Origin: Paraphysomonas bandaiensis
Lineage: Eukaryota; Protista; Chrysophyceae
Length of the DNA stretch: 64,000 bases
Assembly: GCA_965644295.1 (NCBI GenBank)
Contig: CBFFRP010000280.1
Span: forward strand, 124,001 to 188,000
Direction of reading: 5' to 3'
Below the pieces are notes generated by a model. That model was not told where the DNA came from and did no database searches. It saw only the letters and a list, made by a program, of their open reading frames with translations. This document shows positions 1 through 64,000 of the stretch, piece by piece (the stretch's first letter is position 1; each line of letters begins with the position of its first letter). Position numbers and translations under genes: made by a program.

Positions 1-489
1 AGCCTACAGGAAGCGCCTCACTTCCACGGATGATGAAGTCAGATTTGAAGCTGCAAGAAGATTTGTTGAGTGGGAACTAAATATTAGCAAGGCAACCTTC
101 CATTTAATTAATTTGTAGGTTATATGCTTACTGAATATCTGTAGGTTCATGTGTGTGAAGAACGAATAAAGAAAACTCTCTCTAACGCACGGTCTTTTGC
201 ACCTTTTGCTTTATTCGAATGCGTATTTTTTGAACAAAAGGGATATCTTACCTCTCCAACCCAGTTACTTGATAACTGCTCTCGCATAGCACACATTCCC
301 TGCACCATTGTGCATGGAAGACAGGATATCGTATGCCGTCCCACCTGCGCATGGCAATTGCACAAAAGGCTTCCGCTAAGTACTGTGGAATTTATTCCGA
401 ACGCAGGGCACAGCGACAGCGAACCTGGCACTGAAGCTGCTCTTGTTAAAGCAACCGATGCTATGAAAGCTCTTGCTCAACGACAATAG
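1..489 (+). CDS. pip: Proline iminopeptidase (alpha/beta hydrolase, S33), 3' part; 5' end outside window
   Basis: Frame from base 2 reads AYRKRLTSTDDEVRFEAARRFVEWE. After a 92-144 intron it continues HIPCTIVHGRQDIVC (catalytic Asp) and IPNAGHSDSEPG (catalytic His), typical of the PIP C-terminus. Confidence 0.9.
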
Positions 490-1661
490 AAAACTCAATT
501 AAAACTGATGCGAATGGTATATCAACGGAATGTCATATACCAACCTTTAAAATATAGATGAATAATTGTAAAGTATAATCAAATGATTTCACAAAGTGAT
601 TGGGGAATTAACAATCTAGTTGTAGCAATTGTTCAATTACGACATACTGAAAACCTCTTCAATGAGTTTTATAAGATTGCACTTAGTTAGAACACATTAC
701 TCGTAGACAATTTCTGTACTACTGTTAGTAACGGGGTATATGTGCGTAGTAGCATATAATTTTAGAAGTTACGACTATGAATAGTTATACGATTGCGAAG
801 AATGTGTTTGCGAATTTCGTTGAACTATAGCACAATTCTACAGTATCAACGATTGATTTAAGCTAATATCTCAGTGACACGGTAACTAAAGTCATTTCAG
901 TTTGTAGGTCCTACTCACTACTTAACATTGGATTCAACACATATTCGTTTGATATTCCAAGATTATGGCATATGATAGCGATGCATGGATGTAATATAAT
1001 TTATTTTTATTTAATTACCATTCAAATCGAAAAGTAGCCTCGATCGTGCTCTTGTCATGATAAAAGGGTTAGATACAGTCACATAAAAGTGGTCGGGCAT
1101 ATGTAAACTAGTTTACACTATGCCCCAGTGTTCTTTATGACATCAACCCATACTCCAAAGAGGTTTGCTATGGTCATGATGGCATCACCAGAAAAGATTA
1201 GAGTGACTCTCTGCAAATGAGGCCCCACCATCACTGCAAAGTAGAGATTCCTGTGCACGACTAAACACTATAACGCAGTTTCCCATCCATGCTTGATGAT
1301 TAGTTACAGACTGCATGAATATCTACAGATGATATGGAAGTATTGGTTGTCCTTGTATATGATTCCTAGCTACACGATCATAGATAGATACACTAGATAC
1401 ATGGGAATTTTAGAGGCAAAAATTAGTTTTATACAAAAAAACGGAATATTCAGTATAAATTCCCTGAAAGGGTGTGTTTTTAGTGGGTGTGTATTTCATG
1501 GTCAGTATTGGTGCACACATACAGCAGCAGGTACATGTACTGTACATATCCACATATCTGCTGTACATGTATGTGTATTATACCAGTGGGCTGTGGGCAC
1601 AGAGTGGTGCACAGCATAGAGCAACATCTATTAATAAATTTCACTACAAAGCATTCGAAAT

Positions 1662-2596
1662 ATGGTGTTCTTTGTTTGTGAAGGTTGCAATGAATCTTTG
1701 AAAAAGAATCAGGTTGACAAGCATGCCCAGAGATGCTCCTCATGCTACGCAGTGACTTGTGTGGACTGCAGCAAAACCTTTCACGGAGACGACTATGCTG
1801 CACATGTAACATGCATCTCTGAAGCAGAAAAGTATGAGAAGTCTGTTTACAAACCAAAGGTATTTTATATTATTGTAATGAGTGGTATTGAACTCAATGC
1901 TGACTACAGAAGGAGAAACTAAACCCTCAAGATCTTTGGGTCCAAGCACTTCAAAATGCTGCTAATAGCGCGCATACTGCACCTGAAAATATTAGACCTT
2001 ATATTTCTCATGTTGCCGAATCACCTAACGTGCCACGAAACAAGAATAAGTTCATAAATTTTGCAAGGAACAGTCTGAGGATCCATTCCACAGCTATACT
2101 TGAAAGTTTGTGGAGCTTTTTCGAGGGCTTTAAGAACCCACCGACCACAACACAACAAAAAAATTCCACTGATTCTACTAAGACGGATAACACGGTATCC
2201 TCAGAAAGCAAAGCCAGCAAAGAAGAAAAGGAAAGTAAGAAACCGGATGTTGAAGTGACAACACCGAAGACTGACGTTGAAGATGGAAAGAAAAAGAAAA
2301 AGTCTAAGAAGAATAAGTCAGCTGCTGTTGAAGCTGAAGCAGAAAATGCTGTCAATGCGAGTGATGTGTCCAAAAAGAAGAAAAAGAAAAAAACAGTGGA
2401 AGTTGGAGACAAAGATGCTGCTCCTGTAACCCCAGTATTAGATAGTGAAACACCAAAGAAAAAGTCAAAGAAACGTAAACAGAGCGAGGAAATTGAAGCG
2501 TCTAACTCACAGACTAACAATAGCGATACCAAGAACAGCGAATCTTTGGAACCTGCCAAGAAGAAAAAGAAGAGCAAGAAGAAGTTAGAGAAATAA
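1662..2596 (+). CDS. LYAR: Cell growth-regulating nucleolar protein LYAR (C2HC zinc fingers, Lys-rich tail)
   Basis: MVFFVCEGCNESLKKNQVDKH..C....TCVDCSKTF....YAAHVTCISEAEKY. GT-AG intron 1860-1909 joins in frame to KEKLNPQDLW...NVPRNKNKFINF and a poly-Lys C-terminus. Confidence 0.92.
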
Positions 2597-2976
2597 TTCT
2601 AGAGAAAGGATAGCCTGTAGATTGCAGTTGTAATGTTGTAATAACAATGGAAGCATTGTTTGAGATTATCGTGTTGGCTAAATTAAATGGACTAGCATAG
2701 TCTTTACTATAGTGCTCTGTTTTCAAATATTGCAGGTGATTGAAAGTGTTAGTTATTGACGTACCGTCACCTCGTCACGTTCTTGTCATGTAAGTTACAG
2801 CAGTAGCAGTACGATTTACGATTACCGATTACAGGTACTACATATCTACATGTCCGAAACAAGCCTTCAATCGCGAATAATGTCACTCTTTGACTCTATG
2901 ACACTTTGGTTGTTTTTCGTCTGCCCTACACGATACACACTTCTCAATATTGTTTGTTATATGTTATAGGTATAGA

Positions 2977-3387
2977 GCATGTCATCATAGATAATATAGA
3001 GAAAAAATACTGGACAGTTGACATTAACGTGGAATATATTAAGTGCTTTAGAAACAACAGTATTCCCTATAAACTAGCTATACACTGTCGAATCGCCAAC
3101 ACCTTCTCTTCGTTACGCATAACAGAATTATATAAGATTATAACTGTAATACGTAATACATACCGCTACATGAATATATCAATCCATGTGTTTGTGTAAG
3201 TTGTTTGGTGTAAACTTTCGTGTGCATGTCATCATAGATAATATAGAGAAAAAATACTGGACAGTTGACATTAACGTGGAATAGATTAAGTGCTTTAGAA
3301 ACAACAGTATTCCCTATAAACTAGCTATACACTGCCGAATCGCCAACACCTTCTCTTCGTTACGCATAACAGAACTATATAAGATTA
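2977..3387. repeat. Direct duplication (~164 bp: 2977-3140 and 3224-3387) of the NACA stop codon and 3' UTR
   Basis: Two near-identical copies of gcatgtcatcatagataatatagag...tatataagatta, 247 bp apart, with a few substitutions. Confidence 0.95.
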
Positions 3388-4044
3388 TGACATGGTCAGT
3401 TCCATGATAGCATTGACAATATCGCTGTCATTGTTCTTGAGAGCCGTAATAGCTTTACTACGGGAGCATCCGATCTGTGCAATGACGAGGTCAATGTCCT
3501 TGGGGTCGACACCCTCCTCACTGACTTCTCCCTCCTCTTCAGCAGCTTCAGCGACAGGAGCGGCAGCGGGTGCGGCAGCCTCAGGAGCCTTGAACTGCTC
3601 CGCAGCCCTGGCATTAGCAGCGGCAGAAAGGTCCTCAACCTTGGCCTCTCCAAAGATAACATAAGTCTCGCTAGTGGGGGACTTGAACACATCCGGCTGA
3701 GCGATGACAAAGAGGATAGTCTTAGACTTCTTGATGGTAACTCTCTGGATGCCAGGGACAGGGCGGAGGCCGAGCTTCTGCATGGCCTTTCTGGACTTCT
3801 TCTCCCCACGGGAGTGCTTCACACCAGCATCACCCTTTACATAGCATACTGTCAAGGCACGCCCACCACATTCTGTCACCTTACCTCAGCACCGGCGTTG
3901 TCACCAGTCTCAGCACCAACCAAATTCGGCACCTCGTCATCGGAGTCATCCTGCAGCCAGAATTATTTGACATATACACGCCATAGAACGTATGCTTACC
4001 GAGCCAACCTCCTCAACTCTAGGATCGTTTTCAAATTCGGTCAT
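3385..4044 (-). CDS. NACA: Nascent polypeptide-associated complex alpha subunit
   Basis: Exons 4044-4000 ([15 protein letters not shown]), 3950-3885 ([10 protein letters not shown]) and 3834-3385 ([16 protein letters not shown]...[38 protein letters not shown]; UBA tail [10 protein letters not shown]). Introns are GT-AG. Confidence 0.97.
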
Positions 4045-4659
4045 TATTTATATCTAAACAAGATGCAGTGCAAATGTGAGATATCTGAAATGAATAACAA
4101 TCTATAGATTTATACCAGGAAGACTTTAGTCACACTGCCTCTATTCCACGCTGTGATATGGTAAATTAAGTGTATGTAGTAGCATGTTACTTCCATCCAA
4201 TTTCAGCCCTCATCTATGCCTGTATTCTCTGCAACTCACACACACCACAGTGCCACATATATTGTATCTTTAAAAGACATTTTCAGTTTGTTGAATGGAG
4301 GTGAAGATGAATTAATACGTTACGGTATTCCGGTATTCTTGTCTTGCTGAGTTTGATTGTGTTGTAGCTACCGTATTAAATACCTGATTTTAAGGAAATT
4401 AAAACTACCTGATTGTGATAAAAAGTCTTAAATTTGAAATATGCCCTCCAGAATTCCCCAATTTTCTCGTAATATTTACCCTGTGGGTGTGAATATGCTA
4501 TTTACAAAGTACGATAGTTGTGTATCTACAGGACGGATCCATACAGCAGCAGGCAGATGTAGATGTAGATGGAGTGGGTGGGATCGTATATATACAGAGT
4601 AGAGTGACAGCCAGTTAGTTGCTGTAATGGAATGAAATCTCAAAGTTGCCGTCCCTAAC

Positions 4660-6155
4660 ATGACATCATCTATGTTCCATCTCATTCTACTGTCACTATT
4701 AGTGCGATACAGTGTAGCGTATACACTCCTCATGAACTGTACGAGTGAAGGCCTCACAGGCACTAACTGCATAAACTATATGCGTAACTACCTTCAAACA
4801 TATGTATTCGATAACCGCACATATAACCCACAGTCTCTACCAGTTGTTAACCCATACTGGCATGAGATGCCCCCTCCTCCAGGAACTGATACAGATCATG
4901 TATCTGTTGACTGTACTGTGACTTTCAATCACCTCATATCTGTAGATATTGTAGAGGGAACGATGTCGGCGTCTGTCTTTTTAGACATGTACTGGACAGA
5001 CGATCTAATTAGTTGGGATTCCAAATGGACAGATGGTGTAGATTTCATGGATATTAGTTCACATCTGCTGTGGATGCCTGATGTACAACTTTATAACGTT
5101 GTAGGATCATTCAGTAACCAAATGGCAAAGCCTGCAGTCTTTCTTTCCAGTAATGGAAATGTTTGGTGGTCAGGGAAAGGAATGATTACATTCGCTTGTA
5201 GTTATGATACTACCGATTTCCCCTTTGACCAGCAAAGATGTTCTGCTCGATTTGCATCGTGGATATATGCTGAGTATCAGATGGATATAAGGAATGTTAC
5301 TGTTACAGTGGATGACGACTTTAAGATATTAGCTTGGGATGTCAGTGAGGTTACTGGAAATAGAGAAGTGTCTAGACAGTGGGATGTGTATGACTTTTCG
5401 TTTGCGGTATACACCATCACTATCGACCGTTATGGAACGCATTACGTCTACACCGCGATTCTTCCTTCCCTCGTGGTAACTTATATTACATTATTGGCGT
5501 TGTGGATCAATGAGGTGACTAGTCGCTTGGCTTTAGCAGTAACGGGTCTACTTACTATAATTGCCGTACAGGTATGGCTAGAACTGTATGTTGGTATGTC
5601 GGATCTCATCTGATATTGCAGTGGACAATATCCGATGAACTACCAGTTTCGGGAAGTACAACTTGGTTGGGGCGTTTCTCAAACCTATGTATGGTATTTG
5701 TTGCTCTTGTGTGCGCAGAATGTTATGTAGCTGGGTACATGGTTACCAAGAAACAAGAGAGAAATGTGCCAAAATGGGTGCGATGTTTAATTCAATTGAG
5801 TGTGTTGCACCGAGTTTTTCTATTTGGCACAAGACCCCAAAACGAAAATGTAGAAGGAATAAATAGTTCCAATATAGAGATACCGAACCTACGAACCAAT
5901 TCTTCACGAGATGCAGCGCCGAAGGAAGGTGAGGAACCGTCGCCTCTGCACAACAATGAGAAAACCGACACGAGTTCCGATAGTTATACCCTTCCGCTAA
6001 GTGCTCATAGCTCTTTTAGTCCACCAACGATAGATGAAAACACTATCACTTGGGAGAGAGGTAGAAGAGCTCTTGATCGAATTTGTCGCATTGTGTTTCC
6101 TGTGACATACACAATTACTCTATTTTCCCTTTTTGCGGAATTGTTTTTCAATTAG
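4660..6155 (+). CDS. Pentameric ligand-gated ion channel subunit, Cys-loop/nicotinic-receptor-like
   Basis: Signal peptide, WTD, WMPDVQLYN, C-x13-C loop CSYDTTDFPFDQQRC, and FASWIY. M1 YTAILPSL, M2 RLALAVTGLLTIIAVQ|WTISDELP across intron 5572-5621, M3, and M4 ALDRICRIVFP. Confidence 0.92.
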
Positions 6156-7041
6156 TAGATGTTGTATCAAGTTTTTTTTAATGCAATGCTAGCGTGTAGT
6201 AAAGATTAAATCGATGCTGTTACTTACAAGCACTCGTAAAATATAAATGGCATTTGTATTTTCTCCAGCAGTTTATGTAGTGAAGTCATTTGTGAGGTGT
6301 TTTATTCTTTACTGACTTCATAGAAACAACCTCAGGGTGGTCACCATAGCAATGTAAAATTCATTTTTTCGACAATTCATATCGAGCCATGTAGCTATAT
6401 ATCTATGTATGCAATATACACTGCAGCTACTTTATTCACTTTCCACACCTAGTTTCTAGTGTTCTTATAAATATCAATTCACTGTTTTAAATCTAGAATT
6501 GCCATGGTAGTTAATAACGATGAAAGGAATTGTCTTCTAAATCAACTGGGAACTGGGAGTTATATGTGTGCATCATTAACATAATCAGAACTAAATTTCA
6601 AACATGCGCTAAACACCAAAAATATGGAATTTAACTAAATCCAATAGGCTACAGACTAAGCATAAATAGAGTTCCCGTATCTGGAACTTTGTTGAGAGCT
6701 TGCGGCAGTAGGTTGTTCAGGATGAAAAATGTTAGCAGTACAATTCAGCAACTTAGGACATCGCATTTACTCACCACAACTTGTAATTTGTTATTTTTTA
6801 AGACATTGAGCTCATCTAAGGAAATGAATGAAGCATACATATGGTAGAGTCTACCTGCATGGTACAGAGACGATAACACAGAGTTGACGTCATTGCTACG
6901 AGTAAAAATTCAAAATTCAACGACAAAATAAGAACTAACTCCTATCACTACCAGAAAAATTGGTTAAGTTCAATTTTAATCTACGGTACTTAAACTACAT
7001 ACAAATCACTATACACTATACTCCATCCTAATGATGACTAA

Positions 7042-10000
7042 TTATGATAGTAAGAGAGCGCACAATAACGGAACTTTCTCAAATATACGACCTGCGGATA
7101 TAGCTCCAATAGAGTGCTTCACGGCCATCGCAACCACTTCGGCACCCTGAACAAAACTTTGTTCACAGTCAGTTGCCGAATCACAACCCAGTAGATCACA
7201 CAACTCTGACTGTGAATCTATCAAGCAATTTTGTAGAATTTCCGCAATAGAATTCACAACTTGACTCTCAACTTCGTTACCCTTATCTACTAGCAAATCA
7301 AGGGTCCTCCACTGATGCTCCAATAATAGCAACCATAACAAAGATATTGATCGGGTTAAGTGACGTAAATGGCTCTCAATTCCTTGTGACACGACCGCAA
7401 GCGCTAAATCACTGCCAAGGTTTTGTACAGAATTCTCTACTTCCAAAATCACAAATGCATGGACTAGACGCCGCAGCATAGTGGAGACTAGATCAATCCA
7501 GCACACCAAAGCGGTATCCGACTCAGCGCCAGCTACTTTCGCAAGACATATTTCTCTATTATCAAATGATAATTTCTGATTGTGTACAACATCTTGCGCT
7601 CTGTCTATTGTGACCAGACTCAAACTACATTTCATCAAAGCCTCCACAGTATCCAAAGCTCCTTTAAAATAACAATACTGAGTGCACACTTTCGCGGTAT
7701 GATATGCACCCAAAGCGTGTAAGCATTCATCACTCAATACTTCAGCAACTATCTGCATAACGTAGCAGTAATTACCGACACTCAGTGTCTCAGACGTTGC
7801 TCGTTTCTCTACTCGCCCCTCGTCAGGTGCAGTGTCATTGCCACTACTTTCTGATAGTCTGTTGCTATCTATGACGCCATCCTCATCATTTCCACTCTCG
7901 GGCGTAGCTGTATCAATTAAACCAGAATAAACTGACCGAGAATCGATAATAGATACATCAGAATCCAGAGTGGTTCGAGTTCCCGAAGAACCACTCTCAA
8001 TAGAAGACATACGGCTTAACGTTGTAACCATGTAGTTTGAATACAGGTGAAGAGAAACCTCTAAAAGTGCATGAACTGTTGCGCTGGAAGCAGGAATATG
8101 AGAGTCGAATACGATGCCAGCATAGTATACGACCAAGTGAAATTTGGATATGGTACTTAGCGACGACAGATAGCGTTCAGTGCTCTGAATTTCATCCATA
8201 GAAATGCATTGACTTCCACCACTCACGTCCAATATTGCGGTTCGAATGTTCCACGGCTGTATATACGGGAACAAGTTGCAGCATAAAGTAACACATTGAA
8301 ATTCACTGGCACGGCAAATAGCAGTAAGGTTTGCAAGAAAAACGTTCAGGACATTAGGAATTTTGTTCTCCAATACAAAGCTTTGAAAGAGCAGCGAAGC
8401 ATCAGCACTAACAGGCGTATTTTTATTAGACACAGATGAACCACCTTCAACAGCGGAAGACAAAAACGGATTCCGACATCTGAGAACGGCGGGGGCCCTA
8501 CAAGCCAGATCAGTACACTTTGACAGAGGCCCGGAAAATTGGCGAACGCAACATACAATGGCATACACATCAAGGTCAACGTAATTAGCATAAGACTCGA
8601 AAAAGGTGGACACATCAGTGATATCCCACTGGGTTATTGAGCATGATGACAACTGCTGTGCAGGAACAGATATATCGATCGAAAACTGCTTGAATGTATT
8701 TGGAAGGACGTAAAAGTGGCCGCAAAGTCCTGCCTTTATATTACGCCGGCCATTGCATTTTACAATATATGGTAGCACTGTGTGTATGAGAAAGAATACA
8801 GTCACTAGACATGTGACACAGGTTGTGTGCAGTCGAAAAGCATTATCTCCGCTCGAAGCATCAGAACTGAGATGCTTGGTATTGAGCCTGGCTACTCCTT
8901 GTAACTTTTCCCGATTTGCTGGTGATGCTGGAAGCAGCGGTGTGAACGACGTCATCCACACTTTTAACAGCTCGTCTACACCGCTTATAGGATCAATAGT
9001 AGGACATTCAACAAATGATTCTTGTACTAATTTAAATACAATTGCTGTGTACTCTACCTCTGGTAGGTATGAAGCGATAGAAGAATACCCATCTTTGGGT
9101 GATTTAATACCGGCTGGAGATGTCGTCTTGCAGTGCTTGGTACGTAACGACGAAGGTACCGGTGATAAAGACTGTGACTTTCTGTTCATCATTGTCACTC
9201 GAATAGCTTTAGACAGACCTCGAACCTTCCAGTCTCGGTCTGATATCATAAGAACGTCGTTTTCACTGTCATTAGATTTTTTTTGTTCGGACCCGCGAAA
9301 ATTGGCTAGTTTTCGAGTGTTTTCACTTCGTTGTGGTGGCGTACTGATTATATCTAACTTCGACTTCGATGAAACGTCCAATTCGAACTGTACAGTGTCG
9401 GACAAATCATATATTCTGTCCTCACCGTGTGACGAAGGGTCGCTCATTTCCTCATCTTCACTGTTTAAATCATTATCAGGCGGTAAACTCTTGTCGTTAT
9501 TTAACAAATTCAGCCACCTATGCCAACTCAATGACCCTCGGCTCCGCATAAGCGACGAATTTACTGAACTACGAAGTTTCGACTTCAATGTTTTTGATTC
9601 GATTGCATACATATTGAGGACACACCCATCAGTAAAGTCCTCTAGGTAACCAATGCACCGAGAGTGCTGCCTGTTGCCGTGTAAAGCAGCCACAAAAGAA
9701 TCTTTCTGGAGAATAGCCTCCTCTGCCCGTGATTCGCCCATAAGTATTCGAGCCATAAGTTTCTTGTATCTACAATGCGGAGCACCATAGAGATTCCACA
9801 CTTCCTCAGCCACTACTTCCACATTCTTATCCGCATCCACTGGGGCGGTCACACAGTTGCCGACGCAGCACCGTGGGTACATGTGTCTTCACAAGGCAGC
9901 AACATATTATTCGAATTGTACATAAATATTAGAAATTACCTCTGTTTTATACATTCCACTATAACCTCAGGTTCACTCAACAAGAGTCTCGTCCCTCCGA

Positions 10001-13000
10001 CTGATGTTCGCCATGCATAGTTGTCGATATTTCCACTGAGAAGAGCTGAAGCAATATCTAGCATTCCAAACTCGTCGTTTGCGAATTGTAAGTGCTTCGA
10101 TTCCTCATCCATACGCTTGAGAACGTTACTCGTCATTCCAGTCGCAAATAAATCGAACAACGGATTGTTCTTACTGTCCCCATCTTCGGACCCACTACCA
10201 CCATCTTCTTCATCGCATTCCAGCAAGTCATCATCGTTGACTGAATTTCGCCTGCTTCCTACGGTACCACCACTGTCCCGCCATATATGGTCAACTGACA
10301 TAACAAGTGGAGAAGCGCGAATAGGACCACATATAGCATCTCCATACTGAAATGTAAGGACAACATCCTGAAAAAAGGGAAATAAGAAAAAGTAAAATAC
10401 CAGTGGGTCAACCAACCTCGTCACACGGGCGCAGAAAACTCTTCAATATCTCTAGCGCTTCATCTGAAGTCATTCCGATTATTTTGTGTCCATTTATCGC
10501 TATCAACACGTCTCCAATTTCTATCATCCCGCATTGCTTAGCAGGATTCGGGACACCGTAAGGCATTCTGTTAAATGCTTGCACGACGAGACAGTGGTTT
10601 CGTTCTATGCGGAGATTCAACCCGAGTCCATTCTCTCCACACGAAAGAGTGACGCTATAAGTGTTTCGTTCTGGAATGATATCTGGCGTGTCTTCGAGTT
10701 CTGGAGACATCTCAATTATCACAGCCGTTCTTCGGTGTTGCTGCTCCGAAACTGGGCACACTCTCCGAGATCTAATTCTGTTTCGGATTTGACTTAAATC
10801 AGTACCTTCCTCGGCGTCAAGCCATTTATCTGCCCACACTCCATCGGTATTGCGTAGCCATTCTGGGTCTGCATAATCCACATCATCCTCCAACATAACA
10901 TCGCCCTCCTCACAGTCAGATACAGGGCCCCCGTCACACGTTGAGGATAACACGGCCGGAAATGACTCACTATTACTCCTGCACCTTTCTTGTACTATAT
11001 CACCTGCACTACTAATTACATCACTATTCATTCTACTATCACTGGCTGTGGTATCACTACTCCCAACAGGTACTAACTTTGACATATGCAAGTCCGCTTC
11101 CACACCCACAATCTCACCCACTAGGACATCGCTTCTTCCTTTCTCCTCATGAAATCCCGACTCGCTGCCACTTGGCTCTGGGTCACGCGACCCCATGTCA
11201 ACCAGGCATGAGTCACTTCCAAACTGCCGACGGAACAGTCCTGGGGAAGGGGAGCTGACGCTCAGACTTCGCGACCTCACACGGGACGGAATAATCGATG
11301 GGTGTGATTTTTCAAACTCAGACATCATATCTTCTGTTTGATTTATCAAAATAGACACTGTTGCCAGTACTTCAGCGACAGAGGTCTCATTATCTTTGCT
11401 ACTTTGAAATGATCGAGTTCGGCTCAATAATCTGCTGCGAGTCAACTCGTCGTCATCACCAAACACCTTGTTCGGTTGCACCAGTCTCGCACTTTCATCA
11501 TAGCATTGGCGGTCGATAGTATTAAGCAAAATAGCCGACATACTGAGCATATGTTCAGCATCCACCAGAGCCCGTTCATTTTCTCTGATCACCACCTTAA
11601 TTTCGTTGTCATTGTTTTCCGCTTCTGATACATTTGTGCCGCAATGATAACCGCCCCCGCCGACGGCAGCCAAACTTTCTTCTAGTTTCTTCCTTGCTCT
11701 ATCTCCACATCTCGCATCTGATAAGGCTTCCGTCAAGTCCAAAAGACGAAGGAAGTCGTTGTAAAACTGTCGCTTCGATAGCTCCTCGATATCAAAATGA
11801 TCACTAACAAAGATTAACTTATCTACGTCAGAAAGCATGCTCTTGGTTGTGCATACACCATTCATGTCGTGGGGCGCAAAAGATACAATTACATCATCCA
11901 CGTCAAGGTGTTCAGGATTGCTGAATTTTCGAACAGGAGATGTAGGTGCATGCAACACCGGGCTATCTTTATCCATCATTGGAGTGTTCAGGTCAAGACT
12001 AAGGTGCTCTAATTCTGTATCAGTTTCGAGTAAACAACTTTGAAGACTGCTTTCAATCTTATCTATGCGCTGACCCGCAGGGATGTGTTTCAAGGTGTCA
12101 CGTCGAAGCTCATTTCGTTTCTTCCTGCTACTTCGCCATTTTTGCTGCAATATACGAACACTAGACACTAAATTACAGTCAAATATTCGAAAAGGAAGAG
12201 AGAGAGCCATTGCGTTTAACAAAGTTAAGTGGTCTACCATTAGGCCACTCTGACCATGCAAAACCAGCACAGACTGCTTGTATACAGCCACAGCATGAAC
12301 ACTGTGAAATATAGGTAATATTTGATAAGTGTAAGATTCCGTATCAATAACTCCTATTCGTGCATCAGACGTCAGCCCAAGAAGTCCCAGGACAGATCCG
12401 TCGCCAGCACGCAATGGATAGAGACGGCTAAAGGAAGGTGGTACCTTGGAGTTCCCGCAAGCTGAACAGAGCGTGTGTGAGTACGACTTATTCTCCTGCA
12501 AATTACACTGAACTACTTTGCCACCATGCAACGAAAGAAGAATATAATATGGGTTAGGAATAGAGGGCATCGTATCACTAATAGGCAAACGTAATGTAGA
12601 AGGGTAAGTGGCAATAAAGCAGCCATGAATGATATTAGAAGAACCACCTTCAGGGGACGTACGGTCTAAAAAGCCATTTATATTCAGCACTTTCGCTTGA
12701 TTAGACCCCGACCGCATTATACGAAACTGTAATATGCGGTTATCTTGGCAACATACGAGAAGAATGTCTCCAAAAATTTTACTTGCCACACTAAAATGGT
12801 AAGTTATCGTTCCTATTCCACCACCGCAATCACCAACGAATGCTGTACTTGAGCCACCAAACAGCGACGCAGCAAACGCTAATACATCCAACGAAGCTCC
12901 AACAGATAGATTTAATTCTACTAGACGACCCTTTGCACAACCAGAAAACAATTTGCGGGAATCTACGGACCAGCACAGAGCTGTGACAGGGAAGCCTCTG

Positions 13001-13362
13001 TGCTCATGATGCTGATTGATAATTTGAAGACGCTCAAAATTATTCAGCTCAAATACTAAAACTGTTCCTGATACCAATCCGACAGCAATATATCTGAAAC
13101 AAGGACTGAACTTGAGTTGAAAGACTTTAACGTGAAGGCTTCTATCGTTAGCTGGAGGACTCACTTTTCTTTCCATAACAGACTTCAGTCTATCCTCCAC
13201 TTCATATATGCGATAAAACAAGATCGAACCAACTCCTGTTCCAACCGCCACGATGTGGTTAGCTGTGTCCATGCAGCTAGGCTCATCTGTGGGGTGATTT
13301 GGATAAGGTGTATGTGTATTGACCGGTAAAGGGGAAAACACTATACTACCACGATGCAACAT
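7042..13362 (-). CDS. Large HPS5/TECPR2-like WD40 protein with central PDZ domain and helical C-terminus (3 exons: ORFs 10408-13362, 9936-10424, 7042-9882)
   Basis: N-terminal WD40-like motifs (FSPCFRYIAVGLVSGTVLVF; HRGFPVTALCWSVDSRKLFSGCAKG). PDZ signature GENGLGLNL...AKQCGMIEIGDVLIAING. C-terminal LFPYIQPWNI motif resembles HPS5. Short GT-AG introns link the ORFs. Confidence 0.7.
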
Positions 13363-14822
13363 CCTGCGCCCAATATCAGCTACTCATTTCTAGATAGATA
13401 AGGGGCGAGGAGTAGACAGGAGTGTCTCGAAGTGATCTTATATAAAGTCATGTAATATAATTCCACGTCAGACATGTATGTATATATATCCCCATTGGCA
13501 GTCCTCCACAGCAGTGTACGTACACACAGTGAAGTAGAAAATGAAGTGGAAGGCGCCCCATATTGAATTTTTGAACAGAATAAAATTGTTGGTTTTCGAC
13601 CGCACTCGAGTACATAAAACTCGTAAACCCCAATTTTGAGTCTTTCACCCAACGCTCTTTGTGGGAAAACAGCACAGCAGAATGTCAATCACGCAAAAAA
13701 TCACCATTTTTTTCTTTTTTTGTGAAATGATAGTAAAAAAACAGAATACAACAACAAAAAACTGGAGATTTTTTTGCCTCTTCAACACACATATATTTTC
13801 CGTATGCTATTCCCACAAAACAGAATCCATGAAGCAACTGCAAGGTGGTCAAGGCTCAATTGATATCCACAGCCCAAACTATCATAAACTGTACAAGGAA
13901 TGAATGTAATGAAAGCTAAGTGTAAACGGACAAGTATCAAGAAGACTATACTGACTGAAGCAATGCATGAGAATGTTGAAGAGAGTAAATACCATCCTTC
14001 AAAGGACGAAAAACAACAGTGGATTCAGATGGAGCGAAAAATATATGACAGCTATTCATGTTCAAGTGTGGGAGAAGTGGTTTGAAACTAATTGTGGAAG
14101 GGATATATATAAAGAAGATGGTAAACATTGAGATACTTCAATTACTTTGGAAGATTCCGCTATCATGCCAATCATAGAAAATGATATTCTATCTCTCTAC
14201 TGTATTTATCTCTCTTTCAAATCAGATCATACGCTTGTACCTCATTTATTGCTGTCACGAATATGTATGAGTTCGGTGTTTATGTTAAGAACTTATATAT
14301 GTGAGTATACAAGAATATCACGCAGGCAGATATGTGTATTAAATACTTCCATTACGTTTTACGTTATGAACTCCCACGTTACATATTAGCTTATTTAGTG
14401 CTAGCTATTTTCTATTGTATAGTATAAAAACTGGGGACTCAATTATTCAATAATTTGTTTAATTTTGTCGCATTTAATATCGCATATGGAATATAGAGTA
14501 ATTGCATCCATTTGTCAATAGTGTCTTTTTGACTTTTGAGTAATATATATCCCTATGAGAAGCTTTTGAAGTAGCCTAAAGAACAATATACAATATTAAG
14601 CTGATTTGTATTATACAAATACAAAAGCATTAAGAAGCATGGTTCGACTTAGTAGATCAGAATTAGTAGATTAAAATTGGCACAACTGTAAACCTGCGAG
14701 TCGACAACCATAATTTTATTTCATATGCTATTATTTTATTCTGTACATTGTTTACAACAGTACACAAAGTCCGTAATAAAGTATTGTCATTCGTAGCTAC
14801 TTTACTTTTCATGAACAATGCA

Positions 14823-17363
14823 TTAAGTGAGTGGCGTAGATACTAACCCCTGAGCTAACGATCGTTGGATATTAAAGTTCTTAGATTCTTTGCTTTGCAC
14901 TCTTTTAGGAGGGCTGATGCCATTGTCATCGTTCCCATTAGTTTCTGATGCCTTTCCCACAGCAGTATGGAGAGATATACCTTCCACTTGGCATATTATT
15001 CTCTACAGAGTAGCCATTTAGCCGAAAACAGTATGAATTGTGCAGATGATACGAAATGACAATATGAACTAACATGAAGAGCATACACAGTTTGCAACGA
15101 CATGAGTGTACATAACACGAGTTACACCTCCAATATAGTAGCCACGCGGGTATGTAGATCTCCTTCAGACACAGGATTTGATTCCGCGAGATTATTTCCG
15201 AGCGACAAAGAAAGATACATCTATAAATAAAGTGTTAGGTCATATCTGATAACGAAGTACTTCCTTTACCAATGATGCTATAAACCCACCGGTCCCTTCA
15301 TCACAAAACTTTCTAAGCGATAATATAAGCCATCACATGCGGAATAATATGCGAAATGCAACGTACCTCACGTGCTGTGCAATCCGCCTGACAACATTAT
15401 CGCTGGTAAGAGCCGGAAATATTCGATACACTCGACAGAAGTGGTAAAATCCGCCACCTAGCACAAGTTCTCCTCTATCACGATTACGCTTTCCTCCATT
15501 GGCGGCTAGAGAGAAGTAAACGACGCATAAATTATGTTAGACGTTACACTATCGCGGGAATGTGCTAACTACGAAGTTACCTGTACGAGACGGCCACATC
15601 CTTCCTGATGGTCCAACAATAGTGCTTTCCTTGTCGGTAGAAGCAGCAAGATAATTCTTTGATCGTCTGTAAGCACGAGAAAGAAAGACTTGCCGTGGCG
15701 ACAGCTTCATAAACTGCAGACGAAATGTCAGAGAATCAAATGATAAAATAGTAACAGTAACACGATGTGTGCACAGTGATGATGGAAGGCGTGACACATA
15801 TAACGGAACTTACTATTTTTTGATCACTAATTCGATCGAATATCCTTGACAACTCTAGATAGGCCTCCGTATCCTAACCAAACATCAAACAATCATATCT
15901 TACTATCATCAAAAAAACGACAAAAAATGCTATGCGCTATAGTGCAGCTATCAGGTAGATATATGAGGAAATATGGATGCTTACGTGTAAAAGCTGAGAC
16001 GATAGACAGAACCGTAGTAACTTCTCCAACCAAGCTTTTTCAGTGTCCTCATCTACCATTCCTTTTTCTTCGTCCTGATACTTGAATGACGAAGCAAGTA
16101 TCATACATCCAACGAAGTCATTCAAGTAAAGCCTGTAAATATATCACAAAAAACTCCAAGTTGTACGGCTAGGTACCGGTTGCTGAGCTTGGACTGTCCA
16201 CGTAAGCTGTCACGCGCAGCTTTGTCAAAGCAATTCGCCGCAGCTTGTAGGGTTAGCCTATTATCCATTATATAAACACACACCAGAATTCAGTGGCGCA
16301 AAATACAAGGCATGCTACCGCACCTATCATCAATAATATTCAAAATTAAACACATCGATATGAACTTCTTCTTCCCAATCCAATGATGAAGTGGTTCGTC
16401 CTCCTGCTGTTCCTGGACTACCATTCTGCTGTCCTTAGACCCTATATCTAATCGAAGTAAAGAGAGTCGATATATTTGAGTGAAGAGTGCATCACTCATG
16501 GATTCCATATCTCCAGTAAGCCCAATAAAACCAAAGTTAGTATAGGAAGTGTGATGTTCCCTAGATTCATTTGGCTTCCGGATTTGGGACATAGGTGTAT
16601 CCGTTGATTCATTGGACTCTGGTGGAGGTAGAATCTGCTCTTTAACAGACTTGCTGGCATTAATTAAGGCTTGTTCTTGTTTAACATCGAAAGGTACAGC
16701 ATTTAGTGAAGCCCGCCGAGCCAATTTAGAAATACTGTTTTTCTCAACTGGCTCACCATCCAATAGCTTGGACAATGTTGACGATAGTTTAAGTAAATAT
16801 ATCTGCATAAAGATGATACCACCGTCAGAAACAGTTGTGCACATGAAATCTCAGCACCTTATCAGACTCGTCTATTTCATCACTACTTTTGTGCACATAT
16901 ATATTGGCACTTTTAATCAGAAGAGAGCCATAGTGTTTAATACTTTTCTCTCTATCAATGTATCCTTCCAGCAAACGACTCTATATTTTACGTGTTAGTA
17001 AACCGACAGGATGGGTGTAAATACCATAACCTTTTCCTCTAACTTGGATGTTAGGTCAGCTATAACTCGATCTTTTTCTGTACGCAAGTGCTGCATATCT
17101 AACAATGTCTGATCGACCACAGTTTGCATATTTCTCATATCATAATTGCTATCATCATCAAATGTTTTTATTGATATATCATCTGAAGTATATCGATGAG
17201 ATCTTGTTCTTTCTGCTTGTAATAATGACATATCAAAGTCAACGTCACTTCGAATAGATTCAACAGAACGCATGTTTGCTTTGGGATGTTTGGCTAACAG
17301 ATCCAAGAGAGCCTTCTCCTTCTTTCGCAACACATCCCCCATACGATCCTTTGAATCAGTCAT
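14823..17363 (-). CDS. Multi-exon hypothetical protein with N-terminal coiled coil
   Basis: ORFs 16995-17363, 16290-16844, 15937-16125 and 15549-15797 are separated by GT-AG introns. Downstream exons (GGGFYHFCRVYRIFPAL; ILE|RIICQV...TPLT*) end at TAA 14823-14825. Exon structure is partly inferred. Confidence 0.6.
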
Positions 17364-18639
17364 ACTGTTAGAGAATTATTAAGGAGGAAGAGTCTGAAAT
17401 ATATCACACTATGTTCAAATTATGGAGTTGAATACTATCTTCAGCACCGTGTATGTGTATGTATGTGTACGGCAACGCACATACATACTGGACTCTGTAC
17501 TCCTCTACATGATTAATACCAGTGTACTACTATATACTGGAGTACGTATTTCGTTGTATTTCATACTGTATATAGAGCAGTGCTGATATGTGCATATGTA
17601 CAGTACATGCATATCTAGATATCATAGTGGTCATATATATGCCACAGCCACGCACACTGCATCATGATATGATCGACTAACTGACTCTGAGTTGCGCTCC
17701 TCTGCTGTCTTATCTTAAAAGAAATGTGACTTATTGAGATTGTATGATGGTGTTAGTGTTAAAGACTGCACACTTAGATTACACTTGAGCTGACTATGGA
17801 ATACAACCGCTATAAACGTATGTATGGGAACGTCTACTGGTACACTGTCAGAGAGGAGTCCATCCTCTCCTCTGATTTCATTCTTAGTACTCTTCCTGTA
17901 AAATATGGCACAATTAGCAACATCAGGCTGTAACCTCATTGCGTTACTATGCGGTATCGGCTATTAGGTACCCTCTGCGGGATTGAGACACCAGGACACG
18001 GGCACATAACGCGAGTACATCTTTATCGAAACTGATGGGCTTTCCTGTTGGTTGCCCAATTGGCGAGCTTGTAGGTTTACCCTATGTCCGCTCTACTGCT
18101 CTAAAGATACAGTAACTGTCGAACCAGTGCAACTACATATTTAATGATTACGCTAGCTGCGATATACGTTGTCTTTCGTGCGATTATGTAATTCCGGTTA
18201 ATTATTAATATATTGTGAATAATTGACGCTTTCTATGTTATACTACTTTACATATGCCGTAGCAGAGGGTGCATTGTATCTAGCCGATCAAATATAATAT
18301 AAATGCCAACCATGGTAGTCTATTTGTCTATTTGTAAGTGTGTTTATATTGAGATCACTCGGTCCATTTGGTACTTTGGTGTACGCTATATGGTGCATTG
18401 GTTATTACTTCAAGTTCTTTAGCAATGATCGACAGGCTTCATCACCGGACCTAAACAGGTCCCACAAAGTAGACACCTATCATATTTAATATGTATAACG
18501 TATCATTGGTTATATTGAAAGTCTTATTATTTAGCAATAGGCGTTAAAAACCTGCACCAATATAGTGGCTAGTTGAATGCTAGACATACTATTTAGACCT
18601 CTACCCGTAACTAATCAGTACAAATTCTATTATCCTACT

Positions 18640-19570
18640 ATTTAGCGCTACAGAAGCTGCTTGTGCGTCGCCGCAAGCACCAAGGTGCGACCACTTCCGT
18701 TCTTGATGTTGATTGCGAGGTTCGCCATGATCATGTATCCTAGGACTCACTGGCGCGTGTTATCAGGAGGTCTCCCCTTGGGATGAGATTCCACCAGGCT
18801 CTGAGGAACAGGGTTCTATATTAAGGTCCTGAGTGCTAGATGTGCGTGATGAGAGGTGGGTGGTGAGGTGGAATGTGGCGTTGTCTCAGTGCACCGTTTG
18901 GGCCTCAGGCATAGGTAGAGTTGCCGGAGACGGCATCGTTGTCGAGGGCCTGAAGGTTTCATGCGGGACGGTGATACGTTCCTGTGTGTATGAGTGGTGG
19001 AGTTCGTGTGTACGGTGGGCGGTGGTCCAGTCTCGGGTCGCCTGCAGAATCCTAGTAATCGTAGCACCCTTGGGCGTTTTCATTGCTGTCTACGTTTTTG
19101 ACGCGGTCGCGGGAGTAGCCTAGGGGGTCCTTTGTGTAGGGTAATATACCGTCGACTTCGATCTTGGATCATGAGCTTTGCTGCAGCAAAAAGCGGGAGA
19201 AGCAGACTGATGACCGCTGCTTCAAGGTTGAGGTGTCAGGGACGCATGGGTGTGATCTCCAAAAACCATCTCGAGTTGTGCAGTGGTGATGGTGGCTGTC
19301 CAGAATCTCTCCATCTGCGGGAAGGGTGGGCTCCAGGCCCTGCTGAAGAGCCGTTGGTGGTCCAGTGGGATAGATCCTGATCTCTCAGTACCGCTTGAAG
19401 CGCGTTTTTGTGGGTTTGAAAGGCAGTCTCCCGTATCTGAGTGATGTTGTCATTTGTGCAGTCTAGACACATGTGTTTGAGTGAGGCTTTGACCAGGTCG
19501 AGACCTTGTTTGGTTTTAGCCCGGTTTCTCCCTATATGCTGCATTGAGCACTCTCTGGCGTAGGTGTGAA
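18640..19570 (-). mobile_element. Degenerate 3' fragment of a non-LTR (LINE) retrotransposon
   Basis: GC-rich block encoding KHMCLDCTNDNITQIRETAFQTHKN...LEAAVISLLLPLFAAAKLMIQDR with frameshifts. Homologous to 36965-37630, which carries a CCHC finger. Ends approximate. Confidence 0.75.
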
Positions 19571-20965
19571 CTATCTTTATTCTTTGATGGACTTGTGCCA
19601 GTTTGTATGTCCAATATCATTGGTTACATTAATATTATTCTCTCTTTCTAGACTATCGGTTCGCTAAAATGTTAATATTTAAATCGTTTGGTCTATTCGG
19701 TGGTTTGTCACCATAAAAGATCAAAGCGTAGGATGTAAGATGTGCATGGTCAAATATATGATATATGTTGGCTATTGCTTCCATAGGTATCTCCCTCACC
19801 AACTATTAATTTATCATTTATCTGCTTTTGCTATTAGCTATATCTAGTTGTGGCTGGATACAAGCTTGAGTACTCTTATAGTTTTGATAAGCTTGAGCAC
19901 TCACTGCTACTTATTCATGACTAGAGATTCATGGCATCAGTCGTAATGTGGGTACCACCTGCACCGACACCAGCTTCCTCCTCAATATTTCACCATTATC
20001 AGTTGAGTTGCACACACTTTTACACCCTCCCCTAATTCATTTGTGATAACTTTCAACGTCCACCTCAGAAGGAGCAATGGAACTCTCCAATTCAGACTTA
20101 TTCCTTTTAAACAATTATTAGCTTATCATAATCATAGACTAGCACTACAATCCTGTAAGGGAGCAACAAAGGAATTGTAAAATATATCATTATTACTTCA
20201 AATATTCTTCCAGACAACTTAGCTAAAATTCAGATATCATTTCTTCTCTTTTTCCCTCGTATTCGGCCCTAGACTGATGATCACAGTCTAGAGCATCTTC
20301 TAATTGAGACTTGTCAGAGAGACTGCGTGCACTGGTCGGACGACTGGTAGTTGTTTGTTGGTTATAATTCAGAGAGTGCCATTCGGAGAGTCCAAATATG
20401 CACCGCAGCAAGGAGTGTATGAAGACTGCGAGTGATCCAGCACACCAATGGGTCCTAAATGAACAACAGATGTTTTGCGAAACACCACTGGTGTTCGACG
20501 GTGATGCCCTTTATCAACTATAATATGCACAACCCCGATGCCATCGCTTGGGTGAACTGTTTCATCAATTTCGGATGCGTGGCAGAAATTAACCACCAGA
20601 AGTTCGCTTTGATTTTTTTCCACCACGAGAGTTGCTTCACCAGCATAACAACATAGACAGTCATTCCTTCCCACACAGGGCATGTGCACATATAAAGAAA
20701 ACATAATTTTACGTATATATATAGCGATCGTACAATGGAAGAATTAGACGAGAACAATGGCTGGGCGGATACTGTACCTGGATGCTATCGAACATTACCT
20801 TATGATATTTATTTGTGTCGAAGGCCTACCAAAGAATTAACTTTTGTTGTTGTCAGAGATCATGACACAATCGGAAGTGCTGTTATTGACGGATCTCTAA
20901 CACACGAATCAAATTATCTATTAGAGGAACCTGACCAAAAGTTTTCTCTACATTGTCTAAGCTCT

Positions 20966-22300
20966 TTATTCGAATATATTGACGCCACTGCAGAACTGAG
21001 ACATTCTGAAATTACTTGGCTTTCTTTGACACGCAAGATAAACAGCTGGAGATGCGAGAGTCACAACCCCTGTGCGTACATATGATATTAATTGTTGCAG
21101 CAACTGAAACACAACATCTTGGGGTAACTCTTTATCAACAGATAATCTTGGGACATCAAATGGATCAAAGGTGCCTCGTTGCTTAATGATATCAAAAAAG
21201 GCTGCAAATATTTAATGTCCTCTTCGGTAACTGTCGCTGGATCAAATCGAGTAATTCTGAATATTCAACATCCCCTTGTCTGAGAGCATGCATTGCTCGG
21301 ACCCACCCTGCCGTGAGAACATGCAAACTTTGGAATTCCTTTTGAACCACTTCTGAATCAAGCGAGAGAGGTTCTATACCCTTCAATAATGGACAGAGTT
21401 TGGATAACATATTGGGTCTTGCTTGGAAGAAACGAAGATAGTGCTCAGGGGTTCCAAATCCATTGACCGACTTTTGCGTAAGTTTGGTGGTATTGAGCGT
21501 TTCGTGAACAAATTTTCCGATCGTCCTGTCCAAGTAAGCCTCGTCTTCTGGCCGAAGCTTTACACAAGGAACCAGCGTGTTGTCACTGCCGCTAAGAAAA
21601 ACAGCAGAGCGAAAACCAGTAATACATGCCAAAATATCAGGCCAATCAGTATCATTCTTATATGCACGTGTGCTTCATCAATAAATAATGCAAGTACACA
21701 CTTTAGTTCTTCTGCGCGTGAAAGTATTGGGCCAATTTCGAAGTCAATGCTAAGATCTGGAAGAGTACCCTGTGCTCGATCATTGAGCAATTGTACGAGA
21801 CTGTGACGCAACGCTGATTTGTGATGAATAGATGCGTCGATATATATTGATGCTACATCAGGTAGCAACTGGCCGACCACTAAGCAGAAAGTTTGCATCA
21901 TAACTGACTTCCCTATCCCACGTGGGCCAATAAAAAAAATGACCACTATAGTTTGATGCACCACTCGATGTTGGTTCAATGGCACTTGACCGTTTTGAGT
22001 ATACTCATTTCGAAAATGCTACGGTAAGCAGAGTGAATAGTCGATAGCTATCCATTGAACATAAAATCAGAATTCAACCACAAAGGATGGGATTTATCCA
22101 GTGTTTCAACATGGCGTATTAAATCAACCGCAGGGTCAACAAATTTTTCGTCGTCCTCTTCCTTCATTGCAGCATCGACAGATCTTTGAATACTTAGTGG
22201 AAGATCAAATGAATCCAAAGAAAGTCGTCCACAAAACAGAGTTTGCTGAGCTCACCTTGGAGTTGAGATGTTCGGGAAATAATTGCGACCGATAGTCATG
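20966..22300 (-). pseudogene. Frameshifted P-loop NTPase (STAND/AAA+-like) pseudogene
   Basis: Walker A FIGPRGIGKS, Walker B LFIDEAH and downstream VFLSGS are spread over several frames with stops (ORFs 21560-21985, 21192-21632, continuing FDPFDVPRL...SPAVYL). Confidence 0.7.
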
Positions 22301-22773
22301 GAATTATTTATTTTCCACAGACGGTTTCTCTTCATCACGGTCAGACTTGTCATTGATATATATGATAAGTATTCTTGACTTTCAGGAACTGATTTTTGTT
22401 GTTAAATAAGTAGTAAATAAACGATGAAGGAATGAATCTATGGGTTCGTTAAAGTACCGACAGAGACTGACTAGACTGACTCCATGATGAAGAATCTTCT
22501 GATTTAGGCTGATTTTGTGATTGAATATAGAAACCCCCATTTTTCATCTCTAGAAAAAGGAAACCCCCTTTTTTTGAGAAATGTGAAGAAGTTGTACTGG
22601 ATGTCCTCCTGTACATGTACACCAGGTAGTACATGTACGGCAACAGTACGTGTGATGTACACAGCAGCAGTACACAGCAGAGTGTGTGATTCAATCGATG
22701 GTGTCCATCAGTGTAGATACATAGAAGAAACCAGACCACAATTGAACAGTAAGAGTCCATTAAGTTAACAATA

Positions 22774-23320
22774 ATGGCAAAACAAAAGCAGAAGGATAGG
22801 AAAACTATTAAAAAAGGGTATTTTAAGAAGAAATCACTTAAAAAGCCCAACATAGTAAAGAAACCACCTGAAAAGAAATTCGAAATCCAGAGAGGAGGAG
22901 GGAACGATGATGTAGAGAGTAAAGCTATCAATGACTTACATGGATATGTAAAATGGTTAAATAAATATGGTGATGAAAGAGCGAAATTATCAATTGAAAC
23001 GACAAAAGATGCAACGGGATTATGGAACTGCAGGTGCTCTGTGACGATTGGGGATAACGAACATCGATCATTAGGAAAAGGTATTACCTACATACCATAT
23101 CTGTGTTTACTGAAGAAATGTTCTGATTGTGTTCTTGTTAGGATTGAAAACTGATGCCAAAAAGTCCGCATGTGTTGAAATGCTCAGGTAACTGAGCCAC
23201 ATATATACCAGTCTGCTTTCATAGTAATGTGTAATGTTTAGGACACTTTTTCCTGAAATTGATTCGTTAGATGATATTCTTGTAGAAATAAAATCACTTA
23301 AGAGAAAGAATACATCTTAA
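22774..23320 (+). CDS. Small basic protein with a dsRNA-binding-motif-like C-terminal domain
   Basis: Lys-rich N-terminus. Introns 23081-23141 and 23188-23241 give WNCRCSVTIGDNEHRSLGKGLKTDAKKSACVEMLRTLFP, matching the dsRBM beta-beta-beta-alpha pattern (G.G.K..AK..A). Confidence 0.6.
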
Positions 23321-24445
23321 ATAGGCTGTGTGGATATCTGAAATCGACGGGTTGCGATGTATATATATGCTCTATTCACCGTTTTGATATTTCGTGTAAA
23401 ATTGAGTTTTTGTTTGGACGTATAATTGCCGAGACTTCTACATTTGATTGTCTCGAGTAAATAGTTCATGTAGCTAAGAACTGATAATACTTAGACTCCT
23501 AATATTTAGAATAACTCCAACTGATGTCCGATATGCATAATCTGTTATTATTGTCGATTAAGGAAAACAAACCATTGATAAGATGTAAGACGAATATCTA
23601 CTGCTTGCAGCAATTAGATTATGTAAAGCACACTATTCGAACAGACAATAAATAGTGACAACCGTCGCAACTTTGCTACATTAATATTCTATGTCCTATA
23701 TCTTAACAGACTTCAGCTAATCAATGACTAAATAAACTTAAACAGGTATGATATTGCACCGTCATCGTATTATCTTATATCATTCTTACTATTACTTTAT
23801 TCTAAATAATTCTAGCAAAATCAAGGTTTGTTGGATTTAAGTTTCAGGTCCTAGTATTAATAGGTGGTTTAAATTTGGGCTCTTGAAGACATTCTGAATT
23901 GCTGCTATATATACCAAGAGAGATGTAAGGTTGTGTTATTGTTGAGAGATTGTAGCAATAAATCAATGATCATCACCAATATTTTACTCTACTAGTAATA
24001 TCTTTAACAGCTACTTCATTTTCAGTTTCATTGTATATGTGACTCCTATTCCTGCTGTTGTAGTTTCGTAGATTGTGCGTTTCATTGTTACACAGAATAC
24101 AGAATACGTCACAGCTACTAGCAATAAACATCAACTAACAACTAATACGTACTTGGGGTAGGTTGTATTTAATACCTAGCTGCAATGGCGACCATGTCCT
24201 ACTCTGTTGTTGGTCTCTCGCTGGAATTGTTGATCTAACAGGTTCTACTTTGATACTGTCTAGTCGTCTCTAGTCAACATCTCATAATTCATGTAATGGA
24301 TGTCAAAGATTTTCAGGACTTTAAAGATTCCGTAAAGTGGCCTGATCACTATTGAGTTCAGTACTCGTCGACTCAATATACAATATACCAAGTGCAGCAG
24401 TAATATAAAGCAGTTTCCGAATAAGAAAATAGTTCAAGTGATTCG

Positions 24446-26768
24446 ATAAGGTTTTTTTGCGGCCCGCCAGGGCCCTCGGCCCTCGCGGGCCCGCGGCCCC
24501 CCGCGGGCCCTCTAAAATTAATTTTTTTCAGTTTTTGCCTCCTGAAGATTTTGATTTGTTATATTATTTCAGTTATTGTCTTTTAAAGATTTCGAGTTTT
24601 GAAAAAACTAATGTGATTAGTTTTTAATTTCGACTTTTTGAAAACTTAATACAAATTCATTAATAATTTTGTCATCAAGCAGGCGATTAATAATGCATGA
24701 TTCTAATTCAGAAGAATCAGGGAGAAAAGATAGTTGTAATAGCGATGATCTCCCTACAACTTTTCAGTGGGAAGGTTTCAGATACACTATCAAGCAGAGG
24801 AAGAGGCTTCAAGATGGTTCGGTATAATATATTCTCTATCAGTAAGCCACTGATCCATATATTTAGGAAATTTGAAGGGTTATTATCGGTGCTCAAAACA
24901 CCGGAAAGGAAGAACATGTGGCTGTCCAGCTAAATTGACAATTCTTGTTCACGAGCAAGCAGAAGAATCTGATGAAAAACTGATAATTTCAAAGGGGAAA
25001 GAGGAGCACAAATGTGGTGCCGCCATCTTTATATTGCCTTCAGATTCACCAACATCTGATGATAATTCCAAGGAGAGGTCGTCGTTTTGTAAAGGTGTAT
25101 ATGACGCAAGTGGTGAAATGAAACAACTTTGTGAAGCAATGGCGTTGAAAGATGTTTCGAAGTCCTCCATTGCGATTGCAAATGAAGTTGCGGAAACAAC
25201 GCGAGCGAAATATAAGCAGCTCGGTGAGAAAATTGATATTTTTTTCTTTTTGCTGTTTTCACTTCATTTTCTTTTGCTTATTTCGGTAGGAATGCCATAT
25301 AGATATCTCGAAACGTCGAAACTCAAAGCTTTGGTGTATCAGTGTAGACGTTTAGAGTTCAATGATTGGGAAGGAATTATATCGTCGTATCCGCTTGTGA
25401 ACTGTGCTGATGACGACGAGAGACTATTTTTACAGTTCAATACTTCAATCAATGTTAGCAATCAGATGCAGAAGATAATTGGCTTTGCACATCCTGATTT
25501 AATCAATATTGTAAAGGGTGGTCCGGTCCATCTGTTTATAGACTGTACTTTTAAATGTGTGCCAAAGGGATTTTCTCAGTGTCTAGTAATTATGATATAT
25601 GACTACGCCTCGTCCCTATACATTCCTGTATTTTATATATTGCTGCAATCGAAGTTTGAAGAAGTGTATTCCATGGCTCTTTATTTGAGTAAGGCCTCAA
25701 CAGATTTCATGATGGAGATCATCAATGGCTCAGTGGATTTCGAGAAGGGTCTGATGAATGCTATCAAACGGAACTTTGAGGGCAAGCCTGTAACTGGATC
25801 CGATCCTAATGATTGGAATGTGCATGGCATTGTAACAGACGAGTCATCAACATCCCGCTTGATTAATAGAACCAACAATCCACTGGAAAGGTTTAACAGA
25901 AAGCTGAACGAGGCTTTTCCCACTGCGCATCCTTCCGTGGTGTTATATGTGAGTACTATTCGGAAGCTAAGTCAAGAATACGTCGAACTTCGAAACAAAA
26001 TTCTCAGGGGTCATGCATCCCGGCCGAAACATCTGCCATTCCAGCAATTCACATTGCCAGAGGACTACGCTGCATTTGAAATGGACAGGTCAGTCCAAAG
26101 GACTAAGTTTGCGCAGCTCAACCAATACAAGTTTTTGATTGGGAAGAGCCACTATGATCCTGAGGATGGGTGCATGTACGAGGTGGTGAGAGTTGGATTT
26201 TACGAGGGGTCCATCGTTGGCTATCGCGAGCAGTGCCGACTGCAGAATGGATATGTTGTCGATGTACCCACTGATGATTGTATTTCAATTGAGGAGATAG
26301 TGAAATACACTGGATGTGGCAAGGAGTCTACAGTGACAGCCGAAGACTGTGCTTTCACCGAGGAGATTGAGACATGCTGTGTTGCCGCCGGCAGGGCTCA
26401 GACCGGCGCCAAACGCCGGAATAGGGCCGGTGGGGCCGGCCCCGGCGTTGTTTAGGGGCGGGGGCCTGGGGGCAGTGGACGCCGGCTCGTAGAGTCGAAG
26501 CGTGGGGAGCCCCCAGCTCCGAAAAATGTTTTGGTATAAAGTTGCTCTTGCTTAAGATATTAATAACTCTTGCTAAATTTGACCCTTTGCTTTGTGCGTA
26601 ATACTGCCCTTTGCTTTGTGCGTTATTGTTGCTTGTGGTTGTAGTGTGTGTTGTGTGTGTTTTTAATTAAGAATTATTGTTATTATTGTTAGTTGTAGTA
26701 GAGGGCCAAATGCGGGCCGAGGGCCCTAGCGGGCCGAGGGCCAAAAAGGGCCAAAATTAAATTTTTCC
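24446..26768 (+). mobile_element. Mutator-like (MULE) DNA transposon with 9-bp TSD and imperfect GC-rich TIRs
   Basis: AGTGATTCG at 24437-24445 and 26769-26777. Both ends contain inverted arrays of GGGCCC(TC)/GGCCCG motifs and enclose a MULE transposase gene. Confidence 0.9.
24693..26455 (+). CDS. MULE transposase (FLYWCH/WRKY-like zinc finger + DDE), internally deleted
   Basis: Intron 24817-24866 and a probable in-frame intron 25224-25289. Motifs YYRCSKH..CGCPAKL..HKC, FIDCTFKCVPKGFSQ, PVFYILL, VDFEKGLMNAI and RTNNPLERFNRKL are present; the CxxH motif is absent. Confidence 0.85.
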
Positions 26769-27382
26769 AGTGATTCGGATAGAATTGCCTTCTACTTAAC
26801 CGCATGTAGGGTCAACGAGGCAACAATTTATCATAATATTTTGCTCTTGGTCTAGCCTTAACATCTCTTGGTATGTATAATGTATAACAATACACAACGT
26901 TAATGCTGTAGCTTGTTTCTCGTATAGATCATCACAGCAAGATCGAAATACTCTATTGCCTTTTTTATAGACAACATGACACGAAATATGAAATATAGTC
27001 ATCGTTCGTTGAAGTAGTATCCATGCTGTGGATAACAAAATAGAAATGAGGACACTAACGAAATGGTTTGGTTGCAAACAACAAATCTGTTACAACACAG
27101 TTTGCCGCTAACAAGTATTGAAGCATGTAAGCCCCAATCTCATATTATTATCAGTTATCAGAAATGATGTCATATTCGCCATCATCTGCACTACACTTCG
27201 AATCTCTGTCATATATACTCGACAGTCTCCATTCTTAAATTCACTTCAGCTCGAACTCAGAAATATTTAAGTCAACTCGATTTATTGTATCGTTCATAAT
27301 CTATGCTTATCGCTAAATATGCTTGTTAATCAAATTTTGAGTTTCTGAGCTTGATAGGTATACAATATTTAAATTACAGTCA

Positions 27383-29245
27383 CTATCTTTTCCATACAAT
27401 AGATTGTGGAATCTGTTCTGATAGACCAACTTCCATTGCACAATTTCCACATAATAAATACGAGCACACCATTGTTTGCAGGGCGATACTGATCTGATTC
27501 ATTCGCACTGCTCCACTAGCTAATCTCATAAGAAAAAATATTGTATTAACCAATTCTTCTGGACTCTTCGTGCCCCTACATGCAATAGTATAATATCTGA
27601 GATTGTACATAACCATTTCAAGGACAGTTTTGTTCAATCCTAGCAAGGATTCTTTGGCATAAGCTGTATGATGACCTTTCTCGTCGATGAAATGAAAGTG
27701 TTTCGTGTCCCAAACTGTAGTACATCTCCTATGCCATACACATTGAGCCTGTAGGAACTCGAGGCAGCCATGATAGCCTTTTCTTTCTGTAGGTTGTGTG
27801 CTTGGCAACTCATTACCCGGGGCTGGGGACGCGGCAGAGCATATATGAGTGTTAACTACTTCCATCGGATAGAAGGGACGGACAAAGTGCATAACGACTT
27901 CGTTATGACCGCAACATTTTCCATAGGCCCCTCCCCAATGATCGTCGTCCTTACAATAGGGATTCGGGCGCCATCCAATAGCAGTTACAATACAATCCGA
28001 CAACTGTCTCAAGATGCGTGAGGGTAGAAGAGATATCTCGAGTTCTGGGGGAGTAATTCCAGAAACACATTCACTAGTTTTGGCTGGCCCGGTAGAAGAC
28101 AACCGTTGGCGTTTTCGTGAACCATTTGAGCTAGGTGAGGCGGAAGAGAAGCAGAAATACTCGGCAAGAGCTCGACTAGCCTCAACCACTGAACGCACCT
28201 GAAATCAAATACGAAACGATTACTACTCCAACCAATTATTAACAATGTATCGCAGCCCTACCTTCCTGCTACAGTCATCGGCAGACGCCCCGGATCTACA
28301 CTCTCCTTTCCAGGGTGCCCCCAAATCTTTCCCATCCATTCTATCCATCCAGCGGGTTAGTGCTAGCGTGCGACCGGCAGAGACACTTCGCTTCGCATCA
28401 TTCATCCCTGAAAACTCCTCAAGCATACCTAGAATCTTCATTTTTTCGCGAAATATTTTCTTAGAATCTATCTGAACGGCAGCTGCATTACCAGATGCAA
28501 CAGCAGAAACAGCCGCAGAGCGACCCAAAAAAACTGCTAGCTTGTTCCGCAACGCTTCTTGTTGCTGTTGTAGTTGCTTCGTTTCTGCACTAAGCTCACC
28601 TGAATCTACATCTGCAGCAGTGGATACGCTTCGACAAGACAAGTTAAACAGCTTACGCGCGACGTTTACTCGAGCACACGCTTCTGATAAAGATATCTCT
28701 GAGGTTTTACACGTATACCTTTGTGAAATACTTTGAAGTTCTACCGATTTTGATTTATCGAAAACAAATATATGTTTGGCGGTCTGGAATACAGGACATT
28801 TGTTGGTGTGGTGATAATCAATAGTTCCTCTAGTATGGATGACGATCTTGCATTTTAGAGATGGAAATAAACTGTGTAGTAATGAGACCTTATCGCCACT
28901 CAATAGAATCACTCCATTAGAGTCTGAGACAACAGATTTCAGTGTCTTTGATACCAAATTGCGATGAGATTTCTGTGACACCGCAACTACAGGAAGAAGT
29001 ACCTTAAGTATACCAGCTATCGTACTAATCTCAGAGGGACTAACTATCACTACACATGGCTGGGGCTCATTCATTATAATATGATATAAACTCTCTTCTA
29101 GAGGCTTTGTGTGAACCCATCCAAACCCCTCATATATGACCTCTCTGGATATCATTCCAGGGGTTATAGTCACCATCCCCCCACCGTGATTATCATGGGG
29201 ACGGGAAGACTGTGGTTTTTTAAAGCTTTTAGTTTTTTTTGTCAT
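27383..29245 (-). CDS. Hypothetical protein: degenerate DDX24/Mak5-like helicase C-terminal region fused to a Cys/His-rich domain
   Basis: Two exons (intron 28199-28261). N-half has LYHIIMNEPQPCVV, ARVNVARKL and EALRNKLAVFL. C-half has WGGAYGKCCGHNEV...YHGCLEFL. Confidence 0.6.
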
Positions 29246-31055
29246 GATTTGAAGGTGATTGTTAAGTGTGGATGATAGAGTGTGTTGATGGAACAACTTG
29301 TGAATGCATGGTGTGTACATGGACTGCTGGAATGTACTGCATCACTGGTGATGTACTGGTAGAGGTGTACCGGTGTACCGTATATATACTGTTTATGTAG
29401 TACTTTCGTAGTGGTGTACTGCTGTGTGTGAGCTATTTGTACACCTGGCTCTGTATACATATAGTATATCTGCCTATATTCGCACACGGCAGTATATGAT
29501 CGATTACACGTACATATCTAGCTAGATATCTAATCCCATATCGTGTGATCCATTGCATTCATATCACATATACTGTAAAAATGTGTTACTTTGACAGCTG
29601 ATAAGTCACTACTTGATGTCACTCATGTAATCAAGGAGGCTCATGACGAATCCTACCCCGGCACTGTACTATTGAATCGGGTAGGAGAGTTGGCAAGTAG
29701 AGGCACGAAGAAACGTGATGTATATCTAATCAATTCGGAATTCTATACTCACTAAGAGCTTGATTCTTCATGTGACCGTTATAATATTAATTTCTAACGC
29801 TGAAGATTTATCGGGCATCCTGTGACTGATGGTTGCAAGAGTTTATGTGCTTGCTAAGCATACACGCACTCGGAATGGGATACCATATGATACTAGCTAT
29901 CATTAGCATGAGTTAAACCCGCCATTAACTAATTATGATTGGGTGCAAGATGACAATGAGATATTGTTTTCGTATTTGTAGTTTGCACTCTCTCGAAATC
30001 AGAATACCCCAGTGTATAAGGTTGGATATTTGTCAAGCATTCTGCTTTGGTGGCTAGTGTTATGTAAGTAAACTATGGTAAATTTTCAGTTGACTATCAC
30101 ACTCGTAGGTGCCCTTTGATAAATTATGATCATATGCTCGATGTATTCTGATGGTGTTATAATGCTACTTTTATTGTTGTGTACTCGTTTCTAATAATCA
30201 AGCGTTTCCCTTGCTTGTGTGAAGCTATCTTGTGAATAACTAAGCCCATGGACCTTTCTGCAGTATGCAATATTTTGCTGTACAAATCGATTTTTTTATT
30301 TTCACCACATTTTGTGTGTGTACGTGTGTACCATTTGCAAGATAGTTGTTTTGTTGTGAACAGAAATTCTTATCATCTTAGATACTTAGCTAGATACTTC
30401 TACTGGGTAATCATACTGCGTACGTTACTCAATAAACTTGAATTTAGTCTTCATACTAGTCACTTCGGCGCTGAATCTAGATCTCCTCTAAAATATTTGC
30501 TTATTGCTATACATAAATGATAATTATTATCATGCATCTTAGGATAGTAAAAATATTTCTACATTCTATATAAGAATCAAACGAATGATTACTTTACTAT
30601 CATTGTGCCTCCTTTCTCGCCAAATCTGACAACTGTGTTCTTTCCGTTTCAGTAAACCAATCCGTACACATTTTAATTGTGTTGATGGTGAAAGCCAACT
30701 CAAACGTCAGACTGAATTGTTTGAGTCAAGAATTAAGGAAGAGTAAAACTTTGTATCCAATAGATGATTAGTACATTTATCAAAATACGAACAATAAACT
30801 GAAGAAACTTCAAGAAAAATGTAGAATTGTGTCGCCACAGAGTGAAACTTGGAAAGTAAAAAACGTGGCAAAACACATCCTCCAAATCACAAACACATAC
30901 AAATAGCATGACATTGTACTCATTCCATGTTATTTCAAAACTGGTATGCGATATTTATCACAACTGCTACATGCAGCTGTTCTTAGTACTACACAAACAA
31001 TCTGTCTCATATTAAGAGACAGAAAAAAAACTAACACTAGCCGAATATCGCCGGC

Positions 31056-31748
31056 TCATGTTAAGTGGGGCTTTAACTCCGCAGATCCAGTAAGGGGTAA
31101 TGAATCACGGTGTTCCTCCTCATCAACTGATTCAGCTGAAATGATCCCATCAATATCAATAGCACACTCTTTATGACCCACTGTGGAGAGATATGTCTGC
31201 CACATTACTTGCGCCATTCCAATGAACGTGGGACGCATATAAATCGGAACAAACCGAAAATTCAGAAAATTTACCCATGGCCATATCATACAATCTGCCG
31301 CCCAAGTCTCAAGAAATGACTCATTAGATTTCTTGGTCATTGTATCGTAAATATCACCTATGGACCCACCCTTATTTATAGAGGCGTAGGTGAAGAATAC
31401 CCCAATGGAAAACGGAGCGTAGACCAGCTGGTCGACAAAACATTTAAACACTACCATTTTAACATTTTTCATAGCAGATCCAAATATCCTGTCAAGTGAT
31501 CGATACCAGAAGTGTAACATGAACCCATTCATGAGTACACCCACAGTACCTGTGCGAACGGCCCGCATCACATCAATAGTTGCTGAATTATTCCCCTCGC
31601 TGCTCTGCGCAACCATTTGAGACAGAATATCTCCCACTGCAAATGTCCCAAATCCAGAACAAGAGTTAGCCAATATTGGCCTCTTTTGAAAGTATGCATG
31701 AATAAGAGATGGGATCTTAACTGTTCGTAAAGCAATAGATAAAGCCAT
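31056..31748 (-). CDS. Mpv17/PMP22 family membrane protein
   Basis: RPILAN...GDILSQ; LHFWYRSLD; KCFVDQLVYAPF; DCMIWPWVNFLNFRFVPIYMR...WQTYLS. Confidence 0.93.
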   Translation of the reverse strand: MALSIALRTVKIPSLIHAYFQKRPILANSCSGFGTFAVGDILSQMVAQSSEGNNSATIDVMRAVRTGTVGVLMNGFMLHFWYRSLDRIFGSAMKNVKMVVFKCFVDQLVYAPFSIGVFFTYASINKGGSIGDIYDTMTKKSNESFLETWAADCMIWPWVNFLNFRFVPIYMRPTFIGMAQVMWQTYLSTVGHKECAIDIDGIISAESVDEEEHRDSLPLTGSAELKPHLT

Positions 31749-32404
31749 ATATATCTCAGTTAATTCAGAGGAAGAAACTCTAAATTTATGTACCCCACCA
31801 AGTTATCCTTCGTATAAATCTAGATTAATGAAATGGGGAGAAAATAGAATTGAATATCAAGGATAAGGAATCTGAATGAGTGATATGTAGCATCGGAGCA
31901 CGCTAAAGTATGATCATACTAGTAGAAATACTCGAAAAAATCAAGAACATGTGTTGAGGCATCTCCTGTGATCCACACACAGAATCTGAATCTTTTTTGA
32001 TGACGCTTACTTTTATTGTCTACGATAATTTCCCTATAGAGTGATACTGATAGATGTGTATACAGGATTGTATTCTCCAAAAAGAGAAAGTCCAAACCGG
32101 TAATAAATATCCACAGGGCAGAAAAGGACATATTGGGGATATTATGGGAGTGATTGAATCCTCCAATCATATCAACCCAAATGAGATAAAGTGCTTTTGA
32201 TTGAGTGGACATGTAGTGATAATGCATACTTGTCATTGCATATCCTCTTGCACACGTTCAATGACAGAACTCATATACTATCGATGACGTTTCAACCAAA
32301 TATTATAAAAATCAATAACATGTTATCTACATGAGTGAGACTAACTTAGGATTCCCTGAAGGCAGACTTTGATATCAGAAGTCACCATAATTTTTCTAAG
32401 ACTT

Positions 32405-32769
32405 AAGTCGAGGTAAACCTGGTTTTTGATGTAAAACCTGGTGAAATTTTTGATGATGGTTGGAAAAGGGTATAACTATGCACAATAAGTAACTATGAAG
32501 ATAATAACAGTATGAAAAGTATTATTTATAATATTTTTTACTAATTTCTTCCATATTACTTCAGTTTTACAGCAATAAAAGTCACCGACTACACATATAT
32601 ATTACATACAGTTCACAAGTATGAACTGTAACCATCTCACTACACACCACTTTACCATCTCACTAAACACCACTATACCATCTCAAAATACACCCACATA
32701 CCATCTCACGATACACCCATATACCATCTCACTATACACCCATACCAGGTTTTGGTATTACCTCGACTT
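32405..32769. mobile_element. MITE / non-autonomous DNA transposon (365 bp)
   Basis: Perfect 12-bp TIR AAGTCGAGGTAA (32405-32416) / TTACCTCGACTT (32758-32769), subterminal AAACCTGGT motifs at both ends, and a flanking CTT direct repeat (32402-32404, 32770-32772). Confidence 0.75.
32631..32747. repeat. Minisatellite, ~23-bp unit (ACCATCTCACTATACACCCATAT-like) x5, inside the MITE
   Basis: Five imperfect copies, each starting accatctca. Confidence 0.9.
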
Positions 32770-33017
32770 CTTGCTAAGCATCACAAAGATTTCATGGGCT
32801 CCAAAATATTAATGTAGCTTATTCAAAGTTACCTACATTCGCGGTAACTTCTAAATTCAAGGAGCGTAACGAGAGAGGTTTTAACGTTGTTTTTAAGCAT
32901 ATAACTTCTTAATTAGGCGGATTCTTCATTAGACTTCAACATTCCACATTCCAATGGACTATTTGCATAACTAATTTTCGATCTATAACACTAGTTTACT
33001 CAAAACATGCAGCGAGA

Positions 33018-34799
33018 TCATTGTTTCGTATTTGCGTTCGGTGGTTCTGCTGTAGTGCCCAAGGCACCTTGAGATCTCATAGCGTAACCGACAGCAATTA
33101 CTCCAGCAGCTCCAGTAACTAGTGCTGTCGCTATTGCCCTAGAGCTCATTCCACTCTTGCTACCGGAGGTAGGAGAAGTAGTAGCAGTCCTGAGCACATC
33201 ATCGACAGTGATATCTGGTGCCTGGTACAAAAAGTTGATACGAACACACATAAGATGGCGCATATACCTTCATTGCCTCCTCCACCATATCTGCCATTTC
33301 TTTGATAAAGGCCTCATCGGTGTTGAGGGCAGGTGCACGCTGCCAATTAACTATCCCAGCCTCCTCTGCCACTTCTCTACGCGTGTTCAAAATCAGATGT
33401 GCCGTCAGTGCAAGATATATTACCTGTACTCCATATCTATCTCTTCAAGCGTTTCAATATGCTCAGATACAAATGACACCGGAACCACGATCAAATTCCG
33501 GACACCTTCAGCACCCAGTTCACGGAGTGTATCATCAGTGTAAGGTCGTAGCCATTCAACTGGACCCACTCTGCTCTGAAAAGACAACCTGCAGCGTACT
33601 CGCCAATCACAACCCTCTTCGAATTCTCCCGTATCACCTGAACAAAGAGAAGCCGACGTGTAAAATGATAGGATAAACGTGAGAGTATTTTACACGTACC
33701 AGGCAACTTGATTGACAGCCCTCCCTCTGTGGCCTCTGCTCTCAGGATAGATCCAAGTTTTTCAGACACAAGTGTGGCACAGCGTTCTATGTGATCCTTA
33801 TAGGGGTCCCCCGCATCAATATAGCTTACGGGAACGCCATGTGCACTGTAGTTTCCGTTTAGAATTATCATATGGACAATTCAACTGACAAAACGCACCT
33901 GAAAAGGACCGTGACGCCTTCAGATCGCTGCTCTGGAGTAAAGCGTCGATAGCGTTCGGCGATGAGGGCTGCCATTGCTGATACATAGCCAGGCCGTGAG
34001 TACCAATATGGAATTACAGTGTGACGCAATTTATGTGCGCCCCATACACCGGGCTCCCTATAAATAGTACATAAAATCGTTGAGGTGGTTATACGTCTTC
34101 TCTCACTTATCAAATGCTTGCTTCAATACTCCGAGAGATGATCCTGTCGTCGATATCGAGTAATGGGGATAGAGTGGCAGTACAACCAGTGTTGTCACAC
34201 CGTCCTGCTTGATTCGCTCGAGTGCCTGTGAACACACCTTATACTCATTCTTTCAGGCAGAATAGGATTGTACCTGCTCTGTATAGGGCTGCCAATATCT
34301 CATACCTACGTAGCAAGTCGCATTTTTGATACCTCGTCGGTCTAACTCCTGCATCACACCATTCGCTTGAGCAGCTGTGTACCTTGTTTACGTCAATGAG
34401 GCAAATCATCAATGCAAAATTTTATGCTTACATATTTATCGGTGATCCTCCACCAATAGACTTGTATGCTGCGGCGCTTTTGGGGGCGCGATTTCGGGCA
34501 ATAAAATAAGCTATTGGCTTCTGTAAAAATGATAATATTTTCGGCAATCGAATGATGTCAGGGTCAGCGAATAAATTGTAAAGGAAGCCTCTAACGTCCT
34601 CCTCTTTCTCAGGCCCTCCAAGATTCAACAGTAGGACACCAATTTTTGAATGATTCGAGGTCATTCTACTCTCAGACACAATATTCTGAGAATTGTGTGT
34701 ACGAGGTGTCATATTCCATTTCGGAAATACAGACGCCTCTACATCTACACTACAGAGCACTGCACATATTGCCAGATACACCACAGTCAATCCCTGCAT
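33018..34799 (-). CDS. hemH: Ferrochelatase with N-terminal signal peptide (probable complex-plastid targeting)
   Basis: [78 protein letters not shown] and [18 protein letters not shown], assembled over 7 GT-AG introns. Confidence 0.96.
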
Positions 34800-35277
34800 A
34801 TTAGATTCACTACTTCACAGCGTGTTGGTGTATTGAAGAGAGCGATGTCAACAGGAGTCCATACTCTAGACTGTGGAGTGCTTCTTTTAAGAGGTTTCTG
34901 CATCAATGCACACATTGCTTGATTCCCTTCTTCAAACAGTACGATGTCTATAATTCCCCACTTTTCATATATAAAACGGGAATATATAGGTGTGAAAAGC
35001 AACTCCAGTATATTACGTACAGAGGAGTGCACAGAACAGCACTGTGAAATACTGCTGCTGTCTACGGCAGTATTCCATTTTATATGATTGTACAGGCAGT
35101 ATTCCATATTGTATACAGCTGCACACATCTAGTATATGGATGGTGTGGTGTGTATATTTAGTATTGCTTAACTGCTGCAAGTGGGGCCATACTTTTCTGC
35201 CTATATTCACACATAGGCTACTCTTTCCAAGGCACACTGCACTGTATTGAATAGCCTAGACACATAAGACATTCCTG

Positions 35278-36540
35278 ATGGCATCTTCATTATGGAGCTC
35301 TGATGAGGATGACCACATCAAGGGCATGCTAGAGCCACTGACGTCTAATGGATCGAAGAAATCTCGAGTGTCTGGTCTGTTTGATAGCGATAGTGCTGAT
35401 GATAACGATAGCAATGGAATACTGAACCCTACCTTCTCCAACCCATCTTCGAAGGTAAAACATGGGTCTAAGGAGTACTTCAAGGAATTGTATGAGCAGG
35501 AACACAAGCGCAGACTAGAGCTAGAGAGTGAGGTCGAGTCTCTTACTTCTCAAATTAGTATATTGCATAGTTTACTATCCGAAGCAAATAATCGAGATGG
35601 CGGAGAAGTTAATATTGAGGAAAATGAAGACGGTAATGATCTAATATCACTTGAGGAGAGACAGGAGAGTCGTCGACTTCATCAGCTGAGTCGTCAGAAG
35701 CGATGTGCTCGAGCAGGAAATAGACGTAGCAATATGCGCTCCTCCAAACCAGTAGCTATGGCCTCAGAGGATGATTCTGTTTCTATTTTACAACTGCAGG
35801 AGACAGAGCAAAATGTGTTTCAAAAGCAGGAGACAAATGAGGATGAAGGAGATGAGAAAACCGACGAGCAAATTGGAGCACAGGAAGATAATCTGGATGA
35901 GGTCAAGTCAGCCGCTCAGGCGATTGATGCACAAGAAGATAACCTGGATGAGGTGATGTCAGACGCGCGGGCTATGGAGGAGGAAGCGCGGCTCGAAAGG
36001 CAGAGGCAGAGGCTGAGGAGGGTTAATCGCAGGCGGACCCAACGAACTCGCCAACAGGGCGGAGGATCTCGCACTGCCAGTCCTGCTCTCACCACCACTT
36101 CTGAGTTGCCCATCCCCCCTTTGCATCAGTCATCAAACACAGAGGCGACGCGGACAAGTATTTCGAGTAGCAGTAGCGGGTGGAGTAGTAGTAGCAGTAG
36201 CAGTTGTGATGAAGATAGCTGTAGTGAGGAAGTGTGTGTGGTTAGTGAAGTTAGCGCTGAGGATATAGAGAAGCGTGTTCTGCTCTGGTGTAGAGGAAAG
36301 GACCTTCTAGCAATGATTCAAACTCTCCCACAGCTCAACACGCAGCATCTATCTCTTCCTGGCATCAATGAATCTCAACTTTCTAACCCGCAGCATGTCC
36401 GCAAAGCCTATCTGAAGATAGCTAGACATTGCCATCCTGACAAACAGCGAGGGCGAGCGGAAGATAGGCTGCTCAATGAAAAGATATTTTCAGCACTTGC
36501 AGATGCCTATCAACAATACAAATCCCAATACAATATATAG
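35278..36540 (+). CDS. Auxilin-like protein with C-terminal J domain
   Basis: Coiled-coil and disordered N-terminus. C-terminal W..GKDLLAMIQTL...VRKAYLKIARHCHPDK...EKIFSALADAY carries the HPD motif. Confidence 0.85.
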   Translation: MASSLWSSDEDDHIKGMLEPLTSNGSKKSRVSGLFDSDSADDNDSNGILNPTFSNPSSKVKHGSKEYFKELYEQEHKRRLELESEVESLTSQISILHSLLSEANNRDGGEVNIEENEDGNDLISLEERQESRRLHQLSRQKRCARAGNRRSNMRSSKPVAMASEDDSVSILQLQETEQNVFQKQETNEDEGDEKTDEQIGAQEDNLDEVKSAAQAIDAQEDNLDEVMSDARAMEEEARLERQRQRLRRVNRRRTQRTRQQGGGSRTASPALTTTSELPIPPLHQSSNTEATRTSISSSSSGWSSSSSSSCDEDSCSEEVCVVSEVSAEDIEKRVLLWCRGKDLLAMIQTLPQLNTQHLSLPGINESQLSNPQHVRKAYLKIARHCHPDKQRGRAEDRLLNEKIFSALADAYQQYKSQYNI

Positions 36541-36964
36541 GTCATAATAATATAAGCATAGTATATTATCATTAATTCGTATTTGTTGATTTCACTGAAT
36601 CTTCGTGGTAAACAACTAACGGTTCGCAGGCGTAAAATAAGCACTTATGCTTCATCAACTTTGTTGATTATATTCATAAAATTATACACGGGGGTCACTT
36701 GGTATGTATTCGACATTCTAAACTTTGTAAACATCAACGCTACACGGGTTCCATACAGTTGGACTTTGCTACTTAGTGCACATTGCACATATCCAAGCCA
36801 ATCAACTTATATGCACTCCATTACTTCACATTCATTCTATATTTTCTCTTGAGAAAAGTATAACATAATTAACTGTTATTTAGACAATATTTCATATTTA
36901 ATTAGCTCATTTTGTCAGTTAAACTTTTATTCGTACTGATGTGCATAATGTAATGTACAATTAA

Positions 36965-37630
36965 GCCGCATGCTCTGACTGCGGGTTTCGACTAGATTTC
37001 CTAAAACATATGTGCCTCGACTGCACACATGAATCCATCACCCAAATAAGGGAAACTGCATTTCAATCGCATAAAAATGTGCTCCACGAAATACAGAGAA
37101 CTCAGACCTTACCCAACTGGATCACATCTGCACTACGGAGACTCTCCAGCAGAGCCTGGAATCCCTCCATCCCACAGGTCGAGAGATACTGGACTGGAAC
37201 CATCACAGCAGCCCAACTGGAAACGGTCTTCGGAGATGCCATACACAACCACCTGACAGCACACAGTCTACGGAACCTAGAAACAGCGGTTATTAATCTC
37301 CTGCAACCGCTTTACACTGCAGCGAAGCTTATGTTACAGGATCGCGGTTGTCGCTATATCACCATGTCCAAAAGGCCGCCCAGGCTACTCCCGAGACCCC
37401 GTCCGAAACGCAGTCAGTCAAGACAACGCCCGAGAGTCCTTCGCTTACTAGGGGTCCAACGACGACCCCCCACAGCGTATCCGACTCCAGACACACGTGC
37501 ACACCTCACAGGTCCTACCCGACAGAGCACTGGACTGCCCAGACCTCCACAACGCCGACGGCTTCGACAACTCTATCTACACCCGCGGCCCCACAGGAGC
37601 ACAGTAACACAGACTACAAACTCAGAAGTT
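36965..37630 (+). mobile_element. 5'-truncated LINE fragment with CCHC zinc finger
   Basis: From 36971: CSDCGFRLDFLKHMCLDC = C-x2-C-x8-H-x4-C, the canonical post-RT knuckle of non-LTR ORF2. GC-rich and homologous to 18640-19570. Confidence 0.8.
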
Positions 37631-37644
37631 ATGGTAAGGTAAGA

Positions 37645-39317
37645 ATGGATGAAAATGAGATACTGAACGTCTCAGTGAGAAGTTTGGGAATGTGACTTTA
37701 TCAGATTTCGAGCAGTTTCGAATTAATGCCCGACGTAATTTTGATCACACGAAGAGTAAGCGCCCTACCCGTCTACATGAAGGTGTTGATTTATCGTCAC
37801 CTCACCTTCTCGGTCGCGAAGATCTTATTACAAGAATTAAAAGTATGGTTCGTAGCGAAAAGTTTGTATTTTTACGTGCTGCTCCTATGTCTGGGAAAAC
37901 TTCACTCACTCAACTTCTCGCTCTCCACTATTTTGAAAACAAAGAGGATATTTGTCCAATTAGCATTTCCTGTTTGAGTTGGCCATCCAAAATGTCTTTT
38001 GAAGATGGTTTTGCAAATGTGTCTGGACAAGAATTCTCTCTATATGAGATGGCTGACCGTATCAGTGAGGAAACTCAGAGGGAAATTGTTTTGATTATCG
38101 ACGAAGCCCAATTGCTGTACAATCATATATCAACGACAATATGGGAGGATATCAAGAGTGGTACAGTTCCCGAGAACGTCAAAATTTTGTTAGTATCTTT
38201 TTAGGGTGAAAATTCACGCTTTCAAAATGGTGGCACACCAGTAATGTTCAATGACTGTCAGCGTTTAGGGTTGCATGATTTGTTATTTCCAAAACGTGTT
38301 GTCTCTGACTACTTAAAAATCAATTTTTGACCTACCGAATGAGTCTATGTCTGATTCAGATACATGTGCTTTATGCGATGCTATATATGCTGCTACGAAT
38401 GGTCACATTGGACTGTTGTTGCTAATTACAGAAATTATGGAAAGCAAGTAGTTGGTCCAGCTTTGAAAGAAAGGAAACTGCTAAAAATTGTCGACATGAT
38501 GCGATTTCTGTTGTCACATAGTATAACTGTATTGGTTAAGCATTGATATTGATGTACACAACGTATCTGTATAGGTGTTCGTAGGAGCTTGAGTATATTA
38601 GCAGATGATGATTCAACAGAAATTCTGTACGACAATGCGACCCACTTTCTCTTAGTTCAAGGAGGGGTTGTTTATGTAAACCCGGATGGATACCTGCAGT
38701 ACACCTGTCCACTTGTGAGAAGTGCTTTTATGACATTGGTGCGATCCCTTGATGATTTGCATATTGACCCGTTTTATATTCTGCCAAAGCAGCTCTCGGA
38801 GTTCATGCTGAACTGCCTCAGTCGTTTTGAATCATCATCATTGCTACAGTCACAATGCCGAGCTAGAAATAGTTCTGATGAGCTCCTGGAAAGAAAGTTC
38901 CAGATGGATTTCTATTGGATTGCTCCAAGTCTTCTATTGTCACATTTAAAGATTGACCCAGACGTGGGACATAACTTCGGTGAAGATTTTGCAGTCGATT
39001 TTAAAGTCAACGGAAAACACAACTGGGCAATCGAATTCCTTGTTGAAAGTTCTTGTGTGGGGGAGCATCTTCAGAGATTTAAACCAGGGTGGAAATATTA
39101 CGATGTACTGCCATTTTTTCAACATATTGTAGTAAATTTTGTGTCATATGCTTGCACTGACACAAATGACATGAGTGCCATTATTCAAGAAAGAGACAAA
39201 AGTAGCACATCACTGCACAAAACAGAACCTCACTACATGCGCGTATAATACCCTAGAGACTTTTCAAAGTTTGTAGTTGTTTTCGAGCAAAAGTACATTG
39301 AGCTTCCACTATTGTAA
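37645..39317 (+). pseudogene. Crinkler/CR-type NTPase + restriction-endonuclease-fold gene, disrupted
   Basis: LLGREDL, Walker A RAAPMSGKTSL, Walker B LIIDEAQLLY and ATNGHIG, then ERKFQMDFY...AVDFKVNGKHNWAIEFL...EHLQRF. Frameshifts plus in-frame stops at 38202-38204 and 39246-39248. Confidence 0.8.
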
Positions 39318-40727
39318 GTTATTTCAGAACTTCACACAGACAGTTAACAAGGAGGGGTTGTTTATGTAAACCCGGATGGATACCTGCAGTACACCTGTCC
39401 ACTTGTGAGAAGTGCTTTTATGACATTGGTGCGATCCCTTGATGATTTGCATATTGACCCGTTTTATATTCTGCCAAAGCAGCTCTCGGAGTTCATGCTG
39501 AACTGCCTCAGTCGTTTTGAATCATCATCATTGCTACAGTCACAATGCCGAGCTAGAAATAGTTCTGATGAGCTCCTGGAAAGAAAGTTCCAGATGGATT
39601 TCTATTGGATTGCTCCAAGTCTTCTATTGTCACATTTAAAGATTGACCCAGACGTGGGACATAACTTCGGTGAAGATTTTGCAGTCGATTTTAAAGTCAA
39701 CGGAAAACACAACTGGGCAATCGAATTCCTTGTTGAAAGTTCTTGTGTGGGGGAGCATCTTCAGAGATTTAAACCAGGGTGGAAATATTACGATGTACTG
39801 CCATTTTTTCAACATATTGTAGTAAATTTTGTGTCATATGCTTGCACTGACACAAATGACATGAGTGCCATTATTCAAGAAAGAGACAAAAGTAGCACAT
39901 CACTGCACAAAACAGAACCTCACTACATGCGCGTATAATACCCTAGAGACTTTTCAAAGTTTGTAGTTGTTTTCGAGCAAAAGTACATTGAGCTTCCACT
40001 ATTGTAAGTTATTTCAGAACTTCACACAGACAGTTAACAAGGAGGGGTTGTTTATGTAAACCCGGATGGATACCTGCAGTACACCTGTCCACTTGTGAGA
40101 AGTGCTTTTATGACATTGGTGCGATCCCTTGATGATTTGCATATTGACCCGTTTTATATTCTGCCAAAGCAGCTCTCGGAGTTCATGCTGAACTGCCTCA
40201 GTCGTTTTGAATCATCATCATTGCTACAGTCACAATGCCGAGCTAGAAATAGTTCTGATGAGCTCCTGGAAAGAAAGTTCCAGATGGATTTCTATTGGAT
40301 TGCTCCAAGTCTTCTATTGTCACATTTAAAGATTGACCCAGACGTGGGACATAACTTCGGTGAAGATTTTGCAGTCGATTTTAAAGTCAACGGAAAACAC
40401 AACTGGGCAATCGAATTCCTTGTTGAAAGTTCTTGTGTGGGGGAGCATCTTCAGAGATTTAAACCAGGGTGGAAATATTACGATGTACTGCCATTTTTTC
40501 AACATATTGTAGTAAATTTTGTGTCATATGCTTGCACTGACACAAATGACATGAGTGCCATTATTCAAGAAAGAGACAAAAGTAGCACATCACTGCACAA
40601 AACAGAACCTCACTACATGCGCGTATAATACCCTAGAGACTTTTCAAAGTTTGTAGTTGTTTTCGAGCAAAAGTACATTGAGCTTCCACTATTGTAAGTT
40701 ATTTCAGAACTTCACACAGACAGTTAA
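38658..40727 (+). repeat. Tandem triplication of a 690-bp unit encoding the nuclease-fold domain
   Basis: Units 38658-39347, 39348-40037 and 40038-40727 appear identical; ORFs 39405-39938 and 40095-40628 translate identically. Confidence 0.97.
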
Positions 40728-40825
40728 CCGTTTTTGAGTGATACACAATCAATCATCACTTAATAACTTTTTGCTCTACTTCATGAGTTCTGTCCAACAG
40801 AAAACGTTTGAGCTGCGCATTCTCA

Positions 40826-40980
40826 GGTCCAACCATCCTGACCTAGGCCAAATGAATTAGGTAACATTTCTTTCACTTTTCAACTTGCTGCGCCAAAGTA
40901 TCTAGATATTTCATGATTGTGCTGCTTGATATTGGTTTCAGATTGGTATTCTCGTCAACGCTTTCTCCACAAAAGAAATC
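40826..40980 (-). mobile_element. hAT-superfamily transposase relic
   Basis: With two frameshifts the minus strand reads SFVEKALTR/NTNLKPISSSTIMKYLDTLAQQVEK/VKEMLPNSFGLGQDGWT, ending in the DxW motif of the first catalytic Asp of hAT transposases. Confidence 0.7.
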
Positions 40981-41423
40981 GATGATCGTCTATAGTAATC
41001 CACTCCAATCATCTGAACGCATTAAGAGTGAGGAAGGAGAAGCTTTTCTCTCAACATAAGAATCCATGAGATCAGCTCCACATCTCATCTCAGGCTTCGT
41101 GCTGCTTTGCATTCATGAATTGATGGATAGATGAATAGCATAAACTTTTGACACCTAGTTATTGTTTAGTGAAAATATGAACTAGGCTTTTACACAATTT
41201 TGGTGTGACTACTATGTCCAATAATTAAGCATATGATATAATATGAAAAGGCTTCTTAGAAAGACACACTACACAACAAAAAGGCTCATAAATTTACAAC
41301 GACATTTCAAGGAAATAACTGATGATTAAATTATAAATACTGTTGTTTCAATATTATATATAAAAGTAACATAATCACATTAAAATAACACTACTCTGCC
41401 GCAGTCAGAAGCCGTTTTGTAGC

Positions 41424-43856
41424 CTAGGTAAAGAGGTTTGAAAAGAGCCTCGCACCCCACGACTGGCTGCTCCGTGGACGTGACGTCGTATTTCCATCAT
41501 CGCTCTGGCCAGAGGTAGTCGTAGAAGCGGTAGTGTGTTGCAATACAGACATATCACCTCCTTCCCTCCGAATGACGCATGCAAGTATCAGAGTCGCCAT
41601 ACCAGCTGAGTTAGCATCCACCCCACCAGTAACCTCCTGCACATTTCGCACACCAGATACCATCTTACGTATAGGTTCTGTTAACCTCCACCCACAGGCC
41701 TCTAAGTGAGGAAGGCGCTTCTCGTGCAATGGTGTCCAACGCATTTCTACAGAAGAATAGGCAATGCATCCCGATATCTCATCCACAAGTGATTTCGTTT
41801 CTCTAGCTAGCGCTTCAAAGGAGGGGCGAATGAATGAATCTGGTAGAGTAAACCGGTTCGTAGGGGCCAGATCAATTTCAAAAAATGATGCAAGAGGTAA
41901 GTGAACATTCGCAAGCTCTCGATGAATTAGCCTGATCAATCCACGAGAATTGTTGTCTAGACCGAATATGGGATACTGGGACCCGCCACTGAGAACGCAC
42001 TGAAGAAGGGACAAGAAGTGACCAGTAATTCTCCACCCGCCATCCTCCAACTTGCGAGCCTCAGTACAACCCTTGAACTCCTCCATCTCTCGCTCTATAA
42101 GCAGTCTGGTATTTCTGTTGGCATGGTTGTCCATACGAAAAGCGAGGGCCGATATATACAGTCCTTGCAGACGCTCTGTCACTGTTGTCACATCGCTTCC
42201 ACGGAACCGCAGTAGCACTTTCCGTTCCACCCCACATGTGCAGGCCTCGGCAGTTACTTCCGCATCGCATCCAGGACACTCCCAAGGAGATGTACCACAT
42301 CCTTCACCTCCTATCTCTCGCATGGCAGAAAGCAGCTGTGACAGGTCGGGGTCAGACACTTCAGAGTCACCTTCAATTGCACTCAAAATCTGATATAGAG
42401 ATTGTAACTCAGAGGGTACATTTGAACCATTTGTAGAATGTGAAGTTTCAATAGCGCGGCCCTCCGCCTGCATAACACGTATCCACATATGCTCGATGAC
42501 TGCAGAAGATCCAATATCCAGGCCTAAGCCCTGAGTCAATTGGGACAGATCCCTCTCTCCAACTGATAGCATGCGATATGCCTGCTCCAACTTCCAGTTA
42601 CCTGCAGTTAGCTTTGGTAACAGTACGGACCCAACAAGGGTACAAAGTCTCTGGGAGGGATTAGAGGTCAAGAGTTTTGCTACCTCGTCGAACATATATG
42701 TGTTCTGCTTGATAAAACCTTGAACATTGGGCAACAGAGGGTACCTACGAGGCAAATCGACCGTTGTGTCTTCCCCAGTCACCGGGCCAGTTGATCGGGT
42801 ATGGAATTGAAACCCAGGTGAGCGCAGTTGGCTCAGACGAATGTGAATGTGCCTGAGAACCGCTCTAGAATTTGGACAAGTTAACAGGATGGGAAAATGG
42901 GTCTCTCCTTCAATCATGGCAGTGAATAGGGCACGAATATGGAGCTGTACTTCCCAGTGCTGCTCCTGGAGCGTCACCACACTGGGCTGCTGAACGAGCT
43001 CTTCTAGTCGTTCCATCAAAGACGTCTGAACAGAAGATGATAGACTATTTGAACCCTCGCGTATCGCATCGAAGACTCGCCTGCAAAATGTAACGCATTG
43101 GTTCAAGGTGCTGGTAAAGTGATCCGATCGCGACAACAGTAGAACCACATTACGAGTAACCCCACATGAACATTGGGCATTCCGTCCACGTAGCATATCG
43201 CCGGGATGAACCTCATCGCACCCAGGGCACTTCCATTCTGCCGACATATCTAGACAAGACACAGGTGGCACGTCAGCTTCAAGTTTGTGTCGACAAAGCG
43301 GACATTCGTGACTATTTTTAAGCCATGATACAATACCGGCACAATCTTCCTCTTCTGCTGCCTCGACCTCGCCTTTGTGATGAAAGTAATGACCACATGG
43401 TAAATGTGTCACTGATTCACCGGAAACAAAATCAACCTGGCATATCGCGCAGGATGCTTTCTCCGGATCAGATATTAGTCCGGGCCGCATTTTTTCAATA
43501 GGAAGTGCATCAATCACACTCTGCTTTGTAGCCGCCTGTTTACTGCTCTGCTCAGCTGCACTTGCAATAGCCAGGCGTAAAGCGTCCAATATATCAGCCC
43601 CATCGATCCCCTGGGCTGCCCTGGCAGCACGTATTTGCTCTCTTTGAGTCCTTGTTTCCGCAGGAGTCATTGCGCGAGTATTATGTGTCCTCCTATGGCC
43701 ATTGGTTTCTACGGAACGCCCAAAGCAAGTATCACAGAGGTCGTAATCTGGACACTCTGTACAGTGATATCTTGTGCCTGTGAAGTTACTATGAGATCTT
43801 CGGCACCCGTCGCAAATAATTCCCTGGTGATAATCGATATCCGCTGGCGCTGTCAT
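41424..43856 (-). CDS. ZZ-type zinc finger + RING-H2 E3 ubiquitin ligase with duplicated Zn-ribbon/helical modules
   Basis: HQGIICDGC..FTGTRYHCTECPDYDLCDTC (ZZ); CAICQVDF...LPCGHYFH...C..SWLKNSHECPLC (RING-H2); two W.CPGC...C.CG ribbons. Single exon. Confidence 0.88.
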   Translation of the reverse strand: MTAPADIDYHQGIICDGCRRSHSNFTGTRYHCTECPDYDLCDTCFGRSVETNGHRRTHNTRAMTPAETRTQREQIRAARAAQGIDGADILDALRLAIASAAEQSSKQAATKQSVIDALPIEKMRPGLISDPEKASCAICQVDFVSGESVTHLPCGHYFHHKGEVEAAEEEDCAGIVSWLKNSHECPLCRHKLEADVPPVSCLDMSAEWKCPGCDEVHPGDMLRGRNAQCSCGVTRNVVLLLSRSDHFTSTLNQCVTFCRRVFDAIREGSNSLSSSVQTSLMERLEELVQQPSVVTLQEQHWEVQLHIRALFTAMIEGETHFPILLTCPNSRAVLRHIHIRLSQLRSPGFQFHTRSTGPVTGEDTTVDLPRRYPLLPNVQGFIKQNTYMFDEVAKLLTSNPSQRLCTLVGSVLLPKLTAGNWKLEQAYRMLSVGERDLSQLTQGLGLDIGSSAVIEHMWIRVMQAEGRAIETSHSTNGSNVPSELQSLYQILSAIEGDSEVSDPDLSQLLSAMREIGGEGCGTSPWECPGCDAEVTAEACTCGVERKVLLRFRGSDVTTVTERLQGLYISALAFRMDNHANRNTRLLIEREMEEFKGCTEARKLEDGGWRITGHFLSLLQCVLSGGSQYPIFGLDNNSRGLIRLIHRELANVHLPLASFFEIDLAPTNRFTLPDSFIRPSFEALARETKSLVDEISGCIAYSSVEMRWTPLHEKRLPHLEACGWRLTEPIRKMVSGVRNVQEVTGGVDANSAGMATLILACVIRREGGDMSVLQHTTASTTTSGQSDDGNTTSRPRSSQSWGARLFSNLFT

Positions 43857-44207
43857 TCAATGTTATAGGATGAATAAAGCGAATAATATAATAGTATTTC
43901 TCTCTTTAGAATACTCTACGTTAAGATGATACTTATACTTATGTGTTGTGTGTTGTGTTTGGATTATGACTCTTATGAAAATTAGAAAGATCGAACGGGT
44001 CTTGAAGGAAAGATATACTCCGGACATTTCCGTGTCCTGCAGTTCTAGAGCTATAAGGAATACCCTCAGTATTCCTGCGGTGGAGTGGATAGCAGAGAAA
44101 AGTACAAGAATTCTTTTTTTGGAATAATATTTCCTTAGGAATTCCTATGATTCCAATTCTCCCGTTTGCGGGTGTCACTTTTTGCCCGTACCGGCCGTTG
44201 TATTGCA

Positions 44208-44410
44208 ATGTATGTAGGTATGTATGTATGTATGTATGTATGTATGTATGTATGTATGTATGTATGTATGTATGTATGTATGTATGTATGTATGTATGTA
44301 TGTATGTATGTATGTATGTATGTATGTATGTATGTATGTATGTATGTATGTATGTATGTATGTATGTATGTATGTATGTATGTATGTATGTATGTATGTA
44401 TGTATGTATA
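44208..44410. repeat. (TATG)n microsatellite, ~200 bp
   Basis: Near-uninterrupted tatg run. The MYVC/YIHT ORFs here are artefacts. Confidence 0.99.
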
Positions 44411-44546
44411 GGTATATGGTATATACGTTATACATACTGTAGGTGGTATTCTGACCAGTTGTATTTGTATGTCCAGGCAATCCACTCTCATCCAGTGCTT
44501 ATGATCACAGAATAATTCACACACACTCTCATTTACATTTGATCGA

Positions 44547-46393
44547 ATGGAGGACTCCAAAGTCGTGACGATAGGAGAGTGGCCAGTATGGAACATACAC
44601 AAGACCTCCCCCCCTGTGGTCACTATGGAGGGATACGATATACAGAGTGTTCTCAGTATGATTCATACTCAACTGGTAGGTCTTTATTCTAATCAATATA
44701 ATGCCCTGATCTCGTGCTATAGCACACTCTCCGTGGAATATGTGTTGATCAAGCTCACGAAATAGAGAAACTTAAGCTAGGATCAAAGAAATCGAAAGAT
44801 CTCGTAACGAATCTTAATGATAAGGTTGCTGAACTCAAAGTACAAGTTATTCAACAGCAACAGCAAATCCAGAAGCAGGAACAACTTATGCTTGGTCAAC
44901 CTGATGAGTCGGGCAATGAAATCAACTTTGCTGTATTGAATCAGAGAGTTGAAGTTATTGAAAGTACTTTACAGTCGAGTGATTCCCTGAGTGGTGTGAA
45001 TTCTGAGCTAGAGCAGCAGAAATCGAAGCTACAAGCCCTAGAAAGACGAATGGAAAATATTTGGCGTAATGCACAATCCAGAGAGCAAACCACTGAAAAA
45101 CTTGAAAATAAACTTGAGAAGTTGAATAATCAGAACACGACAGTAGTCGAGGAAATGAAAGAAGTACGAGGCACGATTAATACTATTCGCCAGGGTATTA
45201 GTCGTGCACAATCGATGGAGCGTATATTCGACTGTCCCTCTGGAGTGCCTACTTCACCGGATGAATTGGCCCATTCAAGTCCTGTACCTGGACAAAGCCA
45301 ATCAACACTTACCACTCCAGTTGCCGCTACCGCAGGAAACGTTAATTCTGTTCCGACCCTCACGAGTCAGTCATCTATTGTCCATTCTGCATCTGACCAA
45401 GCGAATGAAATGATGTCGGGATTCTCAACTCCAGTACTCTCATTGCCAGGATATGTGGCATCTCGTTCAATGTCCGATCACGCACCTGTTGTCTCTAAAG
45501 AAGCTGGAGTCGGTCAAACTCCTCCGGACAGTAGTCGGAGGCGTCCTATGAGTGCAAAAACCCGCTGTAACGCCTCGACTGTCATTGGAACTCCGTCTGA
45601 GGATATTTTAGAAGTTCTTCCGGAGGAAGAACGTTGTGCCACCGAAAAACTAGGGGCGGTTCATGATGGTGGCATTGATGGGGTCAGGCCGCAAAAGGAA
45701 GATACATGCGACCAGCGAAGACTTGCTGATAATAATGAATTGGTTGCAACAAGTGCATCGAGAGAGCGAATGATAGTGACTGATAACAGTGGTCGCTCAC
45801 CCCATGAGGCTGGTTCTACCACTTTATGTTTGTCACCGCCTCCAGAAGTAGTTGAAAAGAGCAGGTCACATGATCAACACCAGACTGTCAATGCACCTGC
45901 ACAGGAGCAACCTTCAGCCTTGCCTATGGATGGGCAGGTCTCGTCAACAGGTTACCACGGCGATATGTGGCGACTTGAGGCCATGATTGATAACTTTGCC
46001 GATCGACTAAGGAATGTGGAAACAATGGGCAATACACGGCATGCTGAAGTCATGGAGCAAATAAAAACTATGAAGCAGAAGTGGAATAGAAAATTCCAGT
46101 CAATGCACGAATGGGTAAAAGGAAAGGTGGGTGCAGTGAGTGGAGGGGGAAAAGGAGGAGGGAATGAAGCAGGAGAAGAAACCGATTATACGGTCAGCAT
46201 ATTTCAATGTCCAGAGTGCTTTCGTATTTCGAGGATGTCACTAGGAGGATGTCTCTCTGCCTGTGATCACAAAGTGCTATCAAGATCATCCATTGATTTG
46301 CCTCCTATTGATAAAATTGACCCAAAGTACAGATTAGATTATCGCCCCAATTCGCAATCAGGGGAGATGTGGTGGAATATGATTCCACGATAG
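44547..46393 (+). CDS. Hypothetical coiled-coil protein (3' exon structure unresolved, may extend to ~46555)
   Basis: First exon MEDSKVVTIGEWPVW...QL is spliced (intron from 44676) to HTLRGICVDQAHEIEKLK, continuing into ORF 44888-46393 with heptad repeats. Confidence 0.65.
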
Positions 46394-48597
46394 CTAAATT
46401 GATGCGATTGTTTTATCGTTGACTCACGACAGATAGAATTCGCTCTATATTGTCGAGCTTGTAATCGAAGTATGGCATATACTCAATACATGGGTATTAA
46501 GTATGACAAAACCTATTTCTGGACAAACTATAGTGGAAATGCCCCTTTATTGTAAAACTATGATTTTTTATACTATAGTTGTATAGAATATTTTTATCTA
46601 GAATTGAGTAAACTATAATTATCAATATGTGTATATGGTGTTCTTAACTCCTGTGATATCTATTTGGTATAGAGTGTCTTTGCATTGAAGCGAAATTATG
46701 AATATGGCAGTCAGTAGCTTCTAGTTCCTGTCGATTTTATAGTTTGTGTGGACATTCCCCATATTTTATAAGTGTGCGTTATTAGCAATTATTTTTGGAT
46801 GTTGAATTCTGCTATACGTTATATTGAAGTGAGCTAGCAGCGCCCAATATCCAATATGCATCTGGGCCTGGTAATCATTAATGGTAGTTCAGTTCCCGGC
46901 AATTATAATGGTCATTAATACCTAAGTAGATAATACCGCTCATAATAGATAATAGATAGTGCGGTGCTCCCTGTTAGAATTGGACATTTCACTGAAGTTT
47001 ATTAGAATATGGGTCTTATTCTAGTATATTCAGTATGTCACTTGAAGACAATGTACGAGAATACAGCGAAATGTAGTGATGTACAAATGCTGTGATGATA
47101 TTGAGAAACTGAAATAGTTTGATCTTTCAAGATATGTTTAGTGTTTACTAATAGTAGTGTTAACTAATAGTAACGAGTGGTTTGCATTTGTAGGAGATTA
47201 TGCGTGGATTAAAATGAGTTTGTGTTGTTCATGACAACTTCGTGTAAACGATATTAATGAATCTATCTAGTCTAACGACAAATTCTCTCTGAGATCTAGT
47301 TAACAATGAGCAATTTCCAACAAAGTTAACTTTTTGCTCTACACGTAGATCTTATTCTTGCGTTGTTGAACACAATTCACTCTCAAGTAAGAATTTATAA
47401 TTATTAATCTGCACTTCGCTACATATATATTCGCGTAACATCTGTTCTTAGTAACATCCTTCTATCATATGTTCACCAATCACACCTATTTCATATATAG
47501 TCACACATCAGTAAAACTGAATTTAATTCCTTAGTAACTATAATCAACCGTTACCCCTATGAGTTGATTTCACCTATTGCACACTATTAACTCACTTCAA
47601 TTGCACGATATCTATCACATCATATTTCAGAACTCAACACTCTCTTTATAACTAATTTAGTTAAAATACTAGTGTCACTGTGAAATGAACTCGTAGTTGT
47701 CGTGTAAATTCAGATACTAATGTATGACTATATACTATATATTATATCTATGTATAGTATATGCGATGTAAGAACGTATGATGAATGCTACCCTCAATAA
47801 AGTCGGACTCGCACCTTTGCGTGGTGTTCTGGAGGATAAGTACCGGAGATATTTCTCCGGGAAACTAACGTGAGCAGATATTGTTCTGTCCACTCACAGC
47901 CTAATGCTTGTGTGGTACAAGGGACAGTAATTGGTGTCACTAGTGTAGACGTCTTCGGGCCTTGGCGAATAAAAAGGCATCCGGGAATGGGTCTACCATA
48001 AGAACATCCGGGTATTGGGCTGCCTACTGTAGTCAAGTACACGTCTATTGCTAATAATCAATAATTAGACGTTTGCCACTGATAAATGTTACTGAGAGCA
48101 GATGTTACATGAATATGTTTCGAAGACTTGAGTTTCATTGTATGTATGATTTGGTTGAATAATAAATAATATATCTCAATATATTTTATTTGCGAATAGG
48201 AGCTCTCAGTTGAACCCAAATCGGTTTGAATAGAGCGTTTTTGAGACTAATATATTATAAACAATTCTGTTATTAGTACTATCTAGTGTTGAATTTTAAA
48301 GTGACTGCTGGTGTCAACAAGTGTGATGAATAACATAAATAAACACAAATAAAGTGATCCATACCTAGCACTGTTAATGCAGCCCAGTTTTCATAAACAC
48401 TTCCACGCATAGATGTTGTTCAACAATTTTCATAGCCACGTAAACAAACACAAACAATATCAATCATTGTCCATATATAATACTACAACACACATACGTC
48501 GCGAATATTAGCGAGTATTACTGGGTGTCGACTTGATGACTACTGCGTCGGCTAATACGTCATGCCGCAGTCATGGGGCGTCCGAGTCATGTTAAAT

Positions 48598-50117
48598 TTA
48601 ATCAAAAATATCGCTGACATTATATTTCCTCACCGACTCCTCAACACTGCTGATACTCGCTGCACTGTTTGCTCTCGACTTTGCGTGCGATCCGTCTTCT
48701 GACAATTCTCTACTTGCAGTTTTTGATTTAGAACCGCTCAGGACTCCCCTCATTCTGTCTTTCCACGAAGTGGTATGGGAGAGAGGGGATGCTAGAGGAG
48801 GTGATGAACCAAGTGGTGAACGAGAGAGCGGGCTGTCGCCTGGAGGTGATGGCTTGTCTCGAGCCAACGCAATTCCTCTGGGAAGCGGAGACCCACAAAC
48901 TTCAGAACAAGAATTATTATGCAGTAACTCAGGCACATTGATTCCTCCATTTGGAGATGTCATACTCTTGTGGTCACCAGTTCCATATTGAGAATATCCC
49001 CGTTGCTCTAATTCATACACCTCATCACCGTGTGCAGCAAACTCACACTCTTCTAATGCCCTCGATATTCCACTAAGGGTCCGCGATGGCACTGTTTCAG
49101 TGGAGTTTGCCTCTTTCTTCCGAGACTCAAAGAACTTCCTTACATCATTTCGAGATGCTACGTCATACGGAGTACGTCCGTCATGCCCTGCCACATCATC
49201 TCTCGCTGATACAACCAAGACAAGAAAAGTTACAGCCTGGAGCTTTCCACCGGCCGCAGCATGATGCAACGCCGTGTAGCCATCCTTTTCGCTGCAACTA
49301 TTCGCGTCTACACCAAACTTCATCGTCAGCTCCCGTATGATTTCTACATGTCCTCCTGCGCATGCATAGTCCAGGGGACTGCGGCTGTTCTCGTCACGAC
49401 GAGAGAGTACGTATTTTTGGTCCGTAAGAGCCGCAAGTTCTTTCCTCAATCCTTCTAGGTCACCTATTCTGGCCATTTCACATGTTAAGAGACTTGAGCT
49501 GCTGCCTACATGCTTCCGAGATATAGTCTTATGTCGACTTATCCCCTCCAAAGCGTCAGAATTATCAGAGTAATCAATCTCACCCATCCCATTTCGAATC
49601 TCCCTTCCCATCGCACTTCGAATGCGAGGAGGCAATCGCCCATTTTCAGCTAAAAGTTTCGACGATATGAGTTCTTGAAAAGCAACGGTATCCACTGCAG
49701 ACTTCGAATACGAAAATCCACCGCTGTGTTTCCCTTTGGGACCACTGGCGCCATCCCGTTGAGTCCGTGCCATGAGATTAATAGCGGAGAAAAAGCTTTC
49801 AAACATTGAGAGCACAACGTAATCCTATATAATAAGAACGTTAGTAACAAAACATACTGATATCTGTGTAGACACAGTGAATCGTTTCTTACCTTTGTTC
49901 CCAGCGATGCCTCATCTTCCTCAACCCTCTCCCTCAACACATGGTCGAGGTGTGCCAAATGAAGATAAATGAAGCTTGTATATTTTGATACAAAAGGGTC
50001 TGGACGAACCCCCGAGTCGCAGTCATTACATATATTACAATATCTTCTGACGGGAAGGGCCTTTGTCTCTGTCTCATATGAGGGGTTAGTACACTCACTG
50101 ATATCCGATACACTCAT
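48598..50117 (-). CDS. Ankyrin-repeat protein
   Basis: ARIGDLEGL; RSPLDYACAGGHVEII; DGYTALHHAAAGGKLQAVTFL; DGRTPYDVA. One intron at ~49825-49892. Confidence 0.88.
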
Positions 50118-50616
50118 GATCACCACAGAGATCTATAGACTACAACAACATTACTATATAACTACAAGGAGTATTCGAGCGGTGGTATGATAATTACTTG
50201 GCTTAGAGTATAGCCATACACTTATAAAGGCCATGTGCCAAATCCTATACAAGAATTTGCAATGAATTGTTCCATAGAAAACTATATGTAGAAAGTGCGT
50301 AGGAAAACACCATACTTCGTACTCTGTTGTATAGATCGATATCCCAAATACAGCGTATATGTGATGTATACCGGTATACATAAAGCGAAGTGAAAGTCTG
50401 TATAGAACCGAGCTTCTCATTGGTGCCAATCGACCACTTCAGCACTTCGTATCCTTCAACTCTATCAGGTATTCATATATATTACACACACAGGAAGTAC
50501 TAGTAGAGATCTCTAACTAGATATATGTATGTTTAATCGAGGTTAAGCACTACTTACTGGACCTGTTCATCTCTACTCCTCGACTCTCTGCTGTGCACAT
50601 TCTTCCAATTCTCGAA

Positions 50617-53600
50617 ATGCAGCAGAGTCACCTGGATAGTTGTGCAGTGGCTCATATCCCTCAGTCTCCTGGATACTTTAAAGCAGAGGTATTTGAATGG
50701 CAACGGTTCGTTCCTCTATATAGATGGAGGTTTTTCAAGTACACGAACACGGCGGGTGTGACCCTCCACGAGACAGACCTGAGTAACACATCTCCTCCAC
50801 GAGATATGATGTGGGCGTCAGAGTGGAGACAGACAGCACAGAAGAGTGATGAGGGTGATGGATGGTCGTATATTGCTACTCTAGAGCAACCTGTGGAAGC
50901 TGGAAAGCGTTTTTCGCTGCCTCATCGCAGGGGTTATCGAAAGCGACTCTGGACTCGCTTAATTCGATTTTCGAGTGTGATATCATCGGCAGCCGAGGTA
51001 TTCTAGCGTGATACTATATGTATCAAATATTTATTTTGATGTATAAATAATATATCGACAGAAACAAAGTATACCCGAGATTCCTTCGCCTTATACGTTT
51101 CACATTCGCAACTCGCGTGACCAAAAACTGAAAGGCGGCACAGCTATTTCACATCCGGAATCGCCGGAAATAATTTATGCTGTAGTTTATGAAAATCAAC
51201 GCCTTGGGCGGGAAGGTAGCGACTTGATATGGAGTGCCCGTTTTCTATCTGGGAATGATTGGCCTGCGTTTTCCAATGAATCTGGGACACACAAGGTATG
51301 CTCTGCTCACTCGCCACAGTTTGATCGTTAGATATAATTTTATATGACTACAGCTACCCTCACTCAGTGAGGTTGCGGTCCAGTGGGGATACGTGTGGGA
51401 TGAGCCGTGGGTAGTGGAGCAGTTGAAAGGGCGGACTGACTCAAAGGGATTTTTTTATGCCCAGAGCTTTGCTGAGATGCCGAGGGCGATGACAGAGTTG
51501 GGGACGATAAAATCTAAAACGTCTGTCTGGTGCCGTTCCAGAAAATGGCGTCGGCGAATGACGGTACTCGTTATTGTCTGTTGCAGTGATTCTGAAATGT
51601 GTTGCCTACAAGGAGTATTAAGTCTTGTGGCATTTTTACAATACGCTTAAAGTGAGTACTAATATTTGTTGTTTTATTGCTCTTCGCAGAGGCTTCGAAT
51701 TGCCGAAGAAAAAGAAATTGCAGTAGCAGGATCTCTTGGGCCTCCTCCCTTTACGTTGATTATTCGATTATTGCGTATATCTGATACAGAGCTCTCAGAT
51801 GGAGTTAAAGTTGAGATATCCGTAGGAAATTCCATCGTCGGCATCACAGATGGGAGTGAGGATTGTGCATGGAAGAATCAGGGCGAATTTTCTGTGGCAT
51901 TAACATCGCTTGTACCAGTGAGTCTACGATTTACTGTGACGCAAGAAAGTTACAAAAACAGGCATCGATCAGGGCTCATTGGGCGCGCCGTAGACGATAA
52001 CCTCATGTACAATAAGTTGTGGACATGTGTCAACAGGTTTTATTTTGACGCTATATTGCATTCTTAACATGTGATATCAGGAAGGTTACCGTACGCCTTC
52101 CCATCTACCCTGAAAGTAATTTACGATCATCTGGTATTCTGGAGGTGGAGTTGGAGCTAAACGAGCGGTATTTATTTTATCTATCGTCGTCAACTGATGC
52201 ATTATCCACTGCTATCACTCATTTCCCTGAAATCGATCAATCTCCCCAAGACTACCTCGCCAGATTATTAAGTCAGTACTGTAAACATTTAGAATTTTTT
52301 CGAAAATATCCTGATAATGTATCATCTTGGATGAGAAGCCTAATACCACGTGCAGACGGAACGCCATTCCTTATGGCGACGTCTAGGTCTGACCTAGCTG
52401 ATATATTTTCTCCCTCTCTGTATACAGATGTACATGACTTTGTATACCATCTTTTTCCGCTCTCTACGTTGGTGGTGAAGGAATCACTACTACAACTAAC
52501 AGAATTCGGTCTTTGCTCTGCTGATAATGAATTATGCGAGAACCGTGGTCTACAAGTACCAGTCTACCGCAGCTTATTTCATATTGCTCGCAGAGTTGAA
52601 GCAATTGACAGTGATAGTAGCCTGCAGTGGACATCAACGCTTGTTACTCAAGACAAACTGTCTCACACGTTTTGCTGGGATAATGAGTATGGATATTTGC
52701 GGTGGATGCGATTTATCGGAAACTCGTTACGCACACACACCGTAGATGTGGAAATAAGTTGCATGAAACTGAATTCAGAATTCGAACGTAAACCAGTAAT
52801 TCTGTGCTGCCGGGCAGCAGACGATGATTATACGGTGTCCTGGCGTGAATGTAAAACAGAAAATAATACTGGATCAGTTTCACGCTGCTACAGTGTCTCA
52901 GATATCCGATTGGTTAAATCAAGTTTAGACTATGAATACTTGACAACGTATGCTCTAGATGTCGACGTTACTTCGTTTGCCGTTTTAGAAGCTCCTCCGG
53001 GCGCAACTGTGATGATTACGTTACTATCACCGAATGGGCAAAGCCAACGTTTGTGCACCAGAAGTACTCATTCGCACGAAATGCCCAGTGCATACGACGA
53101 TAATGTTGGAAATGTGCGATTTTTTCTATCACCGGGTGATGTATGCGACGGTGACATCATAGCCTCTATCCATATTTGTTACAGTAGTAATATTGCTATG
53201 CCCCATACAATTGGGGAACTTCGTGTTCCCATTCGCGAACTTGTACGAAATAGCCTTTTTGGATCTGATTGCTCCGATGCACCAAAGAAAGAAGCACAAT
53301 CTCAACCTGAAAAGTCCCAGCGATCAGGCTTTGATGACTCTCAACTGAGTTTGAATGTGCCAACTTACCACCACTATAGCTTAAGTCCTCCACGACATGC
53401 TATTAGGTATGACGCTATTATGCTTTCATGACCTCACGCGTGTATCAGTTTTACGTTCGTGAAGGGAGAAAGATTGCTTGGAGTAAACTTGGATAAAACA
53501 TCGGATCCGTACTGCATTCTTCAGTTTACAGATTATATCGGAAATCCAGTATCTCAGAGAACATTCAAAACGAAAAGTATAGAAAGAAATTTGAATCCGG

Positions 53601-56600
53601 AGTGGAAGCAAACAGTTGTGTGTGGCTCTGAGTATGGCTTTTTAACTGCTGCATTTGCCCACATTGAGGTGAATATGAATACATTTAAATTTCCATAAAA
53701 TAACAATCTATAGATATGGGACAAAGACATTGTGACATCAAACTCATGTTTGGGTGAAGTTTACATCCCGCTGCAAGAAATCTCTGAGGAAATGCGTGAA
53801 GTAAGATACGATATTCTTTGGAGCCCTAAAATGGGAAATCTTTCCCGTACAAGTGGGTAATTTTATCTAATTATATTTTGTATCACAGCTTTTATTTTAT
53901 AGAGGAGGCCTCTCTGGGTTCGTTGTACATTGGGAGTAAAGTTATTTATCCTTCGACATCTCTTCCGGGTATTATAAAGTTTTGTGTTGCTGACTGATTA
54001 ATATGCATGTAGGACACAGCAAGATTTCGTGTTACGGAGAAATAACCGTGTCGTCGAGTTTATCTGTGTGAGGCGTTTGTTTCATGTCACCATTTGGTAT
54101 CGTAACCTGTGATGTGTAGTCCTGTAGCCACATCCGCTATATGGATGTGCCGCGTAATTTCAGAACATCGATCATGTCGAATGTTACAAGATACGTCTTT
54201 AAATTTTTCCAAGTTGTTTGGGTGCATTGTTCGTCGAAATTCCCCTGGGCTGCGTATTGTTCCGTGTGATTCTTTTGCTAGACCTTCACATGGTGAAAAA
54301 TATCGGCATGAACACAACAGGTTGAATGATAGCTATTACCCTTTGCGTATGGATGAGTTTCGTTGCAGAGTACATCCGCCACGAAAGCACACGTCACCTA
54401 AAGAAGACGATGGGGCAGCTGAGTATATTAGAAGCTGCAAGGAAGCAACTAAAGATGGGATTATAATTCCATGGTGCCAGGTTTTGTCTGTTGGATTGTG
54501 ATGTTGTAGTTAATAACCTTTCAATTAGGTTTCTGATGTGGAACTTGTGTCGCCACACAGTGTTATTGTCACTGCTATTATTCACCGATGTTTTTCACGT
54601 GAAACGGATTTGGTATATAGAGCAGCTAAGGTCGAATTTCTTGTAGGCCCTTGTCCAGCATATAGGTATGTATATGCACTCAGTTGATTGTGGCATGTGC
54701 TTACGGATCAACACTGGCAGCTTGAACTTGTTAATACAAGAGAGTATCAGTTGGGTGAGTCCTATTTATAGTGTTGGGAGCTGCCGGGATGATCGTGAAG
54801 GGGACAGGCAGATGTTGTGCGAAATAGCTGACGCAATTTACGAATCATTTTTGTACCTCAATCATCTTCGGAGCAAATGGAGTAATAATATTTCTGGCAG
54901 CAACAAAGCGATGCTATCACTGATGCAAAGACAGTATTTTCGCTGCAGCATGATTATAAATTCACGCAAACCTAGCTATTCCCAACTTCGCATCGCTGAG
55001 ACATGGAGCTGTGGATTGTCACGGCACATCAGTTTATTGGTTGCACTATATTCGCTTATATATCAGTGCTCAACACTTGCTGGGTTTGAACCCAGTTATA
55101 ATGAAGACGCTATTGAAACCTGGGTCGACAGCAGTGGTGCGGCGTTTGGCTGTCAAGCATATGACGATGCGAACAGCAATCCGGAAATCATTGGGCGTCA
55201 GTCGAAGTTGTTAGAATCCGATATGGAGAAAGTTCGAGAGTTTATGAATGTTGTTGGTGGATATTTATTAGATCTTATATTATGCAGCTGGTTCCATTTA
55301 ATTGAACCAAAAGCATCAACAGTCAGGGAAGAATTTGCGGATCGAATTTCTTTAGAATTTAATGCCCGCCCTCAACTGGCATCGCTGTTAGAAATTGGTA
55401 TAAATGGGTGCTATAATAGAGTGGTTAGTCTCATCGGAAGGTTTGTTGATTCGGGAAACTTTGAGAAGCTATCCGGTCAACAGAGTAAATTGAGTTTAAT
55501 TGCGTTTGTAGTACACCAAAACAATGGACTAATGGACGTTTTGACTAATACTTTATCAGCTATTGGGCTACGCTTCTCTCAACAACCGAAATTATCTGTG
55601 GCACTAAATATAGAAAGCTTGTTAGGCCGTTTTGCGTATGTGCTATCCTCAGAGTTGAAGTTATATGTGTCACGTGCGTTGGAGCCGGAGTCAATGGATT
55701 CACCTCTGCCGTGGTCCGTTGCTGCTATTGACGGTGCCGTCTATGTTGGGCCTCTACCTGAATCTATTAACAATCTTTTTCTAACGTATCTGCGCATGCT
55801 GACGCCCATGTCGATGTGCAGCAATTGCAGTAGTCTGACACACATATTGAAATTAAATCATCTTATTATAAAAGCTGTTTTGAATTCATATTTTTTATTG
55901 ACATGCCGATTGAGTGAGGTATTGAAGAACTGTGGAGATACAATTGGAGATAGCTTGGCCGACGTCAGCAGTGATACCGTTAGCGATTTTCTGTATTTTT
56001 TATGCAGTGTTGCTAATGACTGTTGTAGAGTGAGCAATACTCACTTATCATTGTTATTGAAGCAATATTCTCTTTGTTTAGCTGTTACGGATGAGTATGA
56101 CGATAATGAGCGCAATCTATCGTCTGAACTACAGGATGATATCAACAGTATTAGAAATGAATTACGGTCAGAGTTAGATCGCGTATGTTGGACAGCGGTA
56201 GAGCTTGTCACGAAAATGATATTTATGGATATAGGAGATCTATTTATCGATGGATTTGAGAGCATCTTAACTGAATCGTTTCCGTTGGAGTCGATATTAA
56301 CAACTCTAGAAGATTATTTTGGAGACCTCAAAGTTTCCCTGATGCCTGATTGCATGTCGATGATGCTGCTCTCTTGTGGCCACAAGTTAGTTCACAGGTA
56401 TGGACAATGCACGTTGTGCAGAGGATAAATTGTATTTATGGTAGGTACATATTATTTTTGTACGATTATGCGAGAGGAATAAAGAGAGTTCACGGTTATG
56501 ATACGAGCATGGTATGTATTTGGAATACTGTACTCACAGCTATCTTCAATCGTGAGTAATATTTGTTTGTGGTTTAGGTTTTTTTTCCAGTCTTAGCTGA

Positions 56601-58410
56601 AATTATACGTCGTAAGAAAATTAGAGGTGGAATCTCAAAGGAGAGTGGTGGTGCTATCAAAGAGGGTGATGCAGAGCTACAATCTCTTGATACCGAATCT
56701 GTGCACAAAGTCCGCAAAGATACCCTATTCATAGCGAACATGCTAAAAAAGTTTTGTGTGGATAAATATCAAGTTTTTATTATAGATCTTGAATTTCAAC
56801 AGTTACATGTACGATGGTATACATCTTATTTTATTTTTCATTATGATATCATTCAGAGCCTCTTGGATGTTGTTGAGCATTCCGACTCGTCGACTGATTT
56901 CTTTCAGTCATTAAGTGAGGTAAGAGTTAGAGTAGTAGTGATATGGACTCAGGCTGATGAAATGATATGATTCTAGTTCGGAAAGATGTGCAGTTATGAA
57001 GACGAAGCACTTTTATGCGCAGTTGTTTTGAGAGGCATGAATTTCCAACAGGCAAAAGCTTTTGTTGCCAGCGTTATTTCTGCTCATAAATCGTCATCCG
57101 CGGGTATTTTTATATTCACGATTACATCATATACTAGTTATTCTAGTTTACAGGAGCTAAGCCAATATCTTGGGAGTCTTGTGCGTTACGCTATGCCTTC
57201 ACGGTAAGCTCGACTATTTTTTCAAACTGAACTCTTAGTCGTTGTCGTCTTAGAGCCATAGAGTGAATGCCGATGAAGTTGAAGGTTTAAACACCAATTG
57301 TACAGCTGTCTTTTTATATCTTCGTGCAGAACCAAGTCCAGAAAATCGTTTTGAGAATTTAACGAAATTATTAGAGGAGCGGCAGGTATAGTTCATATTT
57401 TGATTATTTTAGTATATCTTGACTGATCGTTCCGGCAGCGTGGAGAACTTGGACATTCGAATCTACGGAAGCTGCTTGGGCTGCACGGACCACTAATGGG
57501 GCTAAATAACTGCACATTAGTGCCGGCGAGTGACATTTCTCACAACCAGTCAACCTCAAGTTTGAAAATTAAGGTTTGCTAGCTGGCAAGGATATAAATG
57601 ACGTCAGAATTCTAATTCATTTCGCAGTTGTCAGACTTGCAGTGCAGAGGACTACCAGCAGTAACAAATAGAATTGGTACCACCTACCTTTTCCTGGTAT
57701 GTAAGTGTTCCGGGTAGAAGTAAAAGAATTGATAGTGAAAATGCAGCGGATAGGATGTAACCGACTCAATGGCCAACTGAAGACGGATCGTATTCTCAGT
57801 TGCGCCTCACCGAAGTGGACAGAGACATTTGACATGGATATTTCTACTCGCATGGTTACTGGTAATTTCCATCTGTTTTAATTTCTAATTATATAGTTAG
57901 GGCCAACTAGTCAGCCTTGTATTTGAAATTGTAGAAGTGAACAGTGTTGTTGCAAGGTGCGTTTCCCGAAGTACTATGGACACTAACTCCTCTGTATTAT
58001 TACTGCATATATGCAGATATATGCTGTGTAGAGAATTTGTACTAATGTAAATCTTATTGCCATTGCAGATATAATTCGTTGGGATCGTGTGAATTTGATA
58101 TGTCTCACGTAGCTACTGATCATTCGCATCTGAAGTTATGGTTGGATATACATGAGCCTATAAATGAGCAATCGGCACTGCGATATTTTCCAGTTATTTC
58201 AGGCATTGTAAGAGGTACTCAGTTGCTATCATGTAAGTGGGCACTTTAGTACATATCTTCCTATGTGATTTATTTGCAGTGAAAAGCACCAGATCAATGA
58301 AATCATCTGGGTCAGAGGCCGAAGGTTTTCACAGTAGCAATGAGAGTGATATTGATCACAAGCGACCGTCAATGCAGCTTCATGTTAGCATCAGCTGGGA
58401 ATATAGTTAA
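50617..58410 (+). CDS. Large multi-exon protein: 2x DysF domains, C2 domains, Sec6/EXOC3-like helical region, C-terminal C2
   Basis: DysF motifs VFEWQR..W / DGWSY..RKRLWTR and VYENQR / D.KGFFYA..RSRKWRR. C2 motif SDPYC...FKTKSIERNLNPEW...IWDKD...LGEV. Sec6-like LPESI, SVANDC, KMIFMDI and ILTTLEDYFGDLK. Terminal C2-like KTDRILSCASPKWTETF...SLGSCEF. Stop at 58408-58410. Confidence 0.72.
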
Positions 58411-60111
58411 ATTAACTACTGTAAATATATTCGAATTCGGCCAATGTATTACATGTCGTACAAGGTAACACATTGTCTCACGGTGATCGCATATTCATAG
58501 CATTCTACGAAATGTTGTATCATGTAACTCCACAAGATTCCACTATACATCATCAACTGGATTAATCTGCAATGAGTGCCTACGGATAAAAGCTTTAAAC
58601 GCTTGTTCTATATCTGGTACTGACATTGGGACGGTACAACTTAATAATTTAACATTAAAATTACTCATGAACAAATAGTTAAATATTGTGATAAACATAT
58701 CTCATCTTATGTTGTCTTTCACTAAATTTATATCATCGCTAATACTAATCAATATTATTATCTTAGAATAATCAATATATTTCAATAACATAATTCATAT
58801 AATTCATTTCTTCATTTAACACTGCGTTCAACTACTGTAGTCTTTAAGTAACAGTCATCGTTCAAATACCTTAAATACAGCGTTCAATTGCTACAAAAAA
58901 GCTAAGCTCAACATTATACTACTGCCTATCATATACATACACTGATAGGCTTTCCTCAGAGTGTACGTCCAAAGGATTCATCTACTTTATATGACAGAAA
59001 GGAATTAGGAAACTGTTGAGAACTAGCTTATGCCTTATATTAATCAGCATAACTGCTGCATTGTTATTACTTATTCTATTCCTTACTGTATACATATTGA
59101 ATGTGCAGAAGTTTATGATACTAGTATGTCAATGACACTTCACCAGGGTGATATATAGAAGTTCCATCGGAATCTAATAAGTGTTTATTATAACAGCAAG
59201 TGAGTAATTGACCACGTTGACTCTTCTCTTCATACTAAAACTCCACAACATAAAACGTCCATAATTTCTTTATTCAGACGTGCCATGCAGCTGTTTGATC
59301 ACTGCGTTATGTGCTTATAAGAAATTATTCCGACTCATATGTGAATCGAAGAAACTGCTACTCTCACATATGATACTTACTATACTCACGGGGTGTGTTA
59401 CGATTTCACTCTCTCGCAGTGAACTCCAACACTTGCTACCATGTCACAATCTTTCATACTGCTCTCCATCAAGAGCTTCATGGGAAAAATTAAAGGTTTT
59501 CAACTCCACGTCCACCACTAGGGTGCAGAGCATCTGTGTATGCATGCATGTCACCCATTTGGCCCACCCAGCCGTCATAGAGCTGCTATGATTGCCATTT
59601 TTTTGCATTACTGTGTAGATATACGTATACGCTATGCTGCATGCAGTGTATCAGTGTCGGATGTATCATTCTTGATTTGCTCACAGACGCACAGAGAGTA
59701 GCTAACACTGTTATTGGGAAAACACGCGTCCCGAGCAGCACATCACAGTTGATATCTAGATATCTAAGATTTTTGTAGATTCTCCAGTTTTTCCACAAAA
59801 TACTCTGAAATATAGATCCACTAAACTCCACTTTGTCAATATACAAAAAACTCCTTCTGGAATAAATCCAATGGACCAATTATATATTCGAACCGTAAAT
59901 CAATTGGACTACAATCGTGGGAGTGGGTCCGGGTGAGTATGATGATCTTCAGTGTCAGTATGACGTAAGAATCAGCTAATTTCCACACCTCTAATTTTTC
60001 ATATACAAAAATACGTAAAGTCTTGACAGCATCTGCTCGTCACACATCTTGCTTATCACTATTAACAACTGCCATAATTACTGTCTTCCACACTCATTAC
60101 ATAATAACAAC

Positions 60112-61204
60112 ATGAGAAAATCAGTACAGATTGTACGTAATCTTCCCCTGGGTATGACTGGATATCGAGGAGTGTGGAGGGGCTTATCTAGCTTCCCAGT
60201 TGATAGTAATGGAAAGGACTCATCTTGTTCGTGTTGCGGAGGGGATCATCCCACTCATCAACATAAATTCGACTCTTTTACGGCGGAGAAGAAAAATAGT
60301 CCTGTATGGGAGTCAGTCAGAGTAAGTGACTCCATTCATTCATATCACTTATGATTCTAACTGTATAATGCATACAGTCATTCAGTACCACAACTGACTC
60401 ATTTGATTCAGTGGCATCTGGTGCGCTGACTGGTAATGATGACACCTACACAACTTATGATGGCGAAACAATTGATATTTCAAATGTGGAGGATCCTGAC
60501 ATCGCAAAATTGCTCCAGAATAATAGAGATTGGGTGGAGCGAGAAAAGAACAGTGATCCCAATTTTTTCAAGAAAATTGGAGCTAAACAAGTACCAAAGT
60601 ATTTGTAAGTATTTAATAATATAGTGTTTGTGCGGAGACTTACTCGTCGATTTCAACTTGTAGGTATATCGGGTGTTCGGATAGCCGCGTTCCTGCTAAT
60701 CAAATCCTGGGTCTTGGTCCTGGGGAGGTATTCGTGCATCGCAACGTCGGAAATCTTGTTATTGGGTCTGATCTTAACGTTTTATCGGTCGTTGAGTTTG
60801 CGGTCAATGTTCTTGAGGTGCAACATATAATAGTAACTGGACATTACGACTGTGGAGCAGTCCGAGCGGCAATGACTACTCAGGATCTCGGCCTGCTGGA
60901 GAACTGGATTCGTCATATTCGAGATGTTCACCGCATGCATCACTCCAGCATGGATATGATTTCTGACGATGAACTCCGCCACAAGCGCCTTGTTGAGCTA
61001 AGTGTGATCGAGCAGTGCGTAAATCTTTTCAAAATCGCTGCTGTACAGAAAAAGCGTAAGGAGTACCACGGGAAGAAGGGTAGCCCTGTGTTCCCCAAAG
61101 TTCACGCCATGGTATTCGACCCTAAAGTGGGTTTGTTGAAAAAACTACCTGTCAATTTTAAGAACATTATCCGTAATTATCAGCACATATACAATCTTTA
61201 CTAA
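60112..61204 (+). CDS. Beta-class carbonic anhydrase, probable mitochondrial presequence
   Basis: KYL|YIGCSDSRVP, GEVFVHRNVGN and GHYDCGAV supply the Cys/Asp/His/Cys Zn motif. Arg-rich, acid-free N-terminus. Two GT-AG introns. Confidence 0.96.
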
Positions 61205-62618
61205 TTCGATTGTGTGTTTGGGATGGCGTCGAGTACATTGACTGATTTTGGTATTGAATTGGTACTAAGAGGGAATTAATATCGTGCAATATTTTGATAT
61301 ATACTTTCTCTCTAATTAAAGGAAGATTTTCTTGACATGCCACTGATTTAAGTGTTTAACGCACCTACATATTGTTACTTCGATACTATACTAGATGTAT
61401 TTTCTGTAGGCTATCATTGTCATTTCATATTCTGATAACGAATTCGCAGATAATACAAATCGCCAAGTTTAACAATTTCTAACAAAGTGAGCAAAAGCAC
61501 AGCACTCAATTAAAATGGCGATGAACCTATCTTATCATTCGTTGAAACTCGCCACCTTAATTAGCTGCACCGCAATCACGCAATCACAATACTATTCCAT
61601 TTATCTTACACATTTCATAATACGTCGTCAAGTCTGTATAACGCAGCTTTCGACTTCTGAATTCATCACTAACAGTTATAAACCAGATCTCTTACACTAT
61701 AATGTTTACTTGCTCGACTTTAAGTCATAATTTACATTACAAAATTAACACGACTTTGTCGACCGAAACGCTATTGCGCAATTACCAACATTCTGCTGGC
61801 CTCAGCATAGATGAAACCTCAACACAATCCTCGTCGTCCAGAAGGGCTCTCTTGCAGAAGAAAATATGTATCTATATCTACAGTTTGATCGCCAGTCTAT
61901 GTGCTCTCTACCCAATGGTACTTCGCCTCTATTTGTTGTGAACGCTTTGATATACTGGATGAAGTGTTAAACTTCGTGCACTTTATCCATCTAGGAAGAA
62001 TATAGCAGATAACGCCCCCACCAAGTGATACAACTTGTAGACTGCTGTAGACTCTAGATCATCATCATAGTCGCATTATCCCGCCATATGGTAACATAAG
62101 AGTCATTGGAATATACACTGCCAGTCTCATCCAACAGCATACGTACAGATAATTATAAACTCCCTCATGAGTGTCTTGCTCGGTGTATGTTGCTGACAGG
62201 GTCAAGGCAGAGGTGACCTCAACTGCCAGTATCTTCAGCATATCTGAACATGCGGCATACCTCCATATACAGTACTGTATACATGCGACACTGTACATAG
62301 CATATACTGTCTGTATACTGTATACTACAACTGCATATGCTCCACACACACCACATATATACGTACCTACAGTATACTATGATCGTCCTGCTGTACATAC
62401 AGCAGCCATATCATACAGTAGTATCCTGCCTGTTTAAACGTGTGTATCACATGAGTAGATGGTAGTGTTCATATATATCATACAGCAAGAGTCTCAATGA
62501 AAGCTATGAGCAGTGGAATTAATATCTGTCTGAATGGAGTATCAGACAGTGTTTACATGTGAAGCGTTTAATCACAGTTGTTTGTATATCACTCTTCAAT
62601 CATCAGTACATCCACACA

Positions 62619-64000
62619 ATGAAATCCAGTGATATCATCTCATTATGTATTAACAGCCTGTTATTTGTGGCGTACATTACCATATCAATGTATTTGCTTC
62701 ATTATTACCATTGTCGTCGTACTGAATATTATGTCAAGGCACGCGGTGTCAAAATGCTCATGCATTACGGTAAGTGTTTCATAGATCTTCGTGATGATCG
62801 GCGTTATGTTTGTGTTTTTAGGTATAGTTAATACAATTGTAGTCAGTATTCTTATTGCTAGTGTACAGTGGAATGTATTCCCTTGCGAAGTAATTCATAT
62901 AGTTGGTTTCTTATTCCCATCCCTCTTCATGGTACCAGTTATTATCCGTGCTATTAAAGTTATCGCCATATATGAAGATAATCGCCTTGTATTGAAATAT
63001 ATAAAATTTCGGTACATGTTTCCTATTATCGTAATACTCAATGGGAGTTTGGGGACAATTGGCTCAGTTACCAGTCGCAGTCTCAACGATGAGTTGGTTA
63101 CCTACAACGATACGTGCATTATTTTTCATCATTGGATATATTTTGTCATCGTACTGGTATTTTTTAAAACAATTATGGTTAGCCTATATGTACGTTTGCG
63201 GACCGTTCATGACAGATTTCATGTCGCTCGGGAGCTGGCAGGCCACTTTCTAGTATTTACAACGTTTTCGGTGTGTTACATCACAGTAGTAGTTCTCGTT
63301 AACTTTCGGGTTGTAACTGCAATGGGGATCGCGAGAGTAGTTGCACCTCAGTACTGTGTCGTGGTGGTAGGAGTCGTGGGAATGTATCTTTCATTTGTGG
63401 AACCAATCCGAATGGGTTTTTACAACAGCAATATATCTGTTGGTAGCAACTCAGTATTAAATACTACTTCAACGTCGCCCATAATGTCACATGCATACGA
63501 TTATCCCCCTGAGACCTCTGTGAATATAGGTGACCTAATGCGTGACCCTCGTATGAAAGAAGGGCTATATATAGTTTCTAAACGTGCATTGTGCCCAGAG
63601 TTGATCCACTTCCTCGATGACACGATTGCATACAAGGATGAGGCGCTCTCATTGATGGAAGGTAGTAACCCACTATCTTTTCGGTCTGAGAGAGATTTGT
63701 CACCCTCGACGCCTCCTGATATCGAGAAGCCGTTGCAGTGTACGCCTCCCCGGGCTACTTTACACACTATTGAGTTAGAGGGCAGGGAAAGAGAAACTGT
63801 CCACAACAGGTCAGTTTCAATAATCGAGTTCGTGTCTCGGATACAGTCGCTGTCTAGCGCTGTTTCCTCCACTCAAAGAGAGGGAATTGAATTAGATTCT
63901 CTAACCGAAAATCTGCACGATAGTTATTTGAGCATTATTCACACTTATGTGGAAAGTAATTCTCCGCAGGAAGTAAATCTCAGTTTCGCCGCACGCATGG
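62619..64000 (+). CDS. 7TM-RGS protein (GPCR-like membrane domain + RGS box); runs off window
   Basis: Intron 62770-62821, then an open frame to the window end. Multiple hydrophobic helices and LRTVHDRFHVAREL, then RGS motifs LMRDP...LCPELIHFL...YLSIIHTYVESNSPQEVNLS. Confidence 0.82.

What the first reader, a model, noticed from the sequence alone, without database searches (positions are those of the whole stretch)
4660..6155. True disulfide Cys-loop, nicotinic-receptor-like channel in an apparently unicellular stramenopile
Seen: exact C-x13-C loop (CSYDTTDFPFDQQRC), loop A WMPDVQLYN (Tyr), loop B FASWIY (Trp), four TMs and a long M3-M4 loop. Loop C has no vicinal cysteines, and the M1-M2 linker (NEVTSR) matches neither the cationic GEK nor the anionic PAR motif. 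Established: bacterial and many protist pLGICs lack the disulfide, which is mainly an animal feature. Inference: an intron-bearing, host-integrated receptor with a partial aromatic box and unknown ligand and ion selectivity.
Basis: partly seen in the sequence, partly recalled or inferred. Interest (0 to 1): 0.8.

Follow-up and report, generated by a model that had tools for sequence, protein, structure and literature searches.

The report
Cys-loop receptor channel in a chrysophyte flagellate
A single-celled marine predator (Paraphysomonas, a colourless golden alga) carries and expresses one gene for a true nicotinic-receptor-like Cys-loop ion channel; such receptors were already reported in protists in 2016, but this one belongs to an unnamed, unstudied branch whose pore looks more like that of GABA receptors.

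Summary
Window 4660-6155 (+) is a two-exon gene: exon 1 at 4660-5571, a 50-nt GT-AG intron inside M2, and exon 2 at 5622-6155. It encodes a 481-aa pentameric ligand-gated ion channel with an exact C-x13-C Cys-loop.

A full-length Paraphysomonas transcript ORF (P0200) matches both exons and the junction, so the gene is expressed and belongs to the host, not to a metazoan. It is single-copy. The genome's only other pLGIC is Cys-less.

The protein sits in a well-separated clade of at least 33 sequence clusters. Nearly all are unnamed environmental sequences; one is labelled Ectocarpus fasciculatus. The clade keeps both Cys-loop cysteines, an extra N-terminal Cys pair, 0' Arg and 9' Leu. It never has the -1' Glu of cationic receptors.

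The extracellular domain is most like nicotinic receptors. M1-M3 is most like GABA-A beta subunits.

Most likely it is a homopentameric channel gated by a small amine. Ion selectivity is unresolved, with a lean towards anions.

Cys-loop receptors in protists, including a heterokont, were published in 2016 (PMC4795631). This is therefore a new variant, not a new kind. The scan had not noted it before.

The parts
4660..5571 (+). Exon 1 (aa 1-304): signal peptide, extracellular ligand-binding domain, M1, and M2 up to 15' Gln
   Evidence: ORF. Pfam PF02931 E 2.3e-33. 303/304 identical to transcript ORF P0200.
5572..5621 (+). Phase-0 intron, 50 nt, CAG|GTATGG...TTGCAG|TGG, lying inside M2 between 15' Gln and 16' Trp
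   Evidence: Transcript proteins P0001 and P0200 read ...IIAVQWTISDELP across it. A metagenomic relative has a 107-nt intron at the same site. 17 of 34 clade ORFs run on past this site with a Val (GTN) codon, as expected if they read into a GT donor.
5622..6155 (+). Exon 2 (aa 305-481 plus TAG stop): end of M2, M2-M3 loop, M3, cytoplasmic loop, MA-M4
   Evidence: Pfam PF02932 E 3.2e-9. 177/177 identical to P0200 residues 305-481.
4660..4719 (+). Probable signal peptide (aa 1-20)
   Evidence: Hydrophobic stretch at aa 5-27. Modelled as a low-confidence helix 3-18. Cleavage was not tested.
4738..4770 (+). Clade-specific N-terminal cysteine pair, C27...C37, just before the alpha1 helix; candidate second disulfide
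   Evidence: Cys at both positions in 10 of 10 subclade rows that reach the N-terminus. In the other rows that reach it, 7 of 9 (C27) and 8 of 9 (C37) are Cys. Disulfide formation is inferred.
4972..5001 (+). Loop D region SVFLDMYWTD (F107 on the complementary face; invariant W112 and D114)
   Evidence: Alignment to nAChR alpha6/beta4. F107 position is F or Y in 12 of 14 subclade rows; W112 is 33/33.
5071..5097 (+). Loop A, WMPDVQLYN (Y145)
   Evidence: Aligned to WxPDxxLYN of nAChR. Y145 is 14/14 in the subclade.
5137..5175 (+). Loop E region VFLSSNGNVWWSG (F161, W169, W170)
   Evidence: W169 14/14 and W170 12/14 in the subclade.
5197..5241 (+). Cys-loop C180-x13-C194 with FPFD (F187, P188, F189, D190)
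   Evidence: Sequence. C180, D190 and C194 are invariant in 33/33.
5251..5274 (+). Loop B, FASWIYAE (W201)
   Evidence: Aligned to GSWTYD of nAChR. W201 is 13/14 in the subclade and mostly Phe elsewhere in the clade.
5359..5403 (+). Loop C, NREVSRQWDVYDFSF: no vicinal Cys; aromatics W241, Y244, F246
   Evidence: Alignment to alpha6 puts W241-D242 under the Cys-Cys pair and F246 under the second loop C Tyr. In the subclade W241 is 12/14, Y244 11/14, and position 246 aromatic 14/14. Alignment in this loop is uncertain.
5440..5508 (+). M1 (aa 261-283), with the M1 kink Pro269; pre-M1 Arg257 lies just upstream at nt 5428-5430
   Evidence: Helix 259-282 in both models. R257 and P269 are invariant.
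5509..5526 (+). M1-M2 linker and selectivity filter NEVTSR (E285 -4', T287 -2', S288 -1', R289 0')
   Evidence: Across the clade, -1' is never acidic (0/33), 0' is Arg in 33/33, and -4' is D or E in 26/33. The linker is one residue shorter than in nAChR beta4 and two shorter than in GABA-A beta3.
5524..5639 (+). M2 pore helix RLALAVTGLLTIIAVQ | WTISDE, split by the intron (T295 6', L298 9' gate, A302 13')
   Evidence: Helix 286-308. L298 is invariant; T295 and A302 are at least 90% conserved.
5640..5663 (+). M2-M3 loop LPVSGSTT with invariant Pro312
   Evidence: P312 and W319 invariant in 18 full-length relatives.
5664..5744 (+). M3 (aa 319-345), with the C327...E337...Y339 pattern
   Evidence: Helix 319-346. 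Cys, Glu and Tyr align with the same residues of GABA-A beta3 M3.
5745..6044 (+). Cytoplasmic M3-M4 loop (aa 346-445): conserved VPxW, post-M3 helix 355-371, then a disordered Ser/Asn/Pro-rich stretch
   Evidence: pLDDT below 50 at 374-435. The stretch is variable in length and sequence among relatives.
6045..6149 (+). MA-M4 helix (ITWERGRRALDRICRI + VFPVTYTITLFSLFAELFF)
   Evidence: Continuous helix 448-480. The TWxRGxRALDRIxR motif is conserved in relatives.

Best explanation
The gene encodes a functional subunit of a pentameric ligand-gated ion channel of the Cys-loop type in the phagotrophic chrysophyte Paraphysomonas. It is expressed and single-copy.

It is the only Cys-loop gene in the genome, so it most likely forms homopentamers (inferred).

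Proposed mechanism:
- A small ligand binds at the subunit interfaces in an aromatic pocket. The principal face contributes Y145 (loop A), W201 (loop B) and W241/Y244/F246 (loop C). The complementary face contributes F107 (loop D) and F161/W169 (loop E). The ligand is most probably a protonated or quaternary amine held by cation-pi contacts (inferred).
- Movement passes through the Cys-loop FPFD tip, the D190-R257 pair and the M2-M3 loop Pro312 (inferred by homology).
- This opens the 9' Leu gate (L298).

The pore is not of the nicotinic type. It has Ser at -1' and Arg at 0', and no Glu ring. M1-M3 resembles GABA-A beta subunits. I therefore expect an anion-permeable or weakly selective channel rather than a classic cation channel.

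Rough odds: anion-selective 0.5-0.55, cation-selective 0.3, poorly selective 0.15-0.2.

The physiological output would be a fast change of membrane potential in response to a dissolved chemical cue such as prey, food or conspecific signals, perhaps steering flagellar beat or feeding. That part is speculative.
For: Shown by tool results:
- Gene model and expression: P0200 (481 aa, transcript ORF marked 'type:complete') equals exon 1 (303/304) plus exon 2 (177/177), joined at 304|305.
- Family: Pfam E 2.3e-33 and 3.2e-9. PDB sequence hits are nAChR at 115 bits, then 5-HT3A at 82. The exon 1 model has pLDDT 92, and its best fold match is nAChR alpha7, E 3.7e-21, TM 0.69. The full-length model has four TM helices.
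- Coupling residues are invariant in relatives: C180, D190, C194, R257, P269, R289, L298, P312.
- Pocket aromatics are conserved in the 14-row subclade: Y145 14/14, W201 13/14, W169 14/14, W241 12/14, position 246 aromatic 14/14.
- Pore: -1' is acidic in 0 of 33 and 0' is Arg in 33 of 33.
- M1-M3 alone best matches GABA-A beta3 (E 6.5e-5). No nAChR or 5-HT3 chain appears in the 60 chains listed.
- Single Cys-loop locus in 62.5 Mb.
Against: - No ligand, current or assembly was measured.
- The loop C alignment is uncertain. By the alpha6 alignment the first loop C Tyr is replaced by Arg239, which is not conserved in the clade.
- A ring of acidic residues at -4' (E285; D/E in 26 of 33), and D309/E310 at the outer mouth of this protein, could favour cations.
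- The whole-protein similarity is to cationic receptors.
- The GABA-A-like signal of M1-M3 rests on about 27 bits over hydrophobic helices.
- Co-assembly with the Cys-less paralogue is not excluded.
- Subcellular location is unknown.
Confidence: 0.6

Rival explanations
1. It is a classic excitatory, cation-selective (Na+/K+/Ca2+) nicotinic-type channel. The -4' Glu ring and outer-mouth acids would replace the missing -1' Glu.
For: - Whole-protein and ECD similarity and fold are closest to nAChR, then 5-HT3A.
- -4' is D or E in 26 of 33 clade members.
- This protein has D309/E310 at 20'/21'.
Against: - No member of the clade has an acidic -1' residue (0/33), while 0' Arg is invariant.
- The 20' position is not conserved among relatives.
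- M1-M3 scores best with GABA-A beta subunits, not nAChR.
Confidence: 0.3
2. It is a channel of the same fold that is not gated by an external organic ligand, for example one gated by pH or a metal, or an organellar channel in the food vacuole or contractile vacuole.
For: - The prokaryotic relative GLIC is proton-gated, and no ligand is known for any protist pLGIC (PMC4795631, section 14).
- Location is untested.
Against: The aromatic pocket residues are strongly conserved in the subclade. This points to selection for a defined small-molecule site at the canonical position.
Confidence: 0.08
3. The locus is metazoan contamination, a chimeric contig or a recent transfer from an animal.
For: The closest named and solved homologues are animal nAChRs.
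Against: - An identical spliced transcript is labelled as from a Paraphysomonas culture.
- GC is even at 0.38-0.45 across the 64-kb window.
- The clade is separated from all GE[K/R]-type rows with SH-aLRT 99.
- Identity to animal receptors is only 22-29%.
- The M2 intron site is shared with a relative at 46% identity.
- One relative is in an assembly labelled Ectocarpus fasciculatus.
Confidence: 0.02

Closest known systems
Protist Cys-loop receptors described by Jaiteh, Taly & Henin 2016 (PMC4795631): 'cationic-type' and 'anionic-type' Cys-loop pLGICs of Emiliania, Aureococcus (a heterokont) and ciliates
   Same: - It is a unicellular eukaryote gene with a bona fide C-x13-C loop and the FPxD tip.
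- It keeps the pre-M1 Arg, M1 Pro, M2-M3 Pro, 0' basic residue and 9' Leu.
- Like those receptors, it is known only from sequence, and no biological role is known.
   Different: - That paper reports that its Cys-loop sequences, protist and metazoan, carry either the cationic GE[K/R] or the anionic A[R/K] signature, with one Nematostella exception. This protein has TSR, and its clade has S/T/N/A/V/P/Q at -1'.
- Paraphysomonas and chrysophytes are not mentioned there.
- I could not test whether their sequences fall in this clade. The stored copy of their alignment is truncated, and neither the motif nor the organism names I searched for were found in it.
Animal nicotinic acetylcholine receptors (for example alpha7 homopentamer, alpha6/beta4)
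   Same: - Best sequence match (115 bits) and best fold match (TM 0.69).
- Loop A Tyr, loop B Trp, the WxPD and WxD motifs, and Cys-loop spacing are all shared.
- The cytoplasmic loop ends in an MA helix continuous with M4.
   Different: - Only 22-29% identical, and outside the GE[K/R] clade in the tree.
- No vicinal Cys in loop C, and Phe instead of Trp at the loop D site.
- No -1' Glu, and a linker one residue shorter.
- M1-M3 scores better with GABA-A subunits.
- An extra N-terminal Cys pair.
Anionic Cys-loop receptors (GABA-A beta3, GlyR alpha)
   Same: - The end of M1 reads WIN.
- M2 has 0' Arg followed by xALx[VI]T...LT.
- M3 has a Cys...Glu...Tyr pattern aligned residue for residue with GABA-A beta3.
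- GABA-A beta3 is the best PDB match for residues 255-350 (E 6.5e-5).
- The -1' residue is small and uncharged.
   Different: - The linker is two residues shorter and lacks the Pro-Ala of PAR.
- 13' is Ala, not Thr.
- On exon 1, nAChR beta4 scores 104 bits, GlyR alpha1 scores 62.5 bits, and GABA-A beta3 is not among the 60 listed chains, whose lowest score is 59.7 bits.
Acetylcholine-gated chloride channels of invertebrates (nematode ACC-type receptors, cited via Dent in PMC4795631 section 14)
   Same: They are precedent that an amine ligand can be coupled to an anion pore within the Cys-loop family. That is the combination I lean towards here.
   Different: Those channels belong to the animal anionic clade and have an independently evolved binding site. 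No relationship to them was tested here.

Membership tests
pLGIC / Pro-loop receptor superfamily (Pfam PF02931 + PF02932) | Extracellular beta-sandwich domain and 4-helix membrane domain matching both Pfam models above their gathering scores | tested here: met
   115.9 bits against a cut-off of 26, and 37.9 bits against 28.1. The models show a beta-sandwich plus four TM helices.
pLGIC / Pro-loop receptor superfamily (Pfam PF02931 + PF02932) | Conserved coupling core listed in PMC4795631 Table 1: [F/Y]PxD tip, pre-M1 Arg, M1 Pro, M2-M3 Pro; plus 9' Leu | tested here: met
   F187-P188-F189-D190, R257, P269, P312 and L298 are all present. D190, R257, P269, P312 and L298 are invariant in relatives; P188 is 32/33 and F187 at least 90%.
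pLGIC / Pro-loop receptor superfamily (Pfam PF02931 + PF02932) | Assembles as a pentamer and opens on ligand binding | not testable with these tools
   Only monomer models were possible, and no electrophysiology.
Cys-loop receptors in the strict sense | Two cysteines 13 residues apart flanking the beta6-beta7 loop | tested here: met
   C180 and C194, invariant in 33 of 33.
Cys-loop receptors in the strict sense | The two cysteines form a disulfide | not testable with these tools
   No model coordinates are returned. Inferred from invariance, the signal peptide and the extracellular position.
Cys-loop receptors in the strict sense | Falls inside the eukaryotic Cys-loop clade in a tree that includes Cys-less and prokaryotic pLGICs | tested here: inconclusive
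   The tree held only Cys-loop rows plus one Cys-less paralogue, which sat on a very long branch (3.31).
Nicotinic / cationic-type Cys-loop receptors | GE[K/R] motif with -1' Glu at the cytoplasmic end of M2 | tested here: not met
   The motif is T-S-R here. -1' is acidic in 0 of 33 clade members.
Nicotinic / cationic-type Cys-loop receptors | Groups with animal cationic receptors in a phylogeny | tested here: not met
   The query lies in a 33-row clade (SH-aLRT 99) apart from the 87 rows that hold all 70 GE[K/R]-signature rows (quick ML tree). Whether the two are sister groups was not resolved.
Nicotinic / cationic-type Cys-loop receptors | Aromatic box (loop A Tyr, loop B Trp, two loop C Tyr, loop D Trp); vicinal Cys in loop C for alpha-type subunits | tested here: inconclusive
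   Loop A Tyr and loop B Trp are present. Loop D is Phe. Loop C has W241, Y244 and F246, but no Cys-Cys and an uncertain register.
Anionic-type Cys-loop receptors (GABA-A / GlyR / GluCl) | (P)A[R/K] motif at -2' to 0' | tested here: not met
   The motif is T-S-R and the linker is two residues shorter than in GABA-A beta3. Ala at -1' occurs in only 3 of 33 relatives.
Anionic-type Cys-loop receptors (GABA-A / GlyR / GluCl) | Groups with animal anionic receptors in a phylogeny | not tested
Only similarity ranks are available: M1-M3 is closest to GABA-A beta3, and on exon 1 GlyR alpha1 scores 62.5 bits against 104 bits for nAChR beta4.
Protist Cys-loop receptors of PMC4795631 | Encoded by a unicellular eukaryote and carrying a bona fide Cys-loop | tested here: met
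   Paraphysomonas transcript. C-x13-C present.
Protist Cys-loop receptors of PMC4795631 | Clusters with the published Emiliania, Aureococcus or ciliate sequences | not tested
   Those sequences were not retrievable. Searches of the stored supplement for the motif and for organism names found nothing. The named relatives found here were only Paraphysomonas and Ectocarpus fasciculatus.

The most novel reading that the evidence does not exclude
This clade is a pre-metazoan, homomeric 'hybrid' Cys-loop receptor: a nicotinic-type aromatic amine-binding domain coupled to a GABA-A-type anion pore. It would represent either the state before the cation/anion split of Cys-loop receptors or an ancient ECD/TMD recombination of the kind proposed as a possibility in PMC4795631. 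It would act as a chemosensory inhibitory channel in a free-living predator flagellate.
Probability: 0.2. Interest if true: 0.75.

Novelty: new variant of a known kind. Interest (0 to 1): 0.45.

Why it matters
No Cys-loop receptor from outside animals has a known ligand, ion selectivity or biological role (PMC4795631).

This gene is a practical entry point for four reasons:
- It is expressed.
- It is single-copy, so probably homomeric.
- It comes from a culturable flagellate with a genome.
- It models with high confidence.

Expressing it would test directly two questions. Did fast ligand-gated signalling with a nicotinic-type pocket exist before nervous systems? Which pore type went with it?

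The clade-wide absence of both canonical selectivity motifs, together with an extracellular domain that looks cationic-type and a membrane domain that looks anionic-type, bears on how the two great branches of animal neurotransmitter receptors arose.

If it turns out to be an ordinary cation channel, it is still the first handle on what these receptors do in protists. The finding itself would then be a routine addition to a published inventory.

Tried and rejected
- **Metazoan or chimeric origin:** rejected on the identical spliced Paraphysomonas transcript, even GC, a separate clade and a shared intron site.
- **Pseudogene:** rejected. The ORF is intact, there is a full-length transcript, and the functional residues are conserved.
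- **Exon 2 alone against solved structures:** gave only noise (FtsW, E 0.57). It was informative only as part of P0200.
- **Naming the clade's organisms:** three cluster look-ups and two word-index searches returned only 'Paraphysomonas' and 'Ectocarpus fasciculatus'. Everything else is unnamed metagenome or Logan sequence.
- **Locating the published protist Cys-loop sequences:** the supplement alignment of PMC4795631 is stored truncated, and neither the motif nor the organism names I searched for were found in it.
- **Careful ML tree:** it did not finish in two 300-s runs. I report the quick tree (LG+C20+F+G4 PMSF, SH-aLRT) only.
- **Rows left out of the tree:** P0001 (an identical fragment) and the remaining rows, which did not cover query positions 112-285.
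- **Anionic-type and prokaryotic reference sequences:** none could be brought in by reference. The position of the clade relative to the cation/anion split is therefore untested.
- **Literature:** searches for functional work on protist pLGICs found nothing beyond PMC4795631 and a diatom channel survey, PMC11085791.
- **Joining the exons:** They were searched apart by reference. For whole-protein steps I used the database transcript ORF P0200, which differs by one residue (D51E).
Full report
**What is there.** Window 4660-6155 (+) holds two open frames that join across a 50-nt intron. Exon 1 is 4660-5571 and ends ...GCC GTA CAG. The intron is 5572-5621 (GTATGG...TTGCAG). Exon 2 is 5622-6155 and ends in TAG.

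- Exon 1 (304 aa) matches Pfam Neur_chan_LBD at E 2.3e-33.
- Exon 2 (177 aa) matches Neur_chan_memb at E 3.2e-9. Both are above the curated cut-offs.

**The gene model is confirmed by transcripts.**

- The word-index search returned P0001, a 255-aa fragment labelled MMETSP1103, taxid 36769. That taxid is Paraphysomonas (Chrysophyceae, Stramenopiles). P0001 is 100% identical and reads ...IIAVQWTISDELP... across my junction.
- Its 90% cluster also holds P0200, a 481-aa transcript ORF marked 'type:complete'.
- P0200 equals exon 1 at 303 of 304 positions (D51E) and exon 2 at 177 of 177, joined exactly at 304|305.
- The genome (62.5 Mb, 669 contigs) has this single Cys-loop locus plus one Cys-less pLGIC on another contig.
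- GC is even along the window. The flanking genes are ordinary eukaryotic ones: NAC-alpha and a WD40/PDZ protein.

**Structure.**

- AlphaFold on exon 1, using 33 aligned relatives, gave pLDDT 92 and pTM 0.81.
- Foldseek ranks nAChR alpha7 first (E 3.7e-21, TM 0.69), and the first 50 hits are all nicotinic receptors.
- For the whole chain I folded the database protein P0200 rather than joining exons. It gave pLDDT 82.8.
- The model shows a signal-peptide helix, the alpha1 helix (34-51), the beta-sandwich, M1 (259-282), M2 (286-308), M3 (319-346), a post-M3 helix (355-371), a disordered stretch (374-435) and one long MA-M4 helix (448-480).

**Relatives.**

- The exhaustive representative search found 6591 proteins at E <= 1e-3, but only 33 at E <= 1e-30.
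- I built a quick maximum-likelihood tree of 122 rows. Rows not spanning query positions 112-285 were left out, and so was P0001. The careful search did not finish.
- The query falls in a 14-row subclade (SH-aLRT 100) inside a 33-row clade (SH-aLRT 99). This clade is separate from the 87 rows that hold all 70 GE[K/R]-signature rows. Those rows include some whose motifs match the vertebrate beta-type nAChR chains.
- Only two clade members carry names: the Paraphysomonas transcripts and a partial protein labelled Ectocarpus fasciculatus. All others come from unnamed metagenome or read-archive assemblies.

**What the clade conserves**.

- Invariant residues: W112, D114, C180, D190, C194, R257, Y262, P269, R289 (0'), L298 (9'), P312 and W319.
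- A second cysteine pair (C27...C37) ahead of the alpha1 helix is present in nearly every member that reaches the N-terminus. It is a candidate extra disulfide that I did not see in the animal receptors aligned here.
- The intron site is old. 17 of 34 clade ORFs called on genomic contigs run on from 15' into a Val (GTN) codon followed by unrelated residues. In one relative at 46% identity I found CAG|GTATGG...TAG|TGG, 107 nt, at the same codon boundary.
- The E. fasciculatus copy reads through without an intron.

**Ligand site.** I used the printed alignments to nAChR alpha6 and beta4.

- Y145 takes the loop A Tyr position and W201 the loop B Trp position.
- F107 takes the loop D Trp position.
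- W241-D242 lie under the loop C Cys-Cys pair, and F246 lies under the second loop C Tyr.
- The first loop C Tyr aligns with R239, which is not conserved in the clade.
- In the 14-row subclade the aromatics are strongly kept: Y145 14/14, W201 13/14, W169 14/14, W170 12/14, W241 12/14, Y244 11/14, position 246 aromatic 14/14 and position 107 aromatic 12/14.
- Several of these drift in the wider clade. For example, W201 becomes Phe.
- I read this as a conserved small-molecule pocket in the subclade, most simply for a cationic amine. That is an inference. The register in loop C is uncertain.

**Pore.**

Position -1' is Ser here. Across the clade it is S, T, N, A, V, P or Q, and never Asp or Glu (0/33). 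Position 0' is Arg in 33 of 33, and -4' is Asp or Glu in 26 of 33.
- The linker is one residue shorter than in nAChR beta4 and two shorter than in GABA-A beta3.
- Similarity differs by domain.
  - For exon 1 or the whole protein, nicotinic receptors lead: 104-115 bits. 5-HT3A scores 82 on the whole protein, and GlyR alpha1 scores 62 on exon 1.
  - For residues 255-350 (M1-M3) alone, the best match is GABA-A beta3 (E 6.5e-5, 26.8 bits). Next come a prokaryotic channel (6fl9), GABA-A beta2, beta1 and gamma2, and GLIC. No nicotinic or 5-HT3 chain is among the 60 listed. A 54-aa M1-M2 piece gave the same order, more weakly.
- The alignment shares WIN at the end of M1, R-x-A-L-x-[VI]-T in M2, LP in the M2-M3 loop, and a Cys...Glu...Tyr pattern in M3.
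- So the extracellular half looks cationic-type and the membrane half looks anionic-type.
- With no -1' Glu ring and an invariant 0' Arg, I lean towards an anion-permeable or weakly selective pore (about 0.5-0.55). The -4' acid ring and this protein's D309/E310 keep a cation channel plausible (about 0.3).

**Comparison with what is known.**

- Jaiteh, Taly and Henin (PMC4795631) reported in 2016 that four protist species have bona fide Cys-loop receptors. They noted that Emiliania, Aureococcus (a heterokont) and ciliates carry cationic-type, anionic-type and Cys-less pLGICs.
- They assigned the protist Cys-loop genes to the two types partly by the GE[K/R] or A[R/K] signature.
- They noted that no biological role is known for any unicellular pLGIC, and that ECD/TMD recombination might be detectable as incongruent domain phylogenies.
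- A 2024 survey found only Cys-less pLGICs in diatoms and none in the brown algae it examined (PMC11085791).
- I found no paper on a chrysophyte pLGIC or on functional work with a protist Cys-loop receptor.
- The kind is therefore known. This clade, with neither signature, mixed domain similarity, an extra Cys pair and a conserved M2 intron, appears undescribed.

**Limits.**

- The tree holds no anionic-type or prokaryotic references, because none could be obtained by reference. The clade's position relative to the cation/anion split is open.
- Disulfides, pentamer formation, ligand, selectivity and location are all inferred.
- The taxonomic spread of the clade is largely unknown, because the relatives are unnamed.
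- Earlier notes of this scan on the same genome called the organism a marine single-celled stramenopile. My transcript label agrees.

**Verdict.** The finding is real and of moderate interest. It is not the first Cys-loop receptor in a stramenopile. It is a clean, expressed, probably homomeric representative of an unstudied protist clade with an unusual pore.

Noticed in passing
L002 (G000:C41:170244-173669), minus strand, exons at L002 1963-2388 and 814-1905: This is the genome's only other pLGIC. It is of the Cys-less type: the Pro-loop reads YSKYPSDKQ with no flanking cysteines, and Pfam LBD scores 40 bits. The organism therefore has one Cys-loop and one Cys-less receptor.
   Followed up: partly
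L003 6001-6831 and downstream to about 7450 (NCBI GCA_964200205.2, contig CAXNAF020000041.1, labelled Ectocarpus fasciculatus): This is a member of the same Cys-loop clade (P0020, CAM9137675.1, annotated as partial). The open frame continues past the annotated end, and an MA-M4-like segment lies downstream. There is no intron at the M2 site. A 2024 survey (PMC11085791) found no pLGICs in the brown algae it analysed, so this is either a brown-algal exception or a contaminant contig.
   Followed up: partly
P0004 (read-archive assembly, 4.3-kb contig): This clade member has a Cys-loop tip that reads FKFD instead of FPFD. The proline described as absolutely conserved in the superfamily (PMC4795631) is replaced by Lys. 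It could be a pseudogene, an assembly error or a real exception.
   Followed up: no
window 4810-4812 (codon 51): The genome encodes Asp51 where the transcript ORF P0200 has Glu. This is the only difference in 481 residues, and is presumably an allelic or strain difference.
   Followed up: no
window 7042-9882 (-): A 946-aa open reading frame with no Pfam match at E <= 0.001.
   Followed up: no
window 3385-3879 (-) and 10408-13362 (-): Neighbouring ordinary eukaryotic genes. One is NAC-alpha with a UBA domain. The other is a 984-aa protein with an N-terminal WD40 beta-propeller and a C-terminal PDZ domain.
   Followed up: partly
P0011, P0021, P0025, P0029 and similar hits: Several database proteins of 900-1200 aa contain two to five consecutive Cys-loop ligand-binding domains. 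They are probably fused gene models of tandem receptor genes in animal genomes.
   Followed up: no
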